A stretch of 64,000 nucleotides of DNA, from assembly GCA_037447605.1 (NCBI GenBank), contig CM074805.1, positions 4,125,361 through 4,189,360 on the forward strand, read 5' to 3'. The notes under the pieces were generated by a model. It was not told the DNA's origin. It was given only the letters and a program-made list of their open reading frames with translations, and did not search any database. Source of the DNA: Zygnema circumcarinatum SAG 698-1b. Lineage: Eukaryota > Plantae > Zygnematophyceae. Within the stretch, counting starts at the first letter, position 1. Every line of letters starts with the position of its first letter. The translations under genes were made by a program, and so were the position numbers. Below, piece by piece: positions 1-64,000 of the stretch.

Positions 1-3000
1 GTTTTCACCTTGCTTGCATATCTCCGGAAGATCCCAAAAAGGAAAGCCATCTTCTGCTTGGACTGGGCTATTGTCTACAAGGTCCAGGAAGAAGGAATTA
101 GTACACAGCTGGCGAAGACATAAATCCACTGATCAAGCTCGTGGTAAGAAGCTCGTCGTAGACTTCAACGTGTTTCGATCGGGCCAAGGGCCAAAGCTAT
201 GAAGATGAAGTACAAAACAAAAAAGGTAGTAGTTTGCACTAGATTGGCTCATGCCTGCTCAAGATCTCTCAAATTCAACACTTTCTCCTTGAAAGAAGAA
301 AAGGGAGCAAACCATGAATCATGTTCGCTGCTGAATTATGGTTATGCATGCAGGTTGAAGATACAGCAGTGTTCGATTTGTGCCTTTGTGTGCTTACAGT
401 GTTCCACTTGGCTATTCATCACTAGAAGCTATTCATCACCAGTTTAATGTTCAAGGGAGCTACACAACACTCAATGGAATCATTTCAACCCTCCTCGTGC
501 ACACGCCTTTTGCCACATCACTTTGTGATGAGGTTCAGAATCACTTACTGCAATGAAGGAGGTCTTCTCATTGCTGTCAAGGTTATGATCCCAATAATCA
601 AGGAGAAAATTCAAAAGCGCTTCTCTGCATCAAGTAAGATTTTTCAGTGCACAATAAGCCCTATGTAAACTACAACTCGAGGCCTCTCTAACCTCAAATA
701 CCATTCACCAAGTCCTCTCACCTCCCCTGCTTTGCCAAAGGGAAAGTGACAATTCCTTTGAAGTATTAAAAAGTGAATGGTTCCTTCTAACATAACAAGC
801 AGATGAGGCCCAGGAAACAGGATAAATACGGTTAGCCATAACGTCATTGTCGTCAGTTGGACTTCATTTCACCATACATGACGAACGCGCACTTCAAAGA
901 ACAAGATCGGCAGCATGGAAGCAAACAGTGAATGCTTCCGTCAACCACAATTCCTTTTGAGGTTCACCTCCTATTTTCTTTGAACTGGTAGGCTTTGCAT
1001 TCCTCCAATTCCTCATACAGCTCCAGTGTCTGCAAATTTCACCCGTATGCAGAAAATTAGTGCGAGGCTCGCGACTCATGGTATACTACAAGGTTACGCA
1101 AGTGTACGGAAATGTCATATATTGGAGACACTGCTATTGGAGAGCCAATAAAGCAAAAGAGGACACTTTGGCAAGCATCAACCAAGCACCTCCAACTTAA
1201 GAACGGCACTCGATCCTACCATGGAAATGAAGCTTTGGGCAACTTGGCAATACAGTGTAGGAGAAATGAAATAGTCGACGGAGCTGCTTTGCTGAGCATG
1301 GGCTTCTGAATCCTCCACAGCCTTTGGCTGTGTCGGTGACTTCCAGACTCCCAGCCGCTTGCTGGCCTCATCCGGTCTTTGTCTTGACCTAGAACGGGAA
1401 CGCGTGGGAATTTCGTAATTTAACAAAGTAGCTGGTGGTCTCTCTGAACGAAGCCTTTTTGTACGAGTTCCTCGATTGTTATCTGTAACTGCAGGGCCAC
1501 TCACACCATCTGCTGTGCGTTCGAGTGTGTCTTCAGAATCGCGAACACTTTCAAGGTCTTGCTTTGAAGGTCTCTTTCCGGCTACGCTTGTCCTTGTAAA
1601 CTCAGAATCGGAGTCGTTTTGTGTGCTTCCCTTGATTATTCGCATGAGGTTCGTAATTAGGTGATCACAAAGAATCTTTGGAAGAGCCTGTCAGTGGTGA
1701 AAAAAACGTTTCAGCTAGCCGTTGCGAACAGAATCATAGTCAGACGTGGTTATTTGACTGACTTTGTGCAAGTCTTGACAGGAGCGTTCCATGGCACTGA
1801 AATGTGCAATATCCTGCTTGAAATTATATGGAATCACAACAAGTAACTGCTCACTTCAAACCGCGTTCAAGAATATCTTGACAGCATGTAGAGACGCAAA
1901 CATCACCATTTTGAAAGGAACCGGCACCTTGCTTGGATTATTGACGCTGCGAACAACTATTGATCAGGCTAAGTTTCTGTGGGCTGACCTCAAGCATTCT
2001 GTTAAGGAGAGACTTCTGAAGTAGCTTGACGTCATTGTGCTCTGCAAGATGCGAGCCCCTCCAATGCACAACATAGCTCCTCAACACTCAGAAATCTGAA
2101 ACGCAGAGGGGTCATCACTGCTCGTACATAATGACTTCTTTACTTCTGAGGCCTGAGAAACATCGAGGGTGGCGGGAGTATAATGATCCCTTCTCCAGCG
2201 ACAGTACTCCTAACCTGCAATGAGCGCTATAAGATAGCTCAACTGAAGAATAGCTGCTTCTGACAAGAGGTCAAACATCTTTTTGTGAAGTGCACCTACA
2301 CTAGAACAAGCAAAGCGACATGGCTGCAATATGCTCTTGTAAATGCGATTTCAATGTTCTGTAATAAATAACCTATCAAACAGTTTTACTAGCAACAACT
2401 AGTAAAAACACCATCATCGGAAGTGCAAATGTAATGGGTTGGATCAATATATACTATTTATGGTTTATAAAGGGGCAAATATCCTTACCAGAAGTGATGG
2501 TATGAAGCGCTAAAAACTAAAAACTATGAAAACCTATTTCGACAACAGTCCAAGCACTTTACAAACGGTGGATTGACAGATATCCATATCCAACATATCC
2601 CTTAATTTGCAGACAAATATTTTCCCATGCAGTCAATAAAGGTATGCTATGCAATGAGAAAAGAGAACGCGTCCTCAGATCGTGGCCTTAAACACAAGCC
2701 TACTCGCTGCTCCCAAAGCGCTCAAGCCATAAGTTTGCAGGAGAGAACGTACGATGTAATCACGTGCTAACAAGATATGCAAATGCGATCATTTGTAGTG
2801 GAAAGTCGGAGCTCCAAGGAAAGGTAGGGAAGGTTCCCAAATTACGACTCACCTCGATAGATTTCAAGACGACAATTGAAATCTTGTTTCAAAATCTCAA
2901 TTGAGTATGAGAACATCACTGCCAAGCCCATTTTCTGAAAGACCCACCAACGAGAAAAACCAAACAAGTTCCAGTAAACCACTTTTTGTAACTGGATATC

Positions 3001-6000
3001 CTATGACGCTGTGGAGAAGTTATGAGTTTGAGCTATGCTTAAAGCCAGAAATCCTCAATCAAGCGTTCCATCCGCTCCCAGACCCCTTTCCTATTTCTAA
3101 GTAAAGAGTGTTTAAATGACTTCGCTTCGATAAGCATACAAAACTTTCTCAATATCTCCACTAATTTCATGTACGGAAGTATCAAATCTTTGTGAAGGAG
3201 ACCCAACCTGTTTTATTGGCATACCTGAAGTTCTGGGTTGTTAGCATTAACTTCCACCTTTGCTTGTCCCTGCGACAATTTTTCACGCCGCCTGGGCAGG
3301 TCCATGTTTGTTGTTGATGGGTCAAACTCGTCAGCTAGTCTGCTGATAACCTGAGCAAGGTTCTGCAACACGCAAAAGAAAACACTAATTTTGCAAACGC
3401 CTCAATAATCGAATATTATTCCTTTATGCCATACGAAAAAACGCATTCTTTTGCGTCTGCTTGCCGTGAAACAGAATCCAACCGAGCACAAAAAGATCGA
3501 GGAACGCCGGCTAAAGTTGCACGGAGACCAGTTGATCATATTGCACTGAACCATCGGACGAGATAGTACTGATCCGGATCAGATAAGTTCCAGTAAATGT
3601 AGGAACTCTCAAAGTACTAGTCCTTATCAGACTTCACTCTGCACTGACTAAAGCCATCTGTTTTCCACCTTCTCTACCATCGTATAGCAATCGTGAAGCA
3701 GCAGAATATCTACAAGATGCTCGCAAGGCCATATTGCTGTGACGTGGGTTTCTCCATTCAACGCGTTTGGTAAGCATAGCGACCAATTCCAAGTTTCAAA
3801 CAGACTATTTTCAGACTTACAGCTAGATCCACAGATTCTGCAGCACCAGCAAGCCTCGAATTCGTTCGATTTTCTGCCTGAATCCCTGGCATGTCGTATC
3901 GGTCCATTGGTGTCCAAACCTGTCGCAACACAAGCAAGGTCGATAATCACTTTCTCTGCGGATATTTGGTAGGATGAAGGAGCATGCAAACAGCATTTCT
4001 TCCTGTAAGCACTGCCAGCAGGCAAGAATAACGCAGGAGCGTATTTCCGGAGATACCTGATATGCATTACAGGGACGAAATAAGAGTCCTTTTGAAAAAT
4101 GCGTTCGGCCCTTACATTGCATACACACTGATGCTCTAACAACTAGCTCCGTCCTATCAAGTCCACATCATACGTAAAGCTTTAGTTTCCAAGTACCCTA
4201 AGTACGAAAGCATCAAAAGTTCCAACCAACTCCTACAGGTTTGCTTCCATGCGAGTGTCCAGACTGCACTACCTCTTACACATATATTTATCAAGGAAAA
4301 AAGGGTCGTTCCTCCGACCTGCTCAGCTACTTGGAGGGTCTGCTGCATTGCTCCTCCAGGAGCCACAGTCTGGCTGATGCGAGCATTAGGAAAGTTCTGC
4401 AATTTGACAGGCACACAAGCAACTCCGGATCAGAAATTACAGGACTCTGAACTGCATGTGGCCCAACGAGAAATGACAGACTCCCAAAGAATTTTCAAAT
4501 GTGAGACATTCCACTACGTTCTCCCGGCAAAACAAAAGCAGTAGGCAACAGGAATCAGCATTCCCAACGAAAAGGGCATGGCGTATAGCAGTCACGGATT
4601 GACTGACATCATGCTGTGAGAAACCATGTCTTTCTCGTTTGTGAGAAGTGGAGACTCCCTAAGGCTCGAGAAAACTTACTAAGTCATTTTAAATCCGTAC
4701 AATCTCCAGTCACACTTCTAAGCAGTTGTCTGCCAATCACGATCAATAACCTTCATCATAAATGCTAGACTCGACTTTTAGATACAAAAGGTAGGAAAAG
4801 GTCCGAAATCCTTTTGATGTAGACCAGTGTGTTCAGAACAAAAACTATCTCAAAGAATTACCTTGCTGAGCTGATGAAGCAACGACGTTGCATGAGCCGT
4901 TACACTCGCACACTCACTCTCTCTAATCTGCTTTATAATGTTTTCATGAATCTCCCTGCAACAAAACCATGTCAGCCATTCAGTCCCGACACCAGTAGCG
5001 CGATCTGTCGGCAACGGTCAGTGTTTTGTGCCGAATCAACTGAGGTATGGCTTTACTCTGCTTACAGGTGCCATGTGAAAATCCAACTGGCATTGATAAG
5101 TTTGGTAATCCATCACTCCCAAGCTCAGCATAATTCATATTAAATGGCTTCTCTACTAAACTTCCTTTTAGACACAGGAACAGAAGAAAACGTCGTGAAT
5201 CTTAGGAAGATCTTGGGCAAGAAAGGGAATAATTCGTCTTACTTTGTTGGTAGCAGTCCGCCTGCTGTCAATGAAATTGCGCGAACGGCATATAAAAAGT
5301 CAAAACCTTCAGCAATAATGTCAAGAAGAACGCCAATCCAAAGAAATCACAAAAAAATTGTTTTATCCTTTGCTTATATGTCAATGCCAAGTCTTCTGAT
5401 AATCGTCCGAAAACAGAGACTCGTCACCAAGTTGCTGCAACTAAAATAATCTTGATATGGTGTGGAAAAGATACGAGCTGCTTTCCGCTCTTCACTGTAT
5501 GATTCCGCTGAGTCTGTGAAAACACGAAGAATGCTGTGCAGAAAGGTGTCTATCTGTGCAAACTCGGAGACGATTTCGGGTCTAACTTTCTGTAAGTCTT
5601 CATCGTCATTTTTTTGAGCTCTTCCAGTTCCCTGATAACAAAAGAAAATAACCTCCGGTGATGAGGGATCACAAATGACTGATGATGTTTTATAGCCTTG
5701 CAAAATGGTAAAAGTATTCGTAGTTGTGAAAACCGCATTTTCTGGTGGAGCCTTGCATTCACATTAGGCCGTTCACGTGCTCTTAAGTCCTAGAGTTTGT
5801 GATAACATAGCGTCCAAATTCACCAACGTCTGTACCTTTTCAAACGCTTTCAAAATCGTCTCTGTCTTCTTGGAGGAATCTTTAGCCTGTCGTTTGTTCC
5901 ATCACAAGCCCAGCAGCAATTGACTGTAAGTCTCCTTTCAGCGTAGCATAGACATTACATATCTATTTCATAAAGATGTGGTCTTCGGCATTGTAACCCC

Positions 6001-6126
6001 TTCAATCTCTGTCTCCTTTTTTTATGCTTATGCTCTATGTTTATGCATTATGCTCCCACCTTTGTTCAGAATACTTACACGACGTGTGCTTCTGCAAGAG
6101 GCCAAACTCTGAGTCTCCCGCGTCAT
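1..6126 (-). CDS. Unidentified multi-exon protein gene (many short exons, probably helical); 3' end lies beyond the window start
   Basis: GT-AG-bounded segments join in phase: YLRKYAPALFLP...CWCCRICGSS|YILLLHDCYTMVEK|NLAQVISRLADEFD...NNPELQ and LGVLSLEKG...GLR|KHNDVKLLQKSLLNRMLE|ALPKILCDHLITNLMRIIKG (continuing into ORF 1178-1645). The start codon near 6126 is tentative and I recognise no family. Confidence 0.55.
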
Positions 6127-6593
6127 TGTCGTGTAGGAGGCTTCACCAAAGCTCCAAAACCTTCTTTCAAGCCGTCGTCATGTAGCAGCCGTCGCTGACT
6201 TGAATGGCACTCGACCAAGAAGGCACACGAGAACAGACTCTGCAATCAAAAGAATTGGATGATATCCGCCACAGCGATCACATAGCGGATGCACAGACGC
6301 GCATGACATTCTTTCCATCCCTCTCTCACACACTCTCCTGTCCCTCCCTCTCCTCTCTCTCGCTCTCTCGTCCCTGTGCCGTTACAGGGCAATTTGAACA
6401 AGGGCGGGAATGTGCAGGCGCCACGTGTCGTGCTCTCTGCAGTTTCAAATACGTCGCTGTTTGGCGAACTGAGCCTCACCTTGTTGACGATATATAGGCC
6501 TTGTTATGACGTACTGAACTGACGGTGTTTACTTTGCAGTTTGTGGTTTGTGGTTTGTGGTTTGCAGCTGAACTTCATGCGGTTCAGTTATTA

Positions 6594-6729
6594 ATAAAAG
6601 GGAATATATTTACACACCTTTTTGTATAGATACACATTTTTTAACAAAAAAACCCTTTTACCATAAAACCTGATGCCAAAAAAGGTGTGCATGTAGACGA
6701 AATAGGTGTGTAAGTAGCATTTCTTTTTA
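6594..6729. mobile_element. Degenerate small MITE-like element with ~50 bp imperfect terminal inverted repeats
   Basis: Left end GGGAATATATTTACACACCTTTTTGTATAGATACAC aligns with the reverse complement of the right end (AGAAATGCTACTTACACACCTATTTCGTCTACATGCACAC). Related termini occur at about 15805-15829 and 15880-15917. Confidence 0.5.
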
Positions 6730-7098
6730 AAAAGTTCATATCTTGTACAGTAATAAAATGGGGTTTAGTTTCATTGAACTTTTAAGGGACGAACCATTGA
6801 ACCGTTGAACCCATTCCATTGGACCGCATCGTCAGGCCAAAAAAGAGCAACACGGTTCATGAACCAAAAGCGCGTTGCCTGTGTACGTTCCAGAAGTTGA
6901 ACTCTGGTTCAACGTAGATCCAGGTTGCTTGGAATCCAAGCAAGCTTGAAAGAGAGCAGCTTCCTCCTTTCTTGGATGGCCTCCGCGTCCCTTCAAACGC
7001 TGCGGCTTCCGGCTTAAAAATTCAAAGCATTCAAAATTTAAAAAAACAAGAAAGTGATAAATTTTGCGAATTGATCGAGATACCGTATTTCTTTTTTC

Positions 7099-9531
7099 AT
7101 GAGTAATTTGAAGGTTACAGATGGTGGAAAATCTGATAAAAAACATGAAATACTGGAGCAAGTGCCTAACTCTGCGCAGAAGCCACGAGGCCTTACCGCC
7201 TTCCGATTCATACGAGGACTTTTATTTGCTCTCCAATTGATCATCAGCGCCTTTGTTCATCTCACCATTCTGGGCCCCCTCGCAGTTCTCCTTCTCCGGC
7301 CCTTCAATTTGATTCTTTATCGAAGAACTGCAAGTTTTTTTTTCGGAAACTGGCTGTTATTGCCCGCCTGGAACTCTGAAAAGGTATTTAGAAAATTCTG
7401 TCCACTTAGTGTATTTTGTGGATGAGGCGTAGAAATTTTCTGTTTGTTGGTCTTATATGAGACTTTGTTTTTTATGCGACAAGTTTTTCCAAATTTTCTT
7501 GTTTTCTTCGACTTCTTTCCTCTCTTCTACTGTCGATTTCTTTCTTTCTTTCGTTCTTTCTTGTTCGACGTTCTTAAAATTGCAAGGATAAAACCGATAT
7601 TGCAAGGTAGAAACTGTGCATCTGCAGAGTTCTGTTGCCCATCACAAACTGGGCATGCATGGATGCATGAGTGCTGGATTGCTTGGACGCATGGGTGCAT
7701 GGACTCATGGAAGCAAGGATGCATGGATGCATCACAGATTCATGGGCTGCTTTGCAGCGCGCAGCGAAAGGCTGTGGGCGAGGCCTGCTTTGAGCCTGCC
7801 TCTCAAATCGTCCTCCTAAATCATAAGCCCGTCCACATTCACGTTGATACAGACGAACGCCCTTACAAAACAGTTTTTCCTATAGCAGGCAAAGTTGTCA
7901 TATAATCCTCGGCCCATTGATTCAATTTTCTTGTGCGACCGCTGGTTTATGTGGAAGCAGGTGAATGGAACGAAAATTGTTTTCACTGGGGAGAATGTAC
8001 CACCAAAAGAACGAGTTTTGCTTATATGCAATCATCGCACAGAACTGGACTGGATGTATCTTTGGAACTTTGCACTGCGTAAGGTGAGTCCTTATGTTTA
8101 TCCTTCTTTATTGACCTCAAGCTGCTGGACAAAAGGTTGTCGTGCATCGGTATCGGTAATCGGTATTCATCGGTACCTCTCGTCTTTGGGATGTTGTGGG
8201 CAGGGCCGGACAGGGTTCGTTAAATATGCCCTGAAGAGCAGTTTCCGCAATGTGCCCCTGCTTGGCTGGGCGTTTCATATCTTGGAATTCTTGACACTAG
8301 AGAGGCGGTGGGAGAAGGACCGAACTACAATAAAGGCTAAGCTATCGACCTTTCAAGATCCGGCCGATCCTCTCTGGCTCATTATCTTCCCAGAAGGCAC
8401 CGACTTCACGTGAGATGCTTGACAATCTCGACATACATCCGAGATGAGATTCTTAGGAACTGTTTGATCGTCATTTTGAATCATATGCGTGTTTCTTTCA
8501 CCAAAGGCAGGGCAGTTTCTAGTAGCTGAACAATTCGTGGGAGGAAAATATAGACTCTACTTCAGCAATTGAGCCAAAAGGTATGTCTTTTGTTTATCCA
8601 ATTGTTTATCCGAGCCTCTTTAATGTTGCGTAAGCGTGGCACATGGTACAGGGAGGCAAAGAGCGTTAAAAGCCGCGCGTTTGCTGCGGATCATCATCTT
8701 CCCAAGCTCAAGCACACACTGCTCCCTCACTGCAGGGGGTTTTTTGCAGCTCTGCAGAGCTTGCGGATGTCTATTGACGCAGGTGAGCGAGAGAGACTGC
8801 ACTTCGTGGGTGGTCTTTGCAAGTGCCAGTCACACAACAATGCATCTAAAACCTTCGCTTAGTTGGAAGAAAATGGGAGAGTTACGGTTACTAAGGCACT
8901 GCAATCCGAAGTTATGAAAGAAGGGGCTGCTGGCTGCACCACTCACGTTTGCTTTTGAACGCAGTGTATCTTTTTCCCGCGCAGTGTATCTTTTTCCTTC
9001 CCTTTTGGAGCCATAATCCACTGATGACTGAATGACAAGGGGCCTTTGGTTGGAATAGTGTATGACGTGACGATTGCCTACAAATACGGCCGTCCAAATC
9101 TTGCCGATGCTGTCTTTGGAACTGGTCCTGAGGAGGTTCATTTTCACATAGAAAGACTTCCACTCGATACCTTGCCGCACACAGAGGAGGAAGCAAAATT
9201 GTGGATGTACAAGTGCTTTGAGATGAAGGATCAGCTGCTTGATGAGTTTTTTAAAGAGGGAAGCTTCCCAGGTCCTGTTGGGGAGGAGGAGCTAAGCACG
9301 CTCGCCGGTATTGTGGCTCATGCCTATTGGGCTGCATCGTCCCTTATAGCGATGTGGCTCATGTTTACTAAGGCCATTTGGCTAGCTCCATATATGGGCT
9401 TGGGCGCCCTTTTCCTGGCGGCAATCACGTACTGCAATTGGCTGCCAGGGTCCGCCATTGAAGCTCTCGAGCCTCACACAAAGGAGTTGGCAAAGCATGC
9501 GGCCGAACAGGCGGAGGAACTGTCCAAGTAG
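7099..9531 (+). CDS. LPAT4/5: 1-acyl-sn-glycerol-3-phosphate acyltransferase, LPAT4/LPAT5 (LCLAT1-like) subfamily; 5 exons (7099-7383, 7961-8083, 8204-8409, 8652-8782, 9059-9531)
   Basis: PlsC motifs NHRTELDWMY (NHx4D), KYALKSSFRNVPLLGWAFHILEF, WLIIFPEGTDFT and VYDVTIAYK; N- and C-terminal hydrophobic segments; phase-consistent GT-AG junctions. Confidence 0.93.
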
Positions 9532-10847
9532 CTTAAGTAAGCTTTGGGTGATTCTGACCAGCATGGTTGGATGGGTGGATGGACGGTTCCATGGGCGGTC
9601 CTTCGAAAACGGATTGAAGCTTTGTCCGAAGGAAGGTGCTTTTGAACAAGAGACAGGCTATTAGGGTCGTCAGAGAGAGCAGCAAAACGAAGGCACGCCA
9701 TCCTGGGTGGGAGTAGGCGCGTGGAGAAAAAATTGTGCGGAAGATTCCCAGACGATTGAAAATTCTTCACCCACTGTGTATCTCCGAACTGCTTTTGTTA
9801 GTCGGCATTTTTGGGAGGCACGGGATGCTGGCGACTGTATGATGCGGACAGAGAAAGTGCTCATTGGCACTTTTGTGAAGAGGGCGATTCAGATCGCGAC
9901 GGGCAGGAAGAAGGGAGGGGGGAGTGAAGGGGGGGTGGGGGGCAGGGAACGGGAGATTGTATGCGAGAGAGTGGTCAGCCTCTTTAGTTTTTGTTGCATA
10001 ATCAAAGTTGTCCGGCGCTCGGTTTCAACGCGGACCGTGAATCGGACTAAGGACAATTGGTCTTTTTGAGATTTACTGTAGAGGGTGAGCAGCGCAGGGC
10101 GGGAGTAGCTTGCAAAGACACAATCTCTGTAAAAACACGAGACTGCGATTGATTGCAATTACCCAATAATATCGCATTACCCTCGTAATGGGACAAACCA
10201 AAAAGTGGTAGAAATCTGAAACTGATGAAAAACAGAGTAAGAAACCAAAAAATGATGAGAAAATGACACCGAAAGCTGCCCCCCCAAATAGAACTGTTTT
10301 TCGTGATCAGTTATTGCAGAATGTACAGAAAGTACGTTTTCAGGACAGACAAACAAAGGCTCCTGAACACAACATAAGATATACACAACTCCAAACTTCA
10401 TGCTGAACAGAAACACATGACTTTATTTTATGTACAACCAAATATTGGCCATTAAAAACCCGAAGTAAAAACCGCGCACTTCCCGTTAATCCTTCTAGTT
10501 TATGCTACATATTGTCTCAGACAGATCACAAGTCCAGTTTGCTTATAGAGCTCACAAACCTCTGCACATCCTCTGAGGTACTCCTTCACAAAAGAATAAA
10601 ATATGTACGGAAGGAGCACAGCGGTTCCAGAACAACCCCAAATTAGCATTTGCCACCATTAAAATCATAGCCTTTTTATCTATGCGGCAGTGGAGAGGAG
10701 AGTGGTATATACAAGAAGAGGGGAGATAATATTAGACAAAAGCACCCCCTGAATGGCTTTCTCTTATTGAAGTAACATCCCTCGAAATGTCGCTGTATGT
10801 ACAGAATTCACAAAAATTACAAGTGGTGAGCGGTAATTTTCCGAGGT

Positions 10848-12861
10848 CTACTCCGCAGACTCCTCGTCTTTTCCGAGGATTTCCTTTTCGAAACGGAGCT
10901 GCAGAAGCAGCAGACTGATGATGATGAGATACGCCATCAGCTTGGTGCTGCGCATTGGCGTCCCTTCGATAATGAGGGCTGCAAAAAAGCATCACAAGGA
11001 AAGCTTTCAAGGGTGAAGGATGGGGGATCGAGAAGCTGAACAGTGAATGACCAGCGCAGATGCGATCTGCCAGAATCAGAACTATAACACTTTGAAGCTT
11101 TTCGGCCCACCAACACAAAACCTTCAGAATGTGAGATCACATAGCTGATGCTCGAATATATTAGGTTGACATATATGCACAATGGCCTGGCCAAGTGGCT
11201 ACCTCCGAATCAGCACAGTGAGACACGATAAGAAAACTGCAGCTTCCGACTTCACCTGAAGAAGCACTCCAAACGAAGGAAGTCGTTACAATACAAAGAC
11301 CAGTGTACACTATTGTACTGTACATGGAATCCGCCTGAACTTTTTGAGGGGTGGTTATCTCCAGTTTTACTCTCTGCACATAAACCCACCATCAAAAACA
11401 CCAATAACTCTTGAAGCATTTGTAGGAGGAAAACCGAAATTAATTTTGAACATAAAAAGCATCCAGAAGAATATTCACCTGCACAGGTTTCGCGTAGGCC
11501 TTGCGATAGGACATGGATTTAGGCATAGGATAAAGGCTTTTGAAGAAGAGCCCCTCGTTGCGCGAATAGTTGGCTCGTGCTTCAAACTCTTCGAAGTCAC
11601 GTTCATAGGCCTGCAGTACTTAAGCAAGTCACTTCAAGAAATACACCAAATACCACTCTAAAAAGAAGCCACTGAAATCCGCAATTGGAAAATTGCAATC
11701 AGCCTCTTTCGATGTAGTACAGCAGATTGACAATAAACAAATCGAAACTGATAAAAGACTTTCCCCCGTGGGGAGAGACACATCTGCAACAATACATCGT
11801 TTTCGCTCCTTATAATCAACATATAAACAAAAAAACTGTATCCCTCACCTCGATCTCAGCCCTTGCAATTTCCAAGTCTCTTTCGATTGCAAATGCACCA
11901 GCATCTAGCTCGCGAAGAACCTGTCCACACAGCGTCCAATAGCAGTTCAGCAAGGACATCGCTACTTAGCAGACTTGACTCCTTCAAGTTTTAAGCCAAT
12001 CTCTCTTTTCATACGTGGCACAGCATGACAACGGACATCTGAACCCAATAGTTTCATCCCTTTAGTCACTGAAAGCTCCCGATTAAAATTACAGAAGGAG
12101 AAGGGAACTTTCTTGCTAGATAAAAGTTTCAGATAGATGACCAACCTGCCAAGCGTCTATGTACCAAAAATTATCAACCAGACAACTACACGGATAAAGA
12201 AACTCGAAGATCGACCGTTAGCTAAAAAATTTGTTATATCCAGCTGCTTCATGATGAGCACCAAGCAATAAACCATAACTAGACATATACTGGTCGTCAA
12301 TCGAATGAAACAGAGTATACGACCTTCGCTTATCTTATTCATACAACACAAAGCAAATCACAAACATACCCGACTGCCTGCTTTATCCACCCGTTTCATT
12401 GCTTGATTTGCGATTCGATTAAGCTCCACATTGCTATCTTCTGCAATCTGTCGCATATGTTCCGATCTCTCTTCAACAAAATCATTCACGCGGACTCTAC
12501 CCATTTGAATTCTAAGCATCTCCACAAGCATTTGCTGAACTCTGGGATCTCCATCAACTCCATCTCCGTTTACTTGCATGCTTCGAACCACTCGACTTCC
12601 CTTACCGTCACGCCTATTAAAACTCCCCATTCTCGGCTTTTGCGGTACAATAAAACCTGAAGCTATCTTAAGCTCTTTTGACTGCAAAAAGGAAGAAAAA
12701 ACGTCCTTTTCGCTCCTTTTTGCAGTAATGACGCTACACCTGTAACCCACAAGACCATCGTCAACTGCATGAAGCGACCGCTTTACTTCTCGTCTTTGAA
12801 GATGATTCCTCTTTGGCAACCCGTTCACAATGCCTGAGGGGCGAGAAAATGCAGCTGCCAT
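10848..12861 (-). CDS. Uncharacterised plastid-type membrane protein resembling Arabidopsis AT3G09050
   Basis: Ser/Arg-rich transit-like N-terminus, then VRVNDFVEERSEHMRQIAEDSNVE...GSR|VLRELDAGAFAIERDLEIARAEIE|...RNEGLFFKSL and two C-terminal hydrophobic helices ending LRFEKEILGKDEESAE*. The similarity to AT3G09050 is from memory. A 5' UTR intron is likely (donor near 13640). Confidence 0.75.
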
Positions 12862-14330
12862 TGACGCAAACGTGTCGTCCAAGGCAATTTCGCAACACCT
12901 GCGCAGTCAATCGCAGATGATGAGTACAAATTGCGGCAAACACAAATCCACACATCTGAAGCAAACCCGATTTGAGTAAAGCGCAGGTCCTCTACATCTC
13001 AAATAACTTCCAAAAAAGGTGTATCCCAAATGAAGGGACAACACAACGAAATCCCAATTGCAATCTTATCCATCTCTGCCATAGGGCCAAACCGCAGGAC
13101 ATCACAAAACACTTAAGAACGCAATTGACGTTGCAAGGAGCTCAATTGCACAGACAAACAGCACTGTAGACAGCGCTGTGCCAACAACAGCTAAGGTATA
13201 GTATGAAACAGTTTGTAATAACACAGTTTTCGACGATCTGAGAAGTTTAACCGAGATATGATGTGCGTAGAACTATTCGGCAAGCTTCAGGGCAGCCACT
13301 GTGTGCATAATTCCGCTCAATTAGCTCTAGCCTGCCATAAACTGCAACACATCTGAAAATGTTGGATTCATATTGACCACCGCAGACAAGGGAAACAACT
13401 GCAATTACGAATTATTACGTTCTCGCAATTAAACGAAGCTGGCGAAAAAAAAGCCATCAGCTGATTCAACAGACCACGGAATTCTTCACAATGCAATTCC
13501 ATGCAAATAACCTTCCGTATATGAGCATCCTCTCGTTTTTGAAAAAAAGTCGAACACAATTCGGTTCCATAGTCAATTATCTGAATTAATTGTCAATGAC
13601 AATCAAACGAAATTCAAATTCAATAACCTCCTTCGATTACCTGGTCGAAATCAGTCTGCACAACTAGTCAAGCTCACTTCGACCACTCTATCTCAAACCA
13701 AGCCTTTCCCTTTCCAATTACCAACTCCCGCCTCTTGTTGCACGCCTGTGAGCCAAAGTCCCTCCAACTACATCACCAATATTTTAACCAACTGAGACTG
13801 CAAAAGCAGAGATCAAACTGACTCGGGATCAAACTGACTCGGGATCAAACTGCATCAGCAGCAGCGACCAGTATTGACCCTTACCAGTCCGTCAGTCAGC
13901 CTTCCCAGCGCCAGCTCCTCCTGCAACTACTCCCTCTGCAGAACCAACTGCAGTCTTGCAAGAATGTCCAGAAACAGGCGCCCTCTGTGCACGGCACCCT
14001 GACTGTAGAGCGTCAAATTGATGCAGATGCGGTCCTCCAATTGAAAGGTCGCCACGTAAGCAACGAGTACACGTGGCGCGCAGCTATTGCCTCATATTTG
14101 TTAACTAGCACTTGTTTTGCCAGGAAAGTTTGGGAGCCGAAAGAGGCCTTGGCGGTTTTTTGCTGCCAAGGAGTCGGAGGCGGCCAATGGGGGCCCTCAG
14201 AAAATATCGGGATTTGCGCCAGAGGGGAGGGCGCGGGGGGGACATGCAGCAGGTGGCGTATGGCCAATGGGGGGTCGCCAAATGGCGGATCCATGTAGAC
14301 GGGAGCGTCTGTGTTCACACAGTCTGAATA

Positions 14331-14916
14331 CAGTAGGGGGTCCTCATATTTTCCACCCTGGTTCCGGCCAATATGAGGCGAAAATATTAATTTTGCATAT
14401 ATAAGGTTTGTGTTACGAATAGTCGGGTGGTATTATGTTAGAGTTCATGTTAGACCGTACATATCGTACCGTATGATATCGTACCGTATCGTACTGTCTC
14501 GTTTGGTATCGTATCGTATCGTGCCATATCGTGACGCATAGACGTAGTTTTCCGCTTTCTGTTGTTCGTCTCAGCTCGTACGGCTCGTACGGACAATACC
14601 ATATCGGGGCGTTTCGTATCGTATCTCCTAGTATCGTAAAGTATCGTACCGATCATTTCGTATCGTATCGTATCGAAGCCAGGAAGAAGGGGAGAAGAGC
14701 GAGCGCCTCTTACGGCGGCACGAGCGGGGAGATTAGGTGAGTTTTGCGTAAGCCCGTAACGGCTAGTACAGATAGTATGGCTAGTACGGTTAGTACGAAC
14801 AGTACGAATAGTACGGCTAACACAAGTTACCGTACAAAAAGGTGGTTTCGGCAAAATCGGGGCGAAAATATTGAGGACGCACTCCTTAGGGTGGTAAATA
14901 CGAGGACCCCCCACTG
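14331..14916. mobile_element. Non-autonomous Tc1/mariner-type MITE (586 bp)
   Basis: 29 bp TIRs CAGTAGGGGGTCCTCATATTTTCCACCCT and AGGGTGGTAAATACGAGGACCCCCCACTG (3 mismatches), TA on both sides (14329-30, 14917-18), CAGT..ACTG termini, GTATC/CGTAC-rich interior, no transposase. Confidence 0.85.
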
Positions 14917-15465
14917 TAATGCGTTGTTGGAGACCGTACGGGGTTCCGGTGTCACGGTGTCACGTTATATGGGATCGCTTTTAACGTGCGAAAAAATAAA
15001 ATAAAAAATAACTTACTCTTTTTAAGATTTTGTAGATGAACGCTTTAGTAACTCTACAATAGCTTGGACATTGGCATGGTCGTTAATTTTTATACCCAAT
15101 GACATACAATCATCCAAAATAGATTTTAGGTTTTTTTGAGCCGATTGCATTGAAAATATTTGTATTTGTCCTAACATGTTTTGTTAAATGCTTTACTTGT
15201 AGAATATCGTTATCTAATTTCCAAAATAAAAAGGATATCACACATTCTGCATAAGGGATTGGCTTGCATAGAGGATGAATTAGATTGCACAAGTAATAAA
15301 TTGGTTCATTGTGGAATTATGCGATAAAACGGTTGCAGACGTAATGCAGTGGTTTGTGTTAGTAAACACCAACTTTGCTACGTATTTTTTGTGCAACATA
15401 AGGCAAAACGAAAATACTTTAACCTGAGAAAGAGGAAGGGAGAAGGAGGCAAAGTGTAACTAACT

Positions 15466-15537
15466 TGTTAACTGCGAGGTTCGAACGCAGGACCTCCTGA
15501 TAGAAGCGTAGGTGCTTTACCATTAAAATGCAACCGC
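15466..15537 (-). other. Degenerate tRNA-like / SINE-head-like sequence
   Basis: Minus strand reads TTTAATGGTAAAGCACC...GGTCCTGCGTTCGAACCTCGCAG: A-box-like and B-box (GTTCGAAC) motifs with a T-arm-like stem. The acceptor and anticodon stems are not intact. Confidence 0.35.
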
Positions 15538-16323
15538 GAATGTAAAATGGCTCGTACAAAAAATATATAACGTTTTGCTACACAAAGATAAAGAGGAGAG
15601 TTTCCAAAGAGAAAGACAGACAGAGAGAGAGAGTAACGAACGGTGATCTGTTGTGGTGCGATCTAAGATAGAATCGACGGCTGAGATGAACTGCACGTGT
15701 GAAGAACGCACACCCGCGACCGATCTCGTGGCGGACGGATCTTCCGCTCCGAGCGGATTGTGAAAAAAAACTGCCCGACTGAAAACGGGTGCGTGTCGAT
15801 TCCAAAAAAGTGTGAAAAGAGCATTTTCTGTTGTTAATCCTTTTTTCCTATTTTAAAATCTGCCCGGCGAAAAAGGACTGTGTGTAGACAAAAAAGGTGT
15901 GAGAATAGAATTTTCCCAAATAATAATGTGGACCAATGTAGTGCTAAGGACAACACCCTCTCCATGTGCGATTGCTATTGCATAGGAACAGTCCTGCGTT
16001 TCTGCCCGTTCGCAGCCACGCTGCTGTTTCACGGTCAACGGCGAAGCATGGAAACGCGCGGCGCGCCCGTCTGTCTCGAAGCGGTCGAAAGGCGTCGAAG
16101 CGGTCGCCCTCCCTCCGCCACTTCAGCGCCGCAGAACGGGCCGGCCGCTGCTGCAAGGGGGAGGAGGGGGGGGGTATCTCTCCCTATATAATGGTAGCCA
16201 TGGCATATGCCGCTTTCAGAAGGCAGGAGGTCACTTCAGCTCTTGCTAGACAAACTTCAGGGTTTGTCTTTCACTATCTTTGGCCGTTCCTCGTTTCTGC
16301 CTCTTGTGTTTCAGTGCTGAGGG

Positions 16324-18460
16324 ATGGGAAAGCCGGAGCTTTTGATATACAGTTTTGTTGCGCGAGGAAAGGTTATCATTGCAGAGTACACGGCCTACTC
16401 TGGAAACTTTACGGCTATTGCAGCGCAGTGTTTGGAGAAGCTGCCACTGAACTCTGGCAGCAGTAAATTCACGTATCCGGGAGACGGTCGGAACTTCAAC
16501 TTCTTGGTAGAGAAAGGGCTCGGTACGAGCCGTTTCTCAATATCAAATCACCAGTGAAAAAAAATTGGCAGTGAAAAAAAATTGGCAGTGAAAAAAATCT
16601 ACAACGCATTCCATTGAGACACGTTTTTTGTTAGCCTCGCAACGACGGTCTGCTATTTAGATGAATAAGTTGACAATTAGAAATAATCACATTATATCAG
16701 CACTTGTTTTAATTCATAGCAAACCGGAATTCTTTTACAATAATCTGCCCATTGATATGTTAATGCATGGAGGGATCAGTAGGTAGGAGCGGGGAGGGAG
16801 CAGGAGGGATGCCCTTGATTGCTCTTTGACGAGGATGATACATGCGTGTTCCTGCATGAGTTGCAGATTACGTTTACGGACCGCTTATGACATTTTTTTG
16901 CTGATCTTTATTCTTTTTGAACAGTCTACTTTGTGCTAAGTGATGAAAGCTACGGAAAAACTCTGCCGTTCACTTTCCTTGCGCGCATCAAGGATGAATT
17001 TCAACGGAAATTCGCCTCAAAAGCGGAAAATGCGCCGGCCGGAAGCCTCAGCAAAGACTTCGGGTGCGCCATTCTCCCTACTCGTTCCAATTGCCTACAC
17101 TCTCTACTACGTATCTCTCCCTTTCTTTCTCTCGCCCCCCTCTCTCTCGTTTTCTTACGATAGATTAAATTAAAGCAAGCCATATCTGACATCTCTGTGT
17201 ATCTCTGTTATTGTACGCCAGTTCCTCCTGTTGTGAGAGAAATTGTAATTCTGCGATTGAGCAATTTCAGGAAGCTTGTGCTACCCCCTAGGTTTGTTTT
17301 GGATGATGGTCAAGTGTAGATAAATATTGGCTTCATGGTTCCATTTCCAGGCCAAAGCTGAAGGAGGAAATGAAGTTTTGCGAAGAAAATCCGCAGGAGC
17401 TGGACAGGATCACACAAGTTAAGGCTGAAGTCACGGCTGTGAAGGGAGTGATCATGCAAAACATTGAAAAGGTGAGGGCATCTCTTTCTTCGGAATGTTG
17501 TGTTGTTTCTCCTGTGTGCGGTAGCAGCAGCAGCAGTTGTGGAAGGCCAACGGAAACGTCTGCCGCTGAAAGTAGTACTGCAATGTTGACCAGAGTAAAC
17601 GTTCGAAAGTTTTGAGGACGAACGAACGAACTGACCATTCACTGAAAATTGCAAATTCAAACTTGTTCCAATTAGTTTTAGGAACTTTTTCCATAATACC
17701 ACCAAAGTAATCGTCGAATCAATCTTGGACGACCAAATAAAAGAGCATGCTGTCTGGCAAAAAAGATTTTTTTGCTCGATATACAGAAAGATAGTTGAAA
17801 TTGTCTGAATGATTCGGCGTTTCAAACATGCTTTTGAATAATCTCAACATTGCATCCTCTCTCTGTGTAATGTTTATGCCACTCTATGCCATGCTCTCAT
17901 GCAATTTTCCAGAAATCAAAAGAAGCTATGCTCCTTCCCCCTTTTTTTTGGCAGCTTTTGGAGCGCGGCGAGAAGCTGGAGGTGTTGGTGGACAGAACAG
18001 ATTTGCTTAGGAGCGGGGTGAGTTCCTACAAAACGCGATGTTTAACTATTCGACGGTTTTTATTGCTAAGGACTGTGATAGAGAGTGCTTTCAGATCGGG
18101 AGATTGTTCGTATTCTCACATAGAAAAAAAGGCATACCCCATTGGTGTTCCAAACACTCTGAAAGGTCCTGCTTGCGTTTATCTGCACATCAACTTATGG
18201 GAAGTTTTTTAGCTTTCTGAAAACCTCAGCGACAATGTCCCAGTGTCTGTTATGGGGGGGGGTCTACCACAATAACCCTTTTTAACCCTTTTCCCCTCGC
18301 AAAAAATATGCAGGCTGAGAACTTCCAACGACAAGGCAAATCCCTCCAAAATAAGATGTGGTGGGAAAACGCCAAAGCCAAGGTCATGATTCTGCTCATT
18401 CTGATCATAGTGGCCATCATCATTTGGCTGACCGCCTGCAAAGGATTCGTGTGCCACTGA
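16324..18460 (+). CDS. VAMP72: Longin-type R-SNARE, VAMP72 family; 5 exons (16324-16522, 16925-17063, 17351-17471, 17955-18017, 18314-18460)
   Basis: [35 protein letters not shown] longin domain; SNARE motif [18 protein letters not shown]|[19 protein letters not shown]; [10 protein letters not shown] followed by a TM helix and CKGFVC tail. Confidence 0.95.
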
Positions 18461-19293
18461 TGCGAATTGACGCCCTGGACAAGCCCATAAACATGTTACA
18501 TCATATTTCGCAGATGAACTTTTCACACGTAGAGCGGGCATGAGATTGGTACTCGATGTTGACCGGTTGTAACAGATGTTGATGGCTGCATCAACATGCT
18601 GAGAGTGAGCGAGTTAGTCGCTACCTCCCTTCGTAGAAGATGGGCCTACTGAGTGGGTCTGAAGCTGAAATTGAAATTGGAACGCGACAGATTGTAGCCT
18701 CTCAGATTAAGTATTCGATAATTTGCTTATTTTTTTCGACGTTGAATTTCGTGTTGATTGTTTACCATAAAGAAAGGCACATTCAGATTTTTGTGATCCA
18801 TTTTCACCTGTTGTCTTGACTAGCGATTTGTTGAACAACATTGAAGCTTGCTTCTGGGTAGGTTGAGCGTCCCTTTGTCAACGAAAGAGCGTTTTTTAAA
18901 CCTTCACCTTACCAATGGGTTCACCCACGTTTGCTTTCAAACGTCACAGATGGCACTTGTAAAATCTAAAGAAAGGGCAGAATCAACACTAAATACTCCA
19001 AAGTCGGTCGTTTCCTCGTCAACAAACAAAAAGATGCCACCGCAGAAAAAAATCACCTAAAAGATCAATACCAAACTTAAAAATGAATTCCCTTATAACA
19101 AATAACTTGGAATTCCTGAAGCTCACCCTCTTGAGAAACGAGAACAGGCGAAGGGAGGACAAAACCTAGCAATCATTGAAAGCCCTTGGGTTGAGGGTTG
19201 GGGTTTTAAGGTTTAGCTATATACAAGCATTAAGCAAAAAGCATGTACATGCCATTCAGGACTTTGAGAATTCGCCCAATCCGCAGCCCATCC

Positions 19294-22200
19294 TCATCCA
19301 GCAGCTTCCTCAGCAATGGGATCCTTCGCTTCGTCGTTGTGGGTAGTACTCCCCTTGGTGGGCCCCACAGAGGAGCTGGCTTCTGCTCCGCTGCCATTTG
19401 GCTTCCCAGCCGCTTCATTTTGAGGGGCTGCCTCCGCCTTGCTACTGCTGCCGGGCATGTTAGCTCTACTCCGAAGCGCCTCAAAGGCGCTCATACTCTC
19501 CTGATCAAAGCCTCCTGCAAACTGCAACACGAATGCAAAAGGATCGAAATGATGAGATAAGGGAAGGAGTGCACCTATCGTGTGCGAGAGGACTTGGAAA
19601 GACGGGGACTATTCGTCAAGTGTGACCGAATGAGGTATGGAGAGGAGGAAATCATGCTAGTGCCGAGTCTCCGGCAGCTCACCTGGTGGACTCTAAACGC
19701 AAAGCGCACGCCTTGCAGCAACAGGAATTCACGGAGAGGCTCAGTCTCCTGCTGCTTGCCCAGCTTGTCCAGCTCTTCTGTCACACACTTCATATAGCGC
19801 CGAGCAAGCTTTACCGAGTTCTCCTTGATCTGAAGCATGGAAAGCATGCAACCTCAGGATCCGAACATCAAAAAAATAAAAAAAAGGCAACAAGCTGATT
19901 TCCAGATTACGACAGTTCCCAGTAGAGCTAAGACTGATTAGAAATACATGTTCTGATTGTTACTTTGACAGTGAGGTTTTCCTTCCACGGGCTCCCCTGA
20001 AACCCTTAAGAAAATCAATTGTCCTCCACATGCTTCGTTTCTTTTCGGTATACTATGGTTAGTTGATGTGCACCTTGCCAACGAGGCCAGCATCGGTCAT
20101 CCACTGTGTTGGAAGTTTCAATTCTCTGCAGCGAACCATGGCGGTATCTCTATTGCGAAGAAGCGCCATGATGTTCTGCTCCGCCCTGGAGACATCACAT
20201 ACAAGACACGACCCATTAGTTATGGCTGCCACTTCAACATGGAATAAAGTCAAAGTCAAATCCTGGCCCTCTCAATGGTGGAGATTTCGAAGCAAATGCC
20301 GTAAAGAGTTTCACTACGCAAGGCCAAGCCAAATTTTGGAATGCAAGTGGTCATGGAGACGAAAGATAAAGTACCCTTCCCACATGTACGAACACAACAA
20401 TCTCCAACTTATTCAGAAATGTCAAATAGACGATTGTTTTTCAGGGGAAGGAAGAGGGTTTCCACACCCAGAGACGGCTGCTGTTGCGGCTTATTTTATA
20501 TGGAATAAATCCACAGTTACACTCCCAGCACTATGATGCAATTCTGAGCTAGTGAGAACCTAAATACACAAAAAGGCTTCAATGTTTGTAAATTCCATAA
20601 AACATTACACATGCTGAATAGATGACGTTTAGATCACGGAATTACGAAACTCCAGCAATACACGACGAGCATCAGATTTAAAGCAGACTCGTCTCTTCAT
20701 GCAACATTGCATCCGTGGCGCATAACGTCATTCGTTCTCTGATGAATAACCCCTCTTACACAGAACATTACCACAAAAAGTTCGCAGAAAATGACACTAC
20801 CAAAGGTGGACAAATGGCTCACTTTTCCAACATAGCCTGCATTTGTTTGAGGGCCGAGTCCAATGGTACTTGTGGATCATCCTCCCCACAGTCTCTGACT
20901 TCCTGCTCAAGGCGTTGGAGGTCAAGGTATTCAAACGCTGCTTCTCGCATGGCGTCTGCTTTAGCATCCGGCCAGTCAAAGTGTTTCAGTACTGCACGTT
21001 CATCGACCTGGTTCAAACAAAACAAAGAACCCCGCACCACTTTCCCATGAGAGCAGCGATGGTTCACCAACACATCTAATAGAAGATCTGAATAATGGAA
21101 GAAATTTGTCGCTCCAAAAACAACTGTCTTCTCAATCTTACAAAAGTCACTACGGCTTGGCTGTGTGGTTCAACTGGAAATGCGGGTAGTTAACGCCATT
21201 AGCAAGAAGGTCGTTGTAGAGAACATAGAGGAGGCATTGAACGGTAATGGGGCATCCATACGAGCACTCCCAAAGTACAGCTCTTGGGGGACACACACAG
21301 CTATCACTGAGGTTACCGTAGTCCTAGTGCTATAAGAGTTGCCAGGGCCAGGATGCCCATCACTCACCAGGAAGGAAAGCTCCTCGTCCAGCCAGCTCAC
21401 GAAGGCCACCACATCATTTATATCGGTGTAAGCGGCATCTCTCACAGCCTTCCCCAATGAATTCACAAAATCCCCTTGCGTTTCCACATCGTGCTTGACC
21501 TGATACACAGAAACCACATGTGATTCTCCCCTTCTATGAGAAAGAGCAGCCACTGTACACATACAGTCCTGTCAAGCACACTAGGACTAGTATGTGTACT
21601 ACATACTACTTATACATAAATAGGCAGCAACCAAACGATAATGCGGATAATTGCAACCGATAGAATTGGGCTGGAAGAACTCACGGCCAGCAAGTGGGAA
21701 GATCGATTCTCAATCTCTCCAATCATGTTATTCCGGGCGTCTGAGAAACTTTTCCCACTTGTGCTTTCACCACTTGACACTGTCGTAACACCGTTCTCTT
21801 TCTTCATGAGAGCCTGGTAAAACGACACCAATTCAGGTGCCCTGTGCATTCCACTGCCCCCTTTTCCCTTTCCACCTTTTTTGAAAGGGGGAGGCGGTGG
21901 AGGTGGGGCACCTGGGGGGCCTGGGGGGCCTGGTGGCTTTGGAGGTCCTCCTGCAAGGCGAAGAGGAGGCGGAGGAGGTGGTGGAGGAGGGGGGCCGCTG
22001 CTATTTCCAGCCGCTTTTGGGCCGCTAAGGGGAGGGCCACCAGGGACCGGTCCTGAACTGGGAGGTGGAGGGGGCCTGGCAACCCTCGGTTCCCTTTTCT
22101 CAAACTCTGCAACAGCAGGGGCCTTCTTTGGAACCGCTGGAAGTGCTTTACCCTTACTCTGGTCATCATTCACCACCCTTCTTTCTGTACCGGGTCCTAA

Positions 22201-25200
22201 CATATTCCCCAATAACGGGAACAGTCGCTGAGCATCGGGACCTTTCTTTGATCTTAATGACAATGACGAGCTCTTGGAGGGTCTTTTGCTCCTATCCTGT
22301 GATGGTTCCGGCCTTGACACCTTCGTGTGTGGTTCTGGCCGAGAGACTTTTATCGCAGGCAGCTTCTGCTGCGGTTCTGCGGACGTATGGTTCGCAGCAA
22401 GTACATTCTTATTCTCCACCGATCCATTTCCTTTTTCGACAAGGTTACCTCCGCGTTCAACAGGGTTACCTCCGAGTTCAACAAGGTTACCTCGACTTTC
22501 CACAAGGTTACTTGCTCCTACTTCAATTACCTCATTAACGCCTCTCACTACCTCACTTGCATAATCCGCTATATCACTTGGACCTCCCACTTCCTCAATA
22601 TCAAAGCCAATAACATTGTCAATGCCGATCGCATCAGGCTCTGCACTTGGCTCTTGAGAGGCATCAACAGTTTCACCGTGGCCTACATCAACAGCAGCAC
22701 CTTGACCTACATCAACAGCAGGGCCTTGGCCATCAACTGCATCCTCCAGATGCCTTGACCTGCTCCTTCCCCATCCCCTGAGCTTCCTGAGGAGTTTGGA
22801 ACTCATCTTTTGCCTGTCAAACGATCCCCGACTCGACGTTTCCTCTGATATTGAGAGGCTGTCGTCAGTGTCGAGTGTTGAAGCCGAGCCAGTGGACATT
22901 GTGTCGTCATCACTCAGTGCGTCAGGCTCAGCGAGCTCCGGAGCATGCATAGCCAGCATGGTGGGAGCCACATATGATGACATCAGCTGCTTTGCCAGGT
23001 CCTGCATCCAGACCAGTCCAGACAATGTCCATGATGAGTTGGGGAGCATCATGGCTAAGAGACTCAGCTGAACAAGGCCTAGGAATTACAAGAAAGTCCT
23101 TAAAGTCTTGCTTACAAGTTCTTCACAAACATGTATTTCAAATGATTGGTAGACTATGTGCAGCTAATGTAATATAATCCTTTCCTAGTATCAATACATC
23201 CAATCTTCACAAAATCAACTTGATCTACAACCATAATGAAAAGCAAAACATAAGCCTCTACTGGGGAACGGCTTGCAATAGAACATTTAGTCTTGGATTT
23301 CCGGATTAGCAGAAAACTCCCACCTGCGACCGAGGGCTCAAATCCTTGTTCAGGTCAAGTGCAGTTGCCCTCCCAGGAGCCGCTTTTAAATTGCGCAGCT
23401 CGTAGCGTAGACAAGCGTTCACCCAACGTAGGTACACCATCTCCTCCACCTCCGTAAAACGGCCACTTTGCATGCTCTCCAGTTGGGATACCAAGTCTGC
23501 CACACGCTGCCGCAGAAGGACGGCCTCTGCTTGGAGGGTCCGTACCTCCTGAAACTGCAGCACCCTTCCACAACATTCTCATAGATGCAGGGCAATATCT
23601 GAAGTTCTGGCCAGAGGCCAGCAGTCTCGAGCTTACAGACAGCAAACACAGTGAAGCCTGATGGGCGCGGTGCTTGATCCCAACTTGGCCAGCTAGTAGA
23701 TTGAAAAACGAATTCTCATTTCTACTACCCTTTTCGCAATGGCTTCTTGGAACGGAACCTCGTGAATTTTATGAGCCAACTCATCTGCACTTCTGAGTTT
23801 GCGCTTCCTCTTTTAACATATATTAGCCAATTTGATGAAATGGTAACGAACACCCGGTTGCCAGGCATCCTATGAATTGTGTTATATTTCAAGGCCGCAG
23901 CAAACACCCTTCCACAAATTGTACCAGTTGAAATGGGCACACTCACATCTGAGCCATTAATGCGATCAAGGTGAGCTTGGTATTCGGACAACTGTACGCT
24001 CATCTTCCGCTTTTGCAGCTGAAGATCCTTGAAATTCCGTCGCAACTCCAGAAGCTCAGTCTCAGTTTCTTGAAGCTTCTGCAGCTCCGGCAGCAGACCT
24101 ACTGTCAGTTCACCCACAGCAAGGCTAATGGGCAGGCGGTGAAACGTGGCTCTTGTTATGCGATGCAAATGGGTGACGGGCTCTCATGCAAGTTCCCTGG
24201 GGAGAAAAGCGCCAGAAGCCATAATTTTGTTAATAAGCAAGTTTCGGATCCATGCAACCCTGGAATCTGTTACAGGAATAGGCAGGAAAAGCATTTCTCT
24301 CACCTGCTGGGTCCTTTCATACTCCTCCTCCTGCTCCCTCAGCTTTGCTTCCCGACTAGCTAGCTGTTCTTCTTGTGCTCTCAGCCCTGCTAACTTCTGT
24401 TTGGCCAGCAGGAGCTCTGAACTCGACGATAAATTCCAGACCTGTTTCTGTAGCTCTGCCTCCCTTGCCCGAGCTTCACTGAGGTCATTCTCCACCTTCT
24501 CTAGAACCAGCTTGTTTGCGCGGAGAACCTGCAGTGACCATCACACAACTACCAAACTGCCAAGATTAGCTAGACATACGTCACCACGAGAGTCCTGAGC
24601 CCAACTGATCAAAATTTCAACAAGTCTAATTCGCTTTCGTCTGCTTGATGACAAGGCTGTACATGATAGGTGTGATAAGAGCCTGCTATCTCCCACATCC
24701 ATTCATGCCATATGGATTATCCTATGTCTCTAATCTCTTGAAGATTGCACATAACAAATTTTACAGACATGTCATCTCAGGCACGGCGAGTCCATTTGCT
24801 AACTTTCAAAAAAACTCAACACTAGTCGACAATGCACTTGAACTAGTCAACAGTGTTGATCCCCTGTAATGCTCGCGTAACACAAAACAAGATGGTTTGA
24901 AAATTAGTTCATAAGATAAAACAACAAGCAATCCAAGTCAGAAGTGATGAAGACTACAATAAGCACATACTCTTAAAGTGGAAAAGCTTTAGACATACCT
25001 GTAGCTCCTCGTCCTGTTCGTGTACTCGCCCTCTCAGGTCCCACAGCTCCAAAGTCTCATCACTTGGTGTATTTTCCAGCTCTATGCTCTCGTCCATTTT
25101 AGGATTACTTGCCAGATTACTGTCGTAATCTCGCTCATCTGCCTCCTCAACCTCAAAGAGATCCTCCCCTGACATAAGGCTCTCAAGTTCTGGGAGGAGC

Positions 25201-25985
25201 AACGCTGAGAAGTCCGGCTCATTTTCCTGCATACATCACGGGTCGATAGTGAGGGGGAGAGTTTAACGGGTGACGAATGTACGTTTGCATGAAACACTTT
25301 AACAATGAAGTCTGCCATTCAGGGAGAGTACGAGAGGATTCAAAAAAAGTGATGAACAACCAAAGCTTTTGAAATAAGAACTTGCACATTCTATGCATAA
25401 AGTTAAGCTGTACATAGTAAAACGGAGTTCAAAAAAGACGTAGAGTGCAAGATGTCTGCTAGTCCTCACCTAAAAACGTTTCGAGAAACTGGAACAAGCA
25501 TTGGCTTAATAACCTACAGGAATATGCGCGCTAACAGAAGCAAAAGAACACTAGGCCGACATGACGGTTCAGTTCCCTCTCTCACCTTTTCTTCATTTCC
25601 TCGGCTAACTTCTGCATCCAAAAAAGCCGACAGCCGCGCAAATGCTCCAATTCAATGCCAGGAAAAATGGCACTTAACGCGAGAAAATAAAGAATCTACA
25701 AAAACGAAACAAGAACGAGTTTCTAGTGGCAATCTAGCACAACAAACAATGCCACTTTTCAAAGCGAAAGGACCATACAATGTAGCGATTCAGATAAAGA
25801 GAATTCAACACCTGTCTGATGAATGATAACAATGCAGAGTATTGCAATTTTTTGGACCTGCAAAAGAAAGAAAGGCTACAGCGGCTACCTTTTTTGGCTT
25901 TAAACGGGGCTAAACCGCGCAAAAAATTGCTGGCAACAAAGCCAGCGACAGAACAAGTGACGGCAATGGCCAAGCGGTCAGCCAT
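19294..25985 (-). CDS. CHUP1: CHLOROPLAST UNUSUAL POSITIONING 1 (chloroplast outer-envelope actin nucleator)
   Basis: N-terminal hydrophobic anchor MADRLAIAVTCSVAGF; coiled coils; RFTEVEEMVYLRWVNACLRYELRN; poly-Pro region; HRAPELVSFYQALMK, NMIGEIENRSSHLLA, VDERAVLKHFDWPDAKADAMREAAFEY and LLLQGVRFAFRVHQ|FAGGFDQESMSAFEAL. Confidence 0.96.
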
Positions 25986-26700
25986 TGTTGACCCTATTCA
26001 CAGAAATTCTTTAAAACAAAAGCAGGGAGCGAGGCCGCCCGCGCATTCGTTCCTTCCAAGCACATTCAAAGTGAGGCAAGGGCGCCTGTGCAAGGCAGGG
26101 CCTCGCCCAAACGGAGCGGATCCACCCACGCGGAGTTCAACATCAGCCCAATCATCAACTCGCGATCCCCAGCGTTCGCACTCTTGGTGGATCCAACTGG
26201 TACCCTGCTGAACCTGTGGGAGTTTAACCAAGTCGAGGTTCTAATTCATCCATAGGACAGTACAAGTGGACTTTGAACTTAACAAATCTACGAGGCAGAT
26301 CAACTTAAAAAAAACCTTCCATATGGCCGTATGCCTCCGGATGAAGAGTTGAATGCCAAGATCCAGGTCCACTCGTTGGAGGTCAAGGTTCAACCGTTAA
26401 GTAGCCGTTGCGACGAGCAAAGCCGAAAAGCGCGATTCGCGGTATCCATGTTGACGAATCAGCGTTCCACGTGGCAGATCTAGGGTCGGTGGATCCGCGA
26501 AGTCCTCCCAGGATCCGCCGTCGGCGCCGAGTTTGCAAACCGCCGGCGAGTTTGTGAACTGCGGCCAAAGTTGCAAACCAGCCAACCGCTGGCAAAGGTT
26601 CAAGCCGCACCACTCCAAACTTGAAGCAGTTTGGCTCTTGGCAGAAAGTAGCTTGGAGGGCCACTGGGCCAGCAGTAGTCAGCAGGCGTTCAGATAGAAG

Positions 26701-29700
26701 ATGAGCTCAGGCTGTGAAAAGGATATCTTGCGCTTTGAAACCATACCAAATAGAGGCTTGTTTGAAGCATCATGTGTTCAGCGCAACTTCCCTGCAGTGA
26801 GCTCAATAATACCCGCGAGCCAGGAAAGATGCTGCATTGCTTGATGTATCCAGAGTTTGAACCATCCAACCTGCAAGGCTCTGCAGATTGTAGCCGAACA
26901 TAACTCACATGCCTGCCTCGTCTACACCTAAATTGAGTGGCTGGATGGGAATTGGTGGAGGTTTTGAGAGGGGCAAATGTTCATTGGCCGGCATTGGATA
27001 AATGGAATCCAGTCAATGGAGGCCTGGAGTATCTCAAGGTGTGCGAAAGGTGGCAGTTACCTTTTTCTTCATTCACGTCTTAGCGAAAGCAATGCAAACA
27101 TGTCACTTCCGACCTTAGATGCCAAGCTACGACTTGAAATGGAAAGGCAATAAATTTCAGTTTGTTGTGTTTCAAGCTCGTTCGTTTCTAACTCAGCCTT
27201 AAGTTCTGCCGACTATTTTATCCGCTTACGCTTAAGCATACTTGTGCCCTTATTGATGAGGCCCGTATATGTTCGTGGTTCGTTTCCAAAAGAAAAAAAC
27301 ATTTTGTTAGGCTGGGACGGTGTAATTAGTTTTCAAGATGAGTCATTTTGTTTATTTTTATTTTTTATTTTTATTCCCGTTTGTATAAAGCCACTCTATT
27401 TATTTATCTTGCACGAAGGTGCAGGGTCTTGCCGGTGATGCAAAAGTTCAGGCAATGGCGTCCTCCCAGGGTTCAACATTCTACGGTGCCATTGGACGGC
27501 ACGAAAGAGTAAGCCATCGCTTCGTCGCTTAGCCGATTCGCCGTTTTGTAATGCTCCAGTTTGTTATGCGGGAGAAAGTCAGAGAGCGCAATCGGAAGTA
27601 ACTCCATACCATAGTTGCTGAATGTACTTCAACATTTTGAAACCAAAGCTAATGCTTGGAAAGTGCGAAAGACAAACTGTCTTCACTGAATGAATTTAGA
27701 TGGGATCAGTTATCCGTGTTTGAAGAATGCTCTGCAAACAGCTGTGCAGAGGTTCGAACTTCCGGGACTCGCGAAGAGTTCTCGATGATACTAATTTTGT
27801 AGGTTCTTTGATTGTTATTGGTTCAGATCGAGGCACAGTTTAAAGACATTCTCAACCTTGCTTCAAACACTCTTGGAAATGGAACGAATGAATCTTCAAG
27901 GATGTTGGACATGGAAAAGGAGAGCGCTGCTCATCCAGTCTCCTCTCAGGATGGTGAAGGGTCACATTCAACATCCAATGAGACGGAGTTACGAGAGGGG
28001 CTAAACATTTATCTTGCACAGGTGCGTGGTAGTCCAGTGTCAGAAAGTGTTTCTACAGCTTGCCTTTCTGCATCCCGCTGCATGTAAGCAGAAAGAGGGC
28101 CGTACGTAACCCATCAGACTAGCCAGGAGGACACATTCGCCCAATTGCAACCTTATCCCGGGACTGACTTCGAGACAGTGTTCGCCTTCTCAAATATCTT
28201 TGGTTATGAACGGATAGTTGTTTAAGTCACCTTGCGCTTATGTATCTTCAGGTTCAATATCATCGGACAGGTTTCATATGGAATCCGAACGCTCTCTGAA
28301 GAAGAGTAAAAAATGCTGCAGTGGTTTTTGACAGGTTTCTTAACATCTAATGGGTGACCTTTATTGCCATTCCCAGGCTCCTATTTTGAATCGTGGAGAA
28401 GCCAACGCGTCAGCCAGTCTGCACAAGTTACTCCAAGATCTTTCTATTGTGAGGCTCTCTCGTGGAAGCTGGATGCTTTGGCCCTTGATGAATAGTGCTT
28501 CTGAACATGGTGTCTTACCATTCATCCCATTGCAAACTTTCCTGCAAATTTGGCATTAGATTGCGTGTTCTGTTTTGTCTTGGCCTGGGACTAAGGCCAT
28601 GGCCATGTCCGTTGCTATATCCACGGCCATGCCCATGCCCCTACCATGCTCCCTGGCCCAGATCCGTGCCCATGTTCATGCTCAGATGCTGGGTCAGGCC
28701 TATGCTTGCCATTCTGCCCACTGCTCATCCGGCTACTGCTGTGATGACCATGCCAAAATCTGACGTCATTGTGTCATGGCGTCATGGGCGTGTTGCTGTC
28801 ATGGTGCACGTTGATTAGCTTATACAGTTGCCGCAGTCATTTTCACTTTCTTTGTTTGCTTATAGGTGGTAATTTTCCAGTCTTGTGTGGGGAGTAGGGG
28901 GTGGAAGACAAAATGATGTAGGCACATTATAGAAATCGTTTGATGATTGATCGTGTTTGCGTATGATGCAGCCAAACTGTATAGATGAAGAAATCGTGGC
29001 GAGTATGAACTTGTGGATGAGTGTCACTGGGTCACGGTCGAGCACCCACTACGATCCATTCCATAACTTGCTTTGCCCAATTGTTGGCTCAAGACGTGGT
29101 AAGCTTCACGACGGCAACGTCTATGCCTTCTATAGCGATGACATGTCACGTTGTGTAGACTGGTTGATTGTGCAATTAATGGAAGTTTAGGAAGGCAGCA
29201 CCTTGTTCTCAAGATTTGAAGCGGAATACTTTCAGGGGATGCTTAAGTAGACTGAGGCTTGTGCTTGTGTGGCAGTGACACTTTGGCCCCCTTCGTCTAC
29301 GCCTTACCTTTACCCTCTCGCCCTACACGGTGAAGCGTCTAACCACAGGCAAGTAATGCTAATCTCTGTAATAACTTAGCTTTTCCAACTTACCTTGGAC
29401 CTGACATGCACATTATATGTATCTGCATACAATTTGCAATGCCTTTAAGGCTTGTTCTGTTTAGAGTTCTACGGATTTTCTCTCCCTTTTTTTCTTCTCG
29501 TTTTCTTATGAAAAGCAAGGATGGAGCGTTTGCATCATTCCGCAACGAAGTCTTGCATTGCTCAAGCGAGGGGCTTCTGATTGTTTAATGTTAAGGGTTC
29601 TACTTCTACTTTTATAAAAAAGGTGTAGGGGTGTCGGTCCTGGAGTAGCGCCTAAAGTGTGGCTCTTACTATTCATAACTGGGTTCCTCTCCCGTATGCC

Positions 29701-31921
29701 ACAGTGCTGTGGACTTCGCAGCTCCCAACTATGTGCAGTTTCCCCTTTTCTGTGAAGCAGAGAAGACAAGTTTCTGCGTGACCATCCTCCCAGGAGATGC
29801 CCTTTTCATCCCCGAGGGCTGGTCAGCACTACTCCCAACCCTAAATGCCACTCCTCTAAAACGCTCCTGAAGGCATACATCTCTCTGATTCATTCTTGAT
29901 GCCATAGATGATAGAGCTTTATACGTGACTGTGACAGGTGGCACCAGGTGGATGCTGACAGCGTAGCACTGGCAGTTAACATATGGTGGCCCTCCCTTAC
30001 GAGTACAACTTTTGGCTCACATATGGATGCATACTATGCCCGACGGATCATTTTGAGGTGGGTCCTCCTTGCAATGCTTTTGCATGAGGCCTCCTGCATT
30101 CGCTTTGAAGCCCAGGTCCAACGAAGATCCACTTTTAGAAAAGGGATTTGGAAAAAAGGTCGTTGAACTTCTGCGCTCTTGTTTGAAATGATCACCTTCG
30201 ATGTACTGCTAGTATGGCAACACTTGTAATACAACTTCTATTTCTCAAATCATCACTGCAACTTGTAATTTGCGCTGTTCCTTGAGTAAGGAACTATTGT
30301 CGTTAGTTGTGTACCGTTTGGCACTTGAGATTTACATGTTGCCTATGTCGTCGCTTTTTTTGCCATATTGGGGAGCTCTGGGACATAAACAGCCTGGTCG
30401 ATGCAGAGAAAGTAAGCCATCCTCCCTCAATGAAAGGCAGGGTCGTTGCACGGAGACTCCTTGAACTTTTTTGCACATGCTGACTCATTTCGTCCACACG
30501 CATACATCAGATCAACGCCTAAGTTGCTGACTGTATCGCCGTTTGCTCATGGGGCAGAAACGCATGCTGGAAAAGATCGTTCCGTACACTGTTGACTACG
30601 TCAGTCCATCATCCGCCACAGCCTCCCCCATAGCAGAGCGCCGAACCGCCACTAGTGATCTGCCAGGTGGCAGCCTTGGGGACGCATCTGCACGCCAATG
30701 GATTGCACAAGGTCATGCAGATGGGTCTAGCTCAATAGAGGATGAAGAGGCAGGGGGAAAGGAACATGCTCGACATGTTTTTGGCAAATTAACCAAAGAA
30801 GAGGCTGAATTTCTTAAAGCACTCGTGCTTGTTTCGGCCCATGCATACAAGGCGGAACCTATGGCTAGAGAACAGATTTGTAGAGCAGATGAGGAGGAGA
30901 AAAGCTTTGGAAGAAATTGGGAGACTTCTTCTGCGAGCGGCTGGTCTGCAGAGGATGATACTGTAGCACAGGTCCTAGCGGCTTTGGAGCCTTTGCGGCT
31001 ACTAAGAATCCTCCAAGTGATGGCTGTAAGCTGTTTCCCTTTTCCTTACGAACACCGATAATATCAAAGTCAGTGCTGTTGAGCTTTATTCGATCAAGTC
31101 AAGTGTGCAGGAGATTGTTGATGAAACATGGCCTTTATTACATTATATGGGAAGGGCAGTATTAGGGCCTAATTGGGCCCTAATACTGGTATGAATTCTT
31201 TTAACCTTAATATGGTTGAACAAGGGATTGCCTGATGGTTACCAGGAGAAATTTCCGATGTCTTTGCGGATCCTTATTCTTCACGGCCTATCCCCTCCTG
31301 CAGCGGAGCTGCTGACCACCAAACTGGAAGAAGCGGATTCGCAGTTGGCTCATCAACAGTTTTCAACCGATGACAGGTCGGTCTTTCAATGAACTTGCGA
31401 TGCAGTGCCATAGAAAAATCCCCTCGATCGCTTCTCCTTGAGGCAAGCGCTTGCAGCCAAGCTTTTAGGAGAATGAGCGCCAACACTGTTTTGAGACTGT
31501 TCTAGGTTTCTTGAGCTGCAGGAACGCAAAGGACGAGACGTTTGGAAATCAAGAAGACTTCTACAAGCTCTTTTACAGCGTTTTTGACGACCCACAAGAC
31601 GCAATGGCTGTTCTTCTCGCCGCCAAAGAAAGGTTTGGAAGCTTGGTGAGGACTGCCACCTCCCAGTGTGTGCTTAGCATTTGCTGTCGTCAAAAAGTTG
31701 GATTTTTTATGTTTAGGGCTACAGCTGTTTGTATTTTGCTCTACTGCAAGCTGCCGCATTGTTTGACGCCCGCGATTGGTGGGGTTGCAATAGCACTCAA
31801 TCGACATGGGGTTGCAGAAATCTCAAGTAACAGCTGGAAGTACCCTCCTTTGCTGCAGGCGTTGAAGGTAGTCCTGAAGGGAGTCATCGGGGCTGATTGC
31901 TCTATCTCAACCTTTCCATGA
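26701..31921 (+). CDS. JMJ31: JmjC/cupin-8 2-oxoglutarate-Fe(II) oxygenase, JMJ31 (AT5G19840)-like; about 14 exons
   Basis: NFPA|VLRGANVHW...KWNP..GGLEYLK; IYLAQ; NLWMSVTGSRSSTHYDPFHNLLC (HxD); LWPPSSTPYLYPLALHGEASNHS; PGDALFIPEGWWHQVD (distal His); HMDAYYARR; C-terminal FYSVFDD. Confidence 0.88.
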
Positions 31922-32689
31922 CCGATCTCTTCCCTGTTGAACTACGACACATATACAGACAGATGTGTCCGAGTTGGAAGTGGGTTGCATGCCCAAGCAA
32001 GCAAGCGGGCATGTTAATGTTAGCATGGTTTGGAATACGTGTTACGTTCCAAATAAATCAAAAACCCTCGTATCCCGAGTTATTTTCTCCTTTTCTTTTT
32101 CCCTGTTTGGGATAAATTCCATTCACTAACAGAATTCGAATTGTCGTCGTGTGGGATATCTTCAAATACACCTCTGACATGCTTCGGGAATACTCTTACG
32201 TGGTCGTACTCAACTCCGCTGCAAGCACATCTTGGCTTCAGCTGTTTACCATGTGGGAACCTTCTTGCACATGCCATCCTCAGCAACGACTTCGGAGTTC
32301 AGAAACACTTTTCGTGCCATCCCTCAAGCTCTGTATACTGTAGCGCATGCTAGTCACTGTGTGAATCCACTGCAGTGGGAGAATGGATTGCCGACTTGGC
32401 ATTGGTCACGCGGTAGCGACGCCATCCAATGTTTTACATAAAAATGCAAGTCTGTACCAGTCTGCAGAAGTACCAACTTGAAAAGTAAACCAAAAATAAA
32501 AACGGATTAGAAAGTGACGACACTATACTTGAACCTGTTACTTCTTCTGCCATATACGGCCACTGTTGCTGCTGTCCCAGTGCATGCCATGCCATGCTCA
32601 TGTGTTCCCGAGGAGGCCATGCCCATGCTCATGCACATGCGCCATATTTAAGCGCCTCTCCCATCCCCTTGAGAGGAGCCCTTCCATAG

Positions 32690-39911
<7,222 letters not shown>

Positions 39912-40916
39912 TGGTTTCCATTTGCAGTGGGCGGCCTCTCATGTCCCTCATTATGTTGTGAATAGCACAGTTGTTGGTTCTAGGCGTACATAGCTCTTTA
40001 GGACTTGTCGACAACTGTACAATCCCTTAGAACTTGTACAAATTGTGCATATTTTCTTTTGCGAACAAAAATGTATATACGATTTTGAGACGGTATTTCT
40101 GCGATTGTAGTAGTCACGAAAAACCGTGATGCCTAGTGCGAATTGCAGACGACTGATTTCTGCGAATTTGGGACTTCATAAGAAGCTGGAACTGTACCGT
40201 AATGGTTTGAGAAGAAAATCAAGTCTTCTACGGACAGCAGAGAGAGAAAAAGAGAGGAACGGGAGAGAGAGAGAGCGAGAGAGAGAGTGGGAAAGAGAGA
40301 GAGTCAGCGAGAGCAAGAGAGGAGGTTTTACTTGCTTTCGTCAATTCAGTTATGCCAATGGAAAATAATTGCTTTTTGGCTGGAAGACTTTCAAACCACT
40401 TTTCATCATCAGAGTGACCCAACTTCGACTCATGCATTTTATTTTGAAACAAAATGGCGAAGTCAAACAAAATAAAAAAAGGTTGAATGAATGGACAGAT
40501 CAACCAATGACAAAAAGATTCTAAGAAGAAAGCAATCGATCGTACGGAGGTCGTACCAATCTCCCACCCCTCTCCTTCCCTGCGCCCTCTTCTGTTTCAG
40601 TTCCTGTAACTACAGAAGGTCGACTAACCGAATTGACAACTGTACATGGAGACTCTCCATGCAGAGAAGCTCTCTTATCTGGTCACGAATTTGAGAGCCT
40701 GCTTCCCTAAAAGGTCCTCTTAACTTTCAAAAAGAAGCAGCCAGCCTCACAAACAACGCTTGGACTGAACTGCAATCGCATGTAACTTCAGAACCACCGA
40801 ATGTGTGCTCTCCTTCCACTGCCTTCACATCTCCAAGTTTGACGTTTTTTTCGTCTCGGGCCAAACTTCTACAATGCAGGATTGTAGAAGACAAACAATA
40901 AAAAATATTTTATAAC

Positions 40917-42753
40917 TCAACTCGCGGTCGTCGTCCTCCTTCTCTTGGTGGCTTTGAGCCCCCCCATCGTCCCCCCTCCTGCCGCACCCTCCTCCGCCGC
41001 TGCACTGTTCTGCAGCTGCGCCTTCACTTCCTCCAAGTGATCAACTTCATCGGAAAGTTCCGATGTCTTCCTCGTCAAATTCACAATGGCGTCATGCATC
41101 ACCTCCTCGCCGTCTTCCATCTTCGCAATTTGATCCAACAGCTCCTTCCTCTCACGAAGCAAAACTGCAAGCTCGTTCTTCTCTTCGATCGCTTTCAAGA
41201 GGGCCTGTCAGGACGTGCCATATCACATCACTCCAGTCAATCTCAAGCAAAGACCTCAAAACAATTTGTACAACTTGAACCGTAACAGAGGAGGAGAAAG
41301 TGCAGTAAGGATTGCGAAAAGAGCAGATTGAAAGGTCAGATTGTTATGTGTAAGGAAACAAAGAATCCAAAACAAAACTCACTGAGGATCGATGTCATTT
41401 GAAACCAACAGCCTGCAAACTCTAGTGCTTATTTCCTGCGTTTCCTTGAAGCAGCTGCGAGTCCCATCATGAAGCTCACCTTGTTGGACTCCGCCTCCAC
41501 CCTCTCGAGCTTCCTCGCCTCCTCCTCCATCGCCGCCTTCATCTTGGTCGCTTCTGATAAGCGCCCTTCCGCCGCTGCATGGGTCTGCTGTGCGGCCCGC
41601 CACGTGCCCTCCACAAAGGCCCTGTTCCCCTCCTCGACCGCCGCCGCCTCCCTCTTCAACTGCTCGACTTCAGAGCGCGCGCAGGCACTCTTGCGAACCC
41701 TCTCCATCTGCACAACGCTTTCATCGTACTCCGCTTCCACCCGCAGCATCTGCTCCGCCTTCATCTCCAACTACAGAAAGAACAGACACAATCAAAAGTA
41801 AAATTTAGCTACAATATCAATTTCAAGTTGATGGATTGAGGCACCATTCCCTTCCACTTCAACGATTTGGATGCTCCCCATCTGCTTCTTTCTGCCCTCG
41901 CTTTCTTCCCGGATGTCTACTGCTAGCTGTATGCAAACAAACACAATAGCTGAACAAAGTGGGAGAGGGAGCGAGGGGAGAGAGGGAAGGAGAGAGGGAG
42001 AGTGGAGGGGAAAGAGACAAAGAACGTGGGAGAGGGAGAAAGAGCGGGTGTTACCTCTTTTTTCAAAGCATCCAGATGCGCTTCAAAAAAGGACTTGTTC
42101 TCCATCTCATAGTACAATCGATCCTCCACTGAGCTCCCATTGCAGTCCATAGGCTCCTCCTCAGCGCAGTTCAAATCGTCCAAAAGTCGCATTGGGGGAA
42201 AAGGATGAATCCATCGCCGCGGCCATTTCGTTCTAAGCGGCGTCGGAAGCTCCTCCGTCATATCTCCCGCCTTCCTCTTTGCAGGGAGACGCTTCTCACC
42301 TTCCCCCGCCTCTCCCTCTTGCCCAATCTCGACTTTCTCCCCTCCGCCCTCCACTTCATCTCTCTCTACCTCCCTCCTCGATTCACTTCCCTCCCTTTCC
42401 CCGTTCTCTCCCTCTCCCTCTCCCTCTCCCTCTCCGGATCCCTCCCACCCTATTTCTGCGGCCGCCATGGCCGCCTTTCCTACCTCCACACGTAGTGGCG
42501 TGGGCGGGAACAGCCCATTCTCCCACTCACTGAGCGCATCTTCAAAATGCTCTTCCTGAGAGAGAGGCTCCCCAGCCGACACTTCCACTCTAGCCTCGTT
42601 CATCATCTCGAAAGCAGCGCTTCTCAATGTCTCCGATTTCTCTTCTTTCCGGAAGCTGAGTCCTCCAAGAAGCCAGCTCCAAGCACGGGCAGAGACTCCT
42701 CCTGCATGAGGAGCAGCGAAGGTGAGGGACTCCTGGAATCTCAAAGTCGCCAT
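40917..42753 (-). CDS. Unrecognised acidic coiled-coil protein, left palindrome copy (4 exons, about 450-460 aa)
   Basis: Mirror image of the right copy with intact ATG, GT-AG junctions and stop. It differs at a few codons (RVEVSAG vs REVVAAG; RKTSEL vs RKRSEL). Confidence 0.75.
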
Positions 42754-42949
42754 GGCTTGGAGCTTTCCAAGAACTTCAAAACCCTAACTGATAGGCTTGG
42801 TTCCACTCGTAACCCTGCCCTACCCCCCTCAGTTTCTCCCAAAGGCTGGAGCGCCAGAGAGAGACTGAGAGAGGAGAAGAGAGTGACCACGAGAGAGTCC
42901 TCACCAGGGTCCTGTCAATAGGCGATCCGCCCTTCCCAGACACGCGGAG

Positions 42950-43232
42950 CTCCAATGAGAACGAGCCACGTGGTAATAACTGTTGGCATGGCGCGTCGTG
43001 ATTGGTTTACGTTCTGTACCTGACACTGCACTTGCGAATCTTTCACATGGATCATGACGACAGTACAGGACTACATGGATCCCCGCCCACGGTGGATTGC
43101 AGATACAGTAGAAAGTGGCACGCGCCACACGCGCGGATTGATTCGCAATCGTGGTCACAGTTTTACCAAACTTACACCAATCGCGGAGCGCCACGATAGC
43201 AGTTCATTCCACGTGGTGCGTTCTTATTGGAT
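42950..43232. promoter_or_regulatory. Candidate shared bidirectional promoter at the palindrome centre with mirrored G-box and CCAAT boxes
   Basis: CCACGTGG at about 42966 and 43209; CCAAT/ATTGG at about 42952, 43001, 43177 and 43226. These are retained in both arms although neighbouring bases differ. Confidence 0.5.
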
Positions 43233-43452
43233 CTCCGCATGTCTGGGAAGGGCGCATCGCCTATTGACAGGACCCCCGTGAGGACTCTCACGTGGTCAAC
43301 CTCCCTCTCGGACCTCTCACGCGCTCTGGTCTCTCTTTCTCTCTCTCTCTGGCGCTCCAGCCTTTGGGAGAAACTGAGGGCGGTAGGGCAGGGTTACGAG
43401 AGGCACCAGGCATATCAGTTAGGGTTTTTAATTTCTTGGAAAGCTCCAAGCC

Positions 43453-45289
43453 ATGGCGACTTTGAGATTCCAGGAGTCCCTCACCTTCGCTGCTCCTCAT
43501 GCAGGAGGAGTCTCTGCCCGTGCTTGGAGCTGGCTTCTTGGAGGACTCAGCTTCCGCAAAGAAGAGAAATCGGAGACATTGAGAAGCGCTGCTTTCGAGA
43601 TGATGAACGAGGCCAGAGAGGTAGTGGCGGCTGGGGAGCCTCTCTCTCAGGAAGAGCATTTTGAAGATGCGCTCAGTGAGTGGGAGAATGGGCTGTTCCC
43701 GCCCACGCCACTACGTGTGGAGGTAGGAAAGGCGGCCATGGCGGCCGCAGAAATAGGGTGGGAGGGATCCGGAGAGGGAGAGGGAGAGGGAGAGGGAGAG
43801 AACGGGGAAAGGGAGGGAAGTGAATCGAGGAGGGAGGTAGAGAGAGATGAAGTGGAGGGCGGAGGGGAGAAAGTCGAGATTGGGCAAGAGGGAGAGGCGG
43901 GGGAAGGTGAGAAGCGTCTCCCTGCAAAGAGGAAGGCGGGAGATATGACGGAGGAGCTTCCGACGCCGCTTAGAACGAAATGGCCGCGGCGATGGATTCA
44001 TCCTTTTCCCCCAATGCGACTTTTGGACGATTTGAACTGCGCTGAGGAGGAGCCTATGGACTGCAATGGGAGCTCAGTGGAGGATCGATTGTACTATGAG
44101 ATGGAGAACAAGTCCTTTTTTGAAGCGCATCTGGATGCTTTGAAAAAAGAGGTAACACCCGCTCTTTCTCCCTCTCCCACGTTCTTTGTCTCTTTCCCCT
44201 CCACTCTCCCTCTCTCCTTCCCTCTCTCCCCTCGCTCCCTCTCCCACTTTGTTCAGCTATTGTGTTTGTTTGCATACAGCTAGCAGTAGACATCCGGGAA
44301 GAAAGCGAGGGCAGAAAGAAGCAGATGGGGAGCATCCAAATCGTTGAAGTGGAAGGGAATGGTGCCTCAATCCATCAACTTGAAATTGATATTGTAGCTA
44401 AATTTTACTTTTGATTGTGTCTGTTCTTTCTGTAGTTGGAGATGAAGGCGGAGCAGATGCTGCGGGTGGAAGCGGAGTACGATGAAAGCGTTGTGCAGAT
44501 GGAGAGGGTTCGCAAGAGTGCCTGCGCGCGCTCTGAAGTCGAGCAGTTGAAGAGGGAGGCGGCGGCGGTCGAGGAGGGGAACAGGGCCTTTGTGGAGGGC
44601 ACGTGGCGGGCCGCACAGCAGACCCATGCAGCGGCGGAAGGGCGCTTATCAGAAGCGACCAAGATGAAGGCGGCGATGGAGGAGGAGGCGAGGAAGCTCG
44701 AGAGGGTGGAGGCGGAGTCCAACAAGGTGAGCTTCATGATGGGACTCGCAGCTGCTTCAAGGAAACGCAGGAAATAAGCACTAGAGTTTGCAGGCTGTTG
44801 GTTTCAAATGACATCGATCCTCAGTGAGTTTTGTTTTGGATTCTTTGTTTCCTTACACATAACAATCTGACCTTTCAATCTGCTCTTTTCGCAATCCTTA
44901 CTGCACTTTCTCCTCCTCTGTTACGGTTCAAGTTGTACAAATTGTTTTGAGGTCTTTGCTTGAGATTGACTGGAGTGATGTGATATGGCACGTCCTGACA
45001 GGCCCTCTTGAAAGCGATCGAAGAGAAGAACGAGCTTGCAGTTTTGCTTCGTGAGAGGAAGGAGCTGTTGGATCAAATTGCGAAGATGGAAGACGGCGAG
45101 GAGGTGATGCATGACGCCATTGTGAATTTGACGAGGAAGAGATCGGAACTTTCCGATGAAGTTGATCACTTGGAGGAAGTGAAGGCGCAGCTGCAGAACA
45201 GTGCAGCGGCGGAGGAGGGTGCGGCAGGAGGGGGGACGATGGGGGGACTCAAAGCCACCAAGAGAAGGAGAACGACGACCGCGAGTTGA
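43453..45289 (+). CDS. Unrecognised acidic coiled-coil protein, right palindrome copy (exons 43453-44151, 44280-44348 or -44393, 44436-44726, 45002-45289)
   Basis: ATG in GCCATGG context; phase-0 GT-AG junctions (GAG|GTAACA, TACAG|CTA, TGTAG|TTG, AAG|GTGAGC, GACAG|GCC); E/K/A-rich heptad-like C-terminal half; basic PAKRKA and KATKRRR motifs. The exon 2 donor is ambiguous. Confidence 0.75.
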
Positions 45290-46519
45290 GTTAAAAAATA
45301 TTTTTTATTGTTTGTCTTCTACAATCCTGCATTGTAGAAGTTTGGCCCGAGACGAAAAAAACGTCAAACTTGGAGATGTGAAGGCAGTGGAAGGAGAGCA
45401 CACATTCGGTGGTTCTGAAGTTACATGCGATTGCAGTTCAGTCCAAGCGTTGTTTGTGAGGCTGGCTGCTTCTTTTTGAAAGTTAAGAGGACCTTTTAGG
45501 GAAGCAGGCTCTCCACTTTGTGACGAGATAAGAGAGCTTCTCTGCAAGGAGAGTCTCCATGTACAGTTGCCAGTTCGGTCATTCGTCCTTCTGTAGATAT
45601 AGGACAGGAAGTCAGTTCGGTTAATCGTCCTCTTGTAGATACAGGAACTGAAACAGAAGAGGGCGCAGGGAAGGAGAGGGGTGGGAGATTGGTACGACCT
45701 CCGTACGATCGATTCCTTTCTTCTTAGAATTTTTTTGTCATTGGTTGATCTGTCCATTCATTCAACCTTTTTTTATTTTGTTTTACTTTGCCATTTTATT
45801 TCAAAATAAAATGCATGTGTCGAAGTTGGGTCAATCTGATTATGAAAAGTTGTTTGTAAGTCTTCCAGCCAAAAAGCAATGATTTTCCATTGGCATAACT
45901 GAATTTACAAAGAAAGTAATACCTCCTCTCTCACTCTGTCTTTGTCTCTCTCTCTCTCTCCCACACTCTCTCTCGCTCTCTCTCTCTCTCCCACACTCTC
46001 TCGCTCCTCTCTCTTACTCTCTGCTGTCCGTAGCAGACTTGATTTTCTTCTCAAATCATTACGGTACATTTCCAGCTACTTATGAAGTCCCAAATTCGCA
46101 GAAAAATATGTCAGGACTCGAACCCAGGACCTGGGCCTCACTGACGGCTCTCCGGATTCCCTACTGCAAGTACGATCTGAATGGCGTCTTGGATGTATCG
46201 CGATATATATAAATCGCGTATGTCTATATCGCGATACGATAGTTGGCGGGTTGGATAGTTGAGGGTGCAGGGTTTTTGAAGGCCTCTCTCCGCCCGCCCT
46301 GGCAGCCTTCTGCTTGCATCCTCTCCCGCTTGCAAGGCCTTGGGAGCGAGAGAGGGAGAGAGAGAGTGAGAGAGAGAGAGAGACATAGGGACGTAAATAG
46401 TGCTTGTGATCATTTGTGTCTTGCCGAGCAAGATTTCGAGAGAAAAATAGAGGGAGAGAGAGGAAGGGGGAGAGAAAGGAAGGGGTAGGGAACGACAAAG
46501 AAGAGGAGAGGGAAAAGAG

Positions 46520-49500
46520 ATGCCGCACTTCTCGGTGCCGGAGCTGGCCGATAATCCGGACGGCTGGGGGCCTACCACGGTGCCTGAGCAGTTCAAGGAC
46601 GTGCCGTACGCGCCCTTCAACAAGGGCGATCGGCTCGGGAGAGCTTCCGACTGGACGGGCCAGGCCTACAAGTATGGCAACCAAGGTAGGGAGCAGAGCG
46701 AGAGGGAGGGAGAGAGAGGGAGAAGGAGAGAGGCTCTCAGGCACGGCCGGAGGAAGGGCCTTGAGCACCGGACTTTGTCTTGTCGATTTTCTTTCTGTGT
46801 GTGATTCGGTAAGTTAGGGATTCTGGTTCAAAATTGAAAAAGCATTCAAGTTTTTGGTTTGATGCTTTGCCGGAGATCATGCTGGATTGAGGAAGGTTAA
46901 TTTTCTTGCGTTTGAAATCTCAGGGCGCTTCGACAGGGAGCGAGGAGTTATAAACGCGGCGTTTAGTTTCTTTCACAATGAAGATGAAGTGAGTCGCCGA
47001 ATTCTTCTTGTCTATATGATTCCTTGCGTGAACATTTTACTAATTTTTTGCAGTTTTTTACTTCGACACTTTTTTTATCAAAATTTTGAAGTGACCGTGT
47101 TGCGCACTGGAAACTTCGCGTATGTAATTGAGTGGATGAGTTTTGACCTAAATTTTGACCCGAATTTGCAGGATTCGTTCCACTTGGTCGACAGCAGGCC
47201 TCCTCCGCGGCCCAAGTATGGAGTGCGTCGCTTTCAACAGGTAAGCCGCTGCTGCCGAGGCTTCAAATAGCTCTGCTAGCTTTTTCTTGAAAATTACATG
47301 GAAGAATCGCAGCTGTCGACCGAGGCATGATACGGATTTTGGAAGATGAGTATTGCATAGGCAGTTATGAGTATGAGCGTTTGAGCATTTTGGCCCCTTT
47401 AACTAGCTTCCTTACCCTGTTGTAATTCGGTTTTTGTATTTTTTTATTCTGAGATATCATCCCTGTTGCAATGTTACATATGTTTTCAGAACCGGTTTCA
47501 GCAGCAGCGGCAGCGTGAAGAGGCGAGGAGGGACGGAGGGAGAGATAGCGGAGCTGGAGCAGACAGAGAGAGGCAGCGGCGGGAACGCATGCAGCAGCAA
47601 AAGAGAGGGCAATGGAATCAGTACTTTGACAATAGAAATGCACCTCGGATTGTCTACAATAGCTCGGTATGTATTCGAACTCACAGCCTTGGACATCCCA
47701 CCACCCTTTTTTCATTTTGTAATCGGCAGATCGTGCCGAAAATTCTTGGCATGATCGTTTGCCCTACCTGTAAGGTTTAAGCTTATCTTTGCTTAACAGT
47801 CTATAGCGAGAGTATTATGAAAGTAAATGAGCAAGTCACGTCATTGTTTTGAGATAATGCAGTTATGTTTGGTGGAATTTCTGTCCACGCTAATGAACTC
47901 GGTTGATCAAACTTGATACATACACTATGTTGCATGAGGCGACTTGTCGATCATCAGCATCCAGAAGACCATGGAGACATGCTTGTTTCTCATTGGCTTC
48001 ACTTTAGAATGTATGAACAGGAATTATGTGAAAACAGGTGACAATCGGCGTGATTTTGGTACTTCTGACTTAAAAAATGCTCAGCGTAGATGCTTGTGAA
48101 CGAGAATTCCATTTTTTCTGTTCTCATCCTGTTCACAAGCTCCTGTACCAAAGAGCATGCGTTGAGACCCTTTGTACCTCCACACTTGAAATTCATTTTC
48201 ATGTTCTTGATGGCCTGTTTGCTTCTCAAATACGTTCCATTTGTGGCTTCGCATGTTTTCATGTACATGGTTCTTCGTGTAAAAGTATCTGACGTTGAAA
48301 TGCTGTCCTTCGTTTACAGGTGGATATCCGGGCAGAGTGGGTGGTGCTGGAGCAGCTTCCTCTCTCTTCCTTTGCTAAGCTCAGCTTTGATGCTGGAGAA
48401 CCGGAGGATATGTAAGTCATTGAATGGCAGAAGAGAACGCAGTTTGGAGAATTTCTTGAACGAGGACAATTGTAGGAGAATCAGTGATCATGTGAGAAGT
48501 GGGCTAGTAAGTTTGGAAGCACGTGAATTATAGGCAGTGTGAAAACTTTTCCAATGGAGGAGCGGGGTGCAATTGAAGGTGTTTTCCGTCCTTAGAGGTT
48601 TGTATGCATTGGTATTACGTTTGTCTATCACAATGAACAGATTATCGGTTTTTTGCTTAGTGCCGTACATTTCAAATACAGAATTGTCGTTATGGTAGTG
48701 GCCGTAGCTCATGTACCCTCAGCCTTTATCCCTTCACGTTTTTATTGCATGGAGTAGTACAATAGGTTAAGCCTGTTTTTTGGCATGAACATACGTTCCC
48801 TCTGCTTCTATTGATGCTTGAAGTGATGCTTTCTGCAATGTGGCAGCACCACCTGTGGAACATTAGAGTATTATGAAAAAGCCTACGACCGTATCACTCC
48901 TAAGGTGCATATTTACACGAAAACCTTTTCTTCCACGAAGAATAAGTCGGATCAAATTCGTGCGGGCAGGTGCTGTCAGGAATGCTGAGTCCGTTAGAGA
49001 CTTCATCATTGTGTTGAGGCGTCGTGCCTTAACGACTGACCGTATCATATGGTTACTTCTTTTCTGCAGATGGAGAGGCCTTTGGAGAGGTTTGAGAACA
49101 GACAGTTTCACAAAGTTACCACCAGTGATGACCCAGTCATCAGGTACAGTCATTAAAGCTGCTCCTACTCCCCTTCTCTCCCTTCCTTCCCTCCCGATTT
49201 CCCCTCCTTCGTCCATATTTCACCTTTCCTTTTCCTCATTTCCTCAATTTTGCGTCTTTCATGTAGTCTGTTTCTCATTTAATCGGCTAAGTTCTGGGAG
49301 CGTTTTGGGTGGGCTTGCAGGCGACTTGCTAGCGAAGATGTGGGCACTGTGTTTGCGACAGATACCATTCTATCAACGCTTATGTGTGCCCCCCGCTCGG
49401 TGTATTCATGGGATATTGTTGTCCAGCGTGTAGGGAATAAACTCTTCTTTGACCAGCGAGACGTTTCTTTTGACCTTCTCACAGTGCATGAGACTGCAGT

Positions 49501-51571
49501 TCCTCTGGAAGCCGTACCTGATGATAGCATCAACTCTGTCAATTCTCTCAGTCAGGAAGCCACTTTCATCAATCAAAACTTTTCACAGCAAGTTCTGATG
49601 AAGGTGAGTGAGGACTGCTGACGATGAGCATAGCATGGAGACTAATCTGGAGTTACCTGGACTTGCTATTTCATGAGCACTGAATAAAATCTTTTGACAA
49701 TTCCAGGTTTTTAGTCAAAGCAGATGATTCATATATCTGAAGCATAGTTTGAGCGTTTCTATGCAGGATGGACCGAAGTACCAGTTCAAAGAGGCAAATC
49801 CGTTTGCAGCTGAAGGGGAAGAGGTTGCTTCTGTGGCATATCGATACCGCAAGTGGAAGCTTGATGAGGTGAGAATCACTTCAAAGAAACTCACTTGAAT
49901 ATAGTCAAATTGAGATGCCAAAGCCTCCTGTTTGCAAAGACGAAACGTATGCATGAGATGGGCTTTAAATTTAACTTTCGTAACGTTCTGCAGGAAACAA
50001 CGCTCGTAGCAAGATGCTCCCTCGACTGTGTGATGGAGCTTCGCGGGCAGGAGGTTTATGCAACTGTGAATGCGCTCAATGAGTTTGATCCAAAGCTTAC
50101 AGGGATGGATTGGAGGCAGAAGATTGAGAACCAAAAGGGAGCGGTATGTTGACTATCCCCGCAATTTTTTTTGCCCCAAATAATGGCTGAATATAGGTCC
50201 AAGGAACCTCTTTGTCAAGCTTTCCACTATTGCAGCAAGTTATGTTAGGGGAGCTCCGTATTCCTGGTACAGGAATGATGCCCTCAGTGTTAAAGATTTG
50301 ATTGCTGAAGGAAGCTTGTGGAGTGGGTGAGCAGGTGCTTGCAACAGAGCTGAAGAACAATGGGAACAAGTTGGCTAAATGGACGGCACAAGCCATCATG
50401 GCGGGTGCTGAGCTGGTAAGCTTTCTTCCCATTTGGGCTTCTTATGTTGCTATCGAAGGAGAGGATCGGGAGTTGTTTGCATATCGTACATATACCACAA
50501 ACGAGGTAGAATCTGACCTTTTTAATTATTATGCATGTTTTGTCTCCTTGGGCAGATGAAGCTGGGCTATGTTTCGCGCACTCATCCGCGAGACAACTTC
50601 AATCATGTGATTTTGACGGTGCAAGCGTATAAGCCGAAAGAATTCGCAGCACAGATGACTTTGGGTATCAATAGCATGTGGGGCATTCTCAAGGTGAGAG
50701 GTTGCACTCAGGCAATAACCACCCTTTCCCTGATCTCCCCCACTCTTCCGCCTTCTCCGACCTTCCAACCATGTGACGAGGAAGGAATATTCTTGAAGAT
50801 TTTTGTTAGCTGACTTTTGCTAGTTGTATGTTTGTGCATGAGCGCAGGCGTTGGTTGACATGTGCATGAAGCTGGATGAGGGGAAGTACCTCCTTGTTAA
50901 GGATCCTAACAAGCCTATTGTCAGGTATCGTCCTTCTACCAACATAGAAGATGTGTGGAGAGATGCCTTTCCGCTGTGTGGTACACAGTTTGGCCATTTT
51001 GCTGACTTATGTTCCTATCATTATAATGCTCGTGAATGTAAGGGGCTTCGAAGGAGAGGGAAGGATAGTCCTTGTTGGAAGTCTCTACTTCAATTTCTCG
51101 ACGCGGGATGCCCTTCAGCATGCTGAGGTGTCTCTATGGGATGGAAGGCCAGCCAATGGGCTCTGACGCGCAAACCCTAAATTTTCAATTGCAGGCTCTA
51201 TGAGGTTCCGAGTGATGCGTTCGAGAACGATTATGTGGAAGAACCACTTCCAGAGGTATGAACGGATCTTTGACATGGCCTGTCCTCAGTCGCATTCTTT
51301 GTCTCTCTTAACACAACGTATGTAGAGAGAGAGTGGGAGTGAAGTGGGTGGGAGGGAGGGAGAGAGAGAGGGAGAGAGAGAGAGAGAGAGAGGGGGGGAG
51401 GGGAAGGGGGAGACGGGAGAAGGGCGAGGGGGGGATAAGGAGAAAGGGAGAGTGGGAGTGAGAGTAAGTAACAACCGGAACCCTCCTTGTGAATTGCAGG
51501 AGGAGCAGGCTCCACCTCCAGCAGAAGAAGAAGAGAAGACAGAAAACGCGGAAAAGGATTTGGAGATTTGA
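46520..51571 (+). CDS. eIF3d: Eukaryotic translation initiation factor 3 subunit D
   Basis: [26 protein letters not shown]; DSFHLVD; [17 protein letters not shown]; [33 protein letters not shown]; YRYRKWKL; [19 protein letters not shown]; [12 protein letters not shown]; acidic tail. Confidence 0.97.
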
Positions 51572-53145
51572 GTACAGCACGGTCAAGCGGTTGCTTCTGA
51601 GCCTACGGAATGCAAGAGCTTGGCTCGGTCTGTGCACGGTTAGATTCTTTGGGGCCTGCGTAAAGGCCGGAGGGACGCTTGTTTGAGAAAGAGAGGCTGC
51701 TGGAAGCAAGAGAGGGCGCAATTTTGAAGTTCTGTTGAGAGAGTTGCTTCAGCAAAGCTTAATATTTCAGCCTTTATCCAGCCTTATTTGTTTTTTATAC
51801 TATGCACCTGTTAGGAACTCGTTGGCCAGCCGTTGTTCCTATGGGGAATGTAAGCGCGGTCGGAATAGTGCATGCAATGGAGACATTGTCATGGTCAGAA
51901 TGACTCGGTGGCGCGTTATGTGGACGAATTCTGGATACGAATAATCTATGACTCTTGAGGGATTCGAGGTGCTTCTGTATGGGTGCTTCCAGCTAACCCG
52001 CATCGCCTTGAGGCCACCTGCTTTGTCAACCGCAGATGAGTACCGTATAAGAAGCAATGTCTTGGCAACTACTTTTCAAACGAGAGTCCTGCTGCCCAGT
52101 TTGCGTGCAAGTCGATGACGCCGTGGGCAGTCTGCCGTTGGTCCATGCCTTCAACTTTTTTACGCCCTCGCGAGACAAACGTGCTTCAAGCCTTCCGGGG
52201 GGATTCCGACCCTCAGAGCACATACATGTCCATGCACATGTGAGCTCGATTCTGTCTAGTTTGCGGAAATCGCAGCGGGGAACTGCGTGCAAAGACCACC
52301 TCCCTGTTGAGCTGCGACGGTGCTCCGTTACTTCGTACACGTTTGTCCCATTTAACGTACGACCGTACGGTCCTAAATTTTTGACCGATTGTGGCTGCCA
52401 CGTGTCCCTTCCCGCAAGCCGACGCACCGACCAGCGCCGGGGACGAGCGGCGGCCCCCGGTCCAATGTTTCATCGCCACGTCAGATCTCCTTGTTCTTTT
52501 TGGGCATGCCTGGTGCCACGTGGCGCCCCTTATTCGCCGTCGCGAGGGGGAAGTCTCCAAAGAATCAAAGGAGCAGACACGTGTAAAAACGCTCTCCTAC
52601 TGGCCATGTATGTGTACCATCTGTACGAAACCCGTACTGATTGGGTACGAAAGGAGAGTGGGTCGAGTGACGAGGCCACGACCCATAATTGGGCCGGGCG
52701 GCACGCCGGGGGGGCTCGCCACTTTGAGCTCGGGGGGGGGGGAAGGAGGGAGAGGGAGAGGGAGAGCGGGCGAGGGAGCGGGAGAGGGAGAGGGAGTGGG
52801 AGAGAGGGGAGAGGGAGAGGGGGGAGGGAGGAAGCAGGCATGGAGGAGATGACCTCATTGAAGAGATTTATAGGGAAGTAGCTCGAAGAACGCTGCGTAC
52901 ACTAGAGAACAAAGGGACGAACGACCGTGCCAGAGAGAGAGAGGTAGAGAGAGAGTGAGAGAGGGAGGCAAGGAGGGAGATATCTCTGAGGAGGTTTACA
53001 GGGAAATAGCTCAAATAAAGACGGCGTGCACGAGAGAACAAAGGGAAGAACGTACGAGCTAGAGAGGGAGACATAGAGAGAGAGAGAGTGGGAGAGGGAG
53101 GGAGGGAGAGAAAGGAGGCGCCTTTGAGTGCATGCAGAGTGGACG

Positions 53146-56100
53146 ATGCAGGGCAAGAGAGTGAGCGCGGGTCCATACGAGGATGAGAGCGTGCCGAAGT
53201 GGACGGACGACTCGTGCGGATGGTGGTCGCTGGTCGTCATCATCCTCGCGTGCGCGCTATCCGGATTTTTTTTCATGTGGGTGACGGACGGGGGGGGCAG
53301 GGAGGGAGGGATGGTGGGGAGGGAGGAGAGGGAGGGGAGGCGGAAAGGGAAGGAGGGAGGTGGGGAAGGGGGTGAGGGGAGCGTGAGGGAGAAAGGAAAG
53401 GAAAGAAGATGGAGTTGGGGATAGATTCGAGAGGCGGGGAGAAGGAGAGAGGTTAGAGACGGAAGTGGGGAGAGAGGGAAATGGGAGGCAGGGGAACGAT
53501 GGGAGGGAGGGATCATTCTGTAGTAATTGATTGGAGGAATTGGGGATGCATTGGAAGGAGAAAGCCTGTTTCAGTACGGGAAGGGTGGAGGGAGAGTGTG
53601 GGCGTGCTGCTTGAGGTTTCGGTTTGAAGGTTTGGGAAGGGGAGTGGCTGCTTGCGTTACGGGGCCTTCCCTTTGGCGGAACCCTGTCGCCTGCAAATGT
53701 ATTAACTTTGTCCGGTTAGTTTTTGTTATTTTGAGTGGGTGGTTTGATCGTGTAGGAGATAGGGAAGAGTTGAGTAGGAGAGGTAGGACGGGATGGGGAG
53801 GGGAGAAGGGGGAAAGACGGAGTGTAGGAGGGAATGGACGAGGGAGAGGGAGGAGGGAGGGCGAGCGAAATTGAAATCGAGGGGGAGGTGGGCGCAGCAT
53901 CCCGGGCATTGCGAACTTGGTGGAGAAGGTTTTCCTCTTTGCGGGAGTGGCGGTCTGCATGCTGCTCGCTCTCATCTTTCTCATCCTCGTCGAGCGAGTC
54001 GACCCGGGAGTCGTCGCACCTAACATCAACAAAGGTGCCTCGCCCTCTCCCACTCCCTCGCTCTCTCCCTGTGTCTCTCTCCCCTTCTGTCGCTCTCTCC
54101 CTCCCCTGCTCTCTTGCCCCCTCCTCACCCCCTCCCTCTCTCTCATTCTCTCCCCTTTCTCCCTTCCTGTCCTCCTCCCCTCCCTCAAAACTTAGCGGCC
54201 CTCAAGAAGGAGACAATCTTTCACTAGCAGATTCCATCAGCTCAAGATGAAGGGAGTAATCATTCAATTGACTTTAATGGTTCACTCAAGTCCACCCATT
54301 CTTTGCTCCCATTACGCAGATCATCATATAACATCTCCAAAATAATGTGCTTAAATAATTTGCTCCGTTTCTGACCCAATTCCCTTGCTGGTGGCTGCTG
54401 CAGACCCCCTGATTGCTCTGGCGGAGGTGGGCACCATAGCTCCGGATTTAGTGCAGGACGAGAGGGGGCAGTGGGTGAGGAGACGCTTCTCTCCCGAAGG
54501 GCAGACGGAGGCGGTAGAGCGCTACTGCAGCACCTGCCATATATGGAGGCAGCCCAGAACAAGCCACTGCTCTAAGTGCGGCTACTGCATGGAGGTCAGC
54601 GTCTTGCACTTCCTATAAAGTTCTTATTATTTTTATTACTTTTTGTTGATTTGAGTGCAACTGCGGGTATCTACATTGAGATAGGTCATGATTTCAAGTC
54701 CCCCCCATTTTCTTTGTTTTTAAGACGTTTTCTTCTTGTCTCGTTTGGATGCGCTGGACGGAGTTGTGCAGGAGATTGGGGAAAGGGGAGTAAGGTTTTC
54801 TAATTTTGCGTTGACTTCTGGTTGGATGCAGAGATTTGACCACCACTGCGGAGCAGTTGGAACTTGCATCGCGAAGAAGAATCACCGCTTCTTTGTGGCG
54901 TTCCTGTTTTTCTCCTCCATGGTAAGATAATTCCTCCGACCCTCTTCAATTCCAGAACGCATGCCAAGCGGCCCCTCTCTCTCTCTCTCTCTCCTACTTA
55001 TCTCGCCTGATTGGTTATGACTCGATTGCAGGGGGCTGCGATGCTCTTAGTTGCATGCATCCTTCGCTTGGAGGAGGACAACTGGGGCCAGTGAGTGAAC
55101 TCTCCCTCTCTCTCTTTCTCTTTTTCGATGCTTGAACAAGCAAATGAGGCATCATCCCTTAGTTCCACTGTTAGAAAACATAACGGAATGCATAATGGCG
55201 AAAGGTAATGGAAATCAATACGGTGACTTGTCTGAGAACTTTTAGACGAGGAAAAAAGGGTGTGAAGCTTGTTCCTTGATGCTATAGTTAAAAAGAACTG
55301 TAAAATCTTTTCTTGCATGGGACCGTTATTAAACACTTTTGAGGTTCTTGGAAACATTCGCAGGCATCCAGGAGCCACCGCTTGGGAGAACTGGCGCACC
55401 ATTGTCTTAGGCATCCTCGCATTCGTCTACTTTTACATCACCTTCTTGTTCTTCTTTGCCATACTCCACTGTGCCATTCTTGTTTGCGGTACGTGCTGAC
55501 ACTTTAAAATAATAACGACTACTACTAAGAAAATGATGAGGACTGAACAATACGGCAAACGCTGAATCGATGCTTGACGCTCTTTATGCTTCAGGAGTTA
55601 CGTTGCTCAGAGCATGCGTATGCGCATGTACACAGACCCCTCACCAGCAACCCTAAGGCCGACCTGTTTCCAAGATTGCCATACTAACCCAAACGATCTC
55701 CTGTTTGCGATCCTGCCTTAGCCTTGCTTACCCTGACCCTAATCCTATCCCTATCCCTAACCCTAACCCTTACCCTACCCCTTACCCTACCCCTTACCCC
55801 TTCCTTACCCCTTACCCCTTACCCCTTCCTTACCCCTTACCCCTTACCCCTTCCTTACCCCTTACCCCTTACCCCTTCCTTACCCCTTACCCCTTACCCC
55901 TTACCCCTTACCCCTTACCCCTTACCCCTTACCCCTTACCCCTTACCCCTTACCCCTTACCCCTTACCCCTTACCCCTTACCCCTTACCCCTTACCCCTT
56001 ACCCCTTACCCCTTACCCCTAACCCTAACTCTGCGCCCCCTTCTCCGTATCCCTCCCAGACTTCACCACGAAGCAGTACGTGAAGTCGCGGCGCGGCGGC

Positions 56101-56331
56101 GCGGCCGTGCGGTGTCCGACGGCCCGCGAGTGGGCGCGCAACCTCGCGGCCGTCTGCTGCGCGGAGGTGCGCTCCAAGCACCGCCAGCCGCAGGCCCCGC
56201 CCGCGCCCGCCCGCCAGGACCAGCCCAAGCCCGCCAGGAGGGCCATGGGGCCGCCGCCGGGAGGCAGGGGAGGGGGGGGAGGGAGAGGGGGGGGGGCTCA
56301 GGGAGAGACCTCGGGAGGGTCACCGGTTTAG
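53146..56331 (+). CDS. DHHC-type protein S-acyltransferase (palmitoyltransferase); 7 exons
   Basis: Two N-terminal TM helices and DPG; cysteine-rich domain RYCSTCHIWRQPRTSHCSKCGYCME|RFDHHCGAVGTCIAKKNHRFF; two further TM helices; TTKQ in place of TTxE. The true start may lie further upstream. Confidence 0.9.
55755..56029. repeat. Telomere-like (TTACCCC)n array bounded by CCCTAA units, in the last DHHC intron
   Basis: Directly visible 7-mer repeat; CCCTAACCCTAA at the 5' side and CCCTAACCCTAAC at the 3' side. Confidence 0.9.
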
Positions 56332-57652
56332 GGTGGAGGAAACGGGAGAGAGTGGAGGTTGAGAAGGGGGGTCTTGAGGGTCTGATTGAGTGGGTTAGGA
56401 TAGGTTAGGGAAGTTTATATGTTTTGAGCATTCTTTTTGGCAGAGAAGAGCGTTGTACATTTGTAGGCAGTTGTCCCTGTACGTACAGGGAAATGTAGAG
56501 AGGCAACCGAACGTTAAAGTAGAGTGAGCGAGTGCATGCGCCGAAGGCTCCAATTTGCATGATTTTGTTAATGCTGTATCGAATGTTCATTGATGAGCTT
56601 CTAGGTTAATGTGTATAGAAGTCCACCCTGTGGCTCAGGGATCGCTGTGAGGTAGATGGATGGGAGGTAGCGAGGGGACATTTGTATTCAGGTGTAACCA
56701 CGTTTAGATGTATTGAGAAATAAATCAAATTCAATACAGCAGGCACTTTATTTGTAGCTTCTCTGAAGAGCCGCAAGGGGCCGTCATCCTCTTTCTTTGA
56801 TGGCAAAAAACCGTGGACGAACGCACCATCTCCTCCCTCGATGTCGTTTGTTTTCCCTGCCCCTATTCTCGTCCTCTCCCTCTTCCTCTCTCACTCCCTC
56901 TCCCGCGCCCTCTCCCTCGCTTCTCAACACCTCCCTTTTAAAAACGTTGCGTGCTATCAGATCAGCACAGGCGGTAGTGAACTCACGGCTGCCCTCTTAC
57001 AGGAGGAGCAGCCACCAATTTCGTTTATCTGTATCCAATGGGCAAAGCCATTCAGTTTTGACGTTATGAATCTGCAGCCATCGCTATCTTAGTTGGCCAT
57101 TGCTCCTTCAAATCCTCTTCGTGACTTCATTGCTCCAAGAGCGAGAGCGAGAGAGAGAGACACACGCCAACTTTCATACGTTCATAAGCGAGCCATAGGA
57201 TTTTCTCCACAATTTGGAGCTGCGGGGAACATGTATGCATGCATGGATCATGAGCAAACTACCGACAAACGTTCTTATTTTTTTCTTTTCTTTTAGACAC
57301 CAGTCTTCACAGGTCTGTAGGTATACCTTACCAGTGAATAGGTTAAGGAAAAAAAATTACATTGGCCACTATTTTTTATGGAATTGTCGGCATTGTAAGC
57401 ACTATCAGAGGATCATATGTACAAAGCTCGTTACATGCAGGTCAGACCTCTGTGACCGATCCAGCCAAACCTTTGCTACCGTCCCCATCTTATCACCGAC
57501 GATCAAGTTGATTCAAAATCCTAAAACATGTACACTAAAGTTTTACTACACAAAGGTGGTGCTGACTGTCGTCAGTAGACCTCTATACACTCTCTCTCTC
57601 TCTCTCTCCGCCCCTCCCACTCTTCCTCTCTTCCTCTCTCCCTCGATCTGTA

Positions 57653-60600
57653 CTATGCCGTTGCCACATCAGAAGCCTCTTGCCGTCCCTTTCCTCCTCT
57701 CCTCCTTGTCATCTCCAAATCATTAACAGTCCCACCTCCAAAATCATCATTCTCCGACCAATCTGTAAGTGCGGGAAGCTCCTCCTCCACCACCTTTGAG
57801 GCCTCCTCTGCAACGCCATGCAATTCTTCCCGGACGATCGAAAACCACGAGTTCATGTCCTCTCCTCCTTCCCCACTCTCAGAGAACATGCCCCCCGTAT
57901 ACTTCACATCCGAGCAAATCAGGAGATACTGGTCCCCATATACAAGGGCAGCTTCCTCCAACTCCACCCCCGGAAGCACCGGCAGAGGAAATCCCGTTAC
58001 CATCCTTCGGTTAAGTATGGGAAGAACCACATTTTTCACAGCAGTTTTCGCCATAGTCTGCATCGACCACCCACATTCTATGCCAAATTTTTAGCACGAC
58101 AACTTTTAGGGTTTCGGGGGCAACAAGAGATGGCACAGACTTGGCCGTTACAAGAAGCAATTAGTTTCTATGAGCTCAAATTAACCGAACTAGAAGGCTA
58201 ACGTCTGACCAAAAGGCCATGAAATTCACCTGGAGAGTGCGAATAGGGAAGTTGCCAATAGTGCTCCATTTCAAGGCCAGTTCCAAATCGTCGAGTAAGA
58301 AAGCCCCAGTCAAATTATTGCTCTTTATCTCTACCCGGCCTTCCATATACACCTCCTGCCCCACAAATCCCCTCTCCCCCAGATTTACGTCAACCTCCTG
58401 CAAAGCGGGACATTGCTATCTACAATGAAAAAGCTTGAAGGGTATTGTCAAGTCATATCTACTCCCCATTTCATCGGTTTTTTAGAAACAGAGCTGCGGA
58501 ATGTAAGCATTTTAGAATTTCAGAGTTCTAAGCTCACCATGCCGAGACAAGCCACTCCCACTCGGCTCCCATCGTCGAGAATAACGAGAATTGTCATGTC
58601 GGCAGCAACTTCCGCCTTCACTCCTTTGTCAGCTGCGAATGTGATGTTTGGAGGTGCGGAAGTATTGAAATCAAGCAACATGTTCCTGTTGGGATACTTC
58701 AGATAAAGTGAGGGCAGCAGAAACCGCCAACTCCCCGTGTTCAGTTTGATGGGAGAGGAAGCAGGAAGTTCATCCACTTCATAAGCAAGACGACCCGCCT
58801 GTGAGAAACAATAACCAGCGCTCTCCAACATTCGGTTAGTAAACGATTTGAACACAAAAGCGACATACCATTCAGGATGTCGCAACCTTAGGTTCTCCCA
58901 AATTTCAACGCATGTAAGGAGAGAAAATAAGCAGCTCTGAAACTCAGAATGAAATAATGGACAAAGTACTGTGCTACTTCTATGAGGACACGAAAGGTCT
59001 TATTGCTCCCCAGGACAGAACGGCGGTCCTTACCTCGTAGTACACTTGGGCTGCAGAGTTCACAACAAAGTCTGTGAGAGCGATTGTGACCATTTTCTGC
59101 GTGTCCCCACATAGAACACCGTCTGGAAGTTGCGTCGATATGTCTTTTGACTCAATGGGACCGTTCACACTTGTGAACTCGCAGCGAGAGCTCACTGAGA
59201 GGCGATCCGCAGCGACAACAGGATTCTCTTTCACAGTGGCATCAATGGCCGCCGTGGAATCTACAGCAATGCGTCTTGGAAGGGTCTACAAAAAGGAAAA
59301 TCAATAAGGAATAAGAAAAAAAATAGAAAATAAATGAATAAATAAGAATAAGGAATAAGGAATAAGGAGGTGCCGAAATAGGCGAGGAACTTCATCATTT
59401 TTGAAAGGAGGGGGTGATGGGGACAGCGAAGCACTAATCGCGAAGAGAAGCTTGCAGGCCTTAATATGCTGGAACAAGACTGAATGAACTGCTTTGGCTA
59501 TTTGTTCACTTTATAACTGAAGGAACTGCAAAAGCCTGCAAGGGGAAGGGAGTGCAAACCTGCAGATAGTTGTCAAGCTTGAGGGCAGCAGTGACAACGC
59601 CGGAGTTCACTGCAGATTCCACTGCTGCACGAAGATGATTGGTAAAGGCATAAATTAGCCTGCAGGGAGTCGACCGTTCGCTATGTGAGCATACATAGAA
59701 TGTGAAAATTTACGCGTAGGGTTTTGATACAGGGGAATGCTCAGCTCAGCCATGTACAAAGGCCTCACAGGAAGTTGAGATATCGATTCGAATGGGTTAA
59801 GACAAAAAAGGACCAATTACATATCGTCTTCCTAGAGGAGGGTAGTACCAATTATATAGCCAGCTGCTGACGCCTCCATACATTGTTATGTCCAGCTTCT
59901 CTATCACTACTCCATGCTCCACAATGCCCATTTTCAAGGTGCCATTGTAAGCAGTAAGGTTAAATGTCACGCCAGCCTGCATGCCTACAACCTGGCCAAT
60001 CCACCCCATAGAACACTTGTCAACAACCTGTCTTCCGTAGCATCAAGCAGAGTGAGGAGATGGGGGAGAGTTGAAGGAAGAGAGAGAGAGAGAGTGAAAA
60101 CAGATAGAAAGGGAGAGAGAGAGAGAGAGAAAGAGAGAGAGACCGGCAGAGACAGTGAGAGGGGGGGAAGGAGGGAGCAAGGCCGATTTTGGCGAACGAC
60201 AACGAAACGTGATATCCTCTTCGCACTAGAGAGTGTTTCACAGAATAATTCATCGGCCGATGTTGTAACATATAACAGTGAGTCCAAGATTTTCTCAAAT
60301 GGCTGGACGATGTGCCCCGTAATTTAGTTCATGTAGGGAACACCTGATTACTTTCTCAGATAAAGTTATTCTGCCTTCGCAAGTTGATAAAGTGCATTGC
60401 TTGTGTTGTAGATTCCTACAAAGTTCAACTGCTTGTCATGCCCTTCACACTCCGTCGGACTCAAAAAAAAGCTTCAGTTTTTCAAACTTCAGGCAGCATC
60501 GACTCACAATTCTCACACACCTCCCCGTGGATTAACTTTATAAGCGTCTTTAAGTAATACACCTCTACTCTCACCTCTACTCTCATTCGCCACCCGCCAT

Positions 60601-61297
60601 TTATTTACGCCTGTTTAAAGGGACAAAAGGGTGTTTTAAATACTATTGTTAAGGGGCCGCTCCGTCTTCCAGGTTAAGAAAAGACGATTGATTATAAGTC
60701 AACCTGAAACAGCACCCTGCATAAGCTTCCCTGGACAAAAAATGCACATTTTTTCTCTACTTGCATCCAGCTCACCTGAACACTTGCAGAGCCCGAATCT
60801 CCGACCCAATCTGCATACGTATACGCCCACTTTAGGGTTGCGTTCGCGCTCACGCCCTCTGCAAAGATGGTCACCGTATCGGCATCCTCCGCCAGAGCAA
60901 CTGCAGCCTCTGCCACATAGACGCTGCTTAAATTTACATTTGTCAACGTGATTGTTACAGTTCCCCAGCTGCTGGCAGATGAGACCTCCACATCCGGAAT
61001 ATGCATAGGAGTCATCTCTGCAAGGACCTCCTGAACCAGCACATCCTTAGCGTACGTGATTCCCTTCTCTGACAGAGTCACTTCCATTCCTGCCGCAGAA
61101 GACGTCTGTTTCAAGCCATACTCGGAAATTAGGGTTTGGTCCCTTCCTGAAGGAACAGCTTGCAGTTCAGAAGCTGCATCCCCCAAGTCCCTAAAAGAAG
61201 ACGCGAGAGTCCCCCCATATGATCCTTGACGGCTGCTGGAAGCGGCGCGGAGAAGCAGCAGCAGCAGAGCTAGCGTCAGAGCGTGCGCGCCGGCCAT
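57653..61297 (-). CDS. LBP/BPI-family lipid-binding protein (LBR / At1g04970-like); 7 exons
   Basis: Signal peptide MAGAHALTLALLLLLLRAASS; TLSEKGITYAKDVLV..PMHIPD; GGVSSWLYNW; LNTGSWRFLLPSLYLKYPN; LKWSTIGNF; VLPILNRRMVTGFPLP; LLICSDV. Confidence 0.9.
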
Positions 61298-61636
61298 GGC
61301 TACTCCCTAAAAGCCTCCCTCCTTATCCTGCACGGATATATAGAGAAGACTTGGTGGGCTTGAAACCGACCGCCCTTTTCCATGTGGAGCCCAACTGCAA
61401 CTGTAACTGTAACTTTGCAAGCTTTTACATGCTTCTTTATGATAAATTCTGCAAATTTCAGCAAAGATCCGCCGTACAGTTATGTTTTGTCCAAATCGAG
61501 CGATCCTGTTTGGTAAAATATCGAGATATGTGAAGATACCAATATATTTCAATATATCGAGGTGCAATATTATGTCGTTACGGTACGTGCCTGTACTGCG
61601 ATCCCCTTGGACGGCGAAGAGGGCAGAACAGCAGCC

Positions 61637-63896
61637 ATGGCGGCCGTCAGGCGCCTGCTCGGCCACGTGGCGCAGCACCCTTGCAGGCTGTTGGAGCACG
61701 TGGCCCTGGCCATGGCGCTGACTGGGCTGATGATGGCCACTTGGCGGCCACATGACTGTTCGAGATGCGACGTGGCACTGCCACGAGTCGGCGACGTGGA
61801 GTTCCTGCAGGCTGAGGGCGTCCAAGAGGCGCCGCTGCCGACTATGGGAGATCGCAGCCTCTCCAGGATGGGGCAGGTGAGGGGAGAGCCGAGTGCACCC
61901 CCGTCTCTCGCTTCTTGCCTGCCTGCTGCTCCCTTTGGCAAACCTCTGCCTCCTAGCTCCTTTTCGGTCGTTCAAGTTAAGCATGGAGTGCTCCGCATTG
62001 GCAGTAAATATGAAATCTCTACTCGACTCACATTGCCTTATATTCAACGAATTTTACGAACTCCAGCTTTTCCTTGAAGAAAATGATTATATTGGCACCC
62101 TTACCAGTTAACGAGCATGATAGGGACGTCGTTTATACATGACTCATCAAACTTTCCAGTGTTTGTCATCTTTGCAAACCAAAGATGACAAACACTGGAA
62201 ATAGACATTAGTGTGTGAATTTATTGCCTGAGAGTCCTGATGGCCCTTGACACCCTAGAAATGCTTGCTCACCTGTTGCCATCACCCCGGGAGCTGCAGA
62301 TTACCGAACATCACGATATGAGAGGGGACATCTACCGCTTCAGCGTATGTTTGGACTTTCCCGGCTCATCAAGCACGAGCTGGCTTGACTCTTAAGGGTA
62401 TTTGTTTGAGACACAACTTCCTTTGAAATCTCTCATTCGCCTCTTCTTTCACCCCGCTTGACCTCGGCATCCAGAAGTCACAGTCCTAGCGTCTTTGCAA
62501 TTCCCTGATGAGCAGGGAAAGGTTTCTTATAATGTATACTCTTTAATGGCTTAGACTGTGTTTTTTTGGGTTTTTGGGGCTGCAGATGGGCGATGGAGTG
62601 GTCGTAAACCTTATGCGGACTGTGGGAGGTTCCATGCGTAGTGGTGACATGCACAACTGCACCCAATTCGATGTCCTTCTCCGCGGCCGTACACGCCTCT
62701 TTCTCATGGTATGCCTCTTGGCCAGCAACCAGTCATTGAAACGTTTCAAATATCTTGTCGTGAAACCCTACCTCATGGTCAGTGCATTCGGCATGGACTT
62801 TTTGACTGTGTAGGATTTGCACACTGGCAAGGAGGCAGTGCACGAGTACGGCGGTGAGCACGATTATATCGCCATTCCTCCACGGTACGTGCAGTCAGTT
62901 CTACTGAATCCGTTACAGAATTTACCAACCCCCTTGTACACTTCTATGTCGTTTTGGCAGCCGATAAGACATCCCTCGATGAAGGGCCAGTTTTGGCCTT
63001 TCTCAACCGGGTGATGCTTGACCATGGCGAGACTTTTGTGGTGTCTCATAGAGCTGGCCAACTTGACTCCGCCACTTGTATGAGCAGTGCAGAAAGAAAA
63101 AAGGAGTAACTGCAATGCTTGCGATTCTAAAAGCAACCACAGTGTCCATCCTCTGGCCATGAGCTGCCTGTTCGGATTTCCATTTTTCTTCAGCAAATGC
63201 TGCCAATTTCCGCTATTCCATTAAGGAAAAAAGAATTTCAGTCACCCCTTTTTACCGTAAATGTGCAAGCTCGTGTTTTCACGTATCCAAATGGGCGATT
63301 TGTTGCTCGGAGTCGTCCTTCTGCTTGCATTTGGAATGACTGTGACAGGCGATTTGCATTGAGGGAAAACAGCTCAGCATTTGCCATTGCCTTAAGTTTC
63401 TGTCAGTGTTTTCTCGTTTATGGCTTGAATCCCTTTCTTTGAGGTGCTGCAGGGTGCCGCATTTATTTGAATTTGTCGAAGACAGTTTTGTGCTTGAGTG
63501 GTGGGCGTGCGAGTTCCATGCGTGGTGCGTTCCGTCTCCGTCCTGTTCCCGTTCGCATTCCTTCAATGACCTATTGAGCATTAGGGTTTAGGGTTCAGGG
63601 TTTGACCGGCCACCACCTCTCTCTACATCCCCCGCTTTGTTGAGGGTGCATGCTGTTGTTGTTGTTGTTGGTTTGGGAGGGATCTGGGACTCCATGTTGT
63701 GTTGCTCCGTTACCGTTCAGTTTCAGTTGTCACACTACAAAAGGATGCTGCCGTATGCCATGAGAGACCACATTCCTTCCTAAAACCCTATCCTTGTACC
63801 GGGCTGCTTGCGTGCAGGTATTACAAGCCGTATCGCGACATTATTCAAAAAGCGTTCGAAAAGGGCAACAAAAGAGAAGCGGAGGGGGGAGCTTGA
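61637..63896 (+). CDS. Uncharacterised RmlC-like cupin protein with a hydrophobic N-terminal segment; 6 exons (starting 61637, 62300, 62586, 62814, 63452, 63818)
   Basis: Spliced product includes HHDMRGDIYRFS|MGDGVVVNLMRTVGGSMRSGDMHNCTQFDVLLRGRTRLFLM|DLHTGKE...YIAIPPR|VPHLFEFVEDSFVLEWWACEFHAW|YYKPYRDII. It carries DxRG and cupin motif 2 (IPPxVPHxF); all junctions are phase-consistent GT-AG. Confidence 0.75.
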
Positions 63897-64000
63897 CTCG
63901 CCTCCGTTTGCATGTACATACATGATTTGTGGTATAGGAGGGAGCAGACGTGACGTGACGTGATGTGACGCCCATCCAGTCGTTTTTTTGTTGTTCTTGT

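Follow-up and report, generated by a model that had tools for sequence, protein, structure and literature searches.

An old inverted duplication of an orphan gene in Zygnema circumcarinatum with signs of arm-to-arm gene conversion

In Diptera, the homogeneity of inverted hsp70 pairs is driven by gene conversion and decays from the coding sequence into indel-rich flanks (PMC3071340). The palindromes of the Y chromosome display identities over 99.9%, with a mean conversion tract of about 2 kb in P6 (PMC3723533), and their arms measure 73-344 kb on average (PMC3403216). In Physcomitrium (Physcomitrella) patens, a passage of one study attributes the similarity of tandem genes, probably, to gene conversion (PMC3045890). 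Concerning the origin of inverted copies, fold-back priming during the repair of double-strand breaks in yeast has been shown to produce inverted duplications (PMC10622511).

Among these systems, inverted hsp70-type pairs under concerted evolution appear to be the closest match to the locus of Zygnema circumcarinatum described here. In both cases two inverted copies lie about a kilobase or less apart, the coding region is homogenised, and the homogeneity falls off into UTRs and indel-rich flanks. Unlike the hsp70 pairs, the Zygnema gene is an orphan, and its conversion is deduced within one haplotype rather than by shared polymorphism. The Zygnema introns are also homogenised, so that selection cannot be the cause. 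With the Y palindromes P1-P8 the locus shares inverted arms, a unique spacer, intact genes and conversion seemingly in kilobase tracts, and its homologue would likewise be missing for much of the time, as the alga is taken to be haploid. However, the Zygnema arms are about 2.9 kb long and 93% identical overall, and their introns display no GC bias. The likeness to gene-bearing palindromes of sex chromosomes drawn in the initial annotation of this DNA held at the level of mechanism, namely putative arm-to-arm conversion, whereas the link to sex chromosomes was not supported: the arms fall outside the size and identity of such palindromes (tens to hundreds of kb, >99.9%), and no sign of a sex-limited region was found at the locus, where partly homogenised 3-kb arms lie among housekeeping genes. 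Moss tandem duplicates are predominantly head-to-head. As for the P. patens tandem genes, neighbouring duplicates are kept similar in a haploid-dominant plant, although the lineage differs. Fold-back priming of the yeast type can yield an inverted copy beside a short spacer, but the yeast products run to a dicentric chromosome, while the embedded 3-kb duplication in Zygnema would require the template to be switched once more, and the spacer retains no seed repeat. Palindromes are not mentioned in the genome paper.

Architecture and setting of the inverted repeat

Self-BLAST of the window (the whole stretch of 64,000 nucleotides that was analysed) revealed one long inverted match at 40157-46104, with 93% identity over 6,048 columns. 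According to self-BLAST and arm-to-arm alignment, the left arm (40157-43040, minus strand) comprises about 2.88 kb and the right arm (43140-46104, plus strand) about 2.97 kb. The innermost anchor common to the arms is a 9-mer (43032-43040 and 43140-43148; shuffle p about 0.01-0.04). Between both promoters it leaves a non-homologous spacer of 99 bp (43041-43139), which is crossed by a DNA contig and whose self-complementarity was not above that of shuffles (p 0.43). Close to the symmetry axis, a 4-bp micro-palindrome at 43087-43095 was judged too weak for a foldback seed, since its position deviates by 1 nt from the innermost anchor and the remaining spacer is unpaired. No homology was found past the outer arm ends (p 0.75).

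The repeat occupies 5.9 kb of the 6.6-kb gap between ETF-QO and eIF3d. The last exon of the former (39828-39912, plus strand; PF05187, E 1e-10) has its stop at 39912, and the first exon of the latter (46520-46685, plus strand; PF05091, E 6e-16) starts at 46520. A search for target-site duplications of 4-12 nt within 6 nt of either repeat end found none, and neither a transposase-like ORF nor a transposase family was found in the arms. The initial annotation had claimed an inverted repeat with exactly these ends, a spacer of about 100 bp, a position between the housekeeping genes ETFQO and eIF3d, and the absence of a transposase and of a target-site duplication, and all of these were confirmed.

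Other features were recorded near the repeat and elsewhere in the window. The assembly contains an N gap of ten bases at 35657-35666, 4.5 kb left of the palindrome, and a near-pure CT microsatellite of ~660 bp (38428-39088), whose length is possibly an assembly estimate, lies inside an ETF-QO intron. A perfect RNA polymerase III B-box (46114-46124, minus strand) abuts the right end of the palindrome, with a five-T run 7 nt on. This motif occurred once in the window versus 0.15 expected, tRNA and Rfam searches gave no matches, and the B-box is possibly a SINE or tRNA-derived remnant. A small AT-rich inverted repeat (46195-46237; 44 nt, 82%) is located upstream of eIF3d. At 55720-56031 an interstitial telomere-like array with the 7-nt unit CCCCTTA grades into CCCTAA-type units. 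A large exon of CHUP1 (chloroplast positioning) at 21610-23052 on the minus strand carries a 21-nt repeat insert at 22435-22511, and its best relatives are land-plant CHUP1.

The orphan gene and its further copies

Contigs of two DNA runs (X3 and X6, from separate 2019 studies) and of two RNA runs with spliced joints (X7 and X10) were aligned to 40131-46130, and 342 letters of simple repeats were skipped. Both arms hold an intact, outward-reading ORF of 425 codons in three coding exons. A complete gene of four exons per arm had been annotated before; it proved intact and outward-reading, but the RNA joints give three coding exons, and a fourth was not seen in the RNA contigs, which a minor extra exon inside intron 1 could escape. 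In the right copy (plus strand), coding exon 1 (43453-44151, 233 codons), exon 2 (44436-44726, 97 codons) and exon 3 (45002-45289, 95 codons and the stop) are separated by intron 1 (44152-44435, 284 nt) and intron 2 (44727-45001, 275 nt). Both introns are GT-AG, with joints in X7 and X10. In the left copy (minus strand), ORF comparison placed coding exon 1 at 42055-42753, and RNA contigs together with ORF comparison placed exon 2 at 41480-41770 and exon 3 with the stop at 40917-41204. The promoter and 5' UTR span 43140-43452 on the right (plus strand) and 42754-43040 on the left (minus strand), and a CCAAT box (43177 and 43001), a G-box (43210 and 42967) and a telo-box (43420 and 42779) are retained in them at mirror positions. 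The left and right proteins differ at four residues, and four more codon changes are silent.

The part encoded by exon 1 is acidic, of low complexity and mostly disordered, and its structure model was poor (pLDDT 44). Exon 2 was modelled as one continuous alpha-helix of 94 residues (H3-96, pLDDT 95). Exon 3 is coiled-coil-like, and its Pfam search returned only sub-threshold coiled-coil families; heptad periodicity was weak. Basic NLS-like patches were seen by eye at codons 155-161 and at the C-terminus encoded by exon 3. These features weakly suggested that the product is probably a nuclear protein with an acidic disordered part and a long-helix rod, acting as a scaffold. Homologues of exon 1 were found neither in a 5.8-billion word search, nor by phmmer on 1.84 billion representatives, nor in Atlas. 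For exon 2, Atlas gave just weak generic helical matches, and viral and metagenome contigs gave nothing. The searches were run per exon, and their null results carry no information on relatives of other lengths. The gene is an orphan.

Additional members of this small family were detected in the contigs. In all four runs a 255-nt loose end at 42264 continued exon 1 in frame with other sequence, and loose ends at 42794 and 45569 corresponded to diverged versions of the 5' and 3' UTR. Exon 2 was covered by contigs with up to 9 other letters, one of which was spliced at intron 2 in RNA, and the listed variant letters altered 14 codons, 6 of them silently. These variant contigs indicated at least one close expressed paralogue outside the window, and by depth perhaps two to five, so the pair is not the closed two-copy unit that had been proposed. 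It was considered unlikely that the locus exemplifies a genome-wide habit, in which many genes of a compact haploid alga would exist as small head-to-head palindromes serving as mutual repair templates (local pseudo-diploidy) and the orphan family would spread as whole palindromic units.

Uneven identity between the arms

The differences between the arms were distributed unevenly. Per aligned base they reached 12.4% in the promoter and 5' UTR, 0.7% in exon 1, 1.0% in exon 3, 0.4% in the first 224 bp of the 3' UTR and 7.7% in the outer 3' flank (45514-46104 in the right arm, plus strand), and no difference was found in intron 1, exon 2 and intron 2. The longest identical run extended over 1,513 bp (43628-45140, plus strand, mirrored at 41066-42578, minus strand), versus a mean of 159 and a maximum of 385 bp when the 91 differences were placed at random (n = 20,000). 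None of the 559 intron bases differed, while 43-69 differences were expected at flank divergence. The identical core is flanked on both sides by shoulders of ~1% divergence. The outer limits of the identity zones lie near the main indels, which are 24 nt of extra sequence in the right 5' UTR (43299-43332) and an insertion of 42 nt present in the right arm only (45569-45610). The latter resembles a diverged tandem copy of the adjoining sequence, and the paralogue contigs hold a third version of it.

Since the introns are identical, which protein selection cannot explain, sequence appears to have been copied between the arms after the duplication, and the nested zones of 0%, about 1% and 8-12% suggest several conversion events, of which the 1,513-bp tract would be the youngest. 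We infer arm-to-arm gene conversion on an old duplication from one haplotype and from unphased contigs; the homologue searches found no related locus for comparison of the copies. No GC excess was present in the homogenised introns (47% and 43%, versus 37-49% in neighbouring introns), and a footprint of GC-biased conversion was not seen there. The pair belongs to the class of inverted head-to-head duplicates, as adjacent outward paralogues on opposite strands were found together with identity tracts at neutral sites.

With a probability of about 80%, the locus goes back to an old local duplication in inverted orientation, whose three-exon orphan gene was later overwritten repeatedly by arm-to-arm conversion. 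Besides the gene, the promoter and a 3' flank of about 800 bp would have been part of the duplicated unit, which may have originated by template switching during replication or repair, with a fold-back near the promoter and a switch at the outer end. The age of the duplication would be that of the 8-12% flank divergence. Non-crossover conversion between the arms would then have repeatedly overwritten the gene body, with tracts halting near the indel-rich stretches (the 5' UTR and the 42-nt 3' insertion), and it may have been aided by the closeness of the arms and, in a haploid alga, by the missing homologue. Each copy would have its own promoter and a normal mRNA, and the pair would chiefly double the dosage within a small family. 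Of the foldback duplication suggested previously, the genuine local inverted duplication was upheld and an origin by foldback is plausible, although decay has removed its traces at the junctions. Cruciform extrusion requires a nearly perfect centre. Here it is unlikely on general grounds, because the centre is an unrelated 99-bp spacer beside the inner arms, which are the most diverged arm parts (about 82%).

The same pattern could be attributed to a single replacement, either one long conversion or double crossover, or a recent duplication that took its flanks from a diverged member of the family. One 1.5-kb event would account for the core, and, as further paralogues exist, the diverged flanks could derive from another member. 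However, the ~1% shoulders bordering the core left and right call for two or more events that differ in age. Neither arm agrees with the paralogue contigs in exon 2, 5' UTR or 3' UTR, and such a replacement is quite improbable.

Support for the repeat itself was obtained from the DNA contigs. A 537-nt contig found in both X3 and X6 covers 42835-43323 with 0 other letters and runs from the left-specific promoter through the spacer into the right-specific one. In X6 a 1,435-nt contig ends in the left outer arm after beginning 1,260 nt earlier, in X3 a 624-nt contig begins in the right outer arm and continues 453 nt outward, and both runs have pieces running over the ends of 40131-46130. Exon 1 letters were left-type in X6 and right-type in X3. 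Intron contigs had 0 other letters and a depth about twice or more (2.3 to 2.9x) that of the outer single-copy contigs, where contig depth is no copy number and bubble-popping can mask single-letter differences in the core. How centre, core and outer arms follow one another is taken from the assembly and from contigs that each cover a part of it, and either DNA run might be kin to the assembled strain. Four DNA samples contained 0.85-0.87 of the sequence words.

An artefact was weighed against this evidence: short-read polishing could have erased the differences in the core of a genuine pair, or a fold-back chimera could have produced the whole repeat. Racon and Pilon were used to polish the published Zygnema circumcarinatum assembly (PMC11096116), a step by which close repeats can become homogenised, and no contig piece covers the entire stretch. 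Nevertheless, the arm-specific promoters, the spacer, the 3' flanks and both outer junctions were found in DNA contigs of two other studies, the intron borders are without listed loose ends and the introns without variant letters, and flanks diverged by 8-12% are not expected of a chimera. With centre and outer junctions present in independent DNA contigs, it is unlikely that the repeat is a read chimera or that the core sequence is wrong by several percent. The earlier claim of a genuine duplication was thereby supported, and an artefactual origin of the pattern is very unlikely.

Transcription, mobility and significance

A foldback-type or Mutator-like element, carrying the gene in long inverted arms and spreading as a unit, would agree with the further close gene copies with homologous UTRs, with the sharp outer ends, and with a centre contig 1.6-1.8x as deep as the outer single-copy contigs, which might conceal a second centre. 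However, the depth of the centre can be explained by GC bias and gives no copy number, the introns are retained in the arms, and divergence is comparatively high at the outer ends of the arms, higher than in the core, unlike in conserved terminal inverted repeats. The missing transposase and target-site duplication also speak against such an element, although old duplications of this kind can decay. When dispersed copies with the same ends were looked for, paralogue contigs existed and their ends were not visible. The mobile-element explanation is highly improbable.

Both copies appear to be transcribed. A left-specific 3' UTR contig of 144 nt (40579-40722) was present in X7 and X10 RNA. X10 also had a right-specific contig that includes the 42-nt insertion (45540-45669), and the depths of the left and right contigs in X10 were 28 and 34.5; the contigs carry no strand information. 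ETF-QO RNA contigs enter the outer end of the left arm (39912-40330), and a brief overlap of the convergent 3' ends of ETF-QO and the left copy is possible. This entry also weakly hints that the left copy may be the parent. Over the centre (42931-43330), no RNA contigs were found in X7 or X10, although contigs cannot prove absence. The very long hairpin RNA envisaged in the initial annotation received no support, as RNA contig depth is missing over the centre and the genes read away from it. A hairpin or siRNA locus formed by ETF-QO transcription through left arm, spacer and right arm with subsequent fold-back is extremely unlikely: a single strand does fold strongly (-284 kcal/mol for 706 nt, z -38), which is trivial for any inverted repeat, and ETF-QO RNA reaches the left arm, but both RNA runs lack a contig over the centre, spliced sense transcripts are present, and CpG o/e of 0.73-0.76 in the arms versus 0.70 elsewhere does not indicate methylation-driven decay. 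No Rfam match was found.

The pair is real and well supported, but among gene duplicates it is of an ordinary kind. The orphan, putatively rod-like protein is expressed from more than one gene copy and so far has no link to a function. The homogenised introns within diverged flanks provide a textbook separation of conversion from selection, and the finding would gain more weight if a genome-wide count showed converted palindromes to be unusually common in haploid streptophyte algae. The locus could serve as a PCR-sized test for conversion rate, tract length and inversion of the centre, and the alga that carries it is closely related to land plants.

Follow-up and report, generated by a model that had tools for sequence, protein, structure and literature searches.

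The window analysed here (the whole 64,000-nucleotide stretch of DNA from Zygnema circumcarinatum SAG 698-1b) carries two copies of a three-exon gene, arranged head-to-head and transcribed outward from the centre of a 5.9-kb palindrome. The stretch reads as eukaryotic DNA, with long CT/GA microsatellites and spliced genes, and shows no bacterial signals. The comparison of the right arm with the reverse-complemented left arm by blastn yielded a single gapped alignment of 2939 columns with 94.3% identity and 8 gap openings; the arms are paralogues lying collinearly on one chromosome. A repeat search returned the inverted arms as 40602-42873 and 43333-45604 at 99% identity, with more diverged segments extending outward, and the palindrome was the only long repeat within the 64-kb window. 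Both arms lose their homology abruptly behind a shared motif, and the sequences beyond it are unrelated. No residual palindromy was found in the spacer, which had a self-complementarity score of 18, against a mean of 18.3 after shuffling. The features of the locus are as follows:

40157-43013, minus strand: left arm of the palindrome (blastn arm alignment), with the left gene copy
43014-43168, no strand: unique spacer of 155 bp, outside the arm alignment and at the centre of the common divergent promoter region
43169-46104, plus strand: right arm of the palindrome (blastn arm alignment), with the right gene copy
43453-44151 (right, plus strand) and 42055-42753 (left, minus strand): predicted exon 1, 233 codons, from the open reading frame and sequence reading; right ATG at 43453, donor GT at 44152
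44152-44435 (right, plus strand) and 41771-42054 (left, minus strand): predicted intron 1, 284 bp, GT..AG with a good polypyrimidine tract, identical in the two arms
44436-44726 (right, plus strand) and 41480-41770 (left, minus strand): predicted exon 2, 97 codons, coiled-coil-like
44727-45001 (right, plus strand) and 41205-41479 (left, minus strand): predicted intron 2, 275 bp, GT..AG with an in-frame TGA (44996-44998) just before the acceptor, identical in the two arms
45002-45289 (right, plus strand) and 40917-41204 (left, minus strand): predicted exon 3, 95 codons and stop, from the open reading frame and tblastn
43614-43627, plus strand (mirror 42579-42592): four clustered substitutions within 14 bp, abutting the core on its 5' side (43614, 43619, 43622 and 43627; one synonymous, three replacement)
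43628-45140, plus strand: identical core of the right arm, 1513 bp, with 0 mismatches and 0 indels in the ungapped comparison (coordinate sum 86206)
41066-42578, minus strand: left-arm counterpart of the identical core (coordinate sum 86206)
45295-45513, plus strand (mirror 40693-40911): second perfect run of the ungapped comparison, 219 bp, 3' UTR-like
45569-45610, plus strand: 42-bp unit specific to the right arm, in tandem with 45611-45652 (79% identity between the two)

The splice model is based on the sequence alone, namely on the GT..AG boundaries, the reading frame and the contrast between the GC3 of the exons (0.58, 0.84 and 0.66 for exons 1, 2 and 3) and the GC content of the introns (0.47 and 0.43 for introns 1 and 2), and this contrast supports the exon and intron assignment. 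Both introns are in phase 0. A tblastn search with the exon 1 translation recovered both copies (100% and 98.7%), and these two were the only copies of the gene in the window. The predicted protein is acidic and partly of low complexity (Gly-Glu repeats), with coiled-coil-like stretches in exons 2-3 and a basic C-terminal patch. Homology searches were carried out with the exon translations one by one rather than with the joined spliced protein. Pfam gave nothing above threshold for any of the exon translations, only weak coiled-coil noise, and sequence searches of the PDB with all three exons gave nothing with E < 0.3. An exhaustive phmmer search with exon 1 against 1.84 billion representatives returned 0 matches, and the ESM Atlas gave no usable match for the protein. 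A word search with exon 1 found no match, possibly swamped by low-complexity Gly-Glu words; the length window of this search put a protein of about 425 aa out of range for the short exons 2 and 3. Judging by its predicted translation, the gene pair encodes an orphan acidic coiled-coil protein without detectable relatives.

We considered whether the palindrome could be a fold-back read chimera or the product of a haplotig mis-join, and rejected both. Real indels separate the arms (42, 14, 12 and 6 bp, plus smaller ones), the unique spacer has no structure, and both outer ends continue without a gap into different unique sequences, the nearest run of N (35657-35666) being 4.5 kb from the left end. 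The palindrome itself is therefore real. The largest indel corresponds to the 42-bp unit of the right arm, where a tandem duplication of about 40 bp (45570-45645) had been announced for this arm only; the single unit of the left arm is 86% identical to 45611-45652 and 76% identical to 45569-45610.

The original prediction described a core without differences from 43630 to 45139, mirrored at 41067-42576, with no indels and a constant coordinate sum of 86206. The ungapped comparison of the arms recovered this core as one single perfect run at that scale, in the register of the arms, and displaced its boundaries by no more than 2 bp (43628-45140 and 41066-42578); the sum holds over all 1513 bp, and the claimed identity of the introns was borne out. 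The core extends from codon 59 of exon 1, through exon 2 and both introns (559 bp), to 139 nt into exon 3, and its edges are sharp. The codon mismatches expected at 43613-43628 are the four clustered substitutions listed above, which distinguish the residues Ala-Arg-Glu-Val-Val-Ala in the right copy from Ala-Arg-Val-Glu-Val-Ser in the left copy. On the other side, the AGA/ACA difference (Arg/Thr) foreseen at about 45140 is located at 45141 and is the first mismatch 3' of the core. Within the exons, the two copies can be told apart at 43557, 43614-43627, 45141, 45247 and 45271. The substitutions and indels said to mark the promoter and the 3' flank were also found: the 5' flank contains many substitutions and indels of 1-14 bp, with arm-specific indels at 43299-43332 among them, and the outer 3' zones differ by 5.5-10%, plus indels. 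Counted zone by zone, the substitutions between the arms are distributed as follows:

outer part of the 5' flank: 13.7%
inner part of the 5' flank: 8.3%
remainder of exon 1, 5' of the core: 2.9% (5/175)
core: 0/1513
remainder of exon 3, 3' of the core: 2.0% (3/149)
45290-45513: 0.45% (1/224)
successive outward zones beyond 45513: 7.6%, 5.5% and 10.1%, plus indels

Divergence is thus not uniform along the arms, with 0/1513 in the core and 2-14% elsewhere, the near-invariant segment at 45290-45513 apart. When 89 difference events were placed randomly over 2940 columns, none of 20,000 permutations left a difference-free stretch of more than 436 bp (mean of the longest stretch, 163), against the 1513 bp observed, and the analytic bound for a run of at least 1513 bp arising by chance is about 1e-26. 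The core also differs from its adjacent shoulders (P = 8e-6, or 4e-4 if the cluster of four substitutions is counted as one event), and the 95% upper limit of its divergence is 0.2%. The sequence itself shows the palindrome, the exact identity of the core, the sharpness of its edges and the statistical excess.

In raw counts, the arms fall into three tiers, with a divergence of 9.1% in the outer zones, 1.6% in the shoulders and 0 in the core (shoulders versus outer zones, P = 1e-9). A model of nested older tracts was nevertheless not adopted: most of the shoulder sequence is coding, and, with a synonymous divergence (5.3%) that matches the divergence further out, its low overall divergence is largely accounted for by ordinary purifying selection. 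The introns, with a GC content of 0.43-0.47 against 0.475 for the window, are not enriched, so no trace of repeated GC-biased conversion is seen in them; for GC3, the core has 0.68 and the shoulders 0.60.

The pattern is best explained by a recent, presumably non-reciprocal gene conversion from arm to arm, of at most 1513 bp, and we consider this reading likely. The original prediction had offered either a recent conversion tract within the palindrome or an inversion by crossover between the arms. The first part is favoured by the sharp edges, the lack of indels and the identity of the introns and of about 200 synonymous sites, whereas crossover alone, which swaps arm sequences and does not homogenise them, did not hold as an alternative. 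That the event was single, when it took place and how the repair proceeded are inferred from this pattern. The three-exon orphan gene would first have been duplicated, long ago, in head-to-head inverted orientation, giving arms of about 2.9 kb around a spacer of 155 bp. A break or gap in one arm would later have been repaired with the other arm as template, an inverted template accessible through folding back in cis or through the sister chromatid, and copying would probably have proceeded by synthesis-dependent strand annealing. Up to 1513 bp, the whole stretch between codon 59 of exon 1 and nucleotide 139 of exon 3 with both introns, would have been overwritten. Either arm could have been the donor. 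The maximum tract is bounded by the differences retained at 43627 and 45141, and, given a prior divergence of about 5%, the tract is probably not much shorter than 1513 bp. With less than 0.2% divergence in the core and about 5-10% at neutral sites outside it, the event would fall within roughly the last 2-4% of the age of the arms, that is, of the time since they last shared sequence.

Polishing is known to be weak on near-identical inverted repeats, and slightly different cores could have been written as identical if reads from the two arms were pooled in the consensus or in short-read polishing, or if a collapsed contig was used twice. The assembly is scaffolded and contains a gap (10 N at 35657-35666), and an independent sequence of the locus was not found, either by exact look-ups of contigs encoding the 276-aa arm-specific ORFs (both copies) or a 479-aa neighbouring ORF, or by an exact 30-mer scan of metagenome contigs (0 matches). 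However, a (CT)n array of 661 bp was assembled through, which suggests a long-read assembly and hence reads able to span the 5.9-kb palindrome; the shoulders, diverged by 1-3%, were kept apart right up to the edges of the core, and there is no other long repeat in the window with such a collapse. We therefore regard an artefact as unlikely. Moreover, pooling requires reads that could not be assigned to an arm, so the core would in truth still have to be much less diverged than the flanks (5-10%). The heterogeneity along the arms and the case for conversion are robust in either event, and only the exact zero is not. A different rival is extreme purifying selection on the whole core, introns included, for example through an embedded functional RNA or regulatory element. 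Non-coding constraint may exist at this locus, as the 3' UTR-like segment 45290-45513 is also near-invariant (1/224). However, the coding sequence abutting the core, the most conservative yardstick for the divergence to be expected within it, has pS = 0.053 and pN = 0.016 (omega about 0.3), indicating that both copies are under ordinary purifying selection, and selection on the core would require zero change at about 761 near-neutral sites (202 synonymous and 559 intronic), the probability of which is 9e-19 at this pS. Selection thus cannot explain the identity of the core. The claim that it would not hold introns identical was upheld by the comparison of the introns with the non-coding flanks (0/559 versus 71/1016 differences, Fisher P = 1.5e-14). 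No Rfam family was found anywhere in the window, and an orphan protein with low-complexity acidic stretches and no detectable relatives does not have an ultra-conserved profile, so we give this explanation almost no credence.

Intrachromosomal crossover can take place between inverted repeats as long and as similar as these, and a reciprocal exchange could have inverted the spacer together with the inner segments of the arms, the core being the accompanying repaired heteroduplex. The data fit conversion with and without crossover alike. However, crossover alone exchanges arm sequence without homogenising the arms, so conversion would still be needed and crossover would be only an accompaniment. 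Neither a recombinase gene nor short repeats at the boundaries nor a second orientation was seen, and inversion of 155 bp of spacer between two divergent copies of one gene would have no obvious effect. A programmed invertible switch was looked for in the same context: no recombinase domain was detected in 18 long ORFs of the window (at least 153 aa, the longest included), and the spacer is without structure. We consider the crossover explanation very improbable.

Arm-to-arm conversion would place the locus among well-documented cases. Gene conversion including introns is well documented in closely spaced inverted paralogues, and conversion tracts often take in introns (reviewed in PMC3966223). 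In the hsp16 inverted modules of Caenorhabditis elegans, the coding sequence and intron are near-identical and the flanks diverged, and the adjacent paralogues col-12 and col-13 have ORFs that are 99.5% identical, intron included, within diverged flanks; both cases have been ascribed to gene conversion (PMC3966223). The Zygnema pair resembles hsp16 and col-12/col-13 in its near-identical coding sequence and introns inside diverged flanks. However, the Zygnema tract begins within exon 1 and ends within exon 3, not at module borders. It also differs from these examples in belonging to another organism and to an unrelated orphan gene. The palindromes of mammalian Y and X chromosomes (PMC8600007; 10.1101/800185; PMC8327919; PMC8981503) and those of willow sex chromosomes (PMC7023750) are defined by conversion from arm to arm. 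The Zygnema palindrome resembles the mammalian ones in bearing genes around a unique spacer, and the mammalian arms are homogenised by intrachromosomal non-reciprocal copying. However, their arms exceed 10 kb and are more than 99% identical throughout, with frequent GC-biased conversion, whereas the arms described here are 2.9 kb long and 94% identical overall, with one sharply bounded tract and introns without GC enrichment. An assignment to the large sex-chromosome type (arms of more than 8-10 kb, whole-arm identity above 99%) was therefore rejected, as the arms are 94.3% identical and only the central 1.5 kb is identical. On this reading, the locus is an ordinary instance of interlocus (ectopic) gene conversion between inverted paralogues that lie close together, a well-known process.

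The gene copies are not a recent duplication, and it is annotation and dating that are chiefly affected: since the copies are old, identity-based dating of this pair, or of similar ones in this genome, would be badly wrong inside the tract. For streptophyte algae, the locus adds a clean case of arm-to-arm conversion with sharp limits, no longer than 1.5 kb and with introns included, and we know of no measurements of conversion tract length in these algae. It is also a cheap place for checking assembly accuracy, and opens no new question.

Two smaller features lie next to the core. The cluster at 43614-43627 holds 4 of the 9 substitutions of the shoulders (P about 0.01, a rough hand estimate), and no alternative donor for it was found in the window at up to 3 mismatches; it may be a repair-linked multi-nucleotide mutation, or due to chance. 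The 219-bp run at 45295-45513 is separated from the core by 154 bp with 4 differences; it may have arisen as a further patch of the same, discontinuous conversion or by an event of its own, or it may be UTR under constraint. One broader idea would connect both: in this alga, presumably haploid when vegetative and hence without a homologue for repair, small gene-bearing palindromes might throughout the genome offer built-in templates for repair in cis, by which young or orphan genes stay intact, much as on the Y chromosome. If this were true, the 219-bp patch would correspond to patchy heteroduplex repair and the cluster of four substitutions to repair-associated mutagenesis, although we consider so general a role quite improbable.

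Several further observations concern the arms and their surroundings. The substitutions between the arms are rich in transversions (30 transitions versus 49 transversions), which is unusual for nuclear DNA; the excess may stem partly from the alignment in low-complexity flanks. Shorter AG/CT tracts are present at the outer ends of the arms (40239-40321 and 45926-46022), and the nearly perfect (CT)n microsatellite of 661 bp (38428-39088) lies 1 kb outside the left arm. Directly past the homology of the right arm, the minus strand of 46105-46180 resembles by eye the T-arm of a tRNA (GGTTCGAGTCC). ARAGORN and Rfam detected no tRNA, SINE or other family at this outer boundary, and the segment is possibly a SINE remnant, on the strength of this visual resemblance only. 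Elsewhere in the window, an acyltransferase gene with exons at 7895-8410 and 9046-9528 on the plus strand (Pfam PF01553, 1.5e-15, and PF16076, 6e-17) was the sole recognisable family among the 18 long ORFs. Finally, the G-box core CCACGTGG occurs at mirror positions of the two promoter arms (42966-42973 and 43209-43216), about 215-240 bp upstream of each ATG. It has been kept in both arms despite 14-18% divergence around it, and is likely a cis-element common to both divergent promoters.
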